A stretch of 64,000 nt of DNA from IMG/VR virus record IMGVR_UViG_3300011774_000001, positions 166,985-230,984 of that record; one strand, written 5' to 3'. This stretch comes from a virus. Lineage: Duplodnaviria > Caudoviricetes. The translations under genes were made by a program, and so were the position numbers. How positions within the stretch are numbered: the first letter of the stretch is position 1; every line of letters begins with the position of its first letter. Below the pieces are notes generated by a model, which was not told where the DNA came from, made no database searches, and saw only the letters and a program-made list of their open reading frames with translations. Positions 1-64,000 of this stretch are shown here, piece by piece.

Positions 1-1
1 C

Positions 2-451
2 CCCCCAGAAGCTGATGAGCAATCGGCAAGAGATCCAAACAAGGCTGCTTGGCAGCATGATTGTCCGATTGAGTACGAGATTGATCAGACTGCGGCAGTG
101 GTAATTGTCGAGTCTGAGGTGTTGGGGGTTATCTACGATCTCCTGCGCCGTAAGCGCATTCGTCTGGGTGTTCCAGAGGATGCGCCCGAGCATGTGTGGT
201 TGTGCAAGGTGTCTTTCGCCATTGGCAGAGTCCTTAACGACTATCACATGGAAGACTTCCGGGACACCAACTGCCTGGCTATTGGTTCTCTGCTCATGAA
301 TGAGCTGATGGATGACATTCGTGAGAGCATGACTTGGATTGCCAACGTGTACTGGGAAGACGTAATTGGCTTCTCCGTGATCAGCGGCACCACCAAAGTC
401 ATGCTGCACTTTTCTGAAGAGGATTTGAACCATGGCGGTATCGCTCCGTAG
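2..451 (+). CDS. Hypothetical protein, 5'-truncated
   Basis: The frame of ORF 98..451 stays open back to position 2, so the gene probably starts upstream of the window. Confidence 0.65.
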   Translation, partial: PPEADEQSARDPNKAAWQHDCPIEYEIDQTAAVVIVESEVLGVIYDLLRRKRIRLGVPEDAPEHVWLCKVSFAIGRVLNDYHMEDFRDTNCLAIGSLLMNELMDDIRESMTWIANVYWEDVIGFSVISGTTKVMLHFSEEDLNHGGIAP

Positions 452-845
452 TCTTACAGTCAATACCAAAATCAACTTCACCATTGCCATGCAGGTCGGC
501 GACCGCTCCGTGTATAACTCGTTCACCTATCTGGGTGAGTCGGGTTACGCATTGGCAGCGTCCGTCAGCGGTGACCTGCGTGCTCTGGTGGCCAGCACCA
601 AAGCCTATTTCCGGCCAGGCTCGCTCAAGGATGAAACCAAGATCACGTACATCGTGGTCAAGGAATCCGAGAGCAGCAAGCCGGTTGTTATTCCTGAACC
701 ACTGTTGGATCTCGATTCGCTGGTGGTTGCAGGCAATGAAATTCACGAGATTGTTATCCGCGATGCCATGACTGCCCAACAGATCCAACAGATCCTGGTC
801 GGTAATGGCATCAAAGACTTCTCGATCAATACGCGACAGGTGTAG
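432..845 (+). CDS. Hypothetical phage protein (137 aa)
   Basis: ATG with GAGGA upstream; overlaps the previous gene; typical codon usage. Confidence 0.75.
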   Translation: MAVSLRSLTVNTKINFTIAMQVGDRSVYNSFTYLGESGYALAASVSGDLRALVASTKAYFRPGSLKDETKITYIVVKESESSKPVVIPEPLLDLDSLVVAGNEIHEIVIRDAMTAQQIQQILVGNGIKDFSINTRQV

Positions 846-847
846 CC

Positions 848-1204
848 ATGACTGCCCCTGTCAGGATTGATGGACCTGTGAAGATAAGTCCTGACTGTCG
901 GGTTGATCTCAATGAGCACCTCAAAGAGATCGACTACCACAAGCGGGGCTTTGACATTGGTTTTAAGGTAGCCGCCATTGAACTGGACACCGATGTGTTC
1001 AGTGTGGAGGAAACCACAGAACACGTGATCTCCAGCGTGGGTAGTTTCAACTCGTCGTTCAGCTTTGAAGCAGACGATGATGAGATACCAACCATCCGCC
1101 ATGTTGACTTTGCGTTAGGGCCTGGTAATGATCTTTTCCTTTTGGCATGCGATGCCAGGGTTAAGTCCATTACCCTGTCCTACGTGGACATCACTCCCCT
1201 CTAA
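848..1204 (+). CDS. Hypothetical protein (118 aa)
   Basis: Starts 2 nt after the previous stop; followed by a T9 tract. Confidence 0.7.
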   Translation: MTAPVRIDGPVKISPDCRVDLNEHLKEIDYHKRGFDIGFKVAAIELDTDVFSVEETTEHVISSVGSFNSSFSFEADDDEIPTIRHVDFALGPGNDLFLLACDARVKSITLSYVDITPL

Positions 1205-1232
1205 TTTTTTTTTGTCTCAAAACAGGTGCCCC

Positions 1233-1859
1233 ATGACCCGTGAAGTCAGATTGAATCCCCGCCTCCATTCCATCATGATGGAGTCGTTGGAAAACGAAGA
1301 CGCCAGCGGCCAGGCGACGCAGGAAGTCGAACATGTTTTCTACGGCAAGATCTCCGATGCCAACCAGCTCGCAGAACTCGCCAAGCAGCCGTTCGTGACC
1401 AAAGTCCTGCAAGAACAGTCGCAAGGCAAACTGGTTACCGGCACCGATGCCAGTCAGGCCGTTACGCTGCGTGTGCGCCGTCTGAACCGTAAAGACTGCG
1501 TGATGACCCGCAAGCAGTTCGTGGAAGGCCAAGCCGGCATGGCTGAAGTCACCCGCGAAATCAATGAAGGTCTGTACGACTTCATGGCCGAGTGCTTCGG
1601 TCAAGGCATGGCCAAGATGCGTTACATCATCGCACCTGAAGGCCAGAAGAAGTTGGAATTCGACGTGTTCCTCGACGCCCATGGTAATACCTTGGGTTAT
1701 GCGAAGTTCGACTTCGAAGTCACCAGCCCAGACGACGTGGTTCCGGCTCTGCCAATCACCCTGACCGAGCTGAAACACCTCAACCCGTACAACTGCACCG
1801 ACGTGGATCGTGCTGCACTGCGCGAGTTCATGAACCAGATGACCTTCAAAACCGTCTGA
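1233..1859 (+). CDS. CYTH / triphosphate-tunnel-metalloenzyme-like protein
   Basis: Motifs in CYTH order: EVEH (ExExK-like), LRVRR, EVTREI, KMRY, LEFDVF, KFDFEV; ATG 1233 chosen as start. Confidence 0.6.
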   Translation: MTREVRLNPRLHSIMMESLENEDASGQATQEVEHVFYGKISDANQLAELAKQPFVTKVLQEQSQGKLVTGTDASQAVTLRVRRLNRKDCVMTRKQFVEGQAGMAEVTREINEGLYDFMAECFGQGMAKMRYIIAPEGQKKLEFDVFLDAHGNTLGYAKFDFEVTSPDDVVPALPITLTELKHLNPYNCTDVDRAALREFMNQMTFKTV

Positions 1860-1897
1860 CATAATGGCCAGCCCAATGGGCTGGCTGTTGTGCCGTC
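1858..1897 (+). terminator. Terminator-like hairpin
   Basis: GGCCAGCCC-AAT-GGGCTGGCT with GACATAA / TTGTGCC flanks directly after the stop. Confidence 0.6.
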
Positions 1898-1951
1898 GAT
1901 TAGAAAGAGCCGGGGACATTAAGTAGTCTCGCACACATAAGACAATTCCCC

Positions 1952-2377
1952 ATGGACACATCACTCGTAGCAGTTGTACCGCTGGCCGAAGTGGTTGATG
2001 ATTTCTTAGCCTTTTTACGCCTAGAGTGCAATCTAGGCGATCTGGCTGGAGCATTGCCAGTAGGCTATATGGTCCAAGAACTTGAACACATCGCCAAGGG
2101 CGCTGTGAACAGAAGTCACGTCAACATGCATGAGCACATGGCTCGTACTCGTGACATCTTTAAATCGTTTAGCAAAGAAGCGGCAGAGCAAGCCGATGAT
2201 CTGGCAGACGAACTTTACATTCTTCTTCGTGCCGAGTTGCCCCAACAACTAGGCAAGGACAAATCGATCTACACCGTGCGTAAAGATGGCAATGCCCTTT
2301 ACATCAATCTGCTGGCATCCAAGGATGCGTGGGCGTACGGAATAGATCCACAGTCGATTATCGATCAGGTACTTTAA
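1952..2377 (+). CDS. Hypothetical protein (141 aa)
   Basis: ORF coupled by a TAATG overlap to the polymerase gene. Confidence 0.7.
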   Translation: MDTSLVAVVPLAEVVDDFLAFLRLECNLGDLAGALPVGYMVQELEHIAKGAVNRSHVNMHEHMARTRDIFKSFSKEAAEQADDLADELYILLRAELPQQLGKDKSIYTVRKDGNALYINLLASKDAWAYGIDPQSIIDQVL

Positions 2378-4764
2378 TGGATCACTTCCTGCTGTCTTCC
2401 GAGCAGTACCAGCGGGACCTTAACGTGGTCCGCACCTACATGAACGACAACGCCTGGTACCTTACCAAGATGCGTGGCCGTGACTTTGAATACAACGTCG
2501 AGTGGATTCGCAAGACGATCGGTAAGGACGGGAAGTTCCCCATCAAGAACCCGTTAGTGACCATTGTTGATAAGGACAAGAATGGTGACCGTTTCATTCG
2601 TAAGGTAGGTTATCTCAACTACCTCAAGAACATCGTAGCCAAAGACCTCATCTGCGCCCCCTCCATGACCACCTACGTGCGTCCTGAGGTGCGACAGTCG
2701 CTGATGGGGGTCTACATCAACGGTAACTTGGCATTGCGCTCTGGGGCTAAGCACGAGTCCCTGGAAGCCAAACTCTCTGCCGACAGCTACGGTGGTGAGA
2801 TCTTCAAGTTGATTGGTGACCGTGAGGCGGAGGGCTGGACCATGCCTCCGTTGACGCCTGAGCTGGAAGCCAAGTTGGCTGACCTGGAACAGAAGTATGG
2901 TTACTACTACGACGTCTCTGAAATTAAGAACAACGAGCAGACCTCGCACAAGATCTTCAACAACGGGATCTCGGGCATGCAGACCATCGGGTCTACTCCG
3001 TTCGTTCTGGTGTCTGCTCACTCCAGCTTGACCTCGGGCTGCCGTTCTGCCGTGTCCTACGGTAACGCCACCATCGAGCGTTTTGTTTCAGGTAGCCGTC
3101 ACTACTGGTCGCCTGAGGTGGTGATCACACAGATCCTGTCTATCTGCCGCGGTACCGACTACGAGAAGTTCGGTGCAGTGATGGAGAAGTACAAGCTCTA
3201 CGTGCCGACCTTCGACGACATCATTGACGCGATCCGTTATTCGACTGAACTGTATTGGACCCACGAAGACTCCATGGAAGAAGTCGGTGAGTTGGTTCAG
3301 ACGCTGACACCAATGGAGCGTGCTGCGTTCCTGTACACCGGTGACATGTTCCACCTGCGTAAACACAACGAAGAGTTCATGCGGGAGTTCTTGAACGAGT
3401 TGTCTGCGGCTAAGAAAGGTACGCATCCTGATCCAATCCCGGTCATCAAATCGATGGACGGTGACCACAAGGCATTGGCCCTGATCCTCTGTGCAGAAGT
3501 GACTGCCGGTAAGAAGGTCAAGGATCTCATCGCCTCGGGTGATCAGCATGCTCTCTCGATGCTTGCACTGACCTATGAAAACATCATGGGTACACTCGAC
3601 AAGTACGTGGACCTGATCCAAACCTTCTGGACCACACTGAACGTTCCGCCAAACATCAGCCGTACTCGTGACATCCGTCGCCGTTCGGTTGTAGGTTCCG
3701 ACACTGACTCCTGCCTGTTCACAGTGCGTGAGTGGGTCAAGTGGAAGAATGGTGCGGCGAAGTTCGACCAACCTTGCCAGGCAACATGGCACACGGTTGT
3801 GTTCATGGCGTGTCAAACCGTGACCCACTCGCTGGCTTGCTTGTCTGCCGGTATGGGTGTGCGTGGTGAGGACGTCAAGAAGTTGGCTATGAAGAACGAG
3901 TACGCCTTCTCGGCATTCGGTCTGACCAACATTGCCAAGCACTACATCGCCTCCATGATCGCTCAAGAAGGTGGTGTGTACTCCAAGGCCAAAGGTGAAA
4001 TCAAGGGCGTGCAGTTTAAGGACTCCAACTCGCCTCCTGAAATCATTGAAGAGTCAAACGGTTACATCAGTTCTGTAATGGATTCGTTGTACCGTACCGG
4101 CGACTTTGAGATCATGCCGATCCTGAAGTCCATGGCCAAGACCGAGGCAGATGTAACTGAGTCCATCAAGAAGGGTGACACCCGGTATCTGAAAGCTGCC
4201 TATGTGCGGCCTAAGTCTGACTACAAGAAGCCGATGTCGTCACACTACTTCCACTACGAACTGTGGCAGAAGGCATTCGCTCACAAGTACGGCCCTGCTC
4301 CGGCATTGCCTTACCGTGCGGTGAAGATCTCGGTGGGACTCAAGAACAAGACCGCCATCAAGCGGTGGGTAGAGGGAATCGAAGACCCAATCATGCGTGC
4401 AGCTCTGGAAGAGATCTACGTGTATGGTGAAGGTGGTGGTGCCAGTGAAGAAGATGATCTGGCTCCAGGTGAGGTTCGCGATATCAAGGAAGAAGAAGGC
4501 GATGTAAGTGAAGACGATGCCCCAGAGAAGGAGAAAGAAAAGGATGACGGCACTGGACCTAAAAAGCCTAAGGCCTCCATCAGTTCCTTCCTCATGCCGC
4601 TGGACATCGTATCGATCAACGGAATCCCAGAAGAGATCCTGCGAGTGGCTAACCTGCGCCGTCAGTCCTACACGACGGTCAGTCCATTCTACTTGACAGC
4701 TGAAACGCTGGGCCTGCCAATGATCAATGCGAACCTCACGAACCTCTTGTCAGATACGCTGTAA
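2377..4764 (+). CDS. Family-B DNA polymerase, subunit with motifs B and C (phiKZ gp50-like)
   Basis: KIFNNGISG (motif B, KxxxNxxxG), GSDTDS (motif C), KHY and EIKGV thumb motifs; motif A and the exonuclease are absent and lie in 35139..36908. Confidence 0.85.
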   Translation: MDHFLLSSEQYQRDLNVVRTYMNDNAWYLTKMRGRDFEYNVEWIRKTIGKDGKFPIKNPLVTIVDKDKNGDRFIRKVGYLNYLKNIVAKDLICAPSMTTYVRPEVRQSLMGVYINGNLALRSGAKHESLEAKLSADSYGGEIFKLIGDREAEGWTMPPLTPELEAKLADLEQKYGYYYDVSEIKNNEQTSHKIFNNGISGMQTIGSTPFVLVSAHSSLTSGCRSAVSYGNATIERFVSGSRHYWSPEVVITQILSICRGTDYEKFGAVMEKYKLYVPTFDDIIDAIRYSTELYWTHEDSMEEVGELVQTLTPMERAAFLYTGDMFHLRKHNEEFMREFLNELSAAKKGTHPDPIPVIKSMDGDHKALALILCAEVTAGKKVKDLIASGDQHALSMLALTYENIMGTLDKYVDLIQTFWTTLNVPPNISRTRDIRRRSVVGSDTDSCLFTVREWVKWKNGAAKFDQPCQATWHTVVFMACQTVTHSLACLSAGMGVRGEDVKKLAMKNEYAFSAFGLTNIAKHYIASMIAQEGGVYSKAKGEIKGVQFKDSNSPPEIIEESNGYISSVMDSLYRTGDFEIMPILKSMAKTEADVTESIKKGDTRYLKAAYVRPKSDYKKPMSSHYFHYELWQKAFAHKYGPAPALPYRAVKISVGLKNKTAIKRWVEGIEDPIMRAALEEIYVYGEGGGASEEDDLAPGEVRDIKEEEGDVSEDDAPEKEKEKDDGTGPKKPKASISSFLMPLDIVSINGIPEEILRVANLRRQSYTTVSPFYLTAETLGLPMINANLTNLLSDTL

Positions 4765-4775
4765 ATAACCGGGAC

Positions 4776-4799
4776 TGAGACCTAGATCATTCATGGGAT
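4776..4799 (+). promoter_or_regulatory. Degenerate copy of the early-promoter-like motif
   Basis: TGAGACCTAGATCATTCATGGGAT resembles the copies at 6635, 16753, 21795 and 58544. Confidence 0.4.
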
Positions 4800-4853
4800 A
4801 ACACCCTGATCTGTGTCAGTTCCGGGAGTTACATTAACGTAAGGGAGGGGTTT

Positions 4854-5150
4854 ATGAAAGGTTATTTTCATTGGAGTCAAATTAAAGTTTTAACAATCGG
4901 TAGAGCACTGGACGGAAGTCACGATCCCGTCTTCCAGGTCACACTGGAGCCTGGTGCTGTGCAATCAATGTCGGCAGACGTTGCGGGGCCAGACGCCCAT
5001 CAGCATCTGTACGTGTTCAGCGAAAACAACAAGGACTTTTATTCTTACCTGCAAGGGGAAGATAAGGTCGACGACAAGTACGCTTACCGCGAAGTCATGT
5101 CCGACCATCTGAAGTTCAAGCAATCGGCAGCCAAGGCGAAGAAGGCATGA
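4854..5150 (+). CDS. Hypothetical protein (98 aa)
   Basis: SD GGAGG upstream of the ATG. Confidence 0.7.
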   Translation: MKGYFHWSQIKVLTIGRALDGSHDPVFQVTLEPGAVQSMSADVAGPDAHQHLYVFSENNKDFYSYLQGEDKVDDKYAYREVMSDHLKFKQSAAKAKKA

Positions 5151-5344
5151 ACATCATCCCAAGATACACCTCAAGCTGGGGTGAGGCACTGGGTGTTATC
5201 ATGCTTGCAGTGGCCCTGCTGATCATCTGTGCAACATTCGCTGGAGCAGCTCTGTTCATGCTGTGGCTTGTCTGGCCGCCAATCCCGGTGGCTTTGGTTT
5301 GCTACATCTTTGATTCATGGCTGTATGAAAGAAAAAATAAGTAA
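5147..5344 (+). CDS. Small membrane protein (65 aa)
   Basis: ATGA overlap with the previous gene; about 40 hydrophobic residues and a basic C-terminus. Confidence 0.65.
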   Translation: MNIIPRYTSSWGEALGVIMLAVALLIICATFAGAALFMLWLVWPPIPVALVCYIFDSWLYERKNK

Positions 5345-5345
5345 C

Positions 5346-5386
5346 GGCATAGCTGCCCGGCCATTGGCCGGGCAGTGCTTTATGCC
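5346..5386. terminator. Bidirectional terminator-like hairpin
   Basis: GGCATAG-CTGCCCGGCC-ATT-GGCCGGGCAG-TGCTT-TATGCC between convergent genes. Confidence 0.7.
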
Positions 5387-6474
5387 ATTGCTTGATCAAT
5401 CAATGCATCAAGTTTGGCGACCACATCTTTGTAGGTGCGGTTGTCCAAAGCGCTGGACATGCCATTGGCACTGATAATGCGAACGAAGATCCGACGGACA
5501 TCATTCGTTGGATACTCACGACCACGGTCAGGCGCCATGTTGGACAATGCCCAAAGGTAACGAAGCAGGTTGTAGCGGGAGATAACCAAGACCCACGTGA
5601 CCTGTGCTGTCGGTGCGTAGTTACCCACAGAGGTAGCACGGCCCAAACTGCCAACCAATGGAACCGGCAGCGTTCCAATGAGGTGTTCGAACTTCACCTT
5701 CTTGTCCATCATTATTCGAGTAAAGGTCTCGAAGATTTTTTGACCAGCCTCTGTTCTGTTGATGTAACTTTTCGACAGACGGATGACTTGGTTGTTGACA
5801 GGGTTACCCTCGGCAATCGCACAGCAGCGGTTCATGATGGCAATGGCGTACTGGCTGAACTTCAGCTTAGGTAGCACATGCATACTCACGAACATCTGAG
5901 GTGAACGCTTGTCGGGGTCCGCACTGGCGAGCTGCTCTCGCATCCAGAGAGTGTACTGCAGCATCAGCAGACCCAGGTCAATCTCAACCACGTCAAAGCC
6001 AAGCCCAATGAGATCTTCGCTTTCAGCGCTGCTCCCTAGGGTGAGGTTGGTCGAATCGTGACTCAGGTATCGAATCGCTACCATGTCGGTGTAAGGCGTG
6101 TTGCGGGTCACACCGCGACGAAAGGGCGACTCCCCGAGTAGGTAGATGGTCCGGTTACCCGAATCACCAATGTGCATGCGACCGTTGTTTGTCTGAGCAG
6201 TGAAGCCGAACGTCATGGCAATCTCGTTGCTGAGAAAGCTACAGCGTCGGTAGATGTCTTCCACTGTTCTGGACAGGTCGTAGCCTGCCTTCTGGGCAAG
6301 CGTGGTTAAAAGGCTAACCATCCAATGGTCTGGCGGTACAGAGCTGACATCTCGGTTCCGCCAATCGATGAAGCTTTTGATATCCTGTTCATAGTTGCTG
6401 ATGAACTGATTGGATGCGCCCACCGGCGAAGCAGCAACCTCTTCCGGCAAAGATCCGCTGGTGAGATCAAACAT
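5380..6474 (-). CDS. Conserved chimallivirus protein, possibly virion-associated (phiKZ gp52-like by synteny)
   Basis: 364-aa ORF divergent from chimallin, matching the phiKZ layout. Confidence 0.65.
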   Translation of the reverse strand: MFDLTSGSLPEEVAASPVGASNQFISNYEQDIKSFIDWRNRDVSSVPPDHWMVSLLTTLAQKAGYDLSRTVEDIYRRCSFLSNEIAMTFGFTAQTNNGRMHIGDSGNRTIYLLGESPFRRGVTRNTPYTDMVAIRYLSHDSTNLTLGSSAESEDLIGLGFDVVEIDLGLLMLQYTLWMREQLASADPDKRSPQMFVSMHVLPKLKFSQYAIAIMNRCCAIAEGNPVNNQVIRLSKSYINRTEAGQKIFETFTRIMMDKKVKFEHLIGTLPVPLVGSLGRATSVGNYAPTAQVTWVLVISRYNLLRYLWALSNMAPDRGREYPTNDVRRIFVRIISANGMSSALDNRTYKDVVAKLDALIDQAMA

Positions 6475-6634
6475 CGTGGGAGTCCTTTAAAAGGTGTGAG
6501 AAAGGTCAAAAGATAGACCAGTGTATTTTTCTCGCACGGGTGTACCTATGGTATAGCTCAAAAGCGAATCGCGCCGTGCAGGTGCATAAACCCTTTGCCG
6601 CCAGTTTAAGAAATTGACTGGAAACAAGATGATC

Positions 6635-6658
6635 TGAAACCTAGACTATCAATGTGAA
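6635..6658 (+). promoter_or_regulatory. Early-promoter-like motif upstream of chimallin
   Basis: TGAAACCTAGACTATCAATGTGAA, repeated upstream of other early genes. Confidence 0.65.
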
Positions 6659-6713
6659 TAGTCTGGGGATTAGCTATTCATTGGCCAAGTTTAATCCCAT
6701 CAAGGAGACGGCA

Positions 6714-8744
6714 ATGCCCGTTGAAAAACGCGGCGACGCTTCATCCGGGAACATCATGGCGGAGGCTTTCAAGAAGGCCACTGCTACGAATCCCGAACCG
6801 TCGCCAAAACAGGATGAGACACCTGCAGCGTCTTCCGCTGCGGATATCCGCCCTGATCCGGTTGTGGCTAAAAAGCCTCAGCCTGCTCCACGACAACCGC
6901 AAGCCCAGCAACGCGAAGCTGTTGTCGAACAATCCAATCACGTGAATAAGGACAGCGTTACCATGACTCAAACTGACTTCTCCCAAGGCCGTCGCGGCGC
7001 GGACAACAAGACCTTCACCCTGAACGACATGGGTTCGAAGCGTCTGCGTCCTCTCAGCCGTTCCGCCGGCTCGGTGCGCGCCAAAGAACTGGCGACTGCA
7101 ATCGAGAAAGAGCTGAAAGCTGGCCTGAACCAGGATGGCGTGTCGACCTGGGCTGTCCAGATCCTCGACGCTTCCCAGCTGAACCTGCCGACTTCCGCGG
7201 TCGTGCTGCTGCAAACCGTCGTTGCCGAAAACACCGACCACATCGCCATGTACTCCTTCATGATCGATGGCCCGGACATTCGTCTGTCGCCACGTGTCGA
7301 CAAGGTCGATGGCCGTCCGTACGAAACTCCGGTTGTGATCGGCGACATCTACAACAGCCAGGACTACATCACCCGCGCTGAAGAGCTGGTGAAACAGGCC
7401 CGCCCGAACAAGACCATCAATCTGGTCGACGCCGGTGCATCGGTCTTCCCGGCCACCTACAGCATCGAGCAACACGGCGGTGTGTGGGACCTGCTGTACA
7501 AAGCAACCATGGCCCTGTTCAACACCATGAACAACCAGGTTGACCTGGCTACCGAACCTGCCTACACCCTGGCCGGTCGTTCCGCTGCAACCGAGCAACT
7601 GGTTGGTCGTCTGAACTTCTCCGGCGAGAAGTACATCGACGAAGTTGGCCACCCTCAACGTCACGATGTCGTGATCGAGATGGATTCCGTGCGTCACCAG
7701 GCAGGTCGCGACTTCTCCGGCAACTCCAGCAACGTGACCAAGGTCGCGGGCTTCATGGAGCCGGTTTACGCTCAGCCTGATCCACAGAACCCAGCCAACA
7801 ACCAGCCGTTCCTCAACCAGTTCGTGATCACCCAGCTGGCTTCCGGTTACGACGCGATCGAAACCGAAATGACCATCCTGGCGCTGGTTACTGCGACCAT
7901 GGTTCAAGTGCGCAATGGTTGGGCTGACGCCTACCTGCCACGCTACGCCAACCAGGGCAAAGAGCTGAACTACCGCGACGTCGGCGCGCTGGGCTTCTGC
8001 ATGCAGGACGCCAAGCGTATCGATACCAAGGCTGCCAGCTTCAAGGAAAACTTCGGCCAGTTCATGCGCGACTACTTCCGCCTGAACCAAGGCGTGATCT
8101 TCTCCATGGACATCCCTGAAGTCGGTCCTGATGCGTTCATCACTGACATCTTCCGCGCTGCGGCCGGTGGCAATGGCAACGCAATCGCAGCTCTGACCCA
8201 GGCCTGCGACAACCTGACCGGCGGTGTGTACAGCCAGAAGGTTGCTCAGTATGGCGGCGGTTTCCCAATGTTCATCGACACTGGCAACCGTATCCACAAC
8301 GGCTTCTACGTGAACGAAGCTGGTGAGCTGCGCGACATCCGTGACATCGACATGCTGGCTGTTGCCAACGTGCTCGGCAAGACCAACCCGCAAGCGCTGG
8401 TCGACTACGCTGACTCCTACGTTGCATCCACCGGTCAGGCGGCTGTGCGTATGTCCAAGCGTCTGGCGATCATCGACGACGTGCTGCAAGGTCGTCAGGT
8501 CATCACTGGCTACAGCGGTCGTTACATCATCGGCCCAAAATGGCTGCAGATCATCTCCGAAGCTTGCCAAGCGTGCAACCTGGTCGTTAACCCGGCCAAC
8601 ATGGTTCACGGTCTGGGCTCCGGCGCAGTTCTGGGTGGTTACGACTACGCTGCGTTCGCTGCTGGCGGCGCTGGCGGTGGCGTGTTCAACGGCGGTGGCA
8701 ACAGCAACCCACAATCGGCTTACGCCGGTCGCGGTCGCTGGTAA
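6714..8744 (+). CDS. chmA: Chimallin, phage nuclear shell protein (phiKZ gp54-like)
   Basis: ~600-680 aa, very strong codon bias, lies between the gp52-like gene and nvRNAP beta'; GxY...G.LRDIRDIDML motif; SD AAGGAG before ATG 6714; alternative start at 6963. Confidence 0.85.
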   Translation: MPVEKRGDASSGNIMAEAFKKATATNPEPSPKQDETPAASSAADIRPDPVVAKKPQPAPRQPQAQQREAVVEQSNHVNKDSVTMTQTDFSQGRRGADNKTFTLNDMGSKRLRPLSRSAGSVRAKELATAIEKELKAGLNQDGVSTWAVQILDASQLNLPTSAVVLLQTVVAENTDHIAMYSFMIDGPDIRLSPRVDKVDGRPYETPVVIGDIYNSQDYITRAEELVKQARPNKTINLVDAGASVFPATYSIEQHGGVWDLLYKATMALFNTMNNQVDLATEPAYTLAGRSAATEQLVGRLNFSGEKYIDEVGHPQRHDVVIEMDSVRHQAGRDFSGNSSNVTKVAGFMEPVYAQPDPQNPANNQPFLNQFVITQLASGYDAIETEMTILALVTATMVQVRNGWADAYLPRYANQGKELNYRDVGALGFCMQDAKRIDTKAASFKENFGQFMRDYFRLNQGVIFSMDIPEVGPDAFITDIFRAAAGGNGNAIAALTQACDNLTGGVYSQKVAQYGGGFPMFIDTGNRIHNGFYVNEAGELRDIRDIDMLAVANVLGKTNPQALVDYADSYVASTGQAAVRMSKRLAIIDDVLQGRQVITGYSGRYIIGPKWLQIISEACQACNLVVNPANMVHGLGSGAVLGGYDYAAFAAGGAGGGVFNGGGNSNPQSAYAGRGRW

Positions 8745-8750
8745 GAAATT

Positions 8751-8925
8751 CGGTCGGGCGCTTTGTTCCCCTTAGCGCCTGACTGGATCGGCTGGATAGC
8801 CCCAAACAAACTGCGACTATCGAGGCTGGCTCCTCCTGGGGATTCACTATCCGGCAAATTAGGTCGACGCAAATGCCTCTCAGCCGAAGGCTGAGAAAAG
8901 ATCAAGGGTAGGCTGCCCTGCGATC
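8751..8925 (+). ncRNA. Candidate structured RNA (chmA 3' UTR or RNAP leader)
   Basis: Four predicted stems in a non-coding gap, several with G-U pairs on the + strand. Confidence 0.4.
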
Positions 8926-8929
8926 GATC

Positions 8930-8980
8930 GGGTATAGCCCTCCTTCGGGAGGGCTCTACTTATGCCCTCAATTCTTTTTT
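8930..8980 (+). terminator. Terminator-like hairpin
   Basis: AGCCCTCC-TTCG-GGAGGGCT then TTATGCC and a distal T tract. Confidence 0.7.
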
Positions 8981-8995
8981 ATGGGAGATTCGGCT

Positions 8996-10498
8996 GTGGG
9001 ACTACATGCCTACATCGTTGACCATAAGCAGATCCTCGAACAACTCGAAGAACCGCCGCTTGTAGTCAATGACCTGAATCTTGACTTCGGGACCAAAGAA
9101 GGTAAAGATCAGCTGGCCATGTACCTGTCGTTTCAATTCGACGGAGACATCATCCCAGCGGTACCTACCTGTCTGGGCGGCCATATCGGCGGCGAGGACA
9201 AGCTTGGTGTCAAGTGTGAGATCTGCGATACACGGGTAACCAGCCTCGTGGACCGCGCGGTAGATCAGAGCGTCTGGATTCGTCCACCGGAAGGTGTCAA
9301 CGGATTCATTCATCCTGAAGTCTGGAACATTCTGTCTCCTAGACTGACCCCACTCAAGTCGTTCTCGATGATGAGCTGGGTGTGTGACCCCAACTACGGT
9401 GAACAACTGCCAGCGTTCCAGGCGGTACTCGATGAGTACAAGAAGGTGCACAAGCGTGGGTTGAACTACGTGTTGGAACATTTCGATGATGTGATTCGTT
9501 TCATCATGACATCGAAGCTGTGTAACAAACTGTCGCTACAGGACAAGACCGACATTCAGTTGTTCTTGCTGCAAAACCGCGACAAGGTAGTGCAGAAGTA
9601 TTTGCCGCTGCCTAGCTCCATCTTTGTGGTGTCCGAAAAGACAGCGATGGGTACTTACGCTGACGAGAAGACACCTGCCCTGTTGGATGCGATCTACATG
9701 ATCACCTCCACCTACGGATCGGCTATTGCGCTGAACCAACGGCAACGCGAATCGCATGCTGCCAGGTTCATGGCATCCATCGGTCCGTGTTATCAGGCAA
9801 TCTGTACCAAGTTCATCGGCAGTAAGTATGGCCTGGTTCGCCGTCAGTTGATCGGCAGCCGTCTGCACTTTACCGGCCGAGCGGTGATTACATCCATCAG
9901 CGATGCTCACCATTATGAAGAGCTGCATGTACCTTGGGCCTTCGCTGTACAAATCCTGGAACCGCATCTCCAAGCGAAACTCATGCGTCGAGGTTTCTCG
10001 GCCAACGATGCGCTGGAGTTCCTGGAAGACAACACGCTGCAATGGCATCCACTGCTGCGTGAAATGTTCGACGAGTTGATCGCCGAAGCACCGCCTATCG
10101 ATGACTTCCCACCGGGAATCTTCGAAGACATCGACGAGGACCCATCTCTGCTCCGAGGCATTCCGTGCCTGCTGCAGCGTAACCCTTCGTTGACTCGTCT
10201 GTCGGCTCAGTGCCTGCGCATCACCCGAATCAAAGACGACGTGGAAGATTACACCATTTCCGTGTCCAACATGATTCTGGTCAGTTACAACGCCGACTTC
10301 GATGGCGACGAACTGAACTTGCTGCTGTGCCTGGACAAGAAGATGTTGTCTTGGTTCAACCGTTTCCGTCCACACTTGGGCATGCGTTCGCTGCGTGAGC
10401 CGCGTTCCCTGTCTGACAACCAGAAGATCCACGCACCAGTCGCTGCTACATGGGCGCACTATGTGCATCACTCTGAACGCCGAGAGACCGTTCATTAG
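8996..10498 (+). CDS. Non-virion RNA polymerase beta' N-terminal/catalytic subunit (phiKZ gp55/56.1-like), uninterrupted
   Basis: NADFDGD catalytic motif, GRAVITS, QRNPSL, N-terminal Zn ribbon (CEICDT); GTG 8996 with SD GGAG (ATG 8981 alternative). Confidence 0.92.
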   Translation: MGLHAYIVDHKQILEQLEEPPLVVNDLNLDFGTKEGKDQLAMYLSFQFDGDIIPAVPTCLGGHIGGEDKLGVKCEICDTRVTSLVDRAVDQSVWIRPPEGVNGFIHPEVWNILSPRLTPLKSFSMMSWVCDPNYGEQLPAFQAVLDEYKKVHKRGLNYVLEHFDDVIRFIMTSKLCNKLSLQDKTDIQLFLLQNRDKVVQKYLPLPSSIFVVSEKTAMGTYADEKTPALLDAIYMITSTYGSAIALNQRQRESHAARFMASIGPCYQAICTKFIGSKYGLVRRQLIGSRLHFTGRAVITSISDAHHYEELHVPWAFAVQILEPHLQAKLMRRGFSANDALEFLEDNTLQWHPLLREMFDELIAEAPPIDDFPPGIFEDIDEDPSLLRGIPCLLQRNPSLTRLSAQCLRITRIKDDVEDYTISVSNMILVSYNADFDGDELNLLLCLDKKMLSWFNRFRPHLGMRSLREPRSLSDNQKIHAPVAATWAHYVHHSERRETVH

Positions 10499-10506
10499 GA
10501 GACAGC

Positions 10507-10890
10507 ATGAATCAATTGGGCCCCAACCTGACCAAGATTCTGCAAGAGCAACAAGATCAAGCCGATGAAGGTATCCGCGACCTCATCGGTGATACCGCGG
10601 GTGTCAATGCCATCGTCGATGGTGTTGCCGTGGTAATCCTGGAAAAGATGGCCATGGCACAAGTCGTGGCCACTACCAGTGCGCTGGCCGCAGGCACTCC
10701 CCTGGATGTGAGTAAGATCCAACAGGGGCGGGTTAAGCTTGTAGAGGGTCTGCTGATGATGCTGGAAGGCCAAGACATGTTGGTCGACTACATCGGTGAA
10801 GATGAGATCCTGGGCGACGCTGACTTGCTGGATGTTCTCCGCGAGTTCATCGCCTACAACCAACCCCCATCCGAGGAGCCGGAACAATGA
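10507..10890 (+). CDS. Acidic hypothetical protein, paralog trio member 1
   Basis: SD GGAG; C-terminal LREFIAYNQ resembles LREVVAYHQ of 11299..11757. Confidence 0.7.
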   Translation: MNQLGPNLTKILQEQQDQADEGIRDLIGDTAGVNAIVDGVAVVILEKMAMAQVVATTSALAAGTPLDVSKIQQGRVKLVEGLLMMLEGQDMLVDYIGEDEILGDADLLDVLREFIAYNQPPSEEPEQ

Positions 10891-11306
10891 GTCGTTTGGA
10901 AAAGTACACCGACCTGCACCGCTACGCTACCCGTCTTGCCGAAGACGATCTGACCGAGGCTTCTGATGAAGCGGCCACAGTTGCATTCGCCATCGGCCAG
11001 GTAACCTGCGCAATCGGTAGCACCATCCAGGGCGTCGCTGAGCGCATCCACAACTCGAACGATGAACCGGCCAAGCAAATGTTCTACGCCGGTCTGTCTG
11101 ACATCACCGAGCGTCTGGCTTCTATCGGTGAAGACGTGGGCGTAATTGCAGCACCATTCGCCGACCTGCGCGAAGGCGATCACGAAGTGGACAAACCGCT
11201 GCGTGAAGACGCGAACATGTTCGACGACAAGCACGCCGAAACGATTCTGTTCCAGGCGCAGCAGTTCATCGGCGAACACCTGCACGAGGGTCGTATCAGT
11301 GAGTAA
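10887..11306 (+). CDS. Acidic hypothetical protein, paralog trio member 2
   Basis: ATGA overlap; N-terminus MSRLEKYTDLHR. Confidence 0.75.
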   Translation: MSRLEKYTDLHRYATRLAEDDLTEASDEAATVAFAIGQVTCAIGSTIQGVAERIHNSNDEPAKQMFYAGLSDITERLASIGEDVGVIAAPFADLREGDHEVDKPLREDANMFDDKHAETILFQAQQFIGEHLHEGRISE

Positions 11307-11757
11307 CCTCGCCCGCTATACCAACCTGCATCGCATGACCACTGATCTCAATGTGGAAGCTGAAATCGAGAAAATCGAAGACAGCCCCAGCAGCGAAGAT
11401 CGGCAAGTGGTTGCCGCCGTTGGCGCAAGTGTCATGGCGCTCGGCATGGGTATGGTTGAAATCGCTGGCAACCCAGAAGTCAAGGACGAGGCCATCGATG
11501 GTCTGCTGGCCACGGCTGCTGGTGTGGCACCGGTAACGGCCAATGGTTTGGAAGCAATGCGCGCTGCTGTACCAGAAGCTTTGGACGGCGACGACGTGGC
11601 GATGTTCGGCATCATGGGCATGGGTCTGCGTGAAGTGGTTGCTTATCACCAGGACCGCTTGACCGGTACCCGCAAGATTCAGAACAGCTCCATCTCTGGT
11701 ATGACGCTGCCGAAAGACAGCGACGAGCCGGTAGATGAAGAAGAGCCAATTGATTGA
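11299..11757 (+). CDS. Acidic hypothetical protein, paralog trio member 3
   Basis: GTG 11299 gives MSNLARYTNLHR, matching the N-terminus of the previous gene. Confidence 0.7.
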   Translation: MSNLARYTNLHRMTTDLNVEAEIEKIEDSPSSEDRQVVAAVGASVMALGMGMVEIAGNPEVKDEAIDGLLATAAGVAPVTANGLEAMRAAVPEALDGDDVAMFGIMGMGLREVVAYHQDRLTGTRKIQNSSISGMTLPKDSDEPVDEEEPID

Positions 11758-11766
11758 AGGTGAAAA

Positions 11767-12408
11767 ATGGCACAGGTCATTTACGGCGGAGAGAACGTCA
11801 TCAACGAGCTGGTGTATGGTGCTCGTTCTGACGCTCTGATTCAGGAGCTGAAGAACCACATCAGCATCCAGAATCCAATGCTCAACGAGCAGGGCCGGAT
11901 GTACGCTCAGCAATCTGCCCAGATCTTCGAAGAGGTGTCTGGCTGGGATGCTGTGCGTGCTGCGCGTAAAGCAGCATCTGCGGTCGATGGTTATGTTCAG
12001 AGCAATCAGCTCGTTGTGATCAACACGGTAGAAGGGTTGCAGGTCGCACCTCCACGCACTCAGCGTTGGATCATGTGCGAACCCAATACTCGACAGTTCT
12101 ATCAAGAAGGTCGCATCGACGGTTACTCGGACAGCTACGTGGATATCCAACCTGCGGCTATCGGTGCCAATCATTACGATTGGACGCTGGCAACCAATGG
12201 TCTGGTGCGTGGTTATGAGTACGTCAATGAGGAAGGCGAGGATCAAGTTCGGTATGAGCATACTCAGATCCAGCGAGAACTCGCGTCCTGGGACGAACCG
12301 CTCAGGCCACGCAACGTGGTGGACATCGCCCGCATCCATCAGGTGCAACGTCTGAACCTTGTAGAAGGTGGGGACGACTTTACCAGCCGGTACGGTGGGA
12401 AGATCTGA
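11767..12408 (+). CDS. Conserved chimallivirus protein (phiKZ gp59-like by synteny)
   Basis: 213 aa; QRWIMCEP...GRIDGYSDSY core; position downstream of nvRNAP beta'. Confidence 0.65.
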   Translation: MAQVIYGGENVINELVYGARSDALIQELKNHISIQNPMLNEQGRMYAQQSAQIFEEVSGWDAVRAARKAASAVDGYVQSNQLVVINTVEGLQVAPPRTQRWIMCEPNTRQFYQEGRIDGYSDSYVDIQPAAIGANHYDWTLATNGLVRGYEYVNEEGEDQVRYEHTQIQRELASWDEPLRPRNVVDIARIHQVQRLNLVEGGDDFTSRYGGKI

Positions 12409-12414
12409 ATGAAG

Positions 12415-12465
12415 ATGGGGGCGGCCTTCGGGTCGCCCTCATTTTTATGACACTATTTTTTTTTT
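12415..12465 (+). terminator. Terminator-like hairpin
   Basis: ATGGGGGCGGCC-TTCG-GGTCGCCCTCAT, TTTTATGAC, then T10. Confidence 0.75.
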
Positions 12466-12478
12466 GCCGGAGATGACC

Positions 12479-12904
12479 ATGCCAACGAATGCGTATCCAG
12501 CCCTTGATGGGTGGATCACTGCCGTAGACCGAAAGTGCGATCGCATCCTCATGGATACCTTCGCAGCCGACCAAGCCCAGTCGAACATTTTCCTGGGTAA
12601 CGTCACCAGTATTCAGTACATCATCTACTCCAATGGTCAGGACATCATTGGTGCAGGTAATGAAATCGCTAACGCATTGCAGCGTCTGTTCTTGCGTTAC
12701 TTCGACGCCGCTATCTTTACCGCCAAGGTCACCGAGTTCAAAGACAAGTCCGGCCGTTACGACATCGCCCTGACAGGTCAAGTGATTCAAGATGGTCGTC
12801 GTTATGACTTCGGTCGCCAGGTGGAGTTCGCCAACGGACTCATTGTTAAAATCATGACAGACAGTGGGGTGTTGCTATGGTCGCCGAGTCTGGTGATGGC
12901 GTAA
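12479..12904 (+). CDS. Conserved hypothetical protein
   Basis: ATG 12479 with GGAG 6 nt upstream. Confidence 0.7.
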   Translation: MPTNAYPALDGWITAVDRKCDRILMDTFAADQAQSNIFLGNVTSIQYIIYSNGQDIIGAGNEIANALQRLFLRYFDAAIFTAKVTEFKDKSGRYDIALTGQVIQDGRRYDFGRQVEFANGLIVKIMTDSGVLLWSPSLVMA

Positions 12905-13206
12905 AGGCGATAAAGGTTGGGGTGATTGCCCACGTCCATCCAAATAGCAGGACAGCATTGGTCATTTCAGCCCTGCGCGCGATGCGGGATGTTGAAGTGG
13001 TGGAGCTGACTGAAAAAGACGTACTCATCGTCGACGATGGTATCTGTCCCAAACTGATCGACCAGCTCAAGGACTACCCAGAGTCTACGCTGTACGGTAA
13101 CGAGATGATCTCACCTTATGCGAGCATGGGTCGTCGAGGTAAGGGCGAAAAGAAAAGAGACCGGGCAATGCAACGCCGGTTCTACGGAAGAGGTAATTCA
13201 TTTTGA
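12877..13206 (+). CDS. Hypothetical protein with basic C-terminus (109 aa)
   Basis: Fills the gap between neighbours; ends MGRRGKGEKKRDRAMQRRFYGRGNSF; start uncertain. Confidence 0.55.
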   Translation: MVAESGDGVKAIKVGVIAHVHPNSRTALVISALRAMRDVEVVELTEKDVLIVDDGICPKLIDQLKDYPESTLYGNEMISPYASMGRRGKGEKKRDRAMQRRFYGRGNSF

Positions 13207-13901
13207 ACGACTTGAACAACGACGAGTTGCAAAAACTCAACGAACGTAACAACGCCGTTGCAGCGCTGGCAGACAAGATCCCTGCTGGCATCCCCTACGG
13301 CGTCCGTGAAGCCATCGCAGAGCTTAAACTCTCTGGACTGGGGGAGTTAGCGCGGGTCAATGAGTCAACCTTCGTACACGAGGTCCTACCGGCCTTAACG
13401 GGTGAAGAAGGAACCCTCATCGACTTCAAGTGGTGGGGCTTTCGTATCGGTAGTCCTTTCAAGGGCTTCTACATCGTGGAAGACAATGATCCGTCGACCA
13501 TTCTGTTTGAGGTTCCTCCACTGCTGGACAGTAACTTCAAACTACGTCCTGCAAAGTCCCCACGGGACACGGTACGTGAAGCGGCGGCCAACTATCAGAA
13601 CCGTGCCTACAACCGCCCTCATCAGGCTAAGAGCGAGTTTAACGACGCGTTGCGTGCTCGCCTTGACTTCTCCGAGACAGGGCGTGCCGCCAAGCACATG
13701 CTGATGTTGGACAAGATCTTCATCCACTACGGAAAACCCTCTATCTTTGAGAAGGTTACCGACCCAGTCGTCTTGGCTGAAGTTGAACGCCTTAAGAAAG
13801 AGCAGGGTGATACGTCCGCCACTCCCGGTGCGACTCCGTCTACTCCTGTTGAACAGACATTCAACGAGATGGACTATTCCGATGAGGGAATGCTCGATTA
13901 A
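13203..13901 (+). CDS. Conserved hypothetical protein (232 aa)
   Basis: TTG start with GAGG SD; LFEVPPL motif. Confidence 0.75.
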   Translation: MNDLNNDELQKLNERNNAVAALADKIPAGIPYGVREAIAELKLSGLGELARVNESTFVHEVLPALTGEEGTLIDFKWWGFRIGSPFKGFYIVEDNDPSTILFEVPPLLDSNFKLRPAKSPRDTVREAAANYQNRAYNRPHQAKSEFNDALRARLDFSETGRAAKHMLMLDKIFIHYGKPSIFEKVTDPVVLAEVERLKKEQGDTSATPGATPSTPVEQTFNEMDYSDEGMLD

Positions 13902-15081
13902 TATTGGCAGTACGAGCGACGTCCACATGGGGCATCCACGTACGCCCTCTGAGTTAATCTCGGAGAACTTCAAGACGTATATCCTCCCGGACAATGCTGT
14001 CACCGCAGAGCTGGATATCTTCCTCATCTGCGGTGACTTCTGGGACCGTCTGTTGAATCTGCCAGATAAAGATGTGTACGTGGCCCGCATGTTGTTGGTT
14101 TACATCCTGCTGGTGTGCGCCAAGTACCGAATCATTCTGCGGATTCTGGAAGGCACTCCCCGTCACGACCGTAAGCAGTCGAAGATGGTGCAAGAACTGA
14201 TTGATATCATGAAACTGGATATCGATTACAAGTACATGGATGGTTGCCAGATCGAGTACATCAAAAGTCTCGACATCAATGTGCTGTACATTCAGGACGA
14301 ATACGGCACCCCTGAAAGTGCTCTGGCTGATTTCAAAAGACTGCTGGCAGAAAAGCAGTTGGAGAAGGTGGACATTGCCTGCATGCACGGGCAGTTCGAA
14401 CACCAACTCCCAGACGTTGAGGGAGCAAGGCATAAGTGCCATGTCGCTCGCGAGTATCTGGCTCTGGTGCGTTACGTGATCTTCATTGGTCACGACCACA
14501 GGTTCAGTGAGTTCCGCTTACCGGAGTTCAACAGTGTCATCATCGCACACGGTTCAGCTGACCGCCTGATCCATGGCGAGGAAGAGCCTAAGGGTTCTGT
14601 ACGGGCATTGATCGATCAGAAGGGGAATGTCAACATTACCTTCGTCGAGAACAAAGGGGCGATGGACTATCGCACGGTTGACGTAGCAGGTCTTTCGACC
14701 GACGAAGTGATGCTCCTGATTCAAGGACTCAAGCTGCGTGATGGCAGCTACATCCGGTTGAAGGGCGACATCTTCGATAAAGGACTGCGGATGATTCGTC
14801 ATCTGCGCAAAGATTTCCCGCAGTACCGTCTAGACCCTCTTCCCATCAAAGAGAAGAAGCGACAGTTAGAGGAAGTGAAAATCTCTTCTACCTACAGACC
14901 GCCACAGATCAGTCAGGGCAACGTGACTGCATTGGTGGCGGATTGGTTAGTGCGCCACGGATCTTCCGAGGATGAGGTGAAGGACTGTGAGGACCACTTA
15001 AATGAGCAAATCAACTCAGGCGCTAGCCGCCAGGGAGCAAGGGCAGTTCCCGATTTCCAAGGGTACCAGCTTGGCCATTGA
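13882..15081 (+). CDS. SbcD/Mre11-like metallophosphoesterase nuclease
   Basis: SDVHMGH, GDFWD, EGTPRHD, MHG and IGHDH calcineurin-like motifs. Confidence 0.85.
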   Translation: MRECSINIGSTSDVHMGHPRTPSELISENFKTYILPDNAVTAELDIFLICGDFWDRLLNLPDKDVYVARMLLVYILLVCAKYRIILRILEGTPRHDRKQSKMVQELIDIMKLDIDYKYMDGCQIEYIKSLDINVLYIQDEYGTPESALADFKRLLAEKQLEKVDIACMHGQFEHQLPDVEGARHKCHVAREYLALVRYVIFIGHDHRFSEFRLPEFNSVIIAHGSADRLIHGEEEPKGSVRALIDQKGNVNITFVENKGAMDYRTVDVAGLSTDEVMLLIQGLKLRDGSYIRLKGDIFDKGLRMIRHLRKDFPQYRLDPLPIKEKKRQLEEVKISSTYRPPQISQGNVTALVADWLVRHGSSEDEVKDCEDHLNEQINSGASRQGARAVPDFQGYQLGH

Positions 15082-15874
15082 GTCATTGGCTAACCTGATC
15101 CCTGACCGAGACCACATCAAGCCTGTTCCGATTGGCCAGATTGATGTGGTGCTGGTGAACATCCGTACGATCTATCGCAACATGTTGGGTGGGTTGAAAG
15201 CTGCTGCCAAGGAATTGGTATTGGCCGAAGACCTGCCAGACTACATCTTCCAGGAGATGGAGCAGATTCGTGCGGCGGTCACCAAGATCAGTAACAGTCG
15301 AGTGGAGACGTACTTCTATCTGTGCACCTACCCAGACCTGAAGAAACGTTTCCCCGAAGCTCAGCTGATCGAGCCTACCACCTTAAAGCAAAAGGCGGCT
15401 AAGGACATGGAGGACAAGGTGATGAAAGCCATGGTCGCCAGTCCTCAGTTGTACGGCTACCCCAAGATCTTTGAGTATCTTGTGGAGGGTGGTAAGTTGG
15501 AGAATGACCGGGTGGCTATTCTGACTCACCTACCCTTGGACTTGGTAAACCGTTACCAGTTCAAGGAGATGTATTTGCTAGAGAGCAACACTGGCGCATT
15601 CAAAAAGCCCAGCGAGTTCAACAGCAAGTTCAAGGTAAGACCAGAAGGCACTCACCTGCCGTTCTCTCTGTTCACCCTGCAGATCTTTGGCGATGGCGGC
15701 AAGATGTTTCAGCCGATGTTGTCTGAAGTTACAAGCTTTGTGGCAGAGCTGGCCAAGAGCAATCGCTGGACGCCACTCACCACCGCAGAGAAGATCAAGT
15801 ACAACCTTGATAACGCTCCGCACAACAAGTTTTCCACGTTTCTCAAAACACTGCTACGGGGCATTAAAGCGTAA
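15002..15874 (+). CDS. Conserved chimallivirus protein (phiKZ gp66-like by synteny)
   Basis: 290-aa ORF overlapping the nuclease gene; VNIRTIYRN and LLESNTG motifs. Confidence 0.7.
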   Translation: MSKSTQALAAREQGQFPISKGTSLAIESLANLIPDRDHIKPVPIGQIDVVLVNIRTIYRNMLGGLKAAAKELVLAEDLPDYIFQEMEQIRAAVTKISNSRVETYFYLCTYPDLKKRFPEAQLIEPTTLKQKAAKDMEDKVMKAMVASPQLYGYPKIFEYLVEGGKLENDRVAILTHLPLDLVNRYQFKEMYLLESNTGAFKKPSEFNSKFKVRPEGTHLPFSLFTLQIFGDGGKMFQPMLSEVTSFVAELAKSNRWTPLTTAEKIKYNLDNAPHNKFSTFLKTLLRGIKA

Positions 15875-15930
15875 CCATTCACGGTTATTGTTTGTGACCC
15901 AACACACTTAATTTTCCAAGGAGCAACCCC

Positions 15931-16671
15931 ATGTCCGGCGGCAACGCAGCCCGTACTTCCCTCCCCACCGCGCTGATCGAATTCCGTCTGCGTCTTACTG
16001 CCGACAAGTTGCCAGAAGGGCGTAAGAACCCTAACCTGGAAATCAACGTCGACAAAAAGAACGGCGTATCCATCAGCTGCAATACCGGCATCTTCGGCGC
16101 CGACAATGCTCAGATCCGTATCAACGGCACCATGGGTGCTTTCGAGTTCGGCCTGATCAACATGTACGCCGAGCAGATCTTCTCCAAAGAAGCCGGCTTC
16201 AAGTTCCCACTGGTTCGTCTGTACGGCCCGCGTAAGAAACGCACACCACAAGACGCCGGTAAAGGTCTGGACTGCGTTGTACTGGTCGGCAAAGACGCCA
16301 ACGGTACCTGCTTCATCTCGGTCATGCGCAAAGACGCGCCGCAGGTCAAGTTCGTGTTCGCTCCTGGCCGTTGGGCAGAGCTGGCCGATGCTTCGACCAA
16401 CCAGCCGCTCAACATCACTGAAATGTCCAACTGGTACTCCCAGGCCTGGGCACGCACCATGGCTCCGCTGGTCGAGTACGCTCTCAACCTGAAGGTCTAC
16501 GACTTCCGCGAAGAGAACGACAACAACGGTGGTGGCAACAACCAGCAGGGCAACGGTCAGAACAACTGGCAGCAGCGCAACAACCAACAGGGTAGCCAGC
16601 AACAAGCTGCCGCTCCTGCAGCTGCAGCCAACAATGACTTCGGCGGTTTCGACGACGACATCCCGCTGTAA
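15931..16671 (+). CDS. Protein with SSB-like acidic tail (phiKZ gp67-like by synteny)
   Basis: Strong SD and codon bias; N/Q/G-rich linker ending FGGFDDDIPL. Confidence 0.7.
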   Translation: MSGGNAARTSLPTALIEFRLRLTADKLPEGRKNPNLEINVDKKNGVSISCNTGIFGADNAQIRINGTMGAFEFGLINMYAEQIFSKEAGFKFPLVRLYGPRKKRTPQDAGKGLDCVVLVGKDANGTCFISVMRKDAPQVKFVFAPGRWAELADASTNQPLNITEMSNWYSQAWARTMAPLVEYALNLKVYDFREENDNNGGGNNQQGNGQNNWQQRNNQQGSQQQAAAPAAAANNDFGGFDDDIPL

Positions 16672-16682
16672 GTAAGTGAGTG

Positions 16683-16714
16683 AATGGTGGGCCAAACAGG
16701 CCTGCCATTTATGC
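16683..16714 (+). terminator. Terminator-like hairpin
   Basis: AATGGTGGGCC-AAACA-GGCCTGCCATT followed by TATGC. Confidence 0.6.
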
Positions 16715-16752
16715 TCCTAGTTAGAAAAGTTGGCATAGCGATCAACTAGATT

Positions 16753-16776
16753 TGAAACCTAAATTATCAACCTGAG
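16753..16776 (+). promoter_or_regulatory. Early-promoter-like motif
   Basis: TGAAACCTAAATTATCAACCTGAG. Confidence 0.6.
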
Positions 16777-16819
16777 CATCCCCCAAGATGTTCGTTATTC
16801 AACTAAGGAGCCCTCACAC

Positions 16820-18343
16820 ATGGAGATCTTGATTGAAGGTTATTCTCCTACGGGAGCCTTCAAACGGGTTGCCATCGTCAACGATGGTAAAACGATCTCG
16901 TGGAACACGCAGACTTATTCCAAGCTGAAGTTCCACAATGCGGCTGTGATCTTCAAAGAGATCAACGAGCTGTGGGCAAAGAAGACGCCTGAAGTTAAGG
17001 CAACTATCTTTGCGGCTTTTGAGGAGATCCATCAACACCTCACAGAGCCAGAGGACAACCAACAACAGGTCGAAAGACTGGGCGTGTTGGTAGCAACAAT
17101 CTACAAACACTTTACAGCCAAAGATGCCGAAGATATCGTCAACAGTTTGAACCTGACGTATCCAAGCTCGATGGCCGAAGACTACAGCACCATCCCCGAT
17201 AATGGTCGTACACATACTCGGGCGGACTACCACAGACTGGTTCAGTTGGCGATTCGCCTGCGTCCCATGCTGCCGGTGTTCGGGCAATACATTCACACGT
17301 TCCTGGATCAGCCGGGCTCCCAGTATCGGGAAACCAGCGCGGTCAAGATTCTGAACGACACGGATGTACTGAGGATGCCAGCTGTAGAAAAGCTGGTTGG
17401 GTTCATGGAGGCAACTCTCAAGAACTTCCAGCATCAGGACTCGGCAATCCTGGGCGGCAAGCTGGGTTCTGCGGAGATGCCTTACTGGCTGGTCGCCAAG
17501 GCTATCTTCCGAAGGATCGCTCCAGGGGAAGTGCACAGCGTGGATGATGTTTCTTCGATCATCACCAACGTGTACAACTTTGTGGTGAAGTCGACTCTCG
17601 ACTCCATCCCAAGGAACTTTGGCGGTACCAAGAACAAGACTCGCACAACCGAAGGCTCGGGCAAGGATGAGAACGTTTCGTTACTTGAAGCGATTCGTAT
17701 CCGTGAACAGGTTTCCGGTGGTCGTCGTAAGGTGGTGGATGTTTACTCGCGTAACATTCTATTCACTGCGCGTCGAGTGGACCTCTCTGTACCAGAAGAA
17801 AAGGTAACCGAGTGCTGCAGACCAGACATGGTTCGCATCAGTCGTCCGGTGCACGATGTTCAACGTGTGCTTGCCTGCTGGGTGATGTCCCGTGGCCAAC
17901 CGCCATCCCACTACGACCTGCTCAAGCGTGAGCCTGTGTATCGTTTCATCGGGGCAGCCCAAGCCCTGCTGTGGCACTGGGGTTACCTGGAGTTGGCAGC
18001 GTTGATGGAAGCGGTACCTGTGCAAGATCTGACCATGGCTCCCGCTGCTGCTCTTTGGGCACGCGAAGAGCTGAGCAAAGATCGGTTGGAAAAGCTGCGT
18101 GCTCGTTATCCCTACACGACGCAGTTGACCCGTGGTAGCCAGAACCCCGACGAGGCTATCAAGGGTGTTGTGGAGAATGCGGAACTTGCCCGCATGATTC
18201 ACAGTGAAGAATGGGTCCTGGACAAAGACTCGCGGTTCTACGATCTCGTAAACCACAACGAGCAAGGACATCTGATCCTGTCCCCAGGTTTCCGCAACAC
18301 AATCGCTGACCTGCAACTCGAAGTGTCCTCGGGTACGTGGTAA
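16820..18343 (+). CDS. Non-virion RNAP sigma-like subunit (phiKZ gp68-like)
   Basis: 507 aa; synteny; motifs LRPMLPVFGQYI, SIITNVYNFV and AQALLWHWG recalled from this family. Confidence 0.7.
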   Translation: MEILIEGYSPTGAFKRVAIVNDGKTISWNTQTYSKLKFHNAAVIFKEINELWAKKTPEVKATIFAAFEEIHQHLTEPEDNQQQVERLGVLVATIYKHFTAKDAEDIVNSLNLTYPSSMAEDYSTIPDNGRTHTRADYHRLVQLAIRLRPMLPVFGQYIHTFLDQPGSQYRETSAVKILNDTDVLRMPAVEKLVGFMEATLKNFQHQDSAILGGKLGSAEMPYWLVAKAIFRRIAPGEVHSVDDVSSIITNVYNFVVKSTLDSIPRNFGGTKNKTRTTEGSGKDENVSLLEAIRIREQVSGGRRKVVDVYSRNILFTARRVDLSVPEEKVTECCRPDMVRISRPVHDVQRVLACWVMSRGQPPSHYDLLKREPVYRFIGAAQALLWHWGYLELAALMEAVPVQDLTMAPAAALWAREELSKDRLEKLRARYPYTTQLTRGSQNPDEAIKGVVENAELARMIHSEEWVLDKDSRFYDLVNHNEQGHLILSPGFRNTIADLQLEVSSGTW

Positions 18344-18369
18344 GCAATCTCTTTTAAGGAACAAGTGCT

Positions 18370-19974
18370 ATGAACAAAGGCGTAAAGATTCTCTCCATTC
18401 TGCTGGCTGAAGCCCCACCTTCTCCGCAGTTGTTCGTGCGTCCTTGGGAAGTGCGTTGGGAAGATGGCTATACTGACCAGCTGCTGGAAGCTACCAACGA
18501 TGGTAGCAACCTGTCCGCCAGCGCAATCCGTCAGGTCGCCACAGAAATGCTGGTACCGGCAGCTGCCCATGCTGGTGCTGTAAACATCGCTAACGGTTTC
18601 GGCTTTACCCGCGGCACTGTGACCATGGTTGTCGAGACCGAAGACGTAGGTGGTCGTAAGACCCAGGAGATCATCTCCGGCTACACCGACCATCTGGGCA
18701 TCGGCGGTACGGACACCAACCCGATCTTCAACCCAGAGATGCGGTTGTTCTTCAACCACATGGGTACGCTGACCATGACCCCTGGTAGCGGTCACGATGG
18801 CTACGGGATGTATCAGTTCGGCAACGCTACTGAGATCCTCACCCCGATGACCGGCTGGGATAGTCAGAACGAGATCCCAATCGTCAACCGTCAAGCAGCC
18901 ACCATGCGTCCAAAAGACGTAATGGCTAGCCTGGGTGAAGGTGCATTCGCTGGCATGGGCATGCATGACCCAGCGGGTCAGTCGAAGGTCAACGGCGCTC
19001 CAGTGCTCGGCAACACCAGTTATCAGTTCGGTAGCCGTGCCAAGCGTTCGAGCTTCGACAACAACGTGGCCACCGAGTTCGTGTCTCGCGTCTTCACCGG
19101 TGTACGTGACACCATGCTGGACAACTCTACTGATCATCGCCAGTACGGCAATGCTCTGCAGAAGGCCAGCGAGTCCAAGTACATCAACGAGCCGATGACC
19201 TCGAACTCTGCAATGATGCTGCTGCTTCAACGCCGCAGTCAGTTCCAGCAAGAGTGGTCCGTCACTCTGCAAGAGCTGATCAACATCGACCACACCATCC
19301 CAAGCCGTATCCAACCGATCAAGCTGACCGTGCAACAACGTCAGACCTTCGGCGCGATCATGAGCAACACCGATGGTTGGAATGAAACCAGCTTTGAAGG
19401 TCAAGTGGCTCAGCTGGCTTCGCTGATCATGCCCAACGCAATGGCCAAGTTTGCTCTGGGTCATCTGCACTTCACTGCACACACTGAAACCCTCGACGGT
19501 TCGGTGGACGTACGCATCATGAACTTGGCGGGTATCGCTCAGGGCATCGATCCACGTACGGTGGTGAACATGATCAAGCAGCACCTTGCGTTCGAGGTGT
19601 TCCCTGCACTGACCATGGGTCGCTTCAAGATCCACATCGAGGCCAACATTTCGTTGAACCGGATCTCGTCGATCACCGTGGGTGTTAACGGTGGAATGAA
19701 GAAACCGTTCCCGATCGCAAGCTACTGCTCGGCGCTGTACAGCCCGTGCTTGGCTCCAAACGTTGGGGTGCTGGAAAAGGTTGCTACTGACCTTAGTGGT
19801 GTGGCGGCAACGCTTACTGCAGCGGCAATGAAAAGTGGTCCAGGCATTATCCTGCCTAGCCATGAACCTGCGCCGATGATGGACTATGGTAGCGGTGGTA
19901 TTTCCGCCACTCCACTGTCCCAAGTCAACTTCACCAATCCAGGCAATGTGCCTGGCGGTGGTCTCGGATTCTGA
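18370..19974 (+). CDS. picA: Probable nuclear import factor PicA/Imp1 (phiKZ gp69-like)
   Basis: 534 aa directly after the gp68-like gene; RPW, SGYTDHLG and PEMRLFFN segments. Confidence 0.65.
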   Translation: MNKGVKILSILLAEAPPSPQLFVRPWEVRWEDGYTDQLLEATNDGSNLSASAIRQVATEMLVPAAAHAGAVNIANGFGFTRGTVTMVVETEDVGGRKTQEIISGYTDHLGIGGTDTNPIFNPEMRLFFNHMGTLTMTPGSGHDGYGMYQFGNATEILTPMTGWDSQNEIPIVNRQAATMRPKDVMASLGEGAFAGMGMHDPAGQSKVNGAPVLGNTSYQFGSRAKRSSFDNNVATEFVSRVFTGVRDTMLDNSTDHRQYGNALQKASESKYINEPMTSNSAMMLLLQRRSQFQQEWSVTLQELINIDHTIPSRIQPIKLTVQQRQTFGAIMSNTDGWNETSFEGQVAQLASLIMPNAMAKFALGHLHFTAHTETLDGSVDVRIMNLAGIAQGIDPRTVVNMIKQHLAFEVFPALTMGRFKIHIEANISLNRISSITVGVNGGMKKPFPIASYCSALYSPCLAPNVGVLEKVATDLSGVAATLTAAAMKSGPGIILPSHEPAPMMDYGSGGISATPLSQVNFTNPGNVPGGGLGF

Positions 19975-21365
19975 TGGGAAACAACATGGAAAACACACTG
20001 GAAAAGACGCTCAACTTTCTCACCGAGATCCTGACGTCGTTAGGCTGTACAGTGCGAGGCCGGATGATCCTTATCGTCACTGAAGACGGTGAGTATGAAA
20101 TCCAGGTCGATGGCAAGACCATGGTACTGCCCACGCCGGAGACGCTGAAGCTCTCCAACTGGGACAAGGAAATCGCCTTCTGGCCACTGTGCGAAAGCAC
20201 GTTGCGTGGTGAGTCGGAGATCCAGCACGAAATCCTGTCCATGGTCAAGGGCGCGGTAAACGTGCGTTTGGCTGCGCTGATCTGGGAACTGTTCAAAGTT
20301 GCCAACAGCGAGGAATGCAAGGCGAACAAACTCACGCCAGAACAGGCTGAGTTCCTGCCACACATTCCAGGCCTCGATGCAGACATGGTCAAGCGCATGG
20401 GCAAACTCGTGTTGGGTGTAAACCCGGCCGATTACAAAACCAGCCTGATCCACATCAACCTCAAGCGTCGTACCAAGATCAACGGTCAGCCGTTTGACCG
20501 TGCGTGCCTGGTTCGCTTCCCTCTGGCCGAGATGGAACGCAAGGAGAAGCCATTCGGCGTCGACCTGCGTGTCAAGGACATGGATGCACTGACCAACCTG
20601 CTGGACTACATCTTGCCTGAATGGCAGATCGAAAACAGCTACAGTCGTGGCACTGACAGTAAGGTTGCTCCGTACTTCGTGGCAACGCTGCTGGCCTACC
20701 AGAACATCAATGCCCGTATCACCATGCTGGCCCAGCGCTTCGAACCAACCTTCCCCAAGTTCGGGGCATTGGTCAACGAAGACAACTGGGTAGAATGCAT
20801 GGACGACCTGCATCGCATGCGCGATTGCATGCCGAACCTGCCGGGCAACGATGGTGCTGTGGTGCGCAACAACGCAGTCAACGAAGCACCGGTGATCAAC
20901 AACGAGCCTCGCGCTCCGCGTGCAGTCCCAATGCAGCAACAACCACAGCAACAACCTAAGCAGGAAACTCTGCCATGGGAAGAGCAAGGTGCGCAATCTC
21001 CTGCCCCTACTCGTCGCGTTGAAGCTGATGACGACGTGGTCGAATACGTGCCTCGTCAAGCGCAGCAACCACAAGCTGGCCAGATCCCTCTGGGTCAGCC
21101 AGCCTACGGTGCTCCCGGTACGATCCCTGCTGGTTATGGAAACAATGCTCCGGTCAATGGCCCAAGCTTTGCGGAAATCCAGCGTGCTCGTCAAGGCGGT
21201 AACGCCGCTTACATGCAGGTTAACCAACCTGTCCCTGTAGGTGGTAGCCCGTTCGGTAGTGATGCGCGTGTCGACACCACCAACAATACGGGTGGTTACA
21301 GTGTTGGTTACGTGAACTCCGGTGCAGCTGGGCAGTACAGCCAGCCATCGGGTCGCGGATACTGA
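19974..21365 (+). CDS. Conserved chimallivirus protein with low-complexity C-terminus (phiKZ gp70-like)
   Basis: TGATG coupling; FWPLCES..RGES core; ~160-aa Q/P/G/Y-rich tail. Confidence 0.75.
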   Translation: MGNNMENTLEKTLNFLTEILTSLGCTVRGRMILIVTEDGEYEIQVDGKTMVLPTPETLKLSNWDKEIAFWPLCESTLRGESEIQHEILSMVKGAVNVRLAALIWELFKVANSEECKANKLTPEQAEFLPHIPGLDADMVKRMGKLVLGVNPADYKTSLIHINLKRRTKINGQPFDRACLVRFPLAEMERKEKPFGVDLRVKDMDALTNLLDYILPEWQIENSYSRGTDSKVAPYFVATLLAYQNINARITMLAQRFEPTFPKFGALVNEDNWVECMDDLHRMRDCMPNLPGNDGAVVRNNAVNEAPVINNEPRAPRAVPMQQQPQQQPKQETLPWEEQGAQSPAPTRRVEADDDVVEYVPRQAQQPQAGQIPLGQPAYGAPGTIPAGYGNNAPVNGPSFAEIQRARQGGNAAYMQVNQPVPVGGSPFGSDARVDTTNNTGGYSVGYVNSGAAGQYSQPSGRGY

Positions 21366-21366
21366 C

Positions 21367-21406
21367 GGCATAGCCCCTCCCCTCGCAAGAGGGGAGGGGA
21401 ACTATC
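21367..21406. terminator. Bidirectional terminator-like hairpin
   Basis: GGCATAG-CCCCTCCCCTC-GCAA-GAGGGGAGGGG between convergent genes. Confidence 0.7.
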
Positions 21407-21416
21407 ACGGCGGTTA

Positions 21417-21767
21417 TTATTTTACCACCTTACTGCGAGATGTAACGTACAATCCCTTAAGTCGGGTATACGAGTCTCTCGCAGGGATGTACAACACGGT
21501 GGTATTCTGGTCGAACTCAGTGGGACTTTCCATGTCACTCAGTCGCATGATCGCAAAGTGGTACTCAGGATGAATGCTCTTGGCTGAAAGATAGCCGTAG
21601 AGGTCATACTGGTATTTAAAGGCATCGTGGTTGTCGACTGCGTGGACTTCAAACCGACCATCCTGACGGAAGTAAGCCCGATGAGTTTCGATCATCAGCC
21701 TGAAACCGTCTTCATTGGTAAAGGTGTCCGGCACTGGGGTTGCCAGTTTACGCAAAGGCGATCCCAT
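21417..21767 (-). CDS. Small protein, possibly LysM-like/baseplate gp53-like
   Basis: 116 aa; DLYGYL...YHFAIMRLSDMESP...LYIP pattern resembles a LysM-type fold. Confidence 0.55.
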   Translation of the reverse strand: MGSPLRKLATPVPDTFTNEDGFRLMIETHRAYFRQDGRFEVHAVDNHDAFKYQYDLYGYLSAKSIHPEYHFAIMRLSDMESPTEFDQNTTVLYIPARDSYTRLKGLYVTSRSKVVK

Positions 21768-21794
21768 GGGTTAGTTCCTGCAGGTAATGGAATT

Positions 21795-21818
21795 TGAGAC
21801 CTAGATTATCAAGTTGAA
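21795..21818 (+). promoter_or_regulatory. Early-promoter-like motif
   Basis: TGAGACCTAGATTATCAAGTTGAA. Confidence 0.65.
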
Positions 21819-21897
21819 GGTCGTTTGGCTTTCATATGTTAGGCTTTGATTAGGACGAGCACTTCAGTCGTCGTGGTCAAAAGGAGATAGGATCAAT

Positions 21898-24006
21898 ATG
21901 CCCCGTTCAAAGGCGAATCAACTGCATCCTGAGTTTCTCTCGACGCAGAACCTGAACCCTTTTGCGGGTAATGACTCGGCCTCGCGTAAGCAGATGATGG
22001 CGGGCAACATGCCCCAAGCGTTGTCCCTGCTTAATCCAACTCGTCGTATTCTCATGACGGGCATGGAACCTGAGTACGCGAAATACGTGTTCAAGATTGA
22101 GATGCCGTGCGACGCGTTCGTCATCGATGTCATTGACCGAGTCACTGCCAGCAATGTTAAAGGAGCTTTGAAGCGCAACCCAGAAACAGTTGTGATCTAC
22201 GAGGACATCAACACCGGCGAAGTTGGGGTTATGTACATCCCCGAGTATCTGTCGTTCCATAAGCGATTTGGTTTCGAGCTTGTGAAAGTTCCTGAAGCCA
22301 TGGCGCTACTGGTTCCAGGGAACGGCGTCCCCAAAGGTACTGTCTTTGCCAAACCTGCTACTGTAACGTCGGAAGGCGAGTACATGTACGGGCGGGAGCT
22401 GTCTTGCGTCTGGGCTACGTTGCCAGGGGTAATTGAAGACGGCGGTATCATCTCTGAATCTGCTGCACGCAACATGTCGACTTACATGTACGAGGAGCGT
22501 ACTGCCTCCTACGGTAAGTCTGAATACCCGCTGAACCTGTTCGGTGACGATGAAGTCTATCGCATGTGTCCAGACATCGGCGGTATTGTGGGTGACGATG
22601 GTATCCTGATGGCATTCCGTCGCAAGCGTGACATGATGGGTTCGGTTGAAATGACCCCAGAACGTCTGCGCAAGATCGACCGCATCTCTGATCGTCAGAT
22701 CAAGGTGCCGCCAGGATCAGAGATCGTCAACATCACTGTCCAACACGATGGTGAGGCTCGGGTTAACAACACGCCACATGGCATGGAATACACCCCAGCC
22801 CGTTATGACGATGCACAACGGCGCTACTATCAGCGGATCATTGCCAAGTACCGTGAGCTGGAGCATTCTCGCCCTGGCGAACAACTGGTGCTGTCGCGTG
22901 AGTTCCACCGCCTGGTTGTAGAAGCGCTGGTGTACATCAACCCGTATCACAAGGGTGGTCGTAAGCTGTGCTACCGTAAGGTAGAGCTGGATGACTGGCG
23001 CATCACTGTAACGGTTCGCAAAGAGATCCGTGCGGGTATGGGGATCAAGATCACCTGTACTCACGGCGGTAAAGGCGTAATCGTCAAGGTGATGAAAGAC
23101 GAGGATATGCCACGCGATCAGCATGGTCGTATCATCGATCTGGTCATGGACCCGATGTCGCTAACCAAGCGGATGAACATGGGCCGAGTAATCGAACCCC
23201 GTATTAGTTCTGTCTGCATGGAATACACCCGACTGCTGCGTGAAGAGTTGGGTCTGCGCGACGAGTTCACCGATGAGTTCGTAGCTCGCACCGCTATCCA
23301 GAAAATGGACAGTGGTAAACAGGATGAGTTCTTCAAGCGGTTCATGAGCTTCTACGAGCTGATCAGTCCACGCATGCATAAAGGCATCGAAAGCTACAAG
23401 GACTTCGATGTCACAGGTCACCTGACAACGGTGGCTTCACATGGCATGCAGCTGTGGCTACCAACGGACAACCCGGTGGTGTACTCGGATATTCTGCCTC
23501 GACTCAAGAAAGAACATCCGTGCAACTACAGCAAGATTACCTGGCGCAATGCGAAAGGTCGTGTGTTCACCAGCCGTAAAGACATGGTGATCGGTTCCAT
23601 CTACACGATCATGCTGGAGAAGATCGCCCGAGACATGGCCGCCGTATCCTCGGCTAAGCTACAGATCAACGGTGTTCCATCCAGGATTGCAAACAGCGAT
23701 CGCTACAGCACTCACATCCGTATGCAGCCCATGCGGTTTGCGGGTGAGACTGAAGTGCGCCTGATGCTGATGGCTATCGGTGGTATGGCAACGCGGGACT
23801 TGCTGGAACAAACCAACAACCCCGACTCGCATGCCATCGTGTACGAAAGCATCTTGCTGGCAGAGCAGCCCACCAACATCGATGAAGTCATCCCGCGGGA
23901 CAAGTTCCCTGCGAACGGACATCGGATCGCCAGACAGATCAAAGACCTGCACCTGTGTGCGGGTATCGCGTTTGAGTTGATCCCCGACAACATCCCAACT
24001 GAGTGA
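21898..24006 (+). CDS. Non-virion RNAP beta C-terminal subunit (phiKZ gp71/73-like), uninterrupted
   Basis: DSASRKQM, IEDG, GIKITCTHGGKGVI, KRMNMG and RFAGETE RpoB motifs. Confidence 0.92.
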   Translation: MPRSKANQLHPEFLSTQNLNPFAGNDSASRKQMMAGNMPQALSLLNPTRRILMTGMEPEYAKYVFKIEMPCDAFVIDVIDRVTASNVKGALKRNPETVVIYEDINTGEVGVMYIPEYLSFHKRFGFELVKVPEAMALLVPGNGVPKGTVFAKPATVTSEGEYMYGRELSCVWATLPGVIEDGGIISESAARNMSTYMYEERTASYGKSEYPLNLFGDDEVYRMCPDIGGIVGDDGILMAFRRKRDMMGSVEMTPERLRKIDRISDRQIKVPPGSEIVNITVQHDGEARVNNTPHGMEYTPARYDDAQRRYYQRIIAKYRELEHSRPGEQLVLSREFHRLVVEALVYINPYHKGGRKLCYRKVELDDWRITVTVRKEIRAGMGIKITCTHGGKGVIVKVMKDEDMPRDQHGRIIDLVMDPMSLTKRMNMGRVIEPRISSVCMEYTRLLREELGLRDEFTDEFVARTAIQKMDSGKQDEFFKRFMSFYELISPRMHKGIESYKDFDVTGHLTTVASHGMQLWLPTDNPVVYSDILPRLKKEHPCNYSKITWRNAKGRVFTSRKDMVIGSIYTIMLEKIARDMAAVSSAKLQINGVPSRIANSDRYSTHIRMQPMRFAGETEVRLMLMAIGGMATRDLLEQTNNPDSHAIVYESILLAEQPTNIDEVIPRDKFPANGHRIARQIKDLHLCAGIAFELIPDNIPTE

Positions 24007-26006
24007 ATGCCATGTCACTGATGGTTATCAATGGACGTGAGCTGCTAGGCATGCGTCCTGAGCGCGTCAATGATTGGCTCATGGCAAAGGGCTTGGCAGA
24101 AGACGGAAAGCTTCTGCTACAGCTCGATGATGGGCAACATGAGTCATCGGTACAGCGGGTGGTTTACTCCACCTTCTGTTGGAACTTTCAACGGATCTGG
24201 AAGAACACGGCACTGTGTGGTCGCCATACGCTTCTTTATCCAGCCCGCATTACCTCCAACAGCCACCTGCGGTTGATGGAGCACAGCTACTGGGATACGT
24301 TCGACACCTACCTTGAAGCGGGTGAAGAACTGGATCTGGAGTATCTGGACCTGATCGGTTGTAAGTCGGCTAACGCCATTTACAACTACGCGGTGAACGA
24401 ACTGCAAGAGTGGATCGAAACGCTGTCGCTCGACGATTACTCTGACGTGGTTGAATCACCCGAGATCAAAAAGGCGTTGGATACAGTAGAACCCAACCGT
24501 CGTTCCGTGGCAGAGTGTCACGACAACATCGGTCGCCTGCTGATGAATTCGCCTGATCTGGAAAAGAACACACTGGCAGAGTTCTGCCGGTCTAAGTTCA
24601 TCCAGAACGGCCAGGTACTGCAGTGCATTGGTCCTAAGGGCTATCCCACTGAGATCAGCTCGGGTTACTTCCGTCATCCGATTCTGAACTCGTTCTTGAC
24701 AGGTCTGAACACGCTGTACGAAAGTGCGGCTGAGTCTCGCTCTGCTACTAAAGCGATGTACTACTCAAAAGACCACGTTGAGAAAGGTGAATACTTCCAG
24801 CGTAAGATGCAGCTGGGTGCGTTCCCTGTGGCACGGTTGTTCAAGGGCGACTGCGGATCTACCAAGTACCTGCAGATCACGATGAGTGAAGAACTGCTCT
24901 ACGCGTTCGCCGGTAAGTACCGGCTGATGCCTGAGACCGGTAAGCTCACTCCCATCTGGAAGAACAGCCGTGAACTGATCGGTCAAACGATCCTACTGCG
25001 TTCCTCGATTCACTGTCAGCGATTCCATGAGCATGGCGTGTGCCAGACCTGCTTCGGCTATCTGGGCCATTCCATCGTCCGTGGTTCCAACCTCGGCCAC
25101 GTATCCTCGTCTGAGCTGTGTAAGGACGCCTCTCAGGCGCTCTTGGCGGTTAAGCATAGTGACGCTACGATTGACATCGCGGACGTCGCCTTGGGCGATC
25201 TGGAGCAGCTCTACCTCACACCATCGGCAGACGAAGAGGCCGCAGATCTCAGGCTGTTGTATAACCCTGACCTGAAAGACCTCCGGTTGGCTGTCGATGA
25301 ACGCTACGTGCGTAACTTGCACGACGTGAAGGTGGTAGATGATCTGTCTAAGCTGACCCTGTCCAACACCACCAGCATGTACTCGTTGCAGCTGTGGTAT
25401 GAAGACGAGGATGGCTTTGCACAGGTTAAGCGCCTGACTGTGGCCAACGGTTCTCGCCAAGCATCGTTCACGCTGGCTGCGCTGGAATACATCCGCAAAG
25501 CTGGTTGGGTGATCAGCGAAGGCATGGTTGTAATTGACATGAAGGATTGGGAGTACGATGACAGTCTGTTGTCGCTTCCGGTTCAGCATGCCAACATGTT
25601 GGAGTACATCAACGACGTGGAAACCTTCACCCGCTCCAGTGGCAAGGGCAGCGGAGATGGTGCACGCGATCGTCTGGTGAACTACGAGACTCTGGACGAG
25701 GGTCTGTTGATGATGAACAAGATGGTTTCGTCGAAACTCAACGTCAACATCGCTCACCAGGAAATCGTTATCTCCTGCATGACTGCTCGCAGCGAGACAG
25801 ACGCGCGCTTCCCGCGTATGCCGTCTGAAGGTGTGATCCGTCCGTATGAGGATCTGATTCGTGATCGAAGCCTCTCGGGGACTCTTTCTTACGAACATTT
25901 GGAGCGTATCTATGGAAACCCACGCACGTATCTTAACCAGACGCGTTGCTATCATCCGATGGATGCGCTGCATGCCGATCTTCCAGAAGGCGTGACAGTG
26001 CTGTAA
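24003..26006 (+). CDS. Non-virion RNAP beta' C-terminal subunit (phiKZ gp74-like)
   Basis: Bridge helix ESRSATKA...GEYFQRKM, GDCGS, RSSIHC..VCQTCFG Zn site. Confidence 0.9.
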   Translation: MNAMSLMVINGRELLGMRPERVNDWLMAKGLAEDGKLLLQLDDGQHESSVQRVVYSTFCWNFQRIWKNTALCGRHTLLYPARITSNSHLRLMEHSYWDTFDTYLEAGEELDLEYLDLIGCKSANAIYNYAVNELQEWIETLSLDDYSDVVESPEIKKALDTVEPNRRSVAECHDNIGRLLMNSPDLEKNTLAEFCRSKFIQNGQVLQCIGPKGYPTEISSGYFRHPILNSFLTGLNTLYESAAESRSATKAMYYSKDHVEKGEYFQRKMQLGAFPVARLFKGDCGSTKYLQITMSEELLYAFAGKYRLMPETGKLTPIWKNSRELIGQTILLRSSIHCQRFHEHGVCQTCFGYLGHSIVRGSNLGHVSSSELCKDASQALLAVKHSDATIDIADVALGDLEQLYLTPSADEEAADLRLLYNPDLKDLRLAVDERYVRNLHDVKVVDDLSKLTLSNTTSMYSLQLWYEDEDGFAQVKRLTVANGSRQASFTLAALEYIRKAGWVISEGMVVIDMKDWEYDDSLLSLPVQHANMLEYINDVETFTRSSGKGSGDGARDRLVNYETLDEGLLMMNKMVSSKLNVNIAHQEIVISCMTARSETDARFPRMPSEGVIRPYEDLIRDRSLSGTLSYEHLERIYGNPRTYLNQTRCYHPMDALHADLPEGVTVL

Positions 26007-26016
26007 CAGGTGAACC

Positions 26017-26058
26017 GGGTCCCCTCTTCGGAGGGGACCTTGCTCCCTGTAATTTTTT
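26017..26058 (+). terminator. Terminator-like hairpin
   Basis: GGGTCCCCTC-TTCG-GAGGGGACCT with a distal T tract. Confidence 0.65.
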
Positions 26059-26073
26059 GTATGGGGGAGTACG

Positions 26074-27594
26074 ATGCGTATTGACGTCTACTCGCATGGG
26101 TACACGGTTAGCGATCTTTCTCGATCTGCATTGACCGCTATCTCCAGGCTTTGCCGCTTCCTCGGACATTTTGAATTGCAGCCCAACGAAATAGGTCGCT
26201 ACGAGCAAAAGCAAACAGCGACGTATGCCGGGGGTTATGCAAACAGGGAGCAGTTCTGTTTCCACAAAGGCACGCTGGACCGATTCCTTGGAATCCTGCG
26301 TGAAGTGGATAAGGACATCAAACCTGAGATCGTGACCCACGACTTGTGGGACTCGGTACCTGTCGAGATGAAACTCAAAGACCTGCGTGATCCTCGATGG
26401 GGTCAGCCAGGTGCAATTGCTCACGGCATTGCCGAGGGTGAGATCAAGGCCATCTGTCTGGGCCCTGGTCGTGGTAAAACGTTTGTGTTCAACCGAATCA
26501 CCTATCACTTCCAGCGACGGGTGTGCATGGTTATTCGTGCGAACTATGTGGACAAATGGGAAGAGGACATCGGAGAAGCCCACGAGTGCGAGGATGGCGA
26601 CATTCTCAAAGTCAAAGGCGGTAAGGACCTTATGGCCCTGATGCATGCGGCATTGGCGGGTACGCTGACAGCCAAGTACATCCTGATCTCCAACTCCACC
26701 TACCGCAACTATCTCAAGTTGTGGGAAATGTCCAGCGGCACCCTGAAAGATCAAGGGTTCCCGCTAGCACCGCATGAAGTAATGGGTGCATTGGGTGCAG
26801 AGATTCTGGGCATCGACGAGGTGCATCAGGACTTCCACTTCAACCACCGTCTGATTATCTACAGCCACGTTCCAAAGATCGTGACGCTGTCGGGCACGCT
26901 TGACCCGGACAACTCGTTCAAGAACGATGTGACCAAGTTGACGTTCCCATTAGCCACCCGGTTTGTAGAGCCACCACCGCCACCTTATCTGCGTTGCAAG
27001 GCGCTGCAGTTCTCGCTGCATAGCCCGCACCTGATCAAGTACAAGCACCGTGGCCGTTCCGAGTATTCGCAGGCAGCTCTAGAGAAGAGCATCCTGCATT
27101 ACAAGAAGACTCTGGACAACTACAAGAACATGATTCTGGACATTGCTGCTATCAGCTTTATGCCCTTGTGGAAACCTGGCAGGAAACTGCTGGTCTTCGC
27201 TGGTACGAAGAAGATGTGTACAGTGCTCGCAGATGCCTTTGCCAAGAAATACCCGGACATGCAAGTTCGGCGATACATTGGTGAGGACCCGTATGTTCAC
27301 TTGCGTGAAGGCGACATCATTGTTTCCACCACCAAGTCCTGTGGTACGGCTGTGGACATCCCAGGCTTGGCCATCTCTCTGATGACCGAGGCTGTCAACG
27401 ATACACAGGCGAACTTGCAGCACATTAAGCGTCTGCGAGAACCGCCACAAGGACCGGACTACTTTACGCCAGAGTTCCTTTACTTCCTGTGCGTGAACAT
27501 TCCACAACACATGAATTACCACAAGCGAAAGGTTGAGATCTTCCGCAACGAGGTGATTTCCCATGAACTCTTATTAACGGATTACGTGATATGA
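26074..27594 (+). CDS. SF2 (DExH) helicase (phiKZ gp75-like)
   Basis: GPGRGKT, IDEVH, LSGT, GTAVDIPGL and QHIKRLR motifs. Confidence 0.9.
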   Translation: MRIDVYSHGYTVSDLSRSALTAISRLCRFLGHFELQPNEIGRYEQKQTATYAGGYANREQFCFHKGTLDRFLGILREVDKDIKPEIVTHDLWDSVPVEMKLKDLRDPRWGQPGAIAHGIAEGEIKAICLGPGRGKTFVFNRITYHFQRRVCMVIRANYVDKWEEDIGEAHECEDGDILKVKGGKDLMALMHAALAGTLTAKYILISNSTYRNYLKLWEMSSGTLKDQGFPLAPHEVMGALGAEILGIDEVHQDFHFNHRLIIYSHVPKIVTLSGTLDPDNSFKNDVTKLTFPLATRFVEPPPPPYLRCKALQFSLHSPHLIKYKHRGRSEYSQAALEKSILHYKKTLDNYKNMILDIAAISFMPLWKPGRKLLVFAGTKKMCTVLADAFAKKYPDMQVRRYIGEDPYVHLREGDIIVSTTKSCGTAVDIPGLAISLMTEAVNDTQANLQHIKRLREPPQGPDYFTPEFLYFLCVNIPQHMNYHKRKVEIFRNEVISHELLLTDYVI

Positions 27595-27950
27595 GCCGTG
27601 CAGTGATAACCCACAAGGGGTCTGCCAAGACCTACGACGTCATGGGGTTGTTCATTCAGGACAATCCTGCATTGTTACACTCTCACCTTGAGGGTATGAC
27701 AGTAACCTTGTTGTCGGTGGACGGTAAGCCAAACACTTTGGATGCAAAGATGGAGCCTCTGCCATCCTACCCTCCAAAGACCGGGCAAGAAGACCGCACG
27801 GTTCATCACTACAACAAACAGGGCCGACTGGTGCTGGCTGTAAAGCAGAGCCCTCAACGCGGTTCTGTTGCAGTTCACCCCATTGGCACTGAGTTGGAAT
27901 CCTCTGACCTTGAGTTCGAGGTGGTCGCACGTATCCGTCAGGCCAATTAG
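27591..27950 (+). CDS. Hypothetical protein (119 aa)
   Basis: ATGA overlap with the helicase gene. Confidence 0.65.
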   Translation: MSRAVITHKGSAKTYDVMGLFIQDNPALLHSHLEGMTVTLLSVDGKPNTLDAKMEPLPSYPPKTGQEDRTVHHYNKQGRLVLAVKQSPQRGSVAVHPIGTELESSDLEFEVVARIRQAN

Positions 27951-27952
27951 TC

Positions 27953-28231
27953 ATGACGATCTTCGTAAAACCCATCTCCTTATACGAGGTGGGCAGTAGC
28001 GGTGACCGGGTGTATACGCCCGGCATTGCTTTTGAATTTGAGCAGTACAACAGCGCTGAAGAGATTCAGTTCGTCATTCACCATCGCCACTGCAAGGTGG
28101 GTACCTGGGCTTACAATCGCCGGACTGGTGTCTCGACCCTGACCTTCATCGAAGACTTTCTCAAGCGTGACTGGTGCGTTGAAACCACTGACACCTTTCA
28201 CACCGAAACCGTAAGGAGCTACACCCTGTGA
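27953..28231 (+). CDS. Hypothetical protein (92 aa)
   Basis: Tightly packed in the operon. Confidence 0.6.
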   Translation: MTIFVKPISLYEVGSSGDRVYTPGIAFEFEQYNSAEEIQFVIHHRHCKVGTWAYNRRTGVSTLTFIEDFLKRDWCVETTDTFHTETVRSYTL

Positions 28232-28959
28232 ACAAGCCTTATCAATCCGCCCCCCTTTCCGAACAACACCTGCGTCTGGGTCTGTTGGTGGACTTCGCCA
28301 ACAACGTGAACCGTGGTCTGGAAAAGAAAGAGCTGAACCCAATGGGTAGCCTCTACATCTTTGACGACCACTCCGAAATCCGTACCCCTACTCAGGTGCC
28401 GGAAAACTGGCCACATGGTCTGATCCGTATCTATCGTGAACAGCAGACCGCAGGCTTCGAGCCTGAGTTCACCCTGCATCAGTTCGACCCAGCCATGGGT
28501 ACTGCAGCCTACGACGCCAAGCGTGGCGGTGGTCTGGATCAACAAGGCATTCGTTTCACCTCTCAGCAAGGCTGGCGCGGCCTGGACGCTCACTACCTGG
28601 TCATGCCAGAGTACGAGCAGCTGTCCTTCATCCCACTGATCGGTTCTCACACCGACGACATCGAAACCATCCTCGAAGCGTCCAAGTTGGGTGGCTACGA
28701 TCGCAAGGTGATCCGCAACACCTTCGAAGAAGCGATGGTGAAAGAACCCTACACCAGCGAAGACGATCTGGAACTGTACCGTGGCGTGCCTCACACCTAC
28801 CACAACTGGATCATGCTCAATGCATTGATCGTATCCAAAATCGTTACCCTGCGTAACATCGCACTGGCCGAAGCCGGCGAAGCTGCGCTCACCAATCAGC
28901 TCGAACGCGACACTCAGACTGGTGCTGTATTGCCAATCGACGTCTCCAACGAAGTGTGA
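28228..28959 (+). CDS. Conserved hypothetical protein (phiKZ gp77-like by synteny)
   Basis: GTGA overlap, SD AAGGAG, strong codon bias. Confidence 0.75.
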   Translation: MNKPYQSAPLSEQHLRLGLLVDFANNVNRGLEKKELNPMGSLYIFDDHSEIRTPTQVPENWPHGLIRIYREQQTAGFEPEFTLHQFDPAMGTAAYDAKRGGGLDQQGIRFTSQQGWRGLDAHYLVMPEYEQLSFIPLIGSHTDDIETILEASKLGGYDRKVIRNTFEEAMVKEPYTSEDDLELYRGVPHTYHNWIMLNALIVSKIVTLRNIALAEAGEAALTNQLERDTQTGAVLPIDVSNEV

Positions 28960-28960
28960 C

Positions 28961-29020
28961 GGCATAAACCCCTCCTCCCTTCGGGGAGGAGGGGACAAGC
29001 CTTATGCTTATTTTTTTTTT
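28961..29020. terminator. Bidirectional terminator-like hairpin
   Basis: GGCATAAA-CCCCTCCTCCC-TTCG-GGGAGGAGGGG-...TTATGC, then T10. Confidence 0.75.
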
Positions 29021-29023
29021 GTC

Positions 29024-29515
29024 TCAGTGGCCAAACTGAGCGTAGAAGCCTTTGATCTTCTCGACCTGCAGATCGTCGCTCAGGCAACGATGAATGCGGC
29101 CCCAGTCGTAACGCTGCAGGACGGCAGTGCGCGACATTGGGTCGCAGGTCTGGCACAGGAAGTGAACGATGCGTTCCAGGAAGTTACGGTCGCTCACAGG
29201 GATGGCCACCAGCATGTCCTGCCAGCGATTGCGGTAGCGAGGACCCATGCAGCCATTGCGGTTCTTGTAAACCCAGTCAGACAGAACTTGCCACGCCTGG
29301 ATAAAGTCTTGACCGTCCAGACGCAGCACGCCTTTGATGGCACGCATCAGCTTGGTTTGCTGCTCTACGCCTTCGTCAGCGGTAGTGGCACGCTTGACAT
29401 CCATGATCTCGGTGTAGCTCTTCAGGGCACCTTGCAGGGTCTCCAGAGCGACAGCACCTTTGGACTTGATCGCTACAACAGCGGCGGCTTGCTTAGCCAT
29501 TACTTCTTCAGCCAT
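29024..29515 (-). CDS. Conserved protein (phiKZ gp79-like by synteny)
   Basis: Start MAEEV with SD AAGGAG; downstream of the vRNAP fragment. Confidence 0.7.
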   Translation of the reverse strand: MAEEVMAKQAAAVVAIKSKGAVALETLQGALKSYTEIMDVKRATTADEGVEQQTKLMRAIKGVLRLDGQDFIQAWQVLSDWVYKNRNGCMGPRYRNRWQDMLVAIPVSDRNFLERIVHFLCQTCDPMSRTAVLQRYDWGRIHRCLSDDLQVEKIKGFYAQFGH

Positions 29516-29525
29516 GACAGGCTCC

Positions 29526-30809
29526 TTATGTGAAATGACGGGTTGGATCAAAGCGAGTGGTCTTCAGGGCAGTACCGTGAGCCTTACCCATGAAGATGTA
29601 GAGCATCATCGAACCCATGTCGGACGCCTGCCCACCCAGCGAGTTAGGGAAGCGCGCGTTCATGTCACCCATGCAGCGAGCACAGTAACCAGCACCTGCG
29701 GTGCGGCAACGTTGAGGACTACGCAGCAGAACGACTTTGTTCACGTACCGGGAGATGTTCTCCTTGGTCAGCGCGACAGTCTTGCCTTGTTCGATGATGT
29801 AGAAGCCGACATAACGATCGGCTTTGTTTGCAGCAATGCGACGACGGATACCCAAGATAGAGCCGCAGTCTTCCTCGGTGATCGAGTGGTTCTGGAATAC
29901 CCGGATCAGGTACTGTACAGCCTCACCCCCGAGTGCTGTTTGTGCACCCCGGTTAAAGGAACCCTCACGCAGACTGTTGGCATAGTCAGGCAGGTTCTTC
30001 AGGTTAAGACCTTCGTCCAGCGAGGTTGGGATCAGCGTTACGGAAGTACCGTCACCGAAAGCAGACTCCTCACCGTGCATGAGCAATGTCTTCATGCGAA
30101 CGATGTCAAAGTTCTTCTTACCGATGAGGTAATCTTCCGAGTCATCACCCTTGACCCATTCGCGGTCTATCTTGGACAACTCGCCCTTGATGATCGCAAT
30201 CGTAGCTGGGTCGTGGAGTCGGTCTTTGTATTGGACCAACAACTTGTCACGCAACTGACGAATCTTCGGATCGGTCACCAGAGACTTACGGGTCGTGCCT
30301 GGGGTAAAGATCTGGGTCATGCCCGAGAGGATACAGGCACAGGCTTCGGTGTACCGGAGATACTCCCAGACGTAGATCTTGGCCGGATCATTCTGAGAAC
30401 GATCAGGTGGGTTGCTGGTCAGGCGCTGAGCGATGATCTTTTCAATGTTACTTATCTTGATCGCATCAGGGTTGAAGGGGATCTTGCCGTTGAATGCGTA
30501 GACCACCACCACATGGTGCCACAGAACCCAAGCGTAAGGTGCAGAGCAATCTGCTTCACACCCCACGAAGTCGCCTTTCTTAAGGTCGACCATCTCACGC
30601 TTCTGATACAGGGGTTTGGTCGGGTCAGCCTCAAAGCGAAGCTTGGACTCACCGATCTTGACCACCCACTGTTTATCCTCAACGTAGGGCTCCATGTCGC
30701 CACCCTCACCACGGGTAACGGTAAATGCACGGATAGACCAGGCCAGTTTCTTGAACAGCCCCATCTCCATGCACTTTAGGAAGAACAATCGTTTATCAAG
30801 CGTTTCCAT
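29526..30809 (-). CDS. Virion RNA polymerase beta' fragment (phiKZ gp80-like)
   Basis: REGSFNRGAQTALGG bridge helix, EEDCGS, RSPQRC..YCARCMG; ends at the trigger loop. Confidence 0.88.
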   Translation of the reverse strand: METLDKRLFFLKCMEMGLFKKLAWSIRAFTVTRGEGGDMEPYVEDKQWVVKIGESKLRFEADPTKPLYQKREMVDLKKGDFVGCEADCSAPYAWVLWHHVVVVYAFNGKIPFNPDAIKISNIEKIIAQRLTSNPPDRSQNDPAKIYVWEYLRYTEACACILSGMTQIFTPGTTRKSLVTDPKIRQLRDKLLVQYKDRLHDPATIAIIKGELSKIDREWVKGDDSEDYLIGKKNFDIVRMKTLLMHGEESAFGDGTSVTLIPTSLDEGLNLKNLPDYANSLREGSFNRGAQTALGGEAVQYLIRVFQNHSITEEDCGSILGIRRRIAANKADRYVGFYIIEQGKTVALTKENISRYVNKVVLLRSPQRCRTAGAGYCARCMGDMNARFPNSLGGQASDMGSMMLYIFMGKAHGTALKTTRFDPTRHFT

Positions 30810-31638
30810 GACCGATTACCTTCGTCAGAATCCTGTTGATCTCGGACATGATACGCTGACCTGCCAGAGTAGAACCCAGCACTGGTTCAATCAACTTGGC
30901 CGTTTCCTGAATCAGGGTGTCACGATCCAAGTTAGAGATCAAAGCCATGCCTGCCACTTCAATGGCCATCTGGTCATGGGAAGCCCCTTGGAACCATTTG
31001 TCATTGTTGAGGATCAGGGTGTTCATGGATTGACCCAACGCAGCACCATCACGCACATAGGTCACCACCTTGGCTTCTGGATACATGGTAGCAAAGACGC
31101 GGAAGTCGCCCAGTGCACAGGTGGCCACGTTTGGATCTTCGTTCAGGATAACTGGACGCTTATTGAAGGTTTCCTCCAAGCGAGCAATCAAGCTGTCAGA
31201 TACACTCAGAATCCAGTCGATCAAATGACCATCGTGGTTCTTACCGGCCATTTCAAACAGCTCGATAAGAATGTCTTCGTTGCTGGCACCCAGTTCACGA
31301 ATGTCAGTGCCTTCTGGGTAGAACGTAGGCGACACACCTTCTGGTGTATCCCACATGATCAAGAATTCCAGCAGGTCAACCGTGCAGGTCAGAGCACCGG
31401 GTTCAAACTCGATCTCCACGCCAAACTTGGCATAAGCTTCGAGGATACCTTTGACCATCATTTGCTCAGCGTTACCTGCGATAACTTCAGCCTCAAGGCC
31501 TTGTTCGCCAATAACAATGTGTTCAATGCGGTCTGTGTAGCCGGTCATCCCGAAGCGGTAGAGAACGTTGAGGCCATGCATCAACTCTACCACCCGGTTG
31601 GGGTGATAAACGGCGTTAAAGAATTTCTCAAGGTCCAT
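30796..31638 (-). CDS. Hypothetical protein (280 aa)
   Basis: Start MDLEKFF at 31638; the longer ORF would overlap the divergent gene. Confidence 0.7.
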   Translation of the reverse strand: MDLEKFFNAVYHPNRVVELMHGLNVLYRFGMTGYTDRIEHIVIGEQGLEAEVIAGNAEQMMVKGILEAYAKFGVEIEFEPGALTCTVDLLEFLIMWDTPEGVSPTFYPEGTDIRELGASNEDILIELFEMAGKNHDGHLIDWILSVSDSLIARLEETFNKRPVILNEDPNVATCALGDFRVFATMYPEAKVVTYVRDGAALGQSMNTLILNNDKWFQGASHDQMAIEVAGMALISNLDRDTLIQETAKLIEPVLGSTLAGQRIMSEINRILTKVIGHGNA

Positions 31639-31745
31639 GGGGCACCTGAAGTGTGTTATATAGGAAGGGCGTCTACTAAGATATAGCGGCTGTAATGTGA
31701 TTATAATGAGCCCTATACGCACCCATCCAAAAGGAAATGTTCCAC

Positions 31746-32660
31746 ATGGCAAAAAAACAAGGCGGTTCTTTCGGCAGCCGCAAAGGCGTTCGTACTCCTG
31801 CGGTGATGGTCCAGGGTAACACCATGCGCTTTGGCAAAGATCCTGCCCCATGGTTCGCCGACTTCGACTCCCTGGCGGCTCAGTGCACCGCACTGACCAC
31901 CTCCCCTGCAATCGTGTTGACCTACATCCGCAACGAGGAGTTGATGGGTAAGGTTGACCGCGATGCACTGAACGAAAGCATCCGTTCCATGAACGAGTTG
32001 ATCCTGCGTGAGAAGACTCGTCTCAAGGCTCTGGTTGCTGAAACCAAGATCCTGCGTGAAGGCGCTCCGGCTGAAGGCGATCAGCCTGCCCGTGAAGCGA
32101 TCACCCGCGTTACCCAAGACAACACCATCCCGCTGCTCGACCACGGCGAGAAGTTCCAGGTGTTCATGAACGACTGGCTGCGCGTGATCTTCTTCGCGAT
32201 CGACCAGGTTCTGCAGCACTTCCGCGACGCAGGCGAGGAGATCCCTCTGATCTGCCCAGCGTCCCCTGGTTACGTTGAAACCGAGGCCACCATGGCCATG
32301 GAAGACGTCACCAAGGCTCAGGCCATCCCGTTCAACGAGATCGCCAATGAGGTCAACGAAGAAGACCACCTCGGCCAGGCCATCGTCAGCTTGCTGCAAG
32401 CCAGCCCGCTGAAGGCCCGTCACCGTAAAGGCTTCACCAGTCTTCTGGACATCACCGGCAAGGAGTTCGACAAGTTGGTCGCCGGCGACTATCGCCAGTT
32501 CAGCCTGACCAAACTCCGTGCCATCTACACCAAGATGGAGCTGGACACCTTGGAGGCCGACATTGCTGCGGCTGACGCGGCTGAAGGCGAGAAGCCAGCC
32601 CGCGGCATGACCAGTGCGATCGCTCACCTCGATCCAGTTCCTTTCATCAAAAGCGAGTAA
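31746..32660 (+). CDS. Protein with C-terminal XRE-type HTH-like domain
   Basis: LDITGKEFDKLVAGDYRQFSLTKLRAIY resembles XRE/HTH_37 helices 3-5. Confidence 0.6.
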   Translation: MAKKQGGSFGSRKGVRTPAVMVQGNTMRFGKDPAPWFADFDSLAAQCTALTTSPAIVLTYIRNEELMGKVDRDALNESIRSMNELILREKTRLKALVAETKILREGAPAEGDQPAREAITRVTQDNTIPLLDHGEKFQVFMNDWLRVIFFAIDQVLQHFRDAGEEIPLICPASPGYVETEATMAMEDVTKAQAIPFNEIANEVNEEDHLGQAIVSLLQASPLKARHRKGFTSLLDITGKEFDKLVAGDYRQFSLTKLRAIYTKMELDTLEADIAAADAAEGEKPARGMTSAIAHLDPVPFIKSE

Positions 32661-32663
32661 GTC

Positions 32664-34304
32664 ATGAACGTAGAAGATTCTGATCTGCCTGAAGAAGGCG
32701 CAGGTCTGGTCAGCGAGCCTGAGTTCGAAGTGGACGACAGTGTTGCGGTTCCTACCGCAGCTCTGCCACCGGCTGAACCTGCTCCAGAACCCCCTCGCAC
32801 CGAACTGGCTTTCGACGAAGATTCCGATCTGATGTCTGAAGCCGAGGCCAGCGGCAATGCCGAAGCCGAGAAGCCGTTCTTCGAGAACCGTCACTGGACT
32901 AACGAAAACGTCATCGCTCAAGACCCAATGGTCAAAGATCGTCCTGACAACTTCGCCCCTCCAATGACGCTGATCGTGCCGACCATGTCGTCCGAAGACA
33001 CTGAGCGCGTCGGTACTGCACTGTCTCCTGTCATGAAGCACCTGGCGCCTGCCAGTCGTGAATGGGTGCAGAAGGTGTTGGCTGGCCAGATGATGGTCAT
33101 GGCCGACGACATGTTCATGCAGGCCCTGGGTCGTGAAGGCTCCCAGTGGGTGCAACGTCCAGACTACGACGGCACCAAACTCGTTGCCCAAGTCCCTGGC
33201 GTACAAGCCCCTGCTCCGGGTGCAATCCTCACCGGCCAAGACGCCGAGATCCACATGGCGCAACAGACTGGCAAGTACGCTCGTCTGATGTTCCCTCTGG
33301 TCCACTCTGGCGTTTGGCTGAACGTGAACGTACCTGAAGGCGATGAGCTGCACACGTTGGAAGAACACATCGCTGCTGCCAAGTATGACCTGGGCTGGCT
33401 GTCCAAGGGTCTGGTGTACTCCAACACTTCGGTGCTGCAGAACATCATTCTGGCCAACTTCATCCTGGAACGTGTGGTGAACTCCTCGGCAGCCACGACC
33501 AGCGTTGAATACCTGAAGAAAGTCATCCGTGTAACCGACCTGAACCTCATGGCGGCTCACATGGCTTCGGCTATCTATCCTTCGGGCTTCCCGCTGGAGC
33601 GCCCATGTTCGGCTTCCCCGGTCAGCTGCCACGAAGTGACCAAGGGTATCCTGCGCCTGTCGAAGATCATCTGGGTTGACCAGAACGGTCTGTCGATCGA
33701 GCAGAAGAAGTTCATGGCCACTCGTCTCACCGGCCACAAGAAAACCATGGAAGAGTTCCTGAAGTATCAGGAGATGTTCCCTGGCGCTGAAACCCGTGTA
33801 GAGCAGATCGCTCCAAACGTCTGGGTTCGCTTTGCCGCTCCTACCCTGGAGCAGTACGAGCAGTCCGGCTATGCATGGATCGATTCGATCGAGCGCGATG
33901 CCAACCAGGTGCTCAGCAGCCCGTCTGGTGCTCAGCTCAACAGCTACATGACCAAGCAGTACCAACTGCAGTCGATGCGTCAGTACGCTCACTGGGTCGA
34001 TGCCATCATCTATCCAAACGACGTACAGGTCACTAGCCGCGAAGACATCAACAACCTGTTGGCCAAGTCTTCGTCCAACACCGAAATGGTTGAGAAGTTC
34101 ATGAAGGGCGTCAAGCGCTTCATCGACGACTGCACCGTGGGTGTTGTGGGTATCAACAACTACGACTGCCCGAAATGTGGCAACTCGCAGACCCCGGAAG
34201 CCTCGCGCAATCCGAAGTTGATCCCTCTTGACCCGATGCACACTTTTTTCACCCTCAGCGGCCTGAAGACTCAAACTATTCAATCGGCAAATATGGCGTA
34301 CTAG
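32664..34304 (+). CDS. Putative tail/baseplate assembly chaperone (G-type form)
   Basis: 546 aa; acidic N-terminus; CxxxxxxC and YDCPKCG Cys motifs; slippery heptamer near the 3' end. Confidence 0.6.
   Translation: MNVEDSDLPEEGAGLVSEPEFEVDDSVAVPTAALPPAEPAPEPPRTELAFDEDSDLMSEAEASGNAEAEKPFFENRHWTNENVIAQDPMVKDRPDNFAPPMTLIVPTMSSEDTERVGTALSPVMKHLAPASREWVQKVLAGQMMVMADDMFMQALGREGSQWVQRPDYDGTKLVAQVPGVQAPAPGAILTGQDAEIHMAQQTGKYARLMFPLVHSGVWLNVNVPEGDELHTLEEHIAAAKYDLGWLSKGLVYSNTSVLQNIILANFILERVVNSSAATTSVEYLKKVIRVTDLNLMAAHMASAIYPSGFPLERPCSASPVSCHEVTKGILRLSKIIWVDQNGLSIEQKKFMATRLTGHKKTMEEFLKYQEMFPGAETRVEQIAPNVWVRFAAPTLEQYEQSGYAWIDSIERDANQVLSSPSGAQLNSYMTKQYQLQSMRQYAHWVDAIIYPNDVQVTSREDINNLLAKSSSNTEMVEKFMKGVKRFIDDCTVGVVGINNYDCPKCGNSQTPEASRNPKLIPLDPMHTFFTLSGLKTQTIQSANMAY
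34244..34250 (+). other. Candidate -1 ribosomal frameshift heptamer T TTT TTC
   Basis: X XXY YYZ in the correct phase; the -1 frame is open from 34232 to 34792. Confidence 0.65.
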
Positions 34305-34792
34305 AGTCTTCGATCGTCAAGGCCAATGGTGGTCAGGTTGTTAACACAAGGCGTCACGTTAACGACCCCCACTTTGGCCTTGACACTGAGGTTTATGACC
34401 GAGAACTGGATCGTATCAAACAAGACACGATGTCACTCGGTGAACGCCCTGACAATGTAGACAGTGAGATGATGATGCGGGCTCTGTATGAGACTGCCTT
34501 CGGAATCCACAACCACTACAGTGGGAAGCAACATCCTTTTGCTCCGGTCGCGGCATATCCCAAGGAAGACTTCCTACCCTACTCCAGTCGTTTCCGAGAT
34601 TACGCTCGTTACATGGATGAGCGGATCTTAGAGGCCACTGGTATTCCGATGGACCGTTTCTTTGCCAGGCCGAGGCCTGAGATTGAGACGATCTTTGGGC
34701 TTGTCAGGTTGCGTAACAGAAAGCAGGTGGCTACCGCTGAAGAAGTGGCAGCAGCTGCCGCTAGAAAAATGAAAGAGGGCAAAGGGCAATGA
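34250..34792 (+). CDS. -1-frame extension (T-type part) of the chaperone; ORF track start 34430
   Basis: Open 66 codons upstream of the first ATG, which lacks an SD; C-terminal TGIPMDRFFARPRPEIETIF resembles GT/E'-type extensions. Confidence 0.6.
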   Translation, partial: HPQRPEDSNYSIGKYGVLESSIVKANGGQVVNTRRHVNDPHFGLDTEVYDRELDRIKQDTMSLGERPDNVDSEMMMRALYETAFGIHNHYSGKQHPFAPVAAYPKEDFLPYSSRFRDYARYMDERILEATGIPMDRFFARPRPEIETIFGLVRLRNRKQVATAEEVAAAAARKMKEGKGQ

Positions 34793-35100
34793 ACACCACC
34801 ATGCAGCAAGCCGCGCGTCAAGAGAAGCTCGATGATGCTTTGTCTGGTACGACTGTGCCTAACTCCATTGAGGACATGGGGTTGGTCATGGACCGCCATA
34901 CCAAGCAGATCATCAACTTCCGCCGTATGTTCAGTGAGTCCGAGGTGTGCAAGCATTTCGGTATCACCAAGGGCCAGCTCAAGAAAGCGATCAAGCGCAA
35001 GGAGTTTCCGATCGCCACTGTACTGCGTCCTGGCAACAAACCGTTCTGGGCAGATACCATCATTGCTCGGACCCATCGTCAAGATGATCCTGACCTGTAA
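34789..35100 (+). CDS. AlpA/excisionase-like HTH protein
   Basis: MFSESEVCKHFGITKGQLKKAIKRKEFP...PFW matches the AlpA pattern. Confidence 0.65.
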   Translation: MNTTMQQAARQEKLDDALSGTTVPNSIEDMGLVMDRHTKQIINFRRMFSESEVCKHFGITKGQLKKAIKRKEFPIATVLRPGNKPFWADTIIARTHRQDDPDL

Positions 35101-35101
35101 C

Positions 35102-35145
35102 GGCATAGCCTCCCTCCCCTTGCGGGGAGGGAGGGCTTTTATGCC
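35102..35145. terminator. Bidirectional terminator-like hairpin
   Basis: GGCATAG-CCTCCCTCCCC-TTGC-GGGGAGGGAGG-GCTTT-TATGCC. Confidence 0.75.
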
Positions 35146-36908
35146 ACGTCTTTATGATCTTCGTCGTACCAAGCCAGTAGTTCGTTAGAAGCTGGCAGGC
35201 CCAACAGTTGTTGCGCGATCATGTTGCCATTGACACGTCCACCTGTGAGGTCAATGCCAATCCACCTCCACTGATCTTCTTCCATGCCATCCACAGAACT
35301 CAACTCGGTCTGAGTAGTGAACTTGTCGATGTTCAGCATGTCTTGCAGTTTCGGATAGGTTGACACCACGTCGATGTCGGACACGTGCGTATGCAATAAT
35401 GTTCGATGTCCAAACATGTCGCGGATCAGGTCGGTGTCTGAATCTGGTCCCATGTACGCCGGTAGCGTAATGATCCAGTTCCCAAGGCCTGGGCTGGCCT
35501 GGTCCACCTCCGTCAACATCTCATCACTGGTTGTACCGGCTACCAATCCTCGGTTCAACAAGAAGAAGTGTAAGTCGTCAGCGATCATCTTCGGTTGAGA
35601 GTCGTAGTTACGATACTCAGAGCACTTCAGAAGAGCTGGCAGACACATGGAGATGTCTTTGGTGACCTCGTCCAGCATTTCCACGCCGATATCATCGTAC
35701 AAGTTGTATACGCAATATTCGACAGGGAAATACTTCTGCATAAACGCATGCCACTCGCCCTTGACATAACCGTCTGCTTCTTTGAACTTAAGCTTTGCAG
35801 CCAGCTTGTGTTTACGCAGCAGGTAGTCAAGGTTGTATTCAGGGTCGTTCGCAGACGCTGTACGGATGCGCTTATAAAGGAGCATCGAGTCACAGATCTG
35901 GAAGGACGCTTGTACGTCTACAGTGTGCCACTGGTCGATCGGGTTGATTGGAACCTTGGTGTCTTTACCACCATCCTTCTTGACCTTGTGTGCAGCCCCC
36001 TGACGCCACTTGAAGTTACGAAACTTACGAGGAATGCGGGGGTCGCAGAACACATCGCTTGGGTTGTAGCCAGCGTTCAGCAGGGCTTCTTCCGACTTGG
36101 GAATATCGAACGCCATGTTGAAGATGGTCACGTAGTCCGGCTGCCACTCATGGGCGGCCTCGAACGATGCTTGAACCAGGTGGGCAGGTAGATCAAGAAT
36201 ATTTATCTCCAAGCTGCTCGGATCAAAGGCATCAATCCCGCGCTTGGCCAGAATGTTCAGACCCTGCTTGCCCAACAACTCTTCCGTCTTCTCACGGACC
36301 AATTGCTTGAAGCGTTCTGGTTCTTTGTCAGCTTCTGGGATAGCCGACTCAGCAATCCAGTTGGACAGGATGTTCTGCCGCGCTTTGTTCTTGAGCGTGA
36401 TAGAGGCAATGATGATCTCCTTCTCTTCGGAGTTCATATTGGTCTCGATATCGTAGACCGCCACACTGGATGGAGTTGGGGTTCCACCGTATTTGTCGCG
36501 ATAGCCACGCTTGATCAGCACCGGTGTGTTGATGTCTGCGCCGTACAGGTAAGGTGACCTGGCCAGCTGTCGTAAACCCCCACGAGCAGCCGGGTTACCC
36601 AAGGCCCGTGCGACCTTATTATGTAGTTCATGCTGAGCGCAAGTGAACTTCCGAAGGTGCTTGTGAGGCGCCCATGGGCGCTTGTCTTTATGTGTTCGGT
36701 ACTTATCCAGCGTGACATAGAAGTCTCGTTGGTAGTTGTGGATCAGCCGCAGGTTCGGAATGATTCGACCGTCTTTACAGTGGATCAGTTCCTTGACGAC
36801 CACCACATCGTTAGGTGAGTAGTCGTTGGCCTTCGAATACGTGGCACTCACACATTCGTAGCGCTCGATCTCTTCTCTTGCGGGCAGTTCCGGGTACATG
36901 AAAGCCAT
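35139..36908 (-). CDS. Family-B DNA polymerase subunit: 3'-5' exonuclease plus motif A (phiKZ gp82-like)
   Basis: YDIET (ExoI), FNMAFDI (ExoII), YNLYD (ExoIII), DIDVVSTYP (Pol motif A). Confidence 0.88.
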   Translation of the reverse strand: MAFMYPELPAREEIERYECVSATYSKANDYSPNDVVVVKELIHCKDGRIIPNLRLIHNYQRDFYVTLDKYRTHKDKRPWAPHKHLRKFTCAQHELHNKVARALGNPAARGGLRQLARSPYLYGADINTPVLIKRGYRDKYGGTPTPSSVAVYDIETNMNSEEKEIIIASITLKNKARQNILSNWIAESAIPEADKEPERFKQLVREKTEELLGKQGLNILAKRGIDAFDPSSLEINILDLPAHLVQASFEAAHEWQPDYVTIFNMAFDIPKSEEALLNAGYNPSDVFCDPRIPRKFRNFKWRQGAAHKVKKDGGKDTKVPINPIDQWHTVDVQASFQICDSMLLYKRIRTASANDPEYNLDYLLRKHKLAAKLKFKEADGYVKGEWHAFMQKYFPVEYCVYNLYDDIGVEMLDEVTKDISMCLPALLKCSEYRNYDSQPKMIADDLHFFLLNRGLVAGTTSDEMLTEVDQASPGLGNWIITLPAYMGPDSDTDLIRDMFGHRTLLHTHVSDIDVVSTYPKLQDMLNIDKFTTQTELSSVDGMEEDQWRWIGIDLTGGRVNGNMIAQQLLGLPASNELLAWYDEDHKDVA

Positions 36909-36971
36909 GACTTTCTCCAGCGTGAATCAAAAAATTCTCTAAACAGTAACTCCCCTCGGTAGGACTTCAAC

Positions 36972-38276
36972 ATGACCCGTCGTCTTAAGCCCCACGCGCA
37001 CATGGTGCAAGAGGCCATTGCCCACCAAGGGCGTAGCCAGCTCTTCCGGGAAATCTGCTCGATCTTTCGCGAGATCAAAGAAGTCCCGTATAACGCCCTG
37101 ACCAAAGGCCTGCTCCAGAAGAAGGGGCTGGACAAGGTTATCCAGAAACACACGGGTCTGAACATCCCTGTGTACATCGACGTCGGCACCCCAGTCATCA
37201 ATGCCTACGTCTACCCTCCTTACCTGGATGCCAACCACGCCGTGTTCGCCGGCAACAAGTACGAACGCGACAACCCATGGATTCTGGACTACATCAAAAA
37301 GCAATCGGACAAAGCCTTCGGCAAATCCGAATCGATCTTCGGCACCGTGGACCGTGAGAAGTCTCGCGTTTCTGGTGACTTCACCAAGATCGAATGCCCG
37401 ATGTACATCACCCGTGTTCTGATCAACCACCCAGACGTGACGCCAGAGATGGCCACCTCCGTGGTGCTGCACGAGATCGGTCATGTGTTCACCTACTTCG
37501 AGTTCATGGGTCGGGTGACCACTTTCAACGGCGCACTGCAGGCTGCCTCTGAGCAGTTCTTCAAATGCGAATCCCGTGAAGACCGTCTCAAGATCGTCCG
37601 TGACGTGGGCGACAAGTTCCAGGTCGATACCGACGATCGCGATGCGCTGATGAATGCTCGCAGCAAGGACAGCTTCATTACTGTTCTGGCACGCGGCTAC
37701 GTCATCGACCGCAAGTCGAGCCTGGGTTCTTCGATCTATGACATCACCCTCTGGGAATCGCTGTCTGACCAGTTCAGCATGCGCCATGGTTCCGGTGTGG
37801 ATGGCGTCAAGATGATGGACCTGTTGTATCGCAAAGGCGGTTTCTCCGCTTACCACAGCACCCTGCAGCATGTCATCTTCACCCTGTTCAAGGTGTTGAT
37901 GTTCATCCTGTTCACCTTCTTCATGTTCGGCCTGCCGCTGTTGCTGTTGTTTATCAACCCGGCGGAGAAGATCTATGACGAGCCAGGTGCCCGCATGCGC
38001 CGCATGCGCAATGACTTCGTCTCTGGCCTCAAGTCTCCGACCCTGTCGGCTGAAGAGAAGGCCAAGATCGCTGAGGACGTCAAGGACATCGACAACATCA
38101 TCAAAGACCTTGATGACAAGCGTGGCCTGATCGAACTCTTCTACACCTCTTGCACTGCCGAGGGTCGTCGTCAGTACAGTCAGATGCAATTCCAACAGCA
38201 AGTCGAAAGCCTGATGGCCAACGATCTGTTGATTTCGTCGACTCGTCTGTCGAACCTCGCTAACCGTCTTTCCTAA
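36972..38276 (+). CDS. Virion protein with zincin-like HExxH motif and TM helix (phiKZ gp83-like)
   Basis: VLHEIGH, ESLSDQF, hydrophobic stretch near aa 300-325. Confidence 0.7.
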   Translation: MTRRLKPHAHMVQEAIAHQGRSQLFREICSIFREIKEVPYNALTKGLLQKKGLDKVIQKHTGLNIPVYIDVGTPVINAYVYPPYLDANHAVFAGNKYERDNPWILDYIKKQSDKAFGKSESIFGTVDREKSRVSGDFTKIECPMYITRVLINHPDVTPEMATSVVLHEIGHVFTYFEFMGRVTTFNGALQAASEQFFKCESREDRLKIVRDVGDKFQVDTDDRDALMNARSKDSFITVLARGYVIDRKSSLGSSIYDITLWESLSDQFSMRHGSGVDGVKMMDLLYRKGGFSAYHSTLQHVIFTLFKVLMFILFTFFMFGLPLLLLFINPAEKIYDEPGARMRRMRNDFVSGLKSPTLSAEEKAKIAEDVKDIDNIIKDLDDKRGLIELFYTSCTAEGRRQYSQMQFQQQVESLMANDLLISSTRLSNLANRLS

Positions 38277-38287
38277 GGAGCCCTGAC

Positions 38288-38734
38288 ATGGCCGAACTCA
38301 AAATCACCCGCAAGAAGTCGGGCTCGATCGTTGCCAACATCAACCAGATGCTGACCGCCACCAAAGTCGACGCGATGGACCGTACCCCGGTTACCGAGCT
38401 GGGCTTTGCTGAGCTGATCGCAGCTACCCTGCCGTTGGCTCCTGAAGGCCAGGACGTGGCTGACTTCTACCGCACCAACTGCCTCGATGGCGTCAAGGCG
38501 TTCCTCGACCAGGCTGTGGAACTCGTCCAGATCAACCAGGAACAAACCCTGCTGGCGGTGTTCGGCGTTTACGCTTACCGCATCTCGGTCATCCAGCCGA
38601 GCAACCTGACCGACGTACGTCCGTGCATTGGCCGCTACATGCGCAAACTGCCTCAGCGTCATGCTGACATGGTTGCCAAGTACCCGACCCTGAACGAGAA
38701 CTACTGGGCTCTGGCTGACAGCATCTACGTGTGA
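38288..38734 (+). CDS. Probable virion protein (148 aa)
   Basis: SD AAGGAG, strong codon bias, structural operon. Confidence 0.7.
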   Translation: MAELKITRKKSGSIVANINQMLTATKVDAMDRTPVTELGFAELIAATLPLAPEGQDVADFYRTNCLDGVKAFLDQAVELVQINQEQTLLAVFGVYAYRISVIQPSNLTDVRPCIGRYMRKLPQRHADMVAKYPTLNENYWALADSIYV

Positions 38735-38744
38735 GGTAGCTGTC

Positions 38745-40082
38745 ATGAAGATGATCACCGAAAACCTGAACGAGGATTGGATGAAGGATAACCCCGAGTA
38801 TTTCTCGGGGCTGGCCTCCACCTACGCCACGCTCAAGAATGACCGCCTGGTTAGCCAGGAGATGGTGAGCCCCTACATCCAGAACTTCCCGATGAACATC
38901 TCGCTGAGCAACTTCAGTGAGCAACCGTCGGAGAAGGGATTGGAGATTGCGCTGGAAGGCTTTGCTGTCCTCTTTAAGGTGGCAGCAGGTGTATTGCTGG
39001 TGTCTGCCCTGGGTGTTTGTATCTTTAACTTCGTACGCTCTCGTAAGGCGGCTGAGGCCACCACCAACTATGCGAGCAACGGGGTTGTGCTGAACAAGGA
39101 GATCACCAAACTGGTAGCCGGTATCCGTGCTGCCAAAGGTTTCCATGACCGCACTCAGAAGATCAAGGCCAGCGACCTCCCTGCAGGCATGTCTCGTCGG
39201 GCGCTGCACTTGTCTGGCGAGATCACCTACAACGAGTGGGCCAGTGCCTTCTATGCGTACGGCCATGACCAGCACTTTGTCAATGCCATCGCCTCCAAGG
39301 TTGCCACCAACCAGTTCCCGAGTGTGACCGAGCACCTCATGACGCCAATGGCCGACTACCTGTCGGATCTGGGTGGTCGTGTGAAACAGCTCGCGCTTAT
39401 TGTTCAGGACCTGCCCACCGCACTGAATGCCGGTCGTCTTCCACAGGTTGTGAAGCAGATCGAGGAGTTGAACATCCAGGCAGTCCGTGCAACCTTCTTG
39501 GGTCATCTGGAACGCGTCTACGGCAAAGAGCTGTCTCAGCCCCGCACCGTTCTGCCATCCAACAGCGCCCTGCTGATGGACAGCCGTGTTACCTCTCTGA
39601 AAGAGTTCTACGACGCTACTCGTGACGATAAGAACTTTGTACGGGACCACTACCAGAGCAATCTGGACAAGTGGAAGAATGGCGATGTAGAAGGTATGTT
39701 GGGTCGTATTCCACAGATCTGCGAACAGGCTTCCAAGTTGGGTGCTGCTCCTTCTCTCTCCACGGGCAAGAACGTCGTGGATGAGTGTGAGAAGCTGCGT
39801 CAGAAATTGGCCAACATGGAAGTCCCTGAAGTCGTCGAAGATGCCATGAAGGCCATCCTTGAAGACATTCGTCTGGACTCTGTGGCTTCGGTCAACCTGT
39901 TTGAAATGGTGATCAACGAACAACGTCAGTTCACCATCTACATTCAGGACATCCTGAACCAGACCATCGAGTGGGCTGCTGCGGTTGGTGCGTTCACCCG
40001 ACCAGGTGATCCAAACGCTGCGAAGAAGCTACTGCGTGACGTCCAGGATGCCTCCCAGGCGACGCGTAAGGTCAAACTTTAA
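38745..40082 (+). CDS. Head/ejection protein with propeptide and TM helix
   Basis: F...PS..G..IALE-G followed by a ~20-aa hydrophobic helix. Confidence 0.7.
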   Translation: MKMITENLNEDWMKDNPEYFSGLASTYATLKNDRLVSQEMVSPYIQNFPMNISLSNFSEQPSEKGLEIALEGFAVLFKVAAGVLLVSALGVCIFNFVRSRKAAEATTNYASNGVVLNKEITKLVAGIRAAKGFHDRTQKIKASDLPAGMSRRALHLSGEITYNEWASAFYAYGHDQHFVNAIASKVATNQFPSVTEHLMTPMADYLSDLGGRVKQLALIVQDLPTALNAGRLPQVVKQIEELNIQAVRATFLGHLERVYGKELSQPRTVLPSNSALLMDSRVTSLKEFYDATRDDKNFVRDHYQSNLDKWKNGDVEGMLGRIPQICEQASKLGAAPSLSTGKNVVDECEKLRQKLANMEVPEVVEDAMKAILEDIRLDSVASVNLFEMVINEQRQFTIYIQDILNQTIEWAAAVGAFTRPGDPNAAKKLLRDVQDASQATRKVKL

Positions 40083-40089
40083 TCCATCC

Positions 40090-40124
40090 ACCCCCTACAG
40101 GGCAATCGCTCTTGTAGGGGGTTT
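40090..40124 (+). terminator. Hairpin (terminator or processing site)
   Basis: ACCCCCTACAGGGC-AATC-GCTCTTGTAGGGGGT. Confidence 0.55.
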
Positions 40125-40136
40125 CAGGAGCTTTTT

Positions 40137-43100
40137 ATGAAGAACTACGATTTGGCCGCATTGGCGCAAGCGCCGGGCAAGGACTTGGTCGAATTCATCG
40201 GCCAGAACGAGAAGGTCCTCGCTGAGGTCGCAGTGCATGCTGCCAACCTAGAACGACTGCGCGGCACCAGTCAGGCTCACGCCCTGGGCTACATGGAATA
40301 CATGCCCGATGAAATCACCATGCAGGACTTTGACACTCACCTGTCGAAGAAAGGCTACCAGATGTCCATGGAAGCTCTGCACACCGTTCTGCTGGTTGCA
40401 GCCTCTGCTGCAGTCGTGGCGGGCATTGGCCTGATCGCCTACAAGCTGTTCCGCGCTGCTCAGTCCAAAGAGCCGAAGTCTGCCAATCACGTTGAAAAGC
40501 AGAAGCAGGTTCACGACATGGCTCTGCACCTGATCAAGATCAACTTCACCGGCGCCAGCGCCCCCACTCAGATGGCGTTGAAAGAACGCTTCCTGGCTGA
40601 CAGTGTAAAAGAAGTTGTGGCCAATATGTCCGATGCGGATATCCTGAACAACACTTTCGTTGCTTATGCCCGCAGCGAGATGTTCCGTTCCCAGCCTTCG
40701 TACCTGTCGTCGGTGGCCACCCTGCGCGGTGACCAGTCGCTGTTCCTCAATGCGGCCATGATCTATCTGGGCGGGGTCAAGGAATCGTTGGAAAACTTCC
40801 GTCGTGATTTCCTCGACGTGGTAGCCAATGCCCCGGACATCACCGACTACCAGATGATCAACCTGATCAATGGTCTCAAGTGGGACCGTATCGAAGGCGG
40901 CAGTCATGCGGGTGTGCAAGCAGTCTTTGCCTATGCCCAAGCCATGGGTACCCCGGTCACCAACCGTGTGGAAGAAACCCTCAAGACAGCCCTTGACATT
41001 CTGGTGGCTCCAATCACCCTGGATCAGGTCCGTGCCTACGACCCTGACATGGCCCCTGCCACTATCCCGAAAGGCGGCTATTCGAAGCTGTGGGCTCTGC
41101 TGGCCAGCCTCAAGGAAACCGGTAAGTATATCGAAGGTGCCAAAGGTAACTTCACCACCGGTGAGAAGCGTAGCAAACAAGTGGTTGACCTGTACAAGGC
41201 TCAGATCGATCGTGCCTCGGCCATTGCTGACAGCGTCGGCATCATCGAGCAGTTGGCCCGTGCTGAAAGTGACGCCATCACTCGCGGCATGAAGATCCAG
41301 GTCGATGCTTCCAAGCACCTGCTCAACGCCATTGAAGATGTGGCCGACAAGCTGGAAGACAAAGAAGCAGCCAAAGAGATCAAGGAAGCACTGGCCGACG
41401 TAGCCAAGGCAACCGCCAAGATCATGACCATGAAGACTGAAGGCCTGGTCGATTACCGCACCTTGCCGATCAGCTATGCTCAGGTCATGGAGCTGGAAGG
41501 TCGTAACCCATGGATGGAACTGCTCAAGTCCATCGGTGTGGCAGTGGCAATTGGTCTGGCTGTCTATGCGGTGCAAGCGCTGGTTCTGTCCATGCTGGGT
41601 CTGCAGTCGATGGCAGCTTCCTTTGCCGGTGGCGTTGTCTACATGCAGAAGAACGGCAAGCGCATCACTCCTGGTGAAGCCGCTGACATGGTCGCTGCTG
41701 AAGCCGAGAAGAACCGTCTGGGCAAGTACGGCGTGTACATGCTGTCCAAGCAGAATGCTCTGCCCTTTAAGCCTACTGAGCGTCACTTGGGTTCGGGCTT
41801 CAATGAAGTGGCTGCAGGTGTGGTTGATGGCCTGCGTGGTTTCTCTGGCAAGCTGCACGGCAAGCCTACCGAACAGGACGTGGTCAATGCTTCCAAGGCC
41901 GGGTCTAACTCGATCAAGCATTCGATCAACATCCTCAAGGGTCGTCTACAGGACATGGGCTTCAAGGTTCCAGCCGGTGACCCACACGTCCCAGCTACCA
42001 CCCACAACCTGCGTGACGAGATGGAGCGTTTCTTCGAGGAGTGGTTCAGTCCTGAGAAGGCTGACTACAACCAGATCAAACGCGGTATCGATACCACCTG
42101 GATGGGTATCCTGGACGCCAAGGCAGAAGAGCATGTCGAGAAGAATGCCAAACTGCTGACCGAGGGTATCACCAACTTCTCCAAGACTATTCCTGCGATC
42201 GACAAGGAACAGCTCAAGGCGATGTCGGAAGAGACTCAGTCCGTTCACGCTGCGTTCACTCAGGAACTGGCCTACTTGGCCGCGCTGGGTCATGTGGTTA
42301 CCGAACTGACCAAGAAGGCAATTCGTGACGGCGCCATGGCGATGAAGTCTGTTCGCTCCCAACTGAAAATGAAGGGTGAGGACATCGGTGGTCTGGACGA
42401 CATCGAAGAAACCGAAGACGACATGCCGGTTTACGAAGAGTCGATCGATCCGCTGGTTGACGGCGCAGAGGCCATGGCCGACCTGTACGTTGATGAGCAG
42501 GCCGATGTGGTCATGGCTCAGGAAGACTGGAAGAAGACCACGATCGCTTTGGCCAAGGTTGTCGGTATCGTTGCCATTCTGGGCGCCGGTGCCTATCTAC
42601 TGCTCAGTATGTCCACCAACCGCCGTTCCAGCAGCTCCTTTGCTACGGACAAGTTGTTCAAGGACATTCAGCGTGACCTGGATGCATCGCTGCGCTCTGC
42701 CGAGTTCTCTGCTCGCATGAATGCCAACAGCGAGAAGATCCGCGACAAGTTCCAGGACGACCTGCAGCGTATGCGTGATGCTCAGGACAAAGCCCGCCAA
42801 TCGGCTACCCAGCCGAGCGAGAAGGAGGTCAAAGGTCAACGCGTTGATCCAGGCGCAGCAACCCCTGCCTCGGTACATCCGCGCATTGGTGAGTTGGAAC
42901 AACCCGTGGGTGGCTCGAACGATGCCTCTACCCCGCTGTACGGGCGTGCTGCTCAACCCGTCTCCGATTCGGAAAGCTTGGAGATCGCCAAAAAGGTTGA
43001 TCGCCTGATCGAGAACATTGGTAAGTACGACTATGTCGGCCCACTGACCAAGCGTCTGATCGAGCGTACACCTAGCCGCATTGGTCTACTGATGGCAACC

Positions 43101-43844
43101 GGTACGTTCAACAACGTTACCGACATTGTCACCAAAGACCGCGAGAAGCGTGTCGACAAGCTGACTGAGGCCATGGACTGGGTGCTGGAAGATATCATCA
43201 GCCCAGTGATCAAGGTCGTTGAGTCGCCTGACCACGAAGCCGAGGCCGCCCGCATCTACCCGAAAGTGGTGCAGGAGATCACGGAGTTCAAGGAATGGCT
43301 GACCAATGAAGGGTTGGACAACGAGCAAATTCTGGAAGACATCGGTCAGCGCATCGCTGGTTACCAAACCGAAGTCACCGGGGACGACATCAACCGCGCC
43401 ATGCAGTCTTTCGATTCGAAGGCTGTGGCCAATGCTGAGCGTCGTTACATCTCTGCGACCAAGGACTACAACTCCATCAACCTGAACCTGGACTCGGCCT
43501 GGAAGGACAACAAGGACTTCCTGAACAGCCGCATCGGCGAGAAGTACAACACGCTGAAAGGCAACCGCGATCAGACCTCCAAACTCATTCGCCGTATCGA
43601 AGAGTTCAAACCTACGTTCAACCATCTGGCCCGTGTGGTCAAGGCGAACGTGGCGCTGAGCGACATCATCTTCGAAGGTGCTGAGTTCACCCTGCGTATC
43701 CACCGCTCTGTACAGCGCGAGTTGGCTGAACAGATCAAGGCTGACGTCATGACGGCTGAAGAGATCAAAGCCCGTCTGGGTGGTATCTCCAATGCCATGG
43801 ACGAAATCATCAACGAACTGGACGACAATAAACCGAAGTCCTAA
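40137..43844 (+). CDS. Large head/ejection protein, three-module putative polyprotein (1235 aa)
   Basis: Three x-x-E sites (SME, KTE/ELE, AQE), each followed by a hydrophobic helix and a ~350-430-aa helical body. Confidence 0.7.
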   Translation: MKNYDLAALAQAPGKDLVEFIGQNEKVLAEVAVHAANLERLRGTSQAHALGYMEYMPDEITMQDFDTHLSKKGYQMSMEALHTVLLVAASAAVVAGIGLIAYKLFRAAQSKEPKSANHVEKQKQVHDMALHLIKINFTGASAPTQMALKERFLADSVKEVVANMSDADILNNTFVAYARSEMFRSQPSYLSSVATLRGDQSLFLNAAMIYLGGVKESLENFRRDFLDVVANAPDITDYQMINLINGLKWDRIEGGSHAGVQAVFAYAQAMGTPVTNRVEETLKTALDILVAPITLDQVRAYDPDMAPATIPKGGYSKLWALLASLKETGKYIEGAKGNFTTGEKRSKQVVDLYKAQIDRASAIADSVGIIEQLARAESDAITRGMKIQVDASKHLLNAIEDVADKLEDKEAAKEIKEALADVAKATAKIMTMKTEGLVDYRTLPISYAQVMELEGRNPWMELLKSIGVAVAIGLAVYAVQALVLSMLGLQSMAASFAGGVVYMQKNGKRITPGEAADMVAAEAEKNRLGKYGVYMLSKQNALPFKPTERHLGSGFNEVAAGVVDGLRGFSGKLHGKPTEQDVVNASKAGSNSIKHSINILKGRLQDMGFKVPAGDPHVPATTHNLRDEMERFFEEWFSPEKADYNQIKRGIDTTWMGILDAKAEEHVEKNAKLLTEGITNFSKTIPAIDKEQLKAMSEETQSVHAAFTQELAYLAALGHVVTELTKKAIRDGAMAMKSVRSQLKMKGEDIGGLDDIEETEDDMPVYEESIDPLVDGAEAMADLYVDEQADVVMAQEDWKKTTIALAKVVGIVAILGAGAYLLLSMSTNRRSSSSFATDKLFKDIQRDLDASLRSAEFSARMNANSEKIRDKFQDDLQRMRDAQDKARQSATQPSEKEVKGQRVDPGAATPASVHPRIGELEQPVGGSNDASTPLYGRAAQPVSDSESLEIAKKVDRLIENIGKYDYVGPLTKRLIERTPSRIGLLMATGTFNNVTDIVTKDREKRVDKLTEAMDWVLEDIISPVIKVVESPDHEAEAARIYPKVVQEITEFKEWLTNEGLDNEQILEDIGQRIAGYQTEVTGDDINRAMQSFDSKAVANAERRYISATKDYNSINLNLDSAWKDNKDFLNSRIGEKYNTLKGNRDQTSKLIRRIEEFKPTFNHLARVVKANVALSDIIFEGAEFTLRIHRSVQRELAEQIKADVMTAEEIKARLGGISNAMDEIINELDDNKPKS

Positions 43845-43856
43845 GAGGAGAAGCTC

Positions 43857-45203
43857 GTGCGCGATTTCGTCCTAGCGATGGAAGAGCTGTTCGAGGACCT
43901 GACTGGTGAAGCGCCTACCCCCTTGGCTGACCTGATTCGTCGGGAAGCCGAGGAGGAGGCCCCCACCTACGGGGAAACGGACGGCGCAGATCTGGAGGAT
44001 CAGATCTATACGGCCCAGCAACGTGAAGATGAGTTGGTCAACATTGTGGAAATGCTCCAGACCTCTGGTGGCGTATCCCGCGACATGGCTAACTCGTTCC
44101 GTGATGTCCTGCCTGAACACATGGCATTGGAATCTTTCACAACGCAGGTCACCAAAACCAACCACGTCATGTGCTTGGAGTTCGTCGGTACCGCTGTGAA
44201 GTTGGCAGCGGCTGCTGGATTGGTTGCGTTGGTCGGGGCTATCGGGTATGCGATCTATCGTATCACCAAGTCCCAAAAGCGCATGCCGAAGAACAAGTTG
44301 GATAAGGCCGTGTCTGCGGCGTTCGCCTCTGCCGAAGAGCAACTCAAGGTAGTGATCGAACGTCTCAAACACGAGTATACCGACATCGAGCACAAAGACC
44401 TCAACTGGAACAAGCAAGACGCCTTGGTTCAGGCTGCCGTACAGGCCGGTGTACAAGAGCTGGACGTTCGACTGATGTCGGGCACCTACTCTTCACTGAT
44501 CGAGAAAGCCGCCCCCGATTCGTTTGCCCAAGCCCAGCAGGTCAAGCAGTTCTTTGAAAGCACCATCTTCCCAGAACTTGAGAAGATGATCCGCGGTGGT
44601 ACGGGTAAAGACTTGGATGCTGTCGGCAGTAAGTTGCAGGACTTCAAGTTCGAGGACCGTGTGTCCAAACACTTGGAAGCCTTTGGCCGCGACATGCAGG
44701 TTAACTTTGAAAAGCCTGAACAGGTTTGTGAGAAGTTCCGTGCCAAGTATTCCCGCGGCGTACCTGCCGATGAAGTTGCCCGTCAACTCAAAGGCGGTAA
44801 GATGGGTCCAGCCAACATCCCTGAGCAATCCGCTGCACAGATGTACAAAGCTCAGGACGTGATGACTGGCCTGTTGTCCAAAATCAAAGCCTACGAAAAG
44901 AAGATGGAGAAGACTAAAGAACTTCCCGCCGACTACGTGGGTCAGATGAAGGCCGTGCTACAGAAGTGCAAAGAGCCTATCTCTTCTTTGGGTGACGTGT
45001 TCGCCATTCTGGAGATCGAGATCGCTTCTCAAACCCGTTGTGCCAAGATCAAGGGCATGGCAGTCGCTGATGGCTTCAAGTCGGTGTCTAACCATTACCA
45101 GGAGATGGCTATGACGGACAAGGAGCATAAGGCTCAGTACCGTGCTTGTGTCAAGGAGCTGGACAAAGCCTTCGACAATATCAAGAGTGGTCTGAAGTTG
45201 TGA
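43857..45203 (+). CDS. Head/ejection protein with propeptide and TM helix
   Basis: AME, ALE and CLE sites in an acidic N-terminus, then VGTAVKLAAAAGLVALVGAIGYAIY. Confidence 0.7.
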   Translation: MRDFVLAMEELFEDLTGEAPTPLADLIRREAEEEAPTYGETDGADLEDQIYTAQQREDELVNIVEMLQTSGGVSRDMANSFRDVLPEHMALESFTTQVTKTNHVMCLEFVGTAVKLAAAAGLVALVGAIGYAIYRITKSQKRMPKNKLDKAVSAAFASAEEQLKVVIERLKHEYTDIEHKDLNWNKQDALVQAAVQAGVQELDVRLMSGTYSSLIEKAAPDSFAQAQQVKQFFESTIFPELEKMIRGGTGKDLDAVGSKLQDFKFEDRVSKHLEAFGRDMQVNFEKPEQVCEKFRAKYSRGVPADEVARQLKGGKMGPANIPEQSAAQMYKAQDVMTGLLSKIKAYEKKMEKTKELPADYVGQMKAVLQKCKEPISSLGDVFAILEIEIASQTRCAKIKGMAVADGFKSVSNHYQEMAMTDKEHKAQYRACVKELDKAFDNIKSGLKL

Positions 45204-45241
45204 CATACGCCCCCGGCCCATTGCGGGCCGGGGGCTATGCC
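45203..45241. terminator. Bidirectional terminator-like hairpin
   Basis: ACATAC-GCCCCCGGCCC-ATTGC-GGGCCGGGGGC-TATGCC. Confidence 0.7.
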
Positions 45242-45242
45242 G

Positions 45243-48176
45243 TCAGTCGCTACCGCGTGCTGGTAGGTGTTTTACAAACGAGAAGTCAACATCTTCTTCC
45301 ACAGTGAAAGTACCGTCCGGCAATGCAGTCAGCTTCTTGGCAATGGATAAGCGTCCACTGTCGTCAGCCATCGTTACCAGCGGATAGTTCTTGTCACCAC
45401 CCAGACCCGTGATACGGATAGCCAGTGCACTGCCGCCAGAGTTGTCCTTGGCTTTGTTGGCAATGTCTTGGACAACCGTAGTAGCCTGAGTAAGACCTTC
45501 TGCCAGGAAGCCGATGATCGACGTCCGCATCTTGTCCTGCAGCTCTGCGTTCTTCCAGTCGTTTTCGTTCATGTATACCGTCACCTTGAAAGACTGCTCA
45601 GCATTCAGGGTAACCGTTGCACCGCCTTCCACAATGCACTTGAGCATGCCCGTGGTGGCCAGTGGTTTCAAGAACAGCGTGGTCTTTTCCAGCACCCGCT
45701 TGTTGGTGTTTGCCATGTCCGTGCCTGCCCACTGCAAAAGCTTGGTGCAGATCATGGTCATGTAATCGATGGTGGACTGGTCGTTGGCGAAGTAGTAACG
45801 ACCATCGAACAGCGTGAGGTCAATCTGTCTGGCCAGTTGACGACCGGACTTCAGCACCTTGTTACCGTTGATGTCGCGTACAAACTCACCCGCGAACTTC
45901 TCGTACTTAGGCGAGCCATCCTCGTTCAGCTCAGGATCACCTGCCTTGTGGACGATCTCCGTCACCAACTTACCGTCGATGATTTCAACCTTGAGGCTGC
46001 CGTCTGGGTTCGTAGCCAGTTGGTTCTCTTTGTAGAACGCTGGCACGTTGTAGTCGTAAACCTCGTAGTCTTCCTCGGTAGACAGTGTACGGCTACCCGC
46101 CCACAGATACTTAAGTGGCTCACCCAACTTGACCCGCACCTTCTCCTGCAAGATGCCAATGGCGTCGTAGGGCAACATCTGCCGGTTCTTCGCCGTGTCA
46201 ATGCCAGACTCCTTCATGTCCAACACTTTGTAATCGGACACCGTGTAGATGATGTCGAATTCAATGGCCAGATCAATCTGGTGGGGTAGAGGACCATCAC
46301 CAAACATGGAGAAGTTCTTGAGCATCAATGCATCTGTAGAGTCGATCGCGTAGTTCGTCTCCAGCAGGAACTCAAACACCCGGTTGCCATCGCTCTTGGT
46401 GAGTAGGGTCCCGTTGAGATAAGCCATGGTGCTTTCACCCGGTGGGGTGTAAGCCAGTTGCACCTGTACCTGACTGTCATCCAGATCCTGATAGATCTTC
46501 CCGCTCTGAGTCAGCAGGTGGATCAGATAGCCGTTCTCAACGCGGCTAACAACGATAGTCTTGGCCGTCTGCAGATCCAGTTGCAGCGTAGGGTTCTCCA
46601 GCCAGTAACGACGAGAGAGAATCTCAGGGGCATCCAGGTAGTAGCAGCGAACTGCAAAGCTCTCATTGGATGCATCCAGCACCCAGTGGAACGGTGTGAA
46701 GCGATAACCTGCAGAACTCACCTGCCGGGCCATGGCTTCTGGTTTGAGCTGACGCAGTGCGTCGATCTCGTCCTGACGAACAAAGGTCACAGCACCGTCC
46801 ACATGCTTGAACAACACAGATGGATGCAGCGTCACCGAACTACCATTGTGACTCACCCCAGGTACGCCATTGAGATCGGTCAAACTCACAATGATGTTTT
46901 CCACAGCGGCCGTGATCGGCGTTACCGTGTACTTGTCCAGAGGCCCAGCCAGCTGCCGAGTAGCGTTCAGCGTACGACGGGTAATGGCGTCGATGTCTTT
47001 GACCGTGTTGTAATCCGAGTCAAGGAGCACCTGCGCCAAGTTCACCTGAGTGATTGGCAGATTGATCGGTCCGGTGTTGTGTTGCATAACGCGGTCACGC
47101 AGCTCTTCCAGCGTCAGCGCCTTGGCACCGTCCGAGGTGTAGCCATCGGAGTAGATGGAGTACGTGGAGATCTTGCCCCAGTTCGCCGTGTACTTGCCGT
47201 TGTCCTCGTTGTCCAGGTCAATCCATTCCTCGACCCATTCGTTAGGCGCATAGCCGTTCCACTTGACGTCGTTCTCAGCCTTGGTGGTGTAAATGTCCAA
47301 ACGAATCTCGCCACTGATCAGGCCAGTGGTTTGATAGACGATCGGCAACTTGGCTTCGATAACGCCGTTGTAGACCTTGATCAGAATGGTTGGGGTATAC
47401 GGATCAAACACCTGACCCTGATAGGTCACCTGAATCGGCTTCCAACCCAGCGTACCGTCATCACGACGAATGCGGGTGTAGGCTCGGCAGTAGTGGTACA
47501 GATCCTTGTAAGCAATCCGAGTGTTCCACACCACCGCTTGGTTCAGCTGATAGACCTCACTGGCAATGGTCATCTGCGACACCGTCGCTTTGATCATCAG
47601 CATTGGAGTGCCATCGGTGTCGCTGCTCGGAATGGTTTCCAGCAGGTTGCCATTGGCCTCATGCAGAACACCGTTCTCAGGAGAACCATACACCACGTAG
47701 GGGTCGCCCACTGGCGGGATACGGAACTCGATCGGGTATTCCATGGTGAAGGTAGTCACCCCAGCCGTAAAGGTGGAGTTCTTCGGCATCACCAGTTTCT
47801 TCATCCCGCCCGGTGTCACTTCCACGGCGTAGCGCAGAATCTCGTCCCGGCTAACCAGAATCGTGAAAGGAGCCGTCGGGGGCTTGGAGAAGATGTTGAG
47901 GAAGTCGCGGTCGGTCATGTGCAGATAAATGTCTTCTGCAGTCAGGGCCAACGACGGGAAGCGCTTACGGTGCATCACATCGATCGCATTGAGGACATGG
48001 GCACCCGCAGCACCAGCCATCTCCCAGAGGAGCATGAAGGGGTTGGTAGGGTCAACCAGACGGTAGTTACCCGCCAAGTTATCATCCACCGCATCCAGAA
48101 CACTGAGCGCCTTACCCGCTGGGTCAAAGCGCGCATCGTCCATGGCCTTCATCAGGTCTTTACTGGTCATGGTCAT
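45243..48176 (-). CDS. Large virion protein, probable baseplate wedge (phiKZ gp87-like)
   Basis: 977 aa; DPTNPFMLLWE N-terminus and SDGAKALTLEELRDRV (gp6/J-like); synteny. Confidence 0.65.
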   Translation of the reverse strand: MTMTSKDLMKAMDDARFDPAGKALSVLDAVDDNLAGNYRLVDPTNPFMLLWEMAGAAGAHVLNAIDVMHRKRFPSLALTAEDIYLHMTDRDFLNIFSKPPTAPFTILVSRDEILRYAVEVTPGGMKKLVMPKNSTFTAGVTTFTMEYPIEFRIPPVGDPYVVYGSPENGVLHEANGNLLETIPSSDTDGTPMLMIKATVSQMTIASEVYQLNQAVVWNTRIAYKDLYHYCRAYTRIRRDDGTLGWKPIQVTYQGQVFDPYTPTILIKVYNGVIEAKLPIVYQTTGLISGEIRLDIYTTKAENDVKWNGYAPNEWVEEWIDLDNEDNGKYTANWGKISTYSIYSDGYTSDGAKALTLEELRDRVMQHNTGPINLPITQVNLAQVLLDSDYNTVKDIDAITRRTLNATRQLAGPLDKYTVTPITAAVENIIVSLTDLNGVPGVSHNGSSVTLHPSVLFKHVDGAVTFVRQDEIDALRQLKPEAMARQVSSAGYRFTPFHWVLDASNESFAVRCYYLDAPEILSRRYWLENPTLQLDLQTAKTIVVSRVENGYLIHLLTQSGKIYQDLDDSQVQVQLAYTPPGESTMAYLNGTLLTKSDGNRVFEFLLETNYAIDSTDALMLKNFSMFGDGPLPHQIDLAIEFDIIYTVSDYKVLDMKESGIDTAKNRQMLPYDAIGILQEKVRVKLGEPLKYLWAGSRTLSTEEDYEVYDYNVPAFYKENQLATNPDGSLKVEIIDGKLVTEIVHKAGDPELNEDGSPKYEKFAGEFVRDINGNKVLKSGRQLARQIDLTLFDGRYYFANDQSTIDYMTMICTKLLQWAGTDMANTNKRVLEKTTLFLKPLATTGMLKCIVEGGATVTLNAEQSFKVTVYMNENDWKNAELQDKMRTSIIGFLAEGLTQATTVVQDIANKAKDNSGGSALAIRITGLGGDKNYPLVTMADDSGRLSIAKKLTALPDGTFTVEEDVDFSFVKHLPARGSD

Positions 48177-49327
48177 TACACGTTACCTGTTACAGGGGTG
48201 TTGAGAGATTGGGCAATCATTTGAGTGGTCTGGCTATCCAGCTTACCACCGTAACCCACCGGCAATAGCGAGCCTTTTGGAACACGAGTATTCCACGCCA
48301 CTCGGGTATCGCCCATACGAGAATCATACACTTCCTTAGAAACCCAGCGTTCTAAGATCTGTTCCTCAGGATCGATCCAGAAGAAAGTGTCGTAAGTGAA
48401 CAGGTTCCAAGTGTCCTCGTTGATCTGCACCATCATCTTGTCGCGGATGGCTGGGTGCATGTTCGGGTTAAAGTATGCGACGATGTTGTTAAATTCAGTG
48501 AAGACAATTGGGTCAAAGGTGTCGCACCCGTGACACTTCCAGTTGACACTCACCTGCTGACTTTCCGTGTTGAACGGATTGTCAATGGACATGTTGGCCC
48601 CAGTGGCGGTTGGCGCAACGTATGGGTAAGCAATGGTTGACCACCAACTGGTGATACGCTTTTTGTTGGCGTCCAGCGCAAAGCGATAGATCCGCGTGTG
48701 ATAGTCAATTCGATGCTGCATGATCGCATCTGGGTACGGTACCATGTCTCCTTCATAAACGAGGGAGCCATAACAGACCCAGGTGAAAAGCAACATTATT
48801 ATGACGTTACCCGCCCCGTTACGCAGGGCTGTGTTCAGGTCCCACACCCGGTAGTTTTTGATTGTGTCATCGATCATGCTCCAGGCTTCGTGGTGGTTAC
48901 CCTCAGACGAGGAGAACGTACCCGGAGAAATCTCAGGCCAACCAGACTGGCTCACCAAACCGTTGGACAACCACGGAATGAATGCCTGCTCATGGTTTGT
49001 CAGAGGAGACCCTCGCCGTTCCCCGTTCCAAACGTTAACGGGGTCCAGCATCGCACGCACTGCACGGGGTATGCTAATACCATCGTTACCCCCGATCATG
49101 CTGAAGAATGGTCGGAAGGCGCGCAAGTTGCCATCTGTCAGGTTCAGTCGTGGACGCGTAAAGAACGTCAGACCAAACTGTTCCCGCACAGGCGGCATTG
49201 TGGGATGTGTCCCAAGGCTGTTGATGCCTCGCAACTGCTCGTAGATCGATTGGACGGAACTACCCTTGCCACCGATTCGCGAGATGAAGTCGAAAATCTT
49301 CTCAAACTCTTCTTTGCTTAAACTCAT
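48176..49327 (-). CDS. Virion/baseplate protein (phiKZ gp88-like)
   Basis: Start MSLSKEE with SD GGAGG; GLTFFTRPRLNL motif. Confidence 0.7.
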   Translation of the reverse strand: MSLSKEEFEKIFDFISRIGGKGSSVQSIYEQLRGINSLGTHPTMPPVREQFGLTFFTRPRLNLTDGNLRAFRPFFSMIGGNDGISIPRAVRAMLDPVNVWNGERRGSPLTNHEQAFIPWLSNGLVSQSGWPEISPGTFSSSEGNHHEAWSMIDDTIKNYRVWDLNTALRNGAGNVIIMLLFTWVCYGSLVYEGDMVPYPDAIMQHRIDYHTRIYRFALDANKKRITSWWSTIAYPYVAPTATGANMSIDNPFNTESQQVSVNWKCHGCDTFDPIVFTEFNNIVAYFNPNMHPAIRDKMMVQINEDTWNLFTYDTFFWIDPEEQILERWVSKEVYDSRMGDTRVAWNTRVPKGSLLPVGYGGKLDSQTTQMIAQSLNTPVTGNV

Positions 49328-49359
49328 AATTCCTCCAGACCGGTCAGGAGCATCCCCCA

Positions 49360-50658
49360 ATGAACATTAACATTCTGCCAGATTTAAGTCTGGCAGCAGC
49401 CCCGTTCACCACGGTACTTGGCAATGCCCTTAAGGTGGCTTCGACCGCCAATAGCGACAGCATCATACAGTATTCCGCCCCAGCCCGTGTGGAGCCGATC
49501 TGCTTGGTGGATGGCGCTCTGGCGCAGTACGAACACCTTTACTCGATCCTGCAGACGACCAACAGCATCTTTGCTGCGTACTACATGCAGGCCGCCGCCT
49601 CCCTGGTGAACGTTTCTGCCATGCGCTTGCTGCGTGACATCGACCCACTCAAGCCCGACCGCAACATGAACGCAGCCATTTATGACTTCGTTGAGCGTTC
49701 CGGCCAACAAGCCTACGGCGACAACAAAACGTTGCCAGGCCGCGTGGAAGCCAAGGTACTGGAGATCGTCCAGGAATCCATGAGCCTGCCGCGTATCGGT
49801 CAAGACCGCCCTGTGGTCAGCTTCATGGTCACCGAAGCCGCCGACGGCAAACCTGTCATGCGCGTTGCTTCTCCTGAAGAGGTCAAGAAGTACAAGGAAG
49901 CATCCGCCAAGGCTGCAACCGATCTGGCCAAGAAGGAATACGACAAGAACCTCGCCGAACTCAAGGCCGCTGGCAACATGGCCCGTGGCGGTAGCGTGAA
50001 GATGGGTGGCGATCTGCTCGATACCCCGAACCTCGCTGTGGGTCGTATCTTCGAAGTGTCGGCCGACTACGGCCAAGGTCTGGTCACCATTCAGGTACTC
50101 GTTACTCTGAAGACCATGATCACCACCTCGCAGAACCTGCAAGACATCTATGCCACTGGCGGTGAGCTGCGCAGTGCAAGCGAGCGTTACCACGGCTGGC
50201 GTTCGGGTCAACTGCGTTTCCTCGAAGATATCATGTTCTGCAACGACATCATCGAGAACCACCGCCGTACCGCGATCCGCGACAACACCGGCGTTTACCT
50301 GCTCAACCGTGAGCGTGACACCAAGAACCGCGTGTCGGCCCTGTTGACCGGCAAGGCATCGATCGGTACTGCCTCGGGCATCGCCGTGTTCGACTCGGTC
50401 ACTGCCAAGCGCCTGGAAGCTGCCGTGGGTGGCAAGCTGTCTGACTTCAACACCCGTGAGAAGATCTTCAAGCGTACTTACGCCATGACGATCCTCGTGG
50501 TCGACCGTGAGTGGGAAGACGTTACTGTCTACAACCGCGGCATTCCAAAAGCGGTTGAGCTGCCGATCGCTGAGTACACCCGTGCCAAGAGCAAAGGTGG
50601 CTCCGACGTAGCCGACATCGTCAAACTGTTCCTGTCCGGCTCTGCCCCTACTCTGTGA
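49360..50658 (+). CDS. Head protein (phiKZ gp89-like)
   Basis: 432 aa, strong codon bias, divergent from the gp88-like gene. Confidence 0.7.
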   Translation: MNINILPDLSLAAAPFTTVLGNALKVASTANSDSIIQYSAPARVEPICLVDGALAQYEHLYSILQTTNSIFAAYYMQAAASLVNVSAMRLLRDIDPLKPDRNMNAAIYDFVERSGQQAYGDNKTLPGRVEAKVLEIVQESMSLPRIGQDRPVVSFMVTEAADGKPVMRVASPEEVKKYKEASAKAATDLAKKEYDKNLAELKAAGNMARGGSVKMGGDLLDTPNLAVGRIFEVSADYGQGLVTIQVLVTLKTMITTSQNLQDIYATGGELRSASERYHGWRSGQLRFLEDIMFCNDIIENHRRTAIRDNTGVYLLNRERDTKNRVSALLTGKASIGTASGIAVFDSVTAKRLEAAVGGKLSDFNTREKIFKRTYAMTILVVDREWEDVTVYNRGIPKAVELPIAEYTRAKSKGGSDVADIVKLFLSGSAPTL

Positions 50659-50687
50659 GTAGGGCAACCCATTAAAGGATTGTATCC

Positions 50688-51596
50688 ATGAAGATTACAC
50701 AATTCGTTGATCGGATTGCCGACGGCTTCAGCCGCAACGGCACCGTCACCGTGCACGCGGCTGTTGTAAAGGAAATGAACGAGACCACCATCCCGGTGCT
50801 CGAAACGTTCAGCAACTACGTGGAAAGCGACCCACGTGCCAAGAAAGTCATTGCTCAGTTCGGTAAGGACTTTGTGTCCCGTATCGGGCGCACTGGCAAG
50901 GGCGAGTTCTACGACCGCATCCTCGTGGCCATGCGTGCCAACGTGGCTCAGGCCGGTGCTGTGGAAGACCTGATCTCCAAGCTCGTCCCTAAAGACGCTG
51001 ACGCCATGTCCCTGGACGGCCGTGCTGCCAACCTTGTGCAGTACGTTGAGATCATGGGCTTCACCAACCGCTACCTGCGCCATCTGTTGCTGTCCTTTAC
51101 CCAGGACATCACCAAGTCGGTCAAGGGTCCTGACTTCAAGCAGGCATTGACGGATGGCCAGCTCAAAAGTCTGCAGGCCAACCTCGGTGCGTTCGCCACT
51201 GCCATCATGGTATTGGAGCGGGCCTCTGTAGGCGTTGAGCGTGCGATCAAGGAGATCCCAGAGTTCAACGTAGCTCTGACCGACATCGACGCCATGACGG
51301 CTGCCAACGGCGCTGGCAAGATGGACCCGTTGGGCACCAGTGGCTTCATCTCTGCTGACTGGCACCCAATCCTGGCTGTGCGGATGCTGATCGAAGACCG
51401 CATCATCGCCAACTACCAGGGCGCCAAGGAAGACCGTCAGGCACTGGAATATCGCATCCAGGCTCTGATCGATTCCAAAGATGGCTCCGAGAACCCACGT
51501 CTCGAAGAAACCATCAACTACCACACCGGTCGCCTCAAAGAGGTGAACAAAAAGATCGAGAAGTACGAAGCCTCGGTCAAGGAGCCAGTTAAATGA
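50688..51596 (+). CDS. Head protein (phiKZ gp90-like)
   Basis: 302 aa, C-terminal coiled coil, synteny. Confidence 0.7.
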   Translation: MKITQFVDRIADGFSRNGTVTVHAAVVKEMNETTIPVLETFSNYVESDPRAKKVIAQFGKDFVSRIGRTGKGEFYDRILVAMRANVAQAGAVEDLISKLVPKDADAMSLDGRAANLVQYVEIMGFTNRYLRHLLLSFTQDITKSVKGPDFKQALTDGQLKSLQANLGAFATAIMVLERASVGVERAIKEIPEFNVALTDIDAMTAANGAGKMDPLGTSGFISADWHPILAVRMLIEDRIIANYQGAKEDRQALEYRIQALIDSKDGSENPRLEETINYHTGRLKEVNKKIEKYEASVKEPVK

Positions 51597-52147
51597 ATGA
51601 CCGCGGGTTCGACGTCTACAGTAGCGGGTTTGCACGCCTGAGCCCGCTCCAGGCAGGCACGGGCTACCGTGAGCCTGATACTATGGCAGTTACGCACTAT
51701 GATGGTATGGTCAAAGGCCAGCTCAATGTCGTAGATGCAAAACACTTCGATAGCGTCATGCGTAATGCTTTGGCGCTCCTCGGCACTGGCCCGGATTGGA
51801 TCATGGTTCAAGCCATGAACCCGAACCTGTCGAAGTACCAGGTAGACTTTATGGTTGATACTATCAATTATATAGTCACTGGGAAACGCCGGTACTATCT
51901 GGCCACTTGGCGCGAGCTGAATGCCGAGGCCAACAACAACGGTTCCGTTAAGCCTATTGTTATGGGTGGTCGAACTGTTAACCCCGAAATCAAAGTGCCC
52001 CCTGAATTGCTCAAGGGACACCCAACGGAAATCATCTCCCGCTGGATCGCCCGAGAGGGTGGTGTAGTGGATTTGATAGAGTCGCTGCACCTGATGTTCG
52101 GTGGCGACATCGAAGTCGGTGAGATCGGCTCGCTAGTAGCTAGCTAG
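51593..52147 (+). CDS. Conserved virion-region protein (phiKZ gp91-like)
   Basis: ATGA overlap; synteny. Confidence 0.65.
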   Translation: MNDRGFDVYSSGFARLSPLQAGTGYREPDTMAVTHYDGMVKGQLNVVDAKHFDSVMRNALALLGTGPDWIMVQAMNPNLSKYQVDFMVDTINYIVTGKRRYYLATWRELNAEANNNGSVKPIVMGGRTVNPEIKVPPELLKGHPTEIISRWIAREGGVVDLIESLHLMFGGDIEVGEIGSLVAS

Positions 52148-52182
52148 CGCTATCGCAATCAACAACTCTGGAGTTACACCTC

Positions 52183-53430
52183 ATGCGTAAATTTGGCAAT
52201 CGCCGTCCGTCCATCGGCGGCATGGTGCTGGAAAACCTCGAAGGCGCCGATCAGACTGCAGCGGAAATCGACATCGACACCGACAGCCAACACGGTGACG
52301 GCGCCGACCTGGCCCTGCTGGAACTGAAAGACGTTCAGAACGAAGAAGCTTCCAACGAAGCTGCTCAGAACGACCTGGAAAACACCGTTGCCGCTCTGGA
52401 AAGCCTGCTGGAAACCGCAGAAGCTGCCCAGGAAACCGGCGGTCTGGACCCAGTCGCTGCTGACCTGCTGCAAAAGGCAGTCGAAAACGAAACCGCTCCG
52501 CTGGGTACCCCGGCTGAAGAAGTGGTTCCGGCTCTGGAAAACTTCACCTCGCCTTCCAACCGTCGCCAAGCGACCGTGATGGCGTGCGAAGGCATCAAAG
52601 AGTGGATCGACAAAGTCTGGGCCAAGATCAAAGATCTGATCCAGAAAGGTCGCGACCTGGCCAAGAAAGCCTACATCGCTGCCAAGCAGTTCATCCAGCG
52701 TATCGAACCGCGCGTCAAGGGTCTGCAACAAGACCTGGCCAACCGCAACTTCTCGATGCCGAAAGCCGGCAACGTCAGCGCCAGCGGCGAATGGGCTCTG
52801 GGCGAAGTCGACAAGCTGAAGCAACTGTCCGACGCCGTGCTGTCCAAGTACGTGCCTGCGGCCATTGCTCACGCCAAGTCGGTTGCCTCCGCTCTGAATG
52901 CCGGCGACGCTGCCAAAGCGGCCGAAGGCGAGAAGGACAAGGAAGCCGTGGCTCCTGAGTTCAACGTTCCGAAAGACCTGGCTGCTCCTGCCAAAGTCGT
53001 TCTGAACCTGAAGAACCTGCCAGGCGGCCGCATCTTGGCTCCGGCCGGCGACACCCTGACCATCCGTACTGCTACTGCTCAGTCGAGCGGCGGTTCGAAT
53101 GGCACCAAGGCCGCCAGCGAAGCTGAGCTGTCGAAGGTCCTGGAAACTCTCCTGACTGTCGCGAAAGACGTGGTGGCGTTCGAGAAGAACTTCACCGAGA
53201 AAGATCGCGCTGAAGAAGAAGTTGTCAAGGCCGGCGACCAGTTCGCCAAGAAAGCCAAAGCCAACGACAAAGGCGACGACGCCGACGCTCGCGCCGCTGT
53301 CAACGCTGCCAAAGACGCCGGTCGTCTGCTGAACCAGCCAACCAAAGATGTTCTGGGTTACCTGGTTACCGCGATCAACGGCTACTGCGGTGTTGTTGCT
53401 TCGCACCTGAAAGCCTACGACAAGAAGTAA
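52183..53430 (+). CDS. Abundant internal head protein (phiKZ gp93-97 paralog family)
   Basis: Acidic propeptide with ALE/AQE/ACE sites followed by the amphipathic helix GIKEWIDKVWAKIKDLI; extreme codon bias. Confidence 0.8.
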   Translation: MRKFGNRRPSIGGMVLENLEGADQTAAEIDIDTDSQHGDGADLALLELKDVQNEEASNEAAQNDLENTVAALESLLETAEAAQETGGLDPVAADLLQKAVENETAPLGTPAEEVVPALENFTSPSNRRQATVMACEGIKEWIDKVWAKIKDLIQKGRDLAKKAYIAAKQFIQRIEPRVKGLQQDLANRNFSMPKAGNVSASGEWALGEVDKLKQLSDAVLSKYVPAAIAHAKSVASALNAGDAAKAAEGEKDKEAVAPEFNVPKDLAAPAKVVLNLKNLPGGRILAPAGDTLTIRTATAQSSGGSNGTKAASEAELSKVLETLLTVAKDVVAFEKNFTEKDRAEEEVVKAGDQFAKKAKANDKGDDADARAAVNAAKDAGRLLNQPTKDVLGYLVTAINGYCGVVASHLKAYDKK

Positions 53431-53458
53431 TTCTCGTCTAGCGCCGATGGCGATGTAA

Positions 53459-53492
53459 ATAAAAGCCGGGTCTTCGGGCCCGGCTTTTATGC
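53459..53492 (+). terminator. Intrinsic terminator
   Basis: AAAAGCCGGGTC-TTCG-GGCCCGGCTTTT followed by ATGC. Confidence 0.8.
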
Positions 53493-53538
53493 TGTCGTTT
53501 GACCATGCTATGAACGTTCCTCTCTAAAGGACTCTGCC

Positions 53539-55125
53539 ATGCCCAACGGAAACTTTGCCATTGGGAACACCTACGAGACCACTACTCGCCCCGTGGCCTG
53601 GGCTGTGGCAAAAGACTGCCTTGCTCGGTTAGGTTTCCCTGAATCTGCGTACCTGAACTTTAAGGGCTCTTCTGAGAAAGCTCAGACCAAAGACAGTGCG
53701 ATCGATGACTACGCCAACAAGAACTGGTTCGGTACCAATACCGAGGCGATTCTGCAGATCGAAGAAGATCCGATCATTGAGCGTATCTACGAGGCCTCTG
53801 TCATTCGTCTGGATAACGTCCCTGTCTTCAAGGACGCAGAGACCCACACCTACATCCGCCCCATCTACCAACCTGTCAAGATGACGCTGCGCTTTCGCCT
53901 GCGTTGCCAAGACGAGGTAGAGGCCAACCGCTTCCGTGACGACACATGGGCCCGTAGCCACCTGCTGCGCCATGAGTGCTTGCACGAGCTGACTTACCAT
54001 TGGCAACTGCCTAAAGTGTATCTGGTGATCCTACAGGAGATCTGGAAGCTACAGGAAGCCCATGACCAGACGGGTCTCTCGTTTGGTAAGTACCTGCGTG
54101 ACCGCTTTGACCCCCGCATTGATACAGTGACTAACTTGGCTGGCCGTGAGGCTACGCTGGTTGTTCCTGAAGATCAAGTCCGTGCGTTGGGTTGGTTTGA
54201 CTTTGCTGGGGTGATGGACAAGCCTACCTTCAACAAAGACAACAACACGTGGGATCTGGAATGGTCGTACAGCCTGGTCTACGACAAACCCGTCGAAGCG
54301 GCCATGACCTACCCACTGGTAATTCGCCAGAAGATGATCGGCCCAGACTTCCGTCCTGTTAAAGGGATGTACAAGCTGGACAACCGTGACCCGTCCCTGT
54401 CGAACGTACAGCGCTCGCTGTTCAGCTTCTTCAACGTGTGGGTACCGCCTAAGGGGATTCTGGATCGTCGTTACCCTGACTTCGATACATGGGAGCCTGA
54501 GGGTTACACTTACGGCTGCATGGACCTGTGGATCGGCATGCTCGGTCTGACCATGGAGAACCGTCGGGATCTGTTGTCCATTTACAACATCGGTGATCAC
54601 AAGCTGTCGGATCAGGTAACCGACTTCATGATCGATGAGCGGGACTACGTCTGTAAGCCTCGCCAGAGCCTGTTTGAGATCGGTGTGTACTCGGACAATG
54701 AAAGGGCATGGCCTGATCAGGTAACGCTCGGTGCAGACGGTATTGTGCGGGCTACCGATGATCTTAGCATGATCCCGATCTACCACGTTGTGATCTCGTT
54801 CCGTAATGACCTGCGCACACTGGACCCTGAGAACATCGATCGCATCATCAAGAACGCCTGTAAGGTCTACGGCATTCTCGCCTCGATGTATCCAACAGCT
54901 GCTGAGCTGGAACTCATCCCACTGCCTTCTCGTCGCTGTACGTGGACCCGTGATCAATGGGACCAGATTGTGGAACTGATCAGTCCTCCCCCTCGTCGCC
55001 CTAACCCTAACCCAGGGCCTGGTGGCGGTACGTCCATCTCGGCTGGCGCACGTCGCCTAGCCATGCAGACCGTGGGTACCTACAACATCGTTACTCGGAG
55101 AAACCAAGATGCTGATCCAAGTTGA
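53539..55125 (+). CDS. Virion structural protein (phiKZ gp98-like by synteny)
   Basis: 528-aa ORF in the structural block. Confidence 0.65.
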   Translation: MPNGNFAIGNTYETTTRPVAWAVAKDCLARLGFPESAYLNFKGSSEKAQTKDSAIDDYANKNWFGTNTEAILQIEEDPIIERIYEASVIRLDNVPVFKDAETHTYIRPIYQPVKMTLRFRLRCQDEVEANRFRDDTWARSHLLRHECLHELTYHWQLPKVYLVILQEIWKLQEAHDQTGLSFGKYLRDRFDPRIDTVTNLAGREATLVVPEDQVRALGWFDFAGVMDKPTFNKDNNTWDLEWSYSLVYDKPVEAAMTYPLVIRQKMIGPDFRPVKGMYKLDNRDPSLSNVQRSLFSFFNVWVPPKGILDRRYPDFDTWEPEGYTYGCMDLWIGMLGLTMENRRDLLSIYNIGDHKLSDQVTDFMIDERDYVCKPRQSLFEIGVYSDNERAWPDQVTLGADGIVRATDDLSMIPIYHVVISFRNDLRTLDPENIDRIIKNACKVYGILASMYPTAAELELIPLPSRRCTWTRDQWDQIVELISPPPRRPNPNPGPGGGTSISAGARRLAMQTVGTYNIVTRRNQDADPS

Positions 55126-56488
55126 TCCGGCCAAAGACAAAAAACAGGAAGCCAGTGGCCGGGTAGTCCCGGCTGACATGAGAACTGCTTTGGTGCAGAC
55201 TCGCTTCCAGCCCCGTGAGTCCCTCATCACACAGATGCAGGGTTCCATTTTCCCCACCACCTGGTTCTTCCAAGTGTTGGGGAGTGCTGACGCTGCCAAG
55301 CCTCAACAATTGGAACAAGACGCACCGTGGCAACAGTATGAACGCGTCAACAATTTCGAGACGCGGTTGCAAGGTGAGTTCTCTTTCTCTTACGAGGAAG
55401 AGGGTGGTGATCGGGTTGTCACGGGTGAGCTGCAAACTTACCCCGGCAAGAAGCCCAATATCGGTGACCCGTTCCTGGCTGACGCCGGCGATGGGCGCAT
55501 GGGTCACTTTGAGGTAACTGGCGTTGAACCACTGACCTGGATGAATCAGGCGTGCTACAGCGTGCGGTTTGTACTCAAGGCCCGTAACGATGCCATTCGC
55601 TTGGCTGACCTTGAAAAGAAAACGGTCGAGACGTTTTACTACGTTACCGACTTTATCCGGTTTGGCAAGAACCCGGTTCTGATCGACTCGCTGTATGAAG
55701 ACTACCGTACACTGTTCCGCACCAGCGAGACAATGATCGGTGAGTACATGCGCTTGTTCTTCAGTGAGGTTAGCCAGACTCTCATGATCCCTGGACAGGC
55801 TTCCAACTGCTATGATCCCTTTCTGGTTTCTGCTGTGCTCAGCATTCTTGAAACTACCGAACACCCACTACTGCGCAAAGTCTCGGCTCACAACACAGAC
55901 GCCCAGTACGCTTTTCGAACCACCACGATCTGGGATGCCCTCCTGCAAATGGAGCCCAGCCACCTCCACCTCGCCTGCCATCAGCTAGGGCTTGCGCCGA
56001 AGTCGGTTGCGCGCACTCGTGCTAATTACGGCGGCGTGTACTGGGCCCAGATCGACCGCATCATGTTTCCCATGGAAGCCCGTGAGGACGCCGATGCATC
56101 CCGCTACAGTGCCATGTCGATTACCACCACCCGCCTTGAACCAGGCCCAGCCCCGGTGCGTGACTTTAATCGACTGATCCGTGAGAAGGACACCACCTCC
56201 GTACGGATCGTCGAGCAACTGTCGGAAGCCGACCGTGTGACAAACATCAAGGATGTCACCGTCGATGATTACTACGTGTTCAGTAAGGCCTTCTATGAGG
56301 AGGACGCTGCCAACATGAGTCGCCTTGAGAAACTGGTCTGGTCTGTACTGAACCAGGGTGAACTCGACGTGCCAATCTTGGCACAGTTGGTCCGTCAGTC
56401 CAAGTATTGGGACAAGCTCGAACGCTTCTACTACGTGCCAGTGCTGATGATCCTGTCGGTGTTGGCGATGAGAGGACCTTCGATATGA
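55109..56488 (+). CDS. Virion structural protein (phiKZ gp99-like by synteny)
   Basis: 459 aa; PNIGDPFLADAGDGR motif. Confidence 0.65.
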   Translation: MLIQVDPAKDKKQEASGRVVPADMRTALVQTRFQPRESLITQMQGSIFPTTWFFQVLGSADAAKPQQLEQDAPWQQYERVNNFETRLQGEFSFSYEEEGGDRVVTGELQTYPGKKPNIGDPFLADAGDGRMGHFEVTGVEPLTWMNQACYSVRFVLKARNDAIRLADLEKKTVETFYYVTDFIRFGKNPVLIDSLYEDYRTLFRTSETMIGEYMRLFFSEVSQTLMIPGQASNCYDPFLVSAVLSILETTEHPLLRKVSAHNTDAQYAFRTTTIWDALLQMEPSHLHLACHQLGLAPKSVARTRANYGGVYWAQIDRIMFPMEAREDADASRYSAMSITTTRLEPGPAPVRDFNRLIREKDTTSVRIVEQLSEADRVTNIKDVTVDDYYVFSKAFYEEDAANMSRLEKLVWSVLNQGELDVPILAQLVRQSKYWDKLERFYYVPVLMILSVLAMRGPSI

Positions 56489-57105
56489 ACCAGAGAGTGC
56501 GGCCTAAGCCAGACGCTATTTCCAGTCTGACCCCTGCGCAGAAGATCACTGATCGACTGTACGAGGTCATGGTACCTCGGTTGTTCCTGCAGGCAGCTGA
56601 CGCTGCAGCTTTCTTTGGCACCATGACCCAAGACAACCCCATGGCTCAAAAGGAACAAGAGCAAGGGGACATGCGCGTAAACCTGCCCGGCCATCGAATG
56701 GCCGAGTTGTACGCTCGTGGTTGTAAGCCATGGTTCTTGAAACCCGAACGCAGTCGTGTGCTCTACCTCGATTTGGTTGAATACCTCAAAGAGGCGGAGA
56801 GTCACTTCAACGGTGCGCCTAACTCCACGCGTTGGACACCGGACTTCATGGATAACCTCCTGAAGATCGAGAACTTCGCTCACTGGTTGTTGGGCGTGGC
56901 TAAACCTTATCTGACAGAAGCCGATGCTGGACCTACCAAGGATCAGTTGGCAGGTTACCGCCGCATCACACCGCTCTCTCGTAAGACGGTGGAGCAGCAG
57001 CAGGCAGAAGCCAAGGCACAAGAGCACTTGGAGAAAGACCACAAGCGCGTTGTGGATGAAATGATCGAACGACAAGTGGCCCGTGGCCGGAGTGGGTGGC
57101 GTTAA
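56485..57105 (+). CDS. Conserved protein (phiKZ gp100-like by synteny)
   Basis: ATGA overlap at 56485. Confidence 0.65.
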   Translation: MNQRVRPKPDAISSLTPAQKITDRLYEVMVPRLFLQAADAAAFFGTMTQDNPMAQKEQEQGDMRVNLPGHRMAELYARGCKPWFLKPERSRVLYLDLVEYLKEAESHFNGAPNSTRWTPDFMDNLLKIENFAHWLLGVAKPYLTEADAGPTKDQLAGYRRITPLSRKTVEQQQAEAKAQEHLEKDHKRVVDEMIERQVARGRSGWR

Positions 57106-58478
57106 TGGAGACTCGTCGCTTAACCACGATTGAAGAGATCAATGCGATCTTTACGGATGGGTCCAAACCCGTTCACTTTGTTTGGCGTTGTACGATCGAG
57201 GTTAACGGCGAAACCATTGATCCCCATCGTACGCTGAACATTGACATCAACCGTCATTACACCATGAACTTTGCCGAAGAGATCATGGTGGAGCTGCAGG
57301 TGGCGCCGTCGCAGTACGTGGACAAGATCTATCCCAACCGGCAGAACATCACCGTGACGTTGTATCAGATCCCCCTCAATGAGGATGGCTCTGAAAACTG
57401 GGATGAGAAACGCTATCTGCAGATCTATCGCGGCATGATCAAAGGGGGTAAGGATCTCAAGCTGAACCCCAACCGTGAACAAGGTAACAGCGAAGACCTT
57501 GACATGGGTGGTCATGTGGTGGTGGAGTTCCAGTTGGTGTCTCGTGCGCTGGAACAGCTGCGCCTGCGTCTGCCGGGCGGCCCTTACCGCAACACCACTG
57601 CAGGTCGTGTGCTCAAATCGATCTTCGATCAAGAGCGCCAACGTATCAAGGTGGACAGCATTGAAGCGATCACTGGGGTGGACATGGTTCCGCCAGACAA
57701 CACGGTGATTCGTGAACATGTGGTTGTTGACCATGGGTTGCAGTTGATCGAGTTGCCCAGTTTCTTGCAGAATCGTGCAGGTGGCATTTACAACGCTGAC
57801 ATTGCATTCTTCTTGCAGGGTGACAAGATCTACATCTGGCCCAAGTACGGACTGGATCGTAAGGAGCGGGATAAGCAAGTCCTGACTATCTTCGACATTC
57901 CGGCTAACCAGTTCCCAGGCGTTGAGCGAACCTATCGCGAGACGTTGGGGCAGGTGATCATCCTGACCACGGGTAACTCCTCCAACACCGACGTCAGTGA
58001 AGCACTGGATCTGAACCAAGGTAACGGTATTCGCTTCACAGATGCCATGTCTGTATTGAATGGCATGATTGAGATGGTCGACGGTAAGCCGATTGCTCGA
58101 CGGGGTGCTTCTGCATCTGAGTTTGTGGATGAGGTGAGACAGACTGGCTTGAACTTTGCGCCCATTGCAAAAGAGCGTATTACGTCCAACGCCATGAAGA
58201 TGGCTTCCAAGCTGGCCCCACGTAAAGGCATGACGATGCAGTTAACCTGGGAGAACGCTAACCCGTTCTTGGTTTATCCAGGTATGCCTGTTCGCATCTA
58301 CACGCCACGCGATGGAGTGTTGGAAGAAAGGAAAGGGGTATTGGCTGACGCGCAATTCTTTATTGCGCCCAAGGCTAAGACAGCGAAGAACTCACAGCAA
58401 GCATGTGTGGGACACCTCGCAGTATTCGTTTCTAGAGCCACTGTTGAAGATCAGCTACCTGACATACCTGCGCAGTAG
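57096..58478 (+). CDS. Virion protein, probable baseplate hub (phiKZ gp101-like)
   Basis: 460 aa; WENANPFLVYPGMPVR motif; alternative ATG at 57105 by TAATG overlap. Confidence 0.6.
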   Translation: MALMETRRLTTIEEINAIFTDGSKPVHFVWRCTIEVNGETIDPHRTLNIDINRHYTMNFAEEIMVELQVAPSQYVDKIYPNRQNITVTLYQIPLNEDGSENWDEKRYLQIYRGMIKGGKDLKLNPNREQGNSEDLDMGGHVVVEFQLVSRALEQLRLRLPGGPYRNTTAGRVLKSIFDQERQRIKVDSIEAITGVDMVPPDNTVIREHVVVDHGLQLIELPSFLQNRAGGIYNADIAFFLQGDKIYIWPKYGLDRKERDKQVLTIFDIPANQFPGVERTYRETLGQVIILTTGNSSNTDVSEALDLNQGNGIRFTDAMSVLNGMIEMVDGKPIARRGASASEFVDEVRQTGLNFAPIAKERITSNAMKMASKLAPRKGMTMQLTWENANPFLVYPGMPVRIYTPRDGVLEERKGVLADAQFFIAPKAKTAKNSQQACVGHLAVFVSRATVEDQLPDIPAQ

Positions 58479-58482
58479 TAAA

Positions 58483-58525
58483 GCTCTCTACGGGCCTCCT
58501 AGGGGCTCGTAGGGGGTATTATGCC
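58483..58525 (+). terminator. Terminator-like hairpin
   Basis: CTCTCTACGGGCCTC / GGGCTCGTAGGGGG arms, then TATTATGCC. Confidence 0.65.
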
Positions 58526-58543
58526 GTAGGATATTAAATCATC

Positions 58544-58567
58544 TCAGAACTAGACTATCAATGTGAA
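58544..58567 (+). promoter_or_regulatory. Early-promoter-like motif
   Basis: TCAGAACTAGACTATCAATGTGAA; the last 18 nt are identical to the chimallin copy. Confidence 0.65.
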
Positions 58568-58592
58568 CATCTCCCATTAAAAGGAACGCTGC

Positions 58593-59039
58593 ATGAGCTT
58601 TGTAATCCTGCACCACGCTCCACTGGGTCGTAACCTCGATCCACACAGCACCGAGCAAGTTGTCTACCTGATGACCTACCTCGATTTCATGGACGGCCAG
58701 CAAGCCTCCGGCAAGTACATTGGCGGCAAGCTGCAGTTCGACGAAGCCCTCGATCCTGAGTTCGAGATCAACATCTTCCGCTTCCAGGAAGACCACATCC
58801 ACAACGAGAAACTGTACCTGTTGTTTGAGGTGGGCATGTCCCTCCAAGACTTCACAGCCACTCAAGGCCCTATGTGGGATCGAGTGATGAAACAGGTTCA
58901 CTTCCATCGTGCCAGTGGCGCGGGCGACGTAACCAACATTTACGAAGCTGGCAACACCATCGTCTTTGTTATGCAGCGTTCGGTTGCAATGGAGAAGGTG
59001 GTCACCGCGCAGATGCGCTCTGAATTCAAGGCGGTGTAA
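58593..59039 (+). CDS. Hypothetical protein, paralog of the next gene
   Basis: SD AAGGA; aligns by eye with 59041..59535. Confidence 0.75.
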   Translation: MSFVILHHAPLGRNLDPHSTEQVVYLMTYLDFMDGQQASGKYIGGKLQFDEALDPEFEINIFRFQEDHIHNEKLYLLFEVGMSLQDFTATQGPMWDRVMKQVHFHRASGAGDVTNIYEAGNTIVFVMQRSVAMEKVVTAQMRSEFKAV

Positions 59040-59040
59040 T

Positions 59041-59535
59041 GTGAGTTATGTGTTTGCTGAAGTGGTTCCCATCGGCCAAGTCTTTACCCCACTCGCGCAG
59101 TGTGCGGGTTTGTTGGACTTCCTGCATGACAGCAGTTCTCCAACAGGGCTGAAGCAAAGCGGCGGTAAGTTCACTCGTGCCACTGTGCGCTCGGCTAAGG
59201 GCTTCGACATCCATACCTGGCTACTACGTGATGAGACGGTGCATCAGGATAACCTGTATGTCATCCTTAATCTTGGTTTGAGCATGGATTCGTTCATCGA
59301 ACAAATCAAGACCATCAATGCTGAGCTGGCCGGGAACGTTGTAAAGCTCAATCCAGAGCCGTACCACATTCAAGTGGTGGCGGTGGATTTCCTGCGTGAA
59401 CTCTACGGGGACGTCTCCAGAGTCTACTGCAGCGATGAAGAACCCAACAAGGTGGTGATAGTTTTCAACAACGCAGCCCCTGCTGTCCGTGAGGAGTTCT
59501 ACTCGGGCAACCGCAACGCCCTTAAACCCATTTGA
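59041..59535 (+). CDS. Hypothetical protein, paralog of the previous gene
   Basis: GTG 59041 gives MSYVFAEVVPIG versus MSFVILHHAPLG. Confidence 0.7.
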   Translation: MSYVFAEVVPIGQVFTPLAQCAGLLDFLHDSSSPTGLKQSGGKFTRATVRSAKGFDIHTWLLRDETVHQDNLYVILNLGLSMDSFIEQIKTINAELAGNVVKLNPEPYHIQVVAVDFLRELYGDVSRVYCSDEEPNKVVIVFNNAAPAVREEFYSGNRNALKPI

Positions 59536-59548
59536 CAAGGAGAGTTCC

Positions 59549-59872
59549 ATGTCTGGTACAAACAAGTTCGGCGAAGAGATAATCTTAGCTGACCCTGAAA
59601 TGCACATCCACCACAGCGACTTCTACAAAAGGAACCCAGTGGCCCGACAGCTATCTGGTTCTCCGTTAAAGAAGATAGGTCTCCTGCATGTTCTGGTGAT
59701 TCTCTTCTTAATTGGTCTTGGAGCAACTTATGGCTTACAACAGCTGGTCGGCAATGGACATGGCACTGATCTTGGAATTGGCACTACAGAAGGACGGGGA
59801 TACCCAGAGCAACGTCCGCTTAGCCTTGACCAACCTGTCCGACAAAAGCAAGACGTGGAAACGCGGGGATGA
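59549..59872 (+). CDS. Small single-TM membrane protein (107 aa)
   Basis: SD AAGGAG; IGLLHVLVILFLIGLGATYGL. Confidence 0.6.
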   Translation: MSGTNKFGEEIILADPEMHIHHSDFYKRNPVARQLSGSPLKKIGLLHVLVILFLIGLGATYGLQQLVGNGHGTDLGIGTTEGRGYPEQRPLSLDQPVRQKQDVETRG

Positions 59873-60182
59873 AAGTCTCGGGGATTATTGCGGCATGCTT
59901 CTGCAAATGCCTGACCCCGTCAAGTCTGTCCGTGACGTAGTCGACAACTTCCACAAGTTCCTCACCGAGGACACCGTCTTCAAGGCGGAGGTGGAAGTCA
60001 GTGAGACTGTTGAAGTCAACCTTACTGAACCTGAAATCATCGAACTGCAACACGCCTACCGCGAGATCGTCATCGATGACTTAAGGCAACGAACCATCGA
60101 TATCGGTTCTGGCAAGATCCCGCTGGACGGCATCAACGTAGACTTGCTTCGGCATACGGCCAGCCAGTTGTTGAAGACTTGA
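59730..60182 (+). CDS. Hypothetical protein (150 aa)
   Basis: ATG 59730 with GGAG 6 nt upstream; overlaps the previous gene by 143 nt. Confidence 0.65.
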   Translation: MAYNSWSAMDMALILELALQKDGDTQSNVRLALTNLSDKSKTWKRGDESLGDYCGMLLQMPDPVKSVRDVVDNFHKFLTEDTVFKAEVEVSETVEVNLTEPEIIELQHAYREIVIDDLRQRTIDIGSGKIPLDGINVDLLRHTASQLLKT

Positions 60183-60195
60183 GACAGCTAACCTC

Positions 60196-60257
60196 GGCAT
60201 AAAGCCTCCCTCCCACCTACGGGTGGGAGGGAGTTATGCTGCCACTGTTTTTTTTTT
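60196..60257. terminator. Bidirectional terminator-like hairpin
   Basis: GGCATAAAGC-CTCCCTCCCACC-TACG-GGTGGGAGGGAG-TTATGC, distal T10. Confidence 0.75.
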
Positions 60258-60260
60258 GCC

Positions 60261-61811
60261 TTAGAAGTCAGTCATGAAGTTGGACATGTCAGCCTGATCC
60301 TCACCGACTTTGCGCATGGACATGTCTCGCCCACTCACATCGTCAGGGAAGCCTGGTGCCAGGTTCTCTGCAAACTTGTACACCCAGTACAGATCACGTG
60401 CCGGGGTGATCGAAGAGATACGGTGCTTACCGCGACGGTTGGTCAGATACGCAGCCCCACCAAACTCCACGATGTGGCAGTAGATCTCCATGTCCAGTTC
60501 CTGGTGGAGAGTACGGCAACCATCGTAGTAGCCACGACCAGCGACTTCGTTAACCAGTTGCTCGGTTACACCCATCTTGGTCAGGTTCAATGCCTCAGAC
60601 GACATCTGGTGAGCGGTGATCAACGCAATCTTCTTCTTGTTGAAGAAGTTACGCACACGAGAGTACAGGTTCTTTACATCGGCCCCTGTCATGCCCTGAG
60701 TACAGCCTTCCTTGTTCAGCTTTGCCAGGTAGTCGATCACGCAAAGCTGAATCTCGTAGCCGAGCTTCTCGTAGTATTCGATCAGAGCAAACAGTTTACG
60801 GAAGTTGGAGTTGTCAGGGTCAACCCGAATGAACTCAACCTTCCAACCATTCTTCTCCAGACGATCCTTAACAACCGCCGACACTTCTTCAATCGATTTG
60901 TCGATGGTCTTGGGATCAACACGGATACCTTGCTCATTGAGCATGATCTGTGCGTAGACGCCTTTGTAGTTGTCCTCCACCGTCTGCTCGTAAGAGATGT
61001 GAAGCAGTAGAGGAATCTTGCCGGGCTGCACAATGGGGAAGTTGTACTGCGCTGCTTGCCGGAAATAATTGAGGATCTTGCCGGACTTAAAGTTGTGAGA
61101 CAGGGCAGAGACGCAGAGCACGTCTACACGACGCAGGCCCTCGGCATCGCCGAACGCTCGGTTATCACCCTGCCAGCCAAACTTGAACACGTAGTTGGCA
61201 ATCGGGTCTTCCTCACCCTCTTCGGCTTTGAACTGCTCCTTGATATTGTCCAGTTCGCCAACAGCGATCCGCTCCATCACACCCAGATCTTCTAGGCCAC
61301 CTACACCACCCACTCGGTGATAAGGTTCCAGCTCGATGACCAGATCCCGTACGAAAGTAGACCAATCAATCTTGGCCCCTTCGAACATGAGCTTACGTCT
61401 GGCCTTCGCAATAATTTGATCTACGGCAAGCTTGGCCTTGTAGCTTTGAATGTCGTAGATAGTACGATCCCGGTAAGAAGCCATCTTCTCAAGATCGTCA
61501 GAGATGTCCAGAAAGCCGATCAAAGCCTCGACAATGAACTGCTCGCCTTGAGCATTCATCGTTATTCTTTGAAGTAGGTCCTCACGGCCGACTGGTGTGC
61601 CCTCGCCAACGCATTGCACCATCCAGCCCGCTGTACCCAGCAGGCCCTCGATGATTTCTCGCCCGTAGTCGTTCTCTGCACCGGCGTTGGGTAACTCCGT
61701 GGTGTTGATGATCTCACGAGCCATCGAAAGAATGTCATCACTGCGAGTCCCGAGCAGGCCTTCAACGTGCAGCAACGAAATGACTTTGATCAGCAGGAGT
61801 TTGTTATCCAT
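60261..61811 (-). CDS. dnaB: DnaB-like replicative helicase (phiKZ gp118-like)
   Basis: Deviant Walker A ALSHNFKS, ISYE, VIDYL, TAHQMS, RGKHR. Confidence 0.88.
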   Translation of the reverse strand: MDNKLLLIKVISLLHVEGLLGTRSDDILSMAREIINTTELPNAGAENDYGREIIEGLLGTAGWMVQCVGEGTPVGREDLLQRITMNAQGEQFIVEALIGFLDISDDLEKMASYRDRTIYDIQSYKAKLAVDQIIAKARRKLMFEGAKIDWSTFVRDLVIELEPYHRVGGVGGLEDLGVMERIAVGELDNIKEQFKAEEGEEDPIANYVFKFGWQGDNRAFGDAEGLRRVDVLCVSALSHNFKSGKILNYFRQAAQYNFPIVQPGKIPLLLHISYEQTVEDNYKGVYAQIMLNEQGIRVDPKTIDKSIEEVSAVVKDRLEKNGWKVEFIRVDPDNSNFRKLFALIEYYEKLGYEIQLCVIDYLAKLNKEGCTQGMTGADVKNLYSRVRNFFNKKKIALITAHQMSSEALNLTKMGVTEQLVNEVAGRGYYDGCRTLHQELDMEIYCHIVEFGGAAYLTNRRGKHRISSITPARDLYWVYKFAENLAPGFPDDVSGRDMSMRKVGEDQADMSNFMTDF

Positions 61812-61824
61812 GTACCGGTCCTAT

Positions 61825-62349
61825 ATGTTCGGAGGTCGAGACTACCAACCGGGGGCGATTAACCTGATCGCGGTCCCACGGTGGCTCGACTTGGCTTTTA
61901 AAGCGAAGGGGGTCACTGTCGAACAGGCCCTTGGCCTCGACCCTCAACTGGGATTCACTAATTGTCGCAGCATGGAATTCGTTGCGCCTATAGTGTCATC
62001 CCAAGAAGTTAATTTTCACAGCGAGGTGAGTTACGACCTGGCTGACTACTTGTTCCCAGACAAGAAGCAGCGCGGTCAACGTGACGAACTATATGCGAAG
62101 CTTGTGCGCTCTTGGCACGGCATTCCTCTGGCAACTGGGCTGAAGGTGAACCTCCACCCTATTATTCTGGGGAGCAATCTCATTGGTCTGTACCACGTCG
62201 AGGAACAACCCGGTGTGACTGATACAGATTTATATGGGCGTATTTTGCGATGCGCTCATACGTTGGCATATAGCAAAATCGGCGTTGAGTCTTTTGGCTG
62301 TGACCTGATCAAGGATGTGCTGTACGAAATTTCGCTAGGTCAGCAATGA
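61825..62349 (+). CDS. Conserved protein (phiKZ gp119-like by synteny)
   Basis: Lies between DnaB and the capsid gene; start uncertain (61810 or 61825). Confidence 0.6.
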   Translation: MFGGRDYQPGAINLIAVPRWLDLAFKAKGVTVEQALGLDPQLGFTNCRSMEFVAPIVSSQEVNFHSEVSYDLADYLFPDKKQRGQRDELYAKLVRSWHGIPLATGLKVNLHPIILGSNLIGLYHVEEQPGVTDTDLYGRILRCAHTLAYSKIGVESFGCDLIKDVLYEISLGQQ

Positions 62350-62474
62350 CTTAGCAAAACGTCTGTTGCGCCGGCTCGCCCGTAGTAACAGGTATCATAT
62401 AGCGAACGTATTACAACGGGTCGCTTCGTTAGTCGACTAACACAAACGCAGCATCCAGTGACTGGAGAGTATAC

Positions 62475-64000
62475 ATGAACGTGTTTTCCTTGGCAGGCGG
62501 TGCAAGCGCACCCCTGGATACCCTGGTGGCGAGCCTGAACGCAAGCTTCACCAACCGTAAGGGCGAATTCGGCGCCGACCTTCACAAAGGCCTGACCATG
62601 GCGGTCGAGAGCCTGGGTGAAGAAACCAAAGCTTCTCTGCGCGGTAGCCTCGGCACCCTGCAAGAGATGATCCTCGAATCCTTCTCCGAAGTGAAGAACG
62701 ACCTGAACCTGGGTCACCTGGGCGACAACCAAGTCGCCAAAGCCGACGAAGGCACCACTGTCGGCGCTGACCAGAACGCTGGTCTGAACGAAAACCAACT
62801 GCAGGCTGCTACCGCAGTGGCAATGGCTTTCGCTGACCCAGTTGGTTACGCCAACGCCGCAATGAACACCGCTACTGCTCCGGGCGCTACTCCGGTTGCA
62901 ATGGCCTCCGAAGGTCTGGGCGGCCAGCTGCAGCACTTCAGCAAAACCGTCATGGCCCAGGAAGCGTTCTCCGAACAGCCTCTGCGCCAGATGATGGGCT
63001 GGTCCGTGACCCTCGCTGCTGCCAACGCCCGTCAAGACGCGTTCGCCGAAGCCTGGTTCCCGACCACCGTTCTGACCCCAGCTGATGCCGGTCTGACTCT
63101 GTCCATCGCTCGCTCCATGATCGTCAACACTCCGATCCACGAGCTGAACGGTGCGCCGAACAACCTGAACCGTGTCAACCTGATCGACGCCGCTCGTAAT
63201 CCAGAAATCCTGGAAGACGAATCGACTCGCATCATTCCGGTTGTTCCGCAAGACACCGCTTCGCCGATCCGCGACCTGTTGCTCGCTGACTTCGGCGTGC
63301 AGAACGTCGACATCGACGGCTTCAAAGTTCCGACCGCTCCGCTGAAGTTCGGCGCCGTTGGCCTGATCAACATCTCCACTCCGAGCCACCTGGCTCAGGC
63401 TGGCGTAATGGATCTGACCGACGCCATCGGCCAAGGCGCTCGCCTGGAGTATCTGGTTGCCAAGTTGGGCGACGAGTACATCAAGGTCAACGTTCGCAAC
63501 CTGGCGACCTCGGGCTTCCTGCCTGCTCAAGAAGGTGAAGCGCCTCGTCAAGTCCTGAGCTTCGTTGCTCAAGATCTGCCGATCCACGCTGGCACCCGCA
63601 ACGCCGCTGGCGCGCTGATCGACTGGCCTGAAGTCATCGACAACGAGCTGACCATCCGCTACGCTGTGGAAGTCACTGGTTCCCTGGACCTGCAGACCTC
63701 CGAAGCTCGCGTGTTCGGCAACATGATCGGTATCTCCGCAGTCCTGGACAAGGACGGCAACGAGATCTCCCTGGAAGACGGCGTGGGTAAAGCTGTGGCC
63801 GATCGCTTCAAGGCCGAGTTCACCCTGGAAGGCTGGTACCCGTTCGCCGTGCGTACCAACGAAAACCGTCGTCAGCTGGGCAAGCTGCTGGACGTGCTGG
63901 AACAGCGCTACTGCTACGGCATCCCGCTGACCGCACCGATCTCGGTTCCGGCTCCTGTTGGCTCCACCAAGCCAGCTCAGAACCTGGAAGCTCTGATCTC
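62475..64000 (+). CDS. Major capsid protein (phiKZ gp120-like), 3'-truncated; absent from the ORF track
   Basis: ATG 62475 with SD GGAG; MNVFSLAGG...MAQEAF...ARQDAFAEAWFPTTVLTP; propeptide with AVE/ASE/AQE sites; extreme codon bias. Confidence 0.88.
   Translation, partial: MNVFSLAGGASAPLDTLVASLNASFTNRKGEFGADLHKGLTMAVESLGEETKASLRGSLGTLQEMILESFSEVKNDLNLGHLGDNQVAKADEGTTVGADQNAGLNENQLQAATAVAMAFADPVGYANAAMNTATAPGATPVAMASEGLGGQLQHFSKTVMAQEAFSEQPLRQMMGWSVTLAAANARQDAFAEAWFPTTVLTPADAGLTLSIARSMIVNTPIHELNGAPNNLNRVNLIDAARNPEILEDESTRIIPVVPQDTASPIRDLLLADFGVQNVDIDGFKVPTAPLKFGAVGLINISTPSHLAQAGVMDLTDAIGQGARLEYLVAKLGDEYIKVNVRNLATSGFLPAQEGEAPRQVLSFVAQDLPIHAGTRNAAGALIDWPEVIDNELTIRYAVEVTGSLDLQTSEARVFGNMIGISAVLDKDGNEISLEDGVGKAVADRFKAEFTLEGWYPFAVRTNENRRQLGKLLDVLEQRYCYGIPLTAPISVPAPVGSTKPAQNLEALI

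Follow-up and report, generated by a model that had tools for sequence, protein, structure and literature searches.

A conserved −1 recoding event very likely joins the gp077 homologue of phiKZ-like jumbo phages to the next open reading frame

The recoding systems that come closest to the locus treated here include the G/GT pair of phage lambda. In this pair, the upstream ORF contains a slippery heptamer (G_GGA_AAG) close to its 3′ end, the −1 frame is taken up by a downstream ORF without a start or ribosome-binding site of its own, and the long form consists of nearly the whole short form plus an extra domain. The upstream protein gpG has about 140 aa, the genes stand between the tail tube and tape-measure genes, and the G/GT chaperones are absent from virions. 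Stimulatory elements are not obligatory for −1 frameshifting, and lambda G/GT is not known to have one. A second system is gene 10A/10B of T7, where tRNA-Phe slips by −1 on G_GUU_UUC near the end of gene 10 with an efficiency of roughly 10%. Two products can also be obtained through transcriptional slippage, as in Thermus dnaX (A9), the transposases of IS elements and Shigella mxiE (T9); for multisubunit RNA polymerases, the known cases of slippage involve A/T runs of at least about 9 nt. Finally, Xu, Hendrix and Duda reportedly described in 2004 a conserved −1 frameshift of tail assembly chaperone genes in P2 (E/E+E′), Mu, HK97 and other phages.

The locus and its slippery run

The window is the whole stretch of phage DNA that was analysed (64,000 nt), and all positions refer to it. 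The features of the locus are as follows:

32664..34304, + strand: zero-frame ORF of 546 aa (short product), orthologue of phiKZ gp077, PhiPA3 gp074, 201phi2-1 gp136 and Goslar gp081
34244..34250, + strand: slippery heptamer T_TTT_TTC in zero-frame phase, on codons Phe528-Phe529
34250..34792, + strand: extension in the −1 frame, 180 codons and a stop, which with residues 1-529 would give the 709-aa long product
34251..34304, + strand: dual-coding overlap of the short-form tail (frame 0) and the start of the extension (frame −1)
34255-34266: small hairpin TCAG-CGGC-CTGA after the slippery site
34305..34429, + strand: seemingly "intergenic" stretch that is coding in the −1 frame, with no start codon of its own
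34355..34378, + strand: HVNDPHFG, read in the −1 frame before the ATG, a conserved motif with the pattern H[VIL]x5FG in the family
34430..34432, + strand: ATG, for an ORF finder the apparent start of a 120-aa ORF
34789..35100, + strand: next ORF of 103 aa in the same operon, its ATG overlapping the stop of the −1 ORF (ATGA)
35109..35134, + strand: strong intrinsic-terminator-like hairpin of 11 pairs (9 G-C), which ends the unit

The zero-frame ORF matches phrog_4585 (E 2e-98), its orthology is based on the notes in the PhiPA3 record, and the AF2 model of the 546-aa protein has a pLDDT of 80 and a pTM of 0.79. In the zero frame, the codons ACT TTT TTC occupy 34242-34250, 17 codons upstream of the TAG (34302-34304). 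In the −1 frame, a TGA at 34229-34231 is followed by an open stretch (34232-34792), whose first ATG, GTG or TTG is the ATG at 34430, reached after 66 codons; no Shine-Dalgarno-like GGAG or GAGG was seen just upstream of it. Slippage at the heptamer was computed to give 529 + 180 = 709 aa with the junction HTFF-HPQRPEDSNY. All coordinates in the initial annotation, which had proposed a hidden −1 frameshift with exactly this heptamer, this start-less −1 frame and a fusion of about 709 aa, were correct to the base. The weak stem that it had pointed out after the site is also present, and the relatives have no structure in common there.

No terminator was found between the zero frame and the −1 frame, and within the coding regions of the + strand of the window a T6 run occurs only at 34244. 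The genes next to the locus encode a helicase-like protein and a DNA polymerase, besides unknown ORFs, and the orthologous locus of phiKZ is flanked by helicase/RNAP genes and gp79-gp82. The 103-aa ORF gives only a weak HTH_17 match below the cut-off (E 0.022), the upstream neighbour (31737-32660) shows no similarity to the gp078-like neighbour of the relatives, and a blastn search of the locus against phage records, from which near-identical entries may be absent, gave no match.

The comparison set consists of 39 non-redundant orthologous loci from phages and metagenomes, with the host genera Pseudomonas, Erwinia, Xanthomonas, Ralstonia, Burkholderia, Salmonella, Serratia, Vibrio, Aeromonas, Escherichia and Bacillus; its named members include phiKZ gp077, PhiPA3 gp074, Goslar gp081, PCH45 and a Bacillus jumbo phage. 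First of all, a run of 5-8 T stands at the homologous Phe-Phe codons in all 39 lineages, 27-135 nt before the zero-frame stop, and from this run the −1 frame is open for 154-186 codons in every lineage, compared with only 3-103 codons for the +1 frame at the same sites of the relatives compared. The phase T_TTT_TTN, with the wobble T before the run kept, is found in 35 of the 39. Moreover, the first Phe codon is TTT without exception (39/39), whereas the rest of these genes uses TTT 166 times and TTC 427 times (28% TTT), and the rest of the window's gene 1 and 14 times, respectively; the residue preceding FF varies among the lineages. Since TTT is retained in all lineages despite the preference for TTC, and the wobble T is kept as well, the run is not explained by the coding of Phe-Phe. 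Judged as sequence comparison, the layout at 39 of 39 loci is far beyond chance. Together with the coding constraint in the −1 frame described below, it argues strongly for the hidden frameshift, and a conserved −1 recoding very likely joins the 546-aa protein to the next ORF.

Ribosomal or transcriptional slippage

A programmed −1 ribosomal frameshift at T_TTT_TTC (34244-34250) is the favoured explanation, and we regard it as probable. In this process, most ribosomes would read in frame 0 to the stop at 34304 and synthesize the 546-aa protein with its last helix complete, and a minority would slip backward by one base with tRNA-Phe on TTT TTC and read the −1 frame to 34792, synthesizing the 709-aa protein. 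In the long form, a linker rich in Pro and probably disordered would take the place of the last 17 residues, followed by a helical domain (about 135 aa) with a long helix predicted at its end. The masses expected for the two products are about 61 and about 79 kDa. Translation would not initiate separately on the downstream ORF, whose sequence would be made solely as the C-terminal part of the long form. The site, the reading frames, the conservation of both and the coding constraint are shown by the sequences; the ribosomal mechanism, its efficiency and the role of the protein are what we infer here: the two isoforms may cooperate in a fixed ratio in the assembly of the tail or baseplate hub, and the extension may tether a second partner, as in lambda G/GT. 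The proposed event resembles that of T7 10A/10B, where reading slips by −1 at Phe codons within a U-run, near the stop of a morphogenetic gene, and a minor isoform with an extended C-terminus results. In T7, however, no more than about 50 aa are added and these form no conserved separate domain, and the protein family and role are different.

As for stimulatory elements, 80-nt folds downstream of the site gave z values from −3.1 to +1.75, with neither significant folding nor a structure common to the relatives, and SD-like motifs upstream are not enriched, being present in 3 of 39 loci compared with 16% of the controls. An 8-bp pairing of GAAGACTC with GAGTCTTC (34265-34272 with 34305-34312) was also considered as a stimulator and rejected, being absent in a relative of 81% identity.

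That folds and SD-like motifs revealed no ribosomal stimulator also speaks for programmed transcriptional slippage, in which an RNA polymerase would stutter on the A-run template and place +1 U (or −2) in some mRNAs, with the same 709-aa fusion as a result. The slipping enzyme would be the non-virion RNA polymerase of the phage or, in reporters, that of the host; the RNA polymerases of chimalliviruses are highly divergent enzymes, for which to our knowledge no slippage behaviour has been described. The locus shares with the known transcriptional systems the homopolymeric A/T run at a frame junction and the proposed outcome of two products, and the conserved element is a T run whose length varies (5-8). 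In four lineages its phase is non-canonical: PhiPA3, FLC9 and L025 have G_TTT_TTT, L023 has GTT_TTT_A (5 T), and only single-tRNA slippage on T_TTT would work in them. The run is also indel-prone to some degree, as can be seen in the Xanthomonas phage RTH11, which has 7 T against 8 T in its sister LucasX and in which the frame relation is broken. However, the runs here have 5-8 nt, and 35 of 39 lineages retain the ribosomal heptamer exactly, in X_XXY_YYZ phase; no lineage has more than 8 T and 11 of the 39 have only 5-6. If a polymerase slipped on the run, longer runs should have been favoured by selection. Such a run is short for the known RNA-polymerase slippage and enough for tRNA-Phe slippage. 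Run length is uniform across the natural-variant contigs, in which rare variants are invisible. The conservation of phase is not a clean discriminator between the ribosomal and the transcriptional mechanism, since the conservation of FF in frame 0 and of F-F/Y in frame −1 partly forces the phase of the run. On this balance, transcriptional slippage is considered an unlikely source of the fusion, and ribosomal frameshifting is preferred.

Coding in the −1 frame ahead of any start codon

If there were no fusion, the downstream ORF would be a separate gene starting from ATG 34430 or a non-canonical codon, and the run would merely encode Phe-Phe. This is how the locus is annotated in 24 of 24 GenBank records, all with two separate genes and none with slippage, and a TTG or ATG does lie between the stop and the motif in a few loci (PhiPA3, RP12, L013, L025 and L027). 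Against it stand the 66 start-less codons before 34430, which are under purifying selection in the −1 frame and contain residues invariant in the family. The phrog_12109 match to the extension starts 29 codons upstream of ATG 34430, and in tblastn searches with the extension the relatives match from residue 1-2. In five relatives with a protein identity of 52-81%, the variable columns of 34305-34429 are distributed over the first, second and third codon positions of the −1 frame as 16/37, 16/38 and 33/38, which shows this stretch conserved as −1-frame protein, and the natural variants fall at third positions of this frame in 4 of 5 sites. In the same relatives, variation is suppressed in the overlap (34251-34304), where only 14 of the 54 columns are variable, with third-position bias in neither frame, and the 34 nt 3′ of the run are identical.

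The motif HVNDPHFG gives further evidence. In alignment A2, its Phe is invariant and its Gly is kept in at least 90%, down to 17% overall identity, and the family pattern precedes any ATG, GTG or TTG in most of the tabulated non-redundant loci; in the window there is no such codon before it. A library profile search with the extension matched 1445 clusters, and the best 150 of these all have 103-186 aa, with called N-termini scattered over profile positions 1-64, so that they share no conserved start. At each of the 39 loci the open −1 frame reaches back to the run, and T4 gp26 has TTC TTT at the aligned FF, where all 39 lineages here have TTT first. From the sequences, then, ATG 34430 is most likely an internal Met codon and not the true N-terminus of the domain, and a separate gene without any fusion is held to be very improbable.

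The extension was not found fused in frame to the upstream protein, neither in a word-based search, which is weak evidence, nor among the best 150 of the 1445 profile matches, and this suggests that both products are retained. That the true gene is a single 709-aa ORF, disrupted by a homopolymer assembly error or a recent inactivating indel, is hardly credible: homopolymers are error-prone and RTH11 is discrepant, but the frame relation recurs in 39 independent lineages from many sequencing projects, the independent contigs X1 and X13 share an identical T6, no in-frame form is seen among those 150 matches, and the zero-frame tail after FF (FFTL..K/R) is itself conserved, with L531 invariant and K535 kept in at least 90%, and is modelled by AF2 as part of the last helix.

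Relation to T4 gp26 and to lambda G/GT

The predicted structure suggests that the upstream protein is related, distantly and in enlarged form, to the baseplate hub assembly protein gp26 of T4. Foldseek against BFVD gave E values from 6e-5 to 1e-3 and TM scores of 0.5-0.56 normalised to the gp26-like target, in a comparison of predicted with predicted structures; in the Atlas structure comparison, 242 aligned residues gave a TM of 0.59, scaled to the shorter protein, against a cluster in which 95% of members carry PF12322. The sequence of T4 gp26 has a CPxCG zinc-ribbon-like motif followed by a terminal FFELL, and hhalign pairs the C-terminal CPxCG ... FFxL of both over 40 columns, with a probability of only 13%. 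As is proposed here, one gene gives two nested products in T4 (gp26 and gp26′), but gp26′ arises by internal initiation, not frameshifting, T4 gp26 has 208 aa against about 540 aa here, and its TTC TTT forms no slippery run. For the same reason, a slip from T4 gene 26 into gene 25, which does lie in the −1 frame, was rejected. The PF12322 T4_baseplate HMM matched none of 28 family members even at E up to 10, and PDB searches returned no solved gp26 structure. Foldseek and VIA-align of both models against the PDB gave nothing convincing, the best Z values of 6.2 and 5.6 being single helices or helical hairpins, and sequence profile searches of the PDB yielded nothing relevant, the family being absent from solved structures.

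The initial annotation had called the two ORFs a G/GT-type chaperone pair. What stands of this is the design: a slippery heptamer near the 3′ end of the upstream ORF, a downstream ORF in the −1 frame without its own start or ribosome-binding site, a long form made of nearly the whole short form and an extra domain, no strong stimulator apparent, and a layout kept beyond recognisable sequence divergence and never turned into a simple fusion. Comparison of the relatives indicates here too that the first ORF yields a short form and, through a −1 frameshift close to its end, a long one, and the predicted likeness to gp26, an assembly protein, goes in the direction of the initial reading. The identity is not borne out. 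Neither part matches the Pfam tail-assembly-chaperone families at E up to 0.1, and a link to GpE was discarded, as the Atlas feature score of 0.78 to the GpE cluster is at chance level. With about 540 aa against about 140, the upstream protein is some four times as large as gpG, the heptamer is T_TTT_TTN and not G_GGA_AAG, and the genes lie among helicase, polymerase and RNAP genes instead of between the tail tube and tape-measure genes; the unusual size and the lack of an adjoining tail tube or tape-measure gene had already been recognised in the first reading. In addition, the Goslar orthologue, unlike the lambda chaperones, is detected in virion preparations, although PhuZ and chimallin are present there as well. 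The G/GT label therefore expresses a likeness of design rather than a demonstrated identity.

The published mass spectrometry of Goslar virions identified gp081 by 24 peptides, equivalent to about 22 copies, and gp082, the product annotated for the downstream ORF, by 1 peptide (about 3 copies), in this preparation with PhuZ and chimallin and with a search database that did not include the fusion sequence. The ratio of peptides is compatible with a minor long form. The tryptic peptide predicted for the junction is LIPLDPMHTFFHPQR in the window, that of Goslar would end in ...DVPQLFFYPK, and that of phiKZ would contain ...MLSTFFYFGGLEVK.

It is conceivable, but in our view doubtful, that in T4-like and jumbo myoviruses a gp26-like hub assembly protein does the work of G/GT, whose counterpart there has long been missing, and/or that the divergent RNA polymerase of the phage slips on 5-8 U. 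If the former were true, the rule of a short and a frameshifted long tail assembly factor would extend to Chimalliviridae through an unrelated protein family; if the latter, slippage on 5-8 U would be a new kind of polymerase-programmed recoding.

gp077 is conserved across the phiKZ-like nucleus-forming jumbo phages, which are used for therapy development and as models in cell biology. If the recoding is real, all 24 of the GenBank records mis-annotate the locus, and phiKZ gp076.4, PhiPA3 gp073 and Goslar gp082 would be tails of a protein of about 700 aa and not genes, with arbitrary called N-termini. A family-wide recoding event whose extension domain occurs in more than 1400 sequence clusters would be an addition to the short list of conserved phage frameshifts, and it would be tied to an assembly factor resembling gp26 of T4, the role of which has stayed obscure for decades. 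The literature search on phiKZ, Chimalliviridae and jumbo phages bore out the impression of the initial annotation that no such event had been described in phiKZ-like phages, and no mention of a frameshift at the gp77 locus was met in the searchable literature or the genome records. The name "gp77" in the Goslar and PCH45 papers refers to other genes.

Reading frames and probable slip site of the gp077-like gene

The 546-aa gp077-like protein matches phrog_4585 (E 2e-98), and the −1-frame product has a match to phrog_12109 that begins at residue 38 of that product, 29 codons 5′ of the ATG at 34430; a Pfam search gave no match for either. The features of the locus are as follows:

32664–34304, plus strand: gp077-like zero-frame ORF, 546 aa
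33600–33630 and 34170–34185: segments coding for two conserved Cys pairs
34355–34378, −1 frame, 5′ of ATG 34430: HVNDPHFG, the window's form of the motif H[VIL]x5FG
35109–35134: strong terminator, an 11-bp G+C-rich hairpin, after a 103-aa ORF

The codons ACT TTT TTC (34242–34250) contain the heptamer T_TTT_TTC (34244–34250) in the X_XXY_YYZ phase, and the TAG of the 546-aa ORF lies 17 codons past it. In the −1 frame, TGA occupies 34229–34231, after which the frame is open up to 34792; no ATG, GTG or TTG occurs in it over 66 codons, the first being ATG 34430, just 5′ of which no Shine-Dalgarno-like motif was seen by eye. The computed product of a −1 slip has 529 + 180 = 709 residues. The initial annotation was accurate in everything it stated about the sequence, including the ORF, heptamer, −1 frame, ATG 34430 and fusion length. 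On the minus strand opposite the gene, an 856-codon antisense ORF with a TTG start (31713–34283) is taken to be spurious.

The programmed −1 frameshift proposed in that annotation would call for a slippery site shared by orthologous loci. After removal of near-duplicates, 24 GenBank loci and 31 metagenomic or IMG/VR loci gave 39 lineages, including Bacillus phage AgentSmith, Vibrio and Aeromonas phages, Goslar, PCH45, SPN3US-like and EL-like phages. A run of 5–8 T at the conserved Phe-Phe codons is present in 39/39, lying 27–135 nt before the zero-frame stop, and from it the −1 frame is open for 154–186 codons in every lineage; the +1 frame there stays open for just 3–103. The run takes the form T_TTT_TTC, T_TTT_TTT, T_TTT_TTA or T_TTT_TTG in 35/39 lineages, so that the base directly 5′ of the Phe codons is T there; the others have G_TTT_TTT (PhiPA3, FLC9 and locus L025) or GTT_TTT_A (locus L023), and the minimum common to all 39 is T_TTT.

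In the alignment of upstream proteins, F529 is invariant and F528 at least 90% conserved, and the residue preceding them varies (T, A, V, L, S, G, N, Y or I). The first of the two Phe codons is TTT in 39/39 lineages, against 166 TTT and 427 TTC among the other Phe codons of the same genes (1 and 14 in the window's gene), and T4 gp26 uses TTC TTT at its aligned FF. These codon data, together with T4 gp26, argue that the T run is selected for itself, beyond the need for Phe-Phe. Recoding at 34244–34250 is very likely.

As a separate observation, Xanthomonas phage RTH11 (OQ790161.1, locus L005, 2440–2560) carries 7 T at this site, against 8 in its close relative LucasX. The gene's upstream portion, the tail of the short form and the extension thereby fall into three different frames, and the record shows a run-on ORF of 627 aa. 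A homopolymer sequencing error is the most likely cause, although the length of the run may truly vary.

Coding signature and annotation of the −1 frame

The variability per codon position was compared among five relatives (52–81% protein identity). Upstream of the T run, 16, 10 and 30 of 39 columns vary at the three zero-frame positions, mostly the third. Within the overlap (34251–34304), 14/54 columns are variable, without third-position bias, and this low, unbiased variation fits dual coding. In the spacer between the zero-frame stop and ATG 34430 (34305–34429), variable columns by −1-frame codon position number 16/37, 16/38 and 33/38, the same pattern as in the undisputed part 3′ of the ATG (58, 48 and 95 of 119). 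This third-position excess and an invariant Phe bear out the expectation that the spacer is conserved as −1-frame protein. Among contigs of natural variants, 4/5 spacer differences fall at −1-frame third positions, and no indel occurs at the T run. When 21 products of the −1 frame are aligned, two motifs are seen to be kept, FFYPxxPE at the junction and H[VIL]x5FG, the latter with its Phe invariant; a canonical start before the latter motif is absent in most of the non-redundant loci tabulated.

The upstream protein was found by tblastn in 217–246 jumbo-phage records, all at less than 36% identity. According to the PhiPA3 record notes, gp074 corresponds to phiKZ gp077, 201phi2-1 gp136 and EL gp047, and the adjoining gp073 to 201phi2-1 gp135. 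With the full 186-codon −1 frame as tblastn query, LucasX, pEa_SNUABM_54, DT01, FLC9 and RTH11 align from query residue 1–5, extending into the 3′ end of the upstream gene. In phiKZ (NC_004629, locus L012, 9443–9903, minus strand), gp076.4 is annotated as 80 aa; its frame is open 171 codons back to a T7 run inside gp077, and the motif HILHPNFG falls in the unannotated part. The annotated start of Erwinia phage Simmy50 gp271 (locus L045, 2232–2780) is set 136 nt inside the upstream gene, which is a symptom of the absent true start codon. Slippage is annotated in none of the GenBank records examined (24 loci). The extension profile, searched against 1.84 billion representatives, matched 1445 clusters, with E <1e-10 for 946. 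Among the best 150 of these 1445, lengths are 103–186 aa, no long in-frame fusion occurs, and called N-termini lie anywhere from profile position 1 to 64, the scatter that gene callers yield where no real start exists.

Probable mechanism of recoding

Ribosomal −1 slippage of tRNA-Phe is probably the mechanism, being favoured by the canonical heptamer in phase in 35/39 lineages and by a run that never exceeds 8 T and is often just 5–6. The same two points weigh against transcriptional slippage by the phage's own polymerase, since known slippage by multisubunit RNA polymerases requires a run of about nine nucleotides; it is nevertheless a possible, less likely alternative, because transcription in these phages relies on divergent polymerases of their own, the phase is non-canonical in four lineages, and the phase of the run is partly set by protein conservation in both frames. 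As for aids to ribosomal slippage, nothing like a conserved stimulator was detected: when the 80 nt 3′ of the run are folded, z-scores range from −3.1 to +1.75 with no common shape, and upstream SD-like motifs occur at 3/39 loci against 16% in controls, i.e., more rarely. The sole conserved stretch directly 3′ of the run, ACCCT, is accounted for by the two coding frames. No terminator was found between the zero and −1 frames. The 103-aa ORF (from 34789) starts at an ATGA overlapping the −1 ORF stop and resembles HTH_17 below threshold (E 0.022).

Relation to known systems and possible function

The initial annotation regarded the locus as a G/GT-type chaperone pair. The design holds: as in lambda G/GT and P2 E/E+E′, the slippery site lies shortly before the first ORF ends, the −1 ORF is startless, the short form is contained in the long form, and the layout is kept despite sequence divergence. 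Membership does not: unlike in G/GT, the protein and its extension have no family match, the upstream protein is four times larger and possibly in virions, and the locus lies among helicase, RNA polymerase and DNA polymerase genes, the wrong genomic place. No description of a frameshift in the gp077-like gene was found in the literature searched, in line with the initial annotation, which knew of none in phiKZ-like phages. The site is a family-wide case of a known kind of recoding, easily tested and of real interest for phage biologists.

In the Goslar virion proteome, the orthologue gp081 (62.6 kDa) gave 24 peptides and an estimated 15–35 copies per virion (~22), and the downstream gp082 one peptide and an estimated 2–5 copies (bioRxiv 10.64898/2026.04.21.720040, Table S4). 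These counts are compatible with a minor long form and prove nothing. The same preparation is also rich in PhuZ and chimallin (bioRxiv 10.64898/2026.04.21.720040), which makes the virion association of gp081 uncertain; both gp081 and gp082 are absent from the Goslar cryo-EM structural model.

The AlphaFold2 model of the upstream protein (28 sequences) is confident (pLDDT 80, pTM 0.79), with residues 1–67 disordered and FF within the last helix (524–545), so that a slip would, on this model, swap out the end of that helix. In the extension model (overall pLDDT 65), about 45 disordered residues are followed by short helices and, at the C-terminus, a long helix modelled with confidence. Searches of the PDB gave no convincing structural match for either model and no sequence match. 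Among predicted viral structures, the upstream model matches jumbo-phage orthologues first and then 'baseplate hub assembly protein, T4-like' entries (E 6e-5 to 1e-3, TM 0.5–0.56 by target); independently, the ESM Atlas gave PF12322 T4_baseplate clusters, and two GenBank annotators labelled orthologues baseplate or gp26-like. With hhalign, just the C-terminal 40 columns of the family (CPxCG ... FFxL) align with T4 gp26, at low probability, FFxL falling on its C-terminal FFELL, and Pfam does not recognize the family as T4 gp26-like. The family is taken to be an enlarged and remote relative of T4 gp26, and a role in baseplate hub or tail assembly may reasonably be inferred, with about an even chance of being right.

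T4 gene 26 likewise has two products, but through internal initiation. The start codon of gene 25 shares its first base with the end of the gene 26 stop codon (TAATG; locus L044, 3803–4429), which puts gene 25 in the −1 frame of gene 26; a frameshift from gene 26 into 25 was rejected, the aligned TTC TTT offering no slippery run. The two conserved Cys pairs of the gp077-like protein (ERPCx6-7C and CPxCG, residues ~314–323 and 502–505) suggest a candidate four-Cys zinc site, and the CPxCG half is present at the aligned place in T4 gp26.
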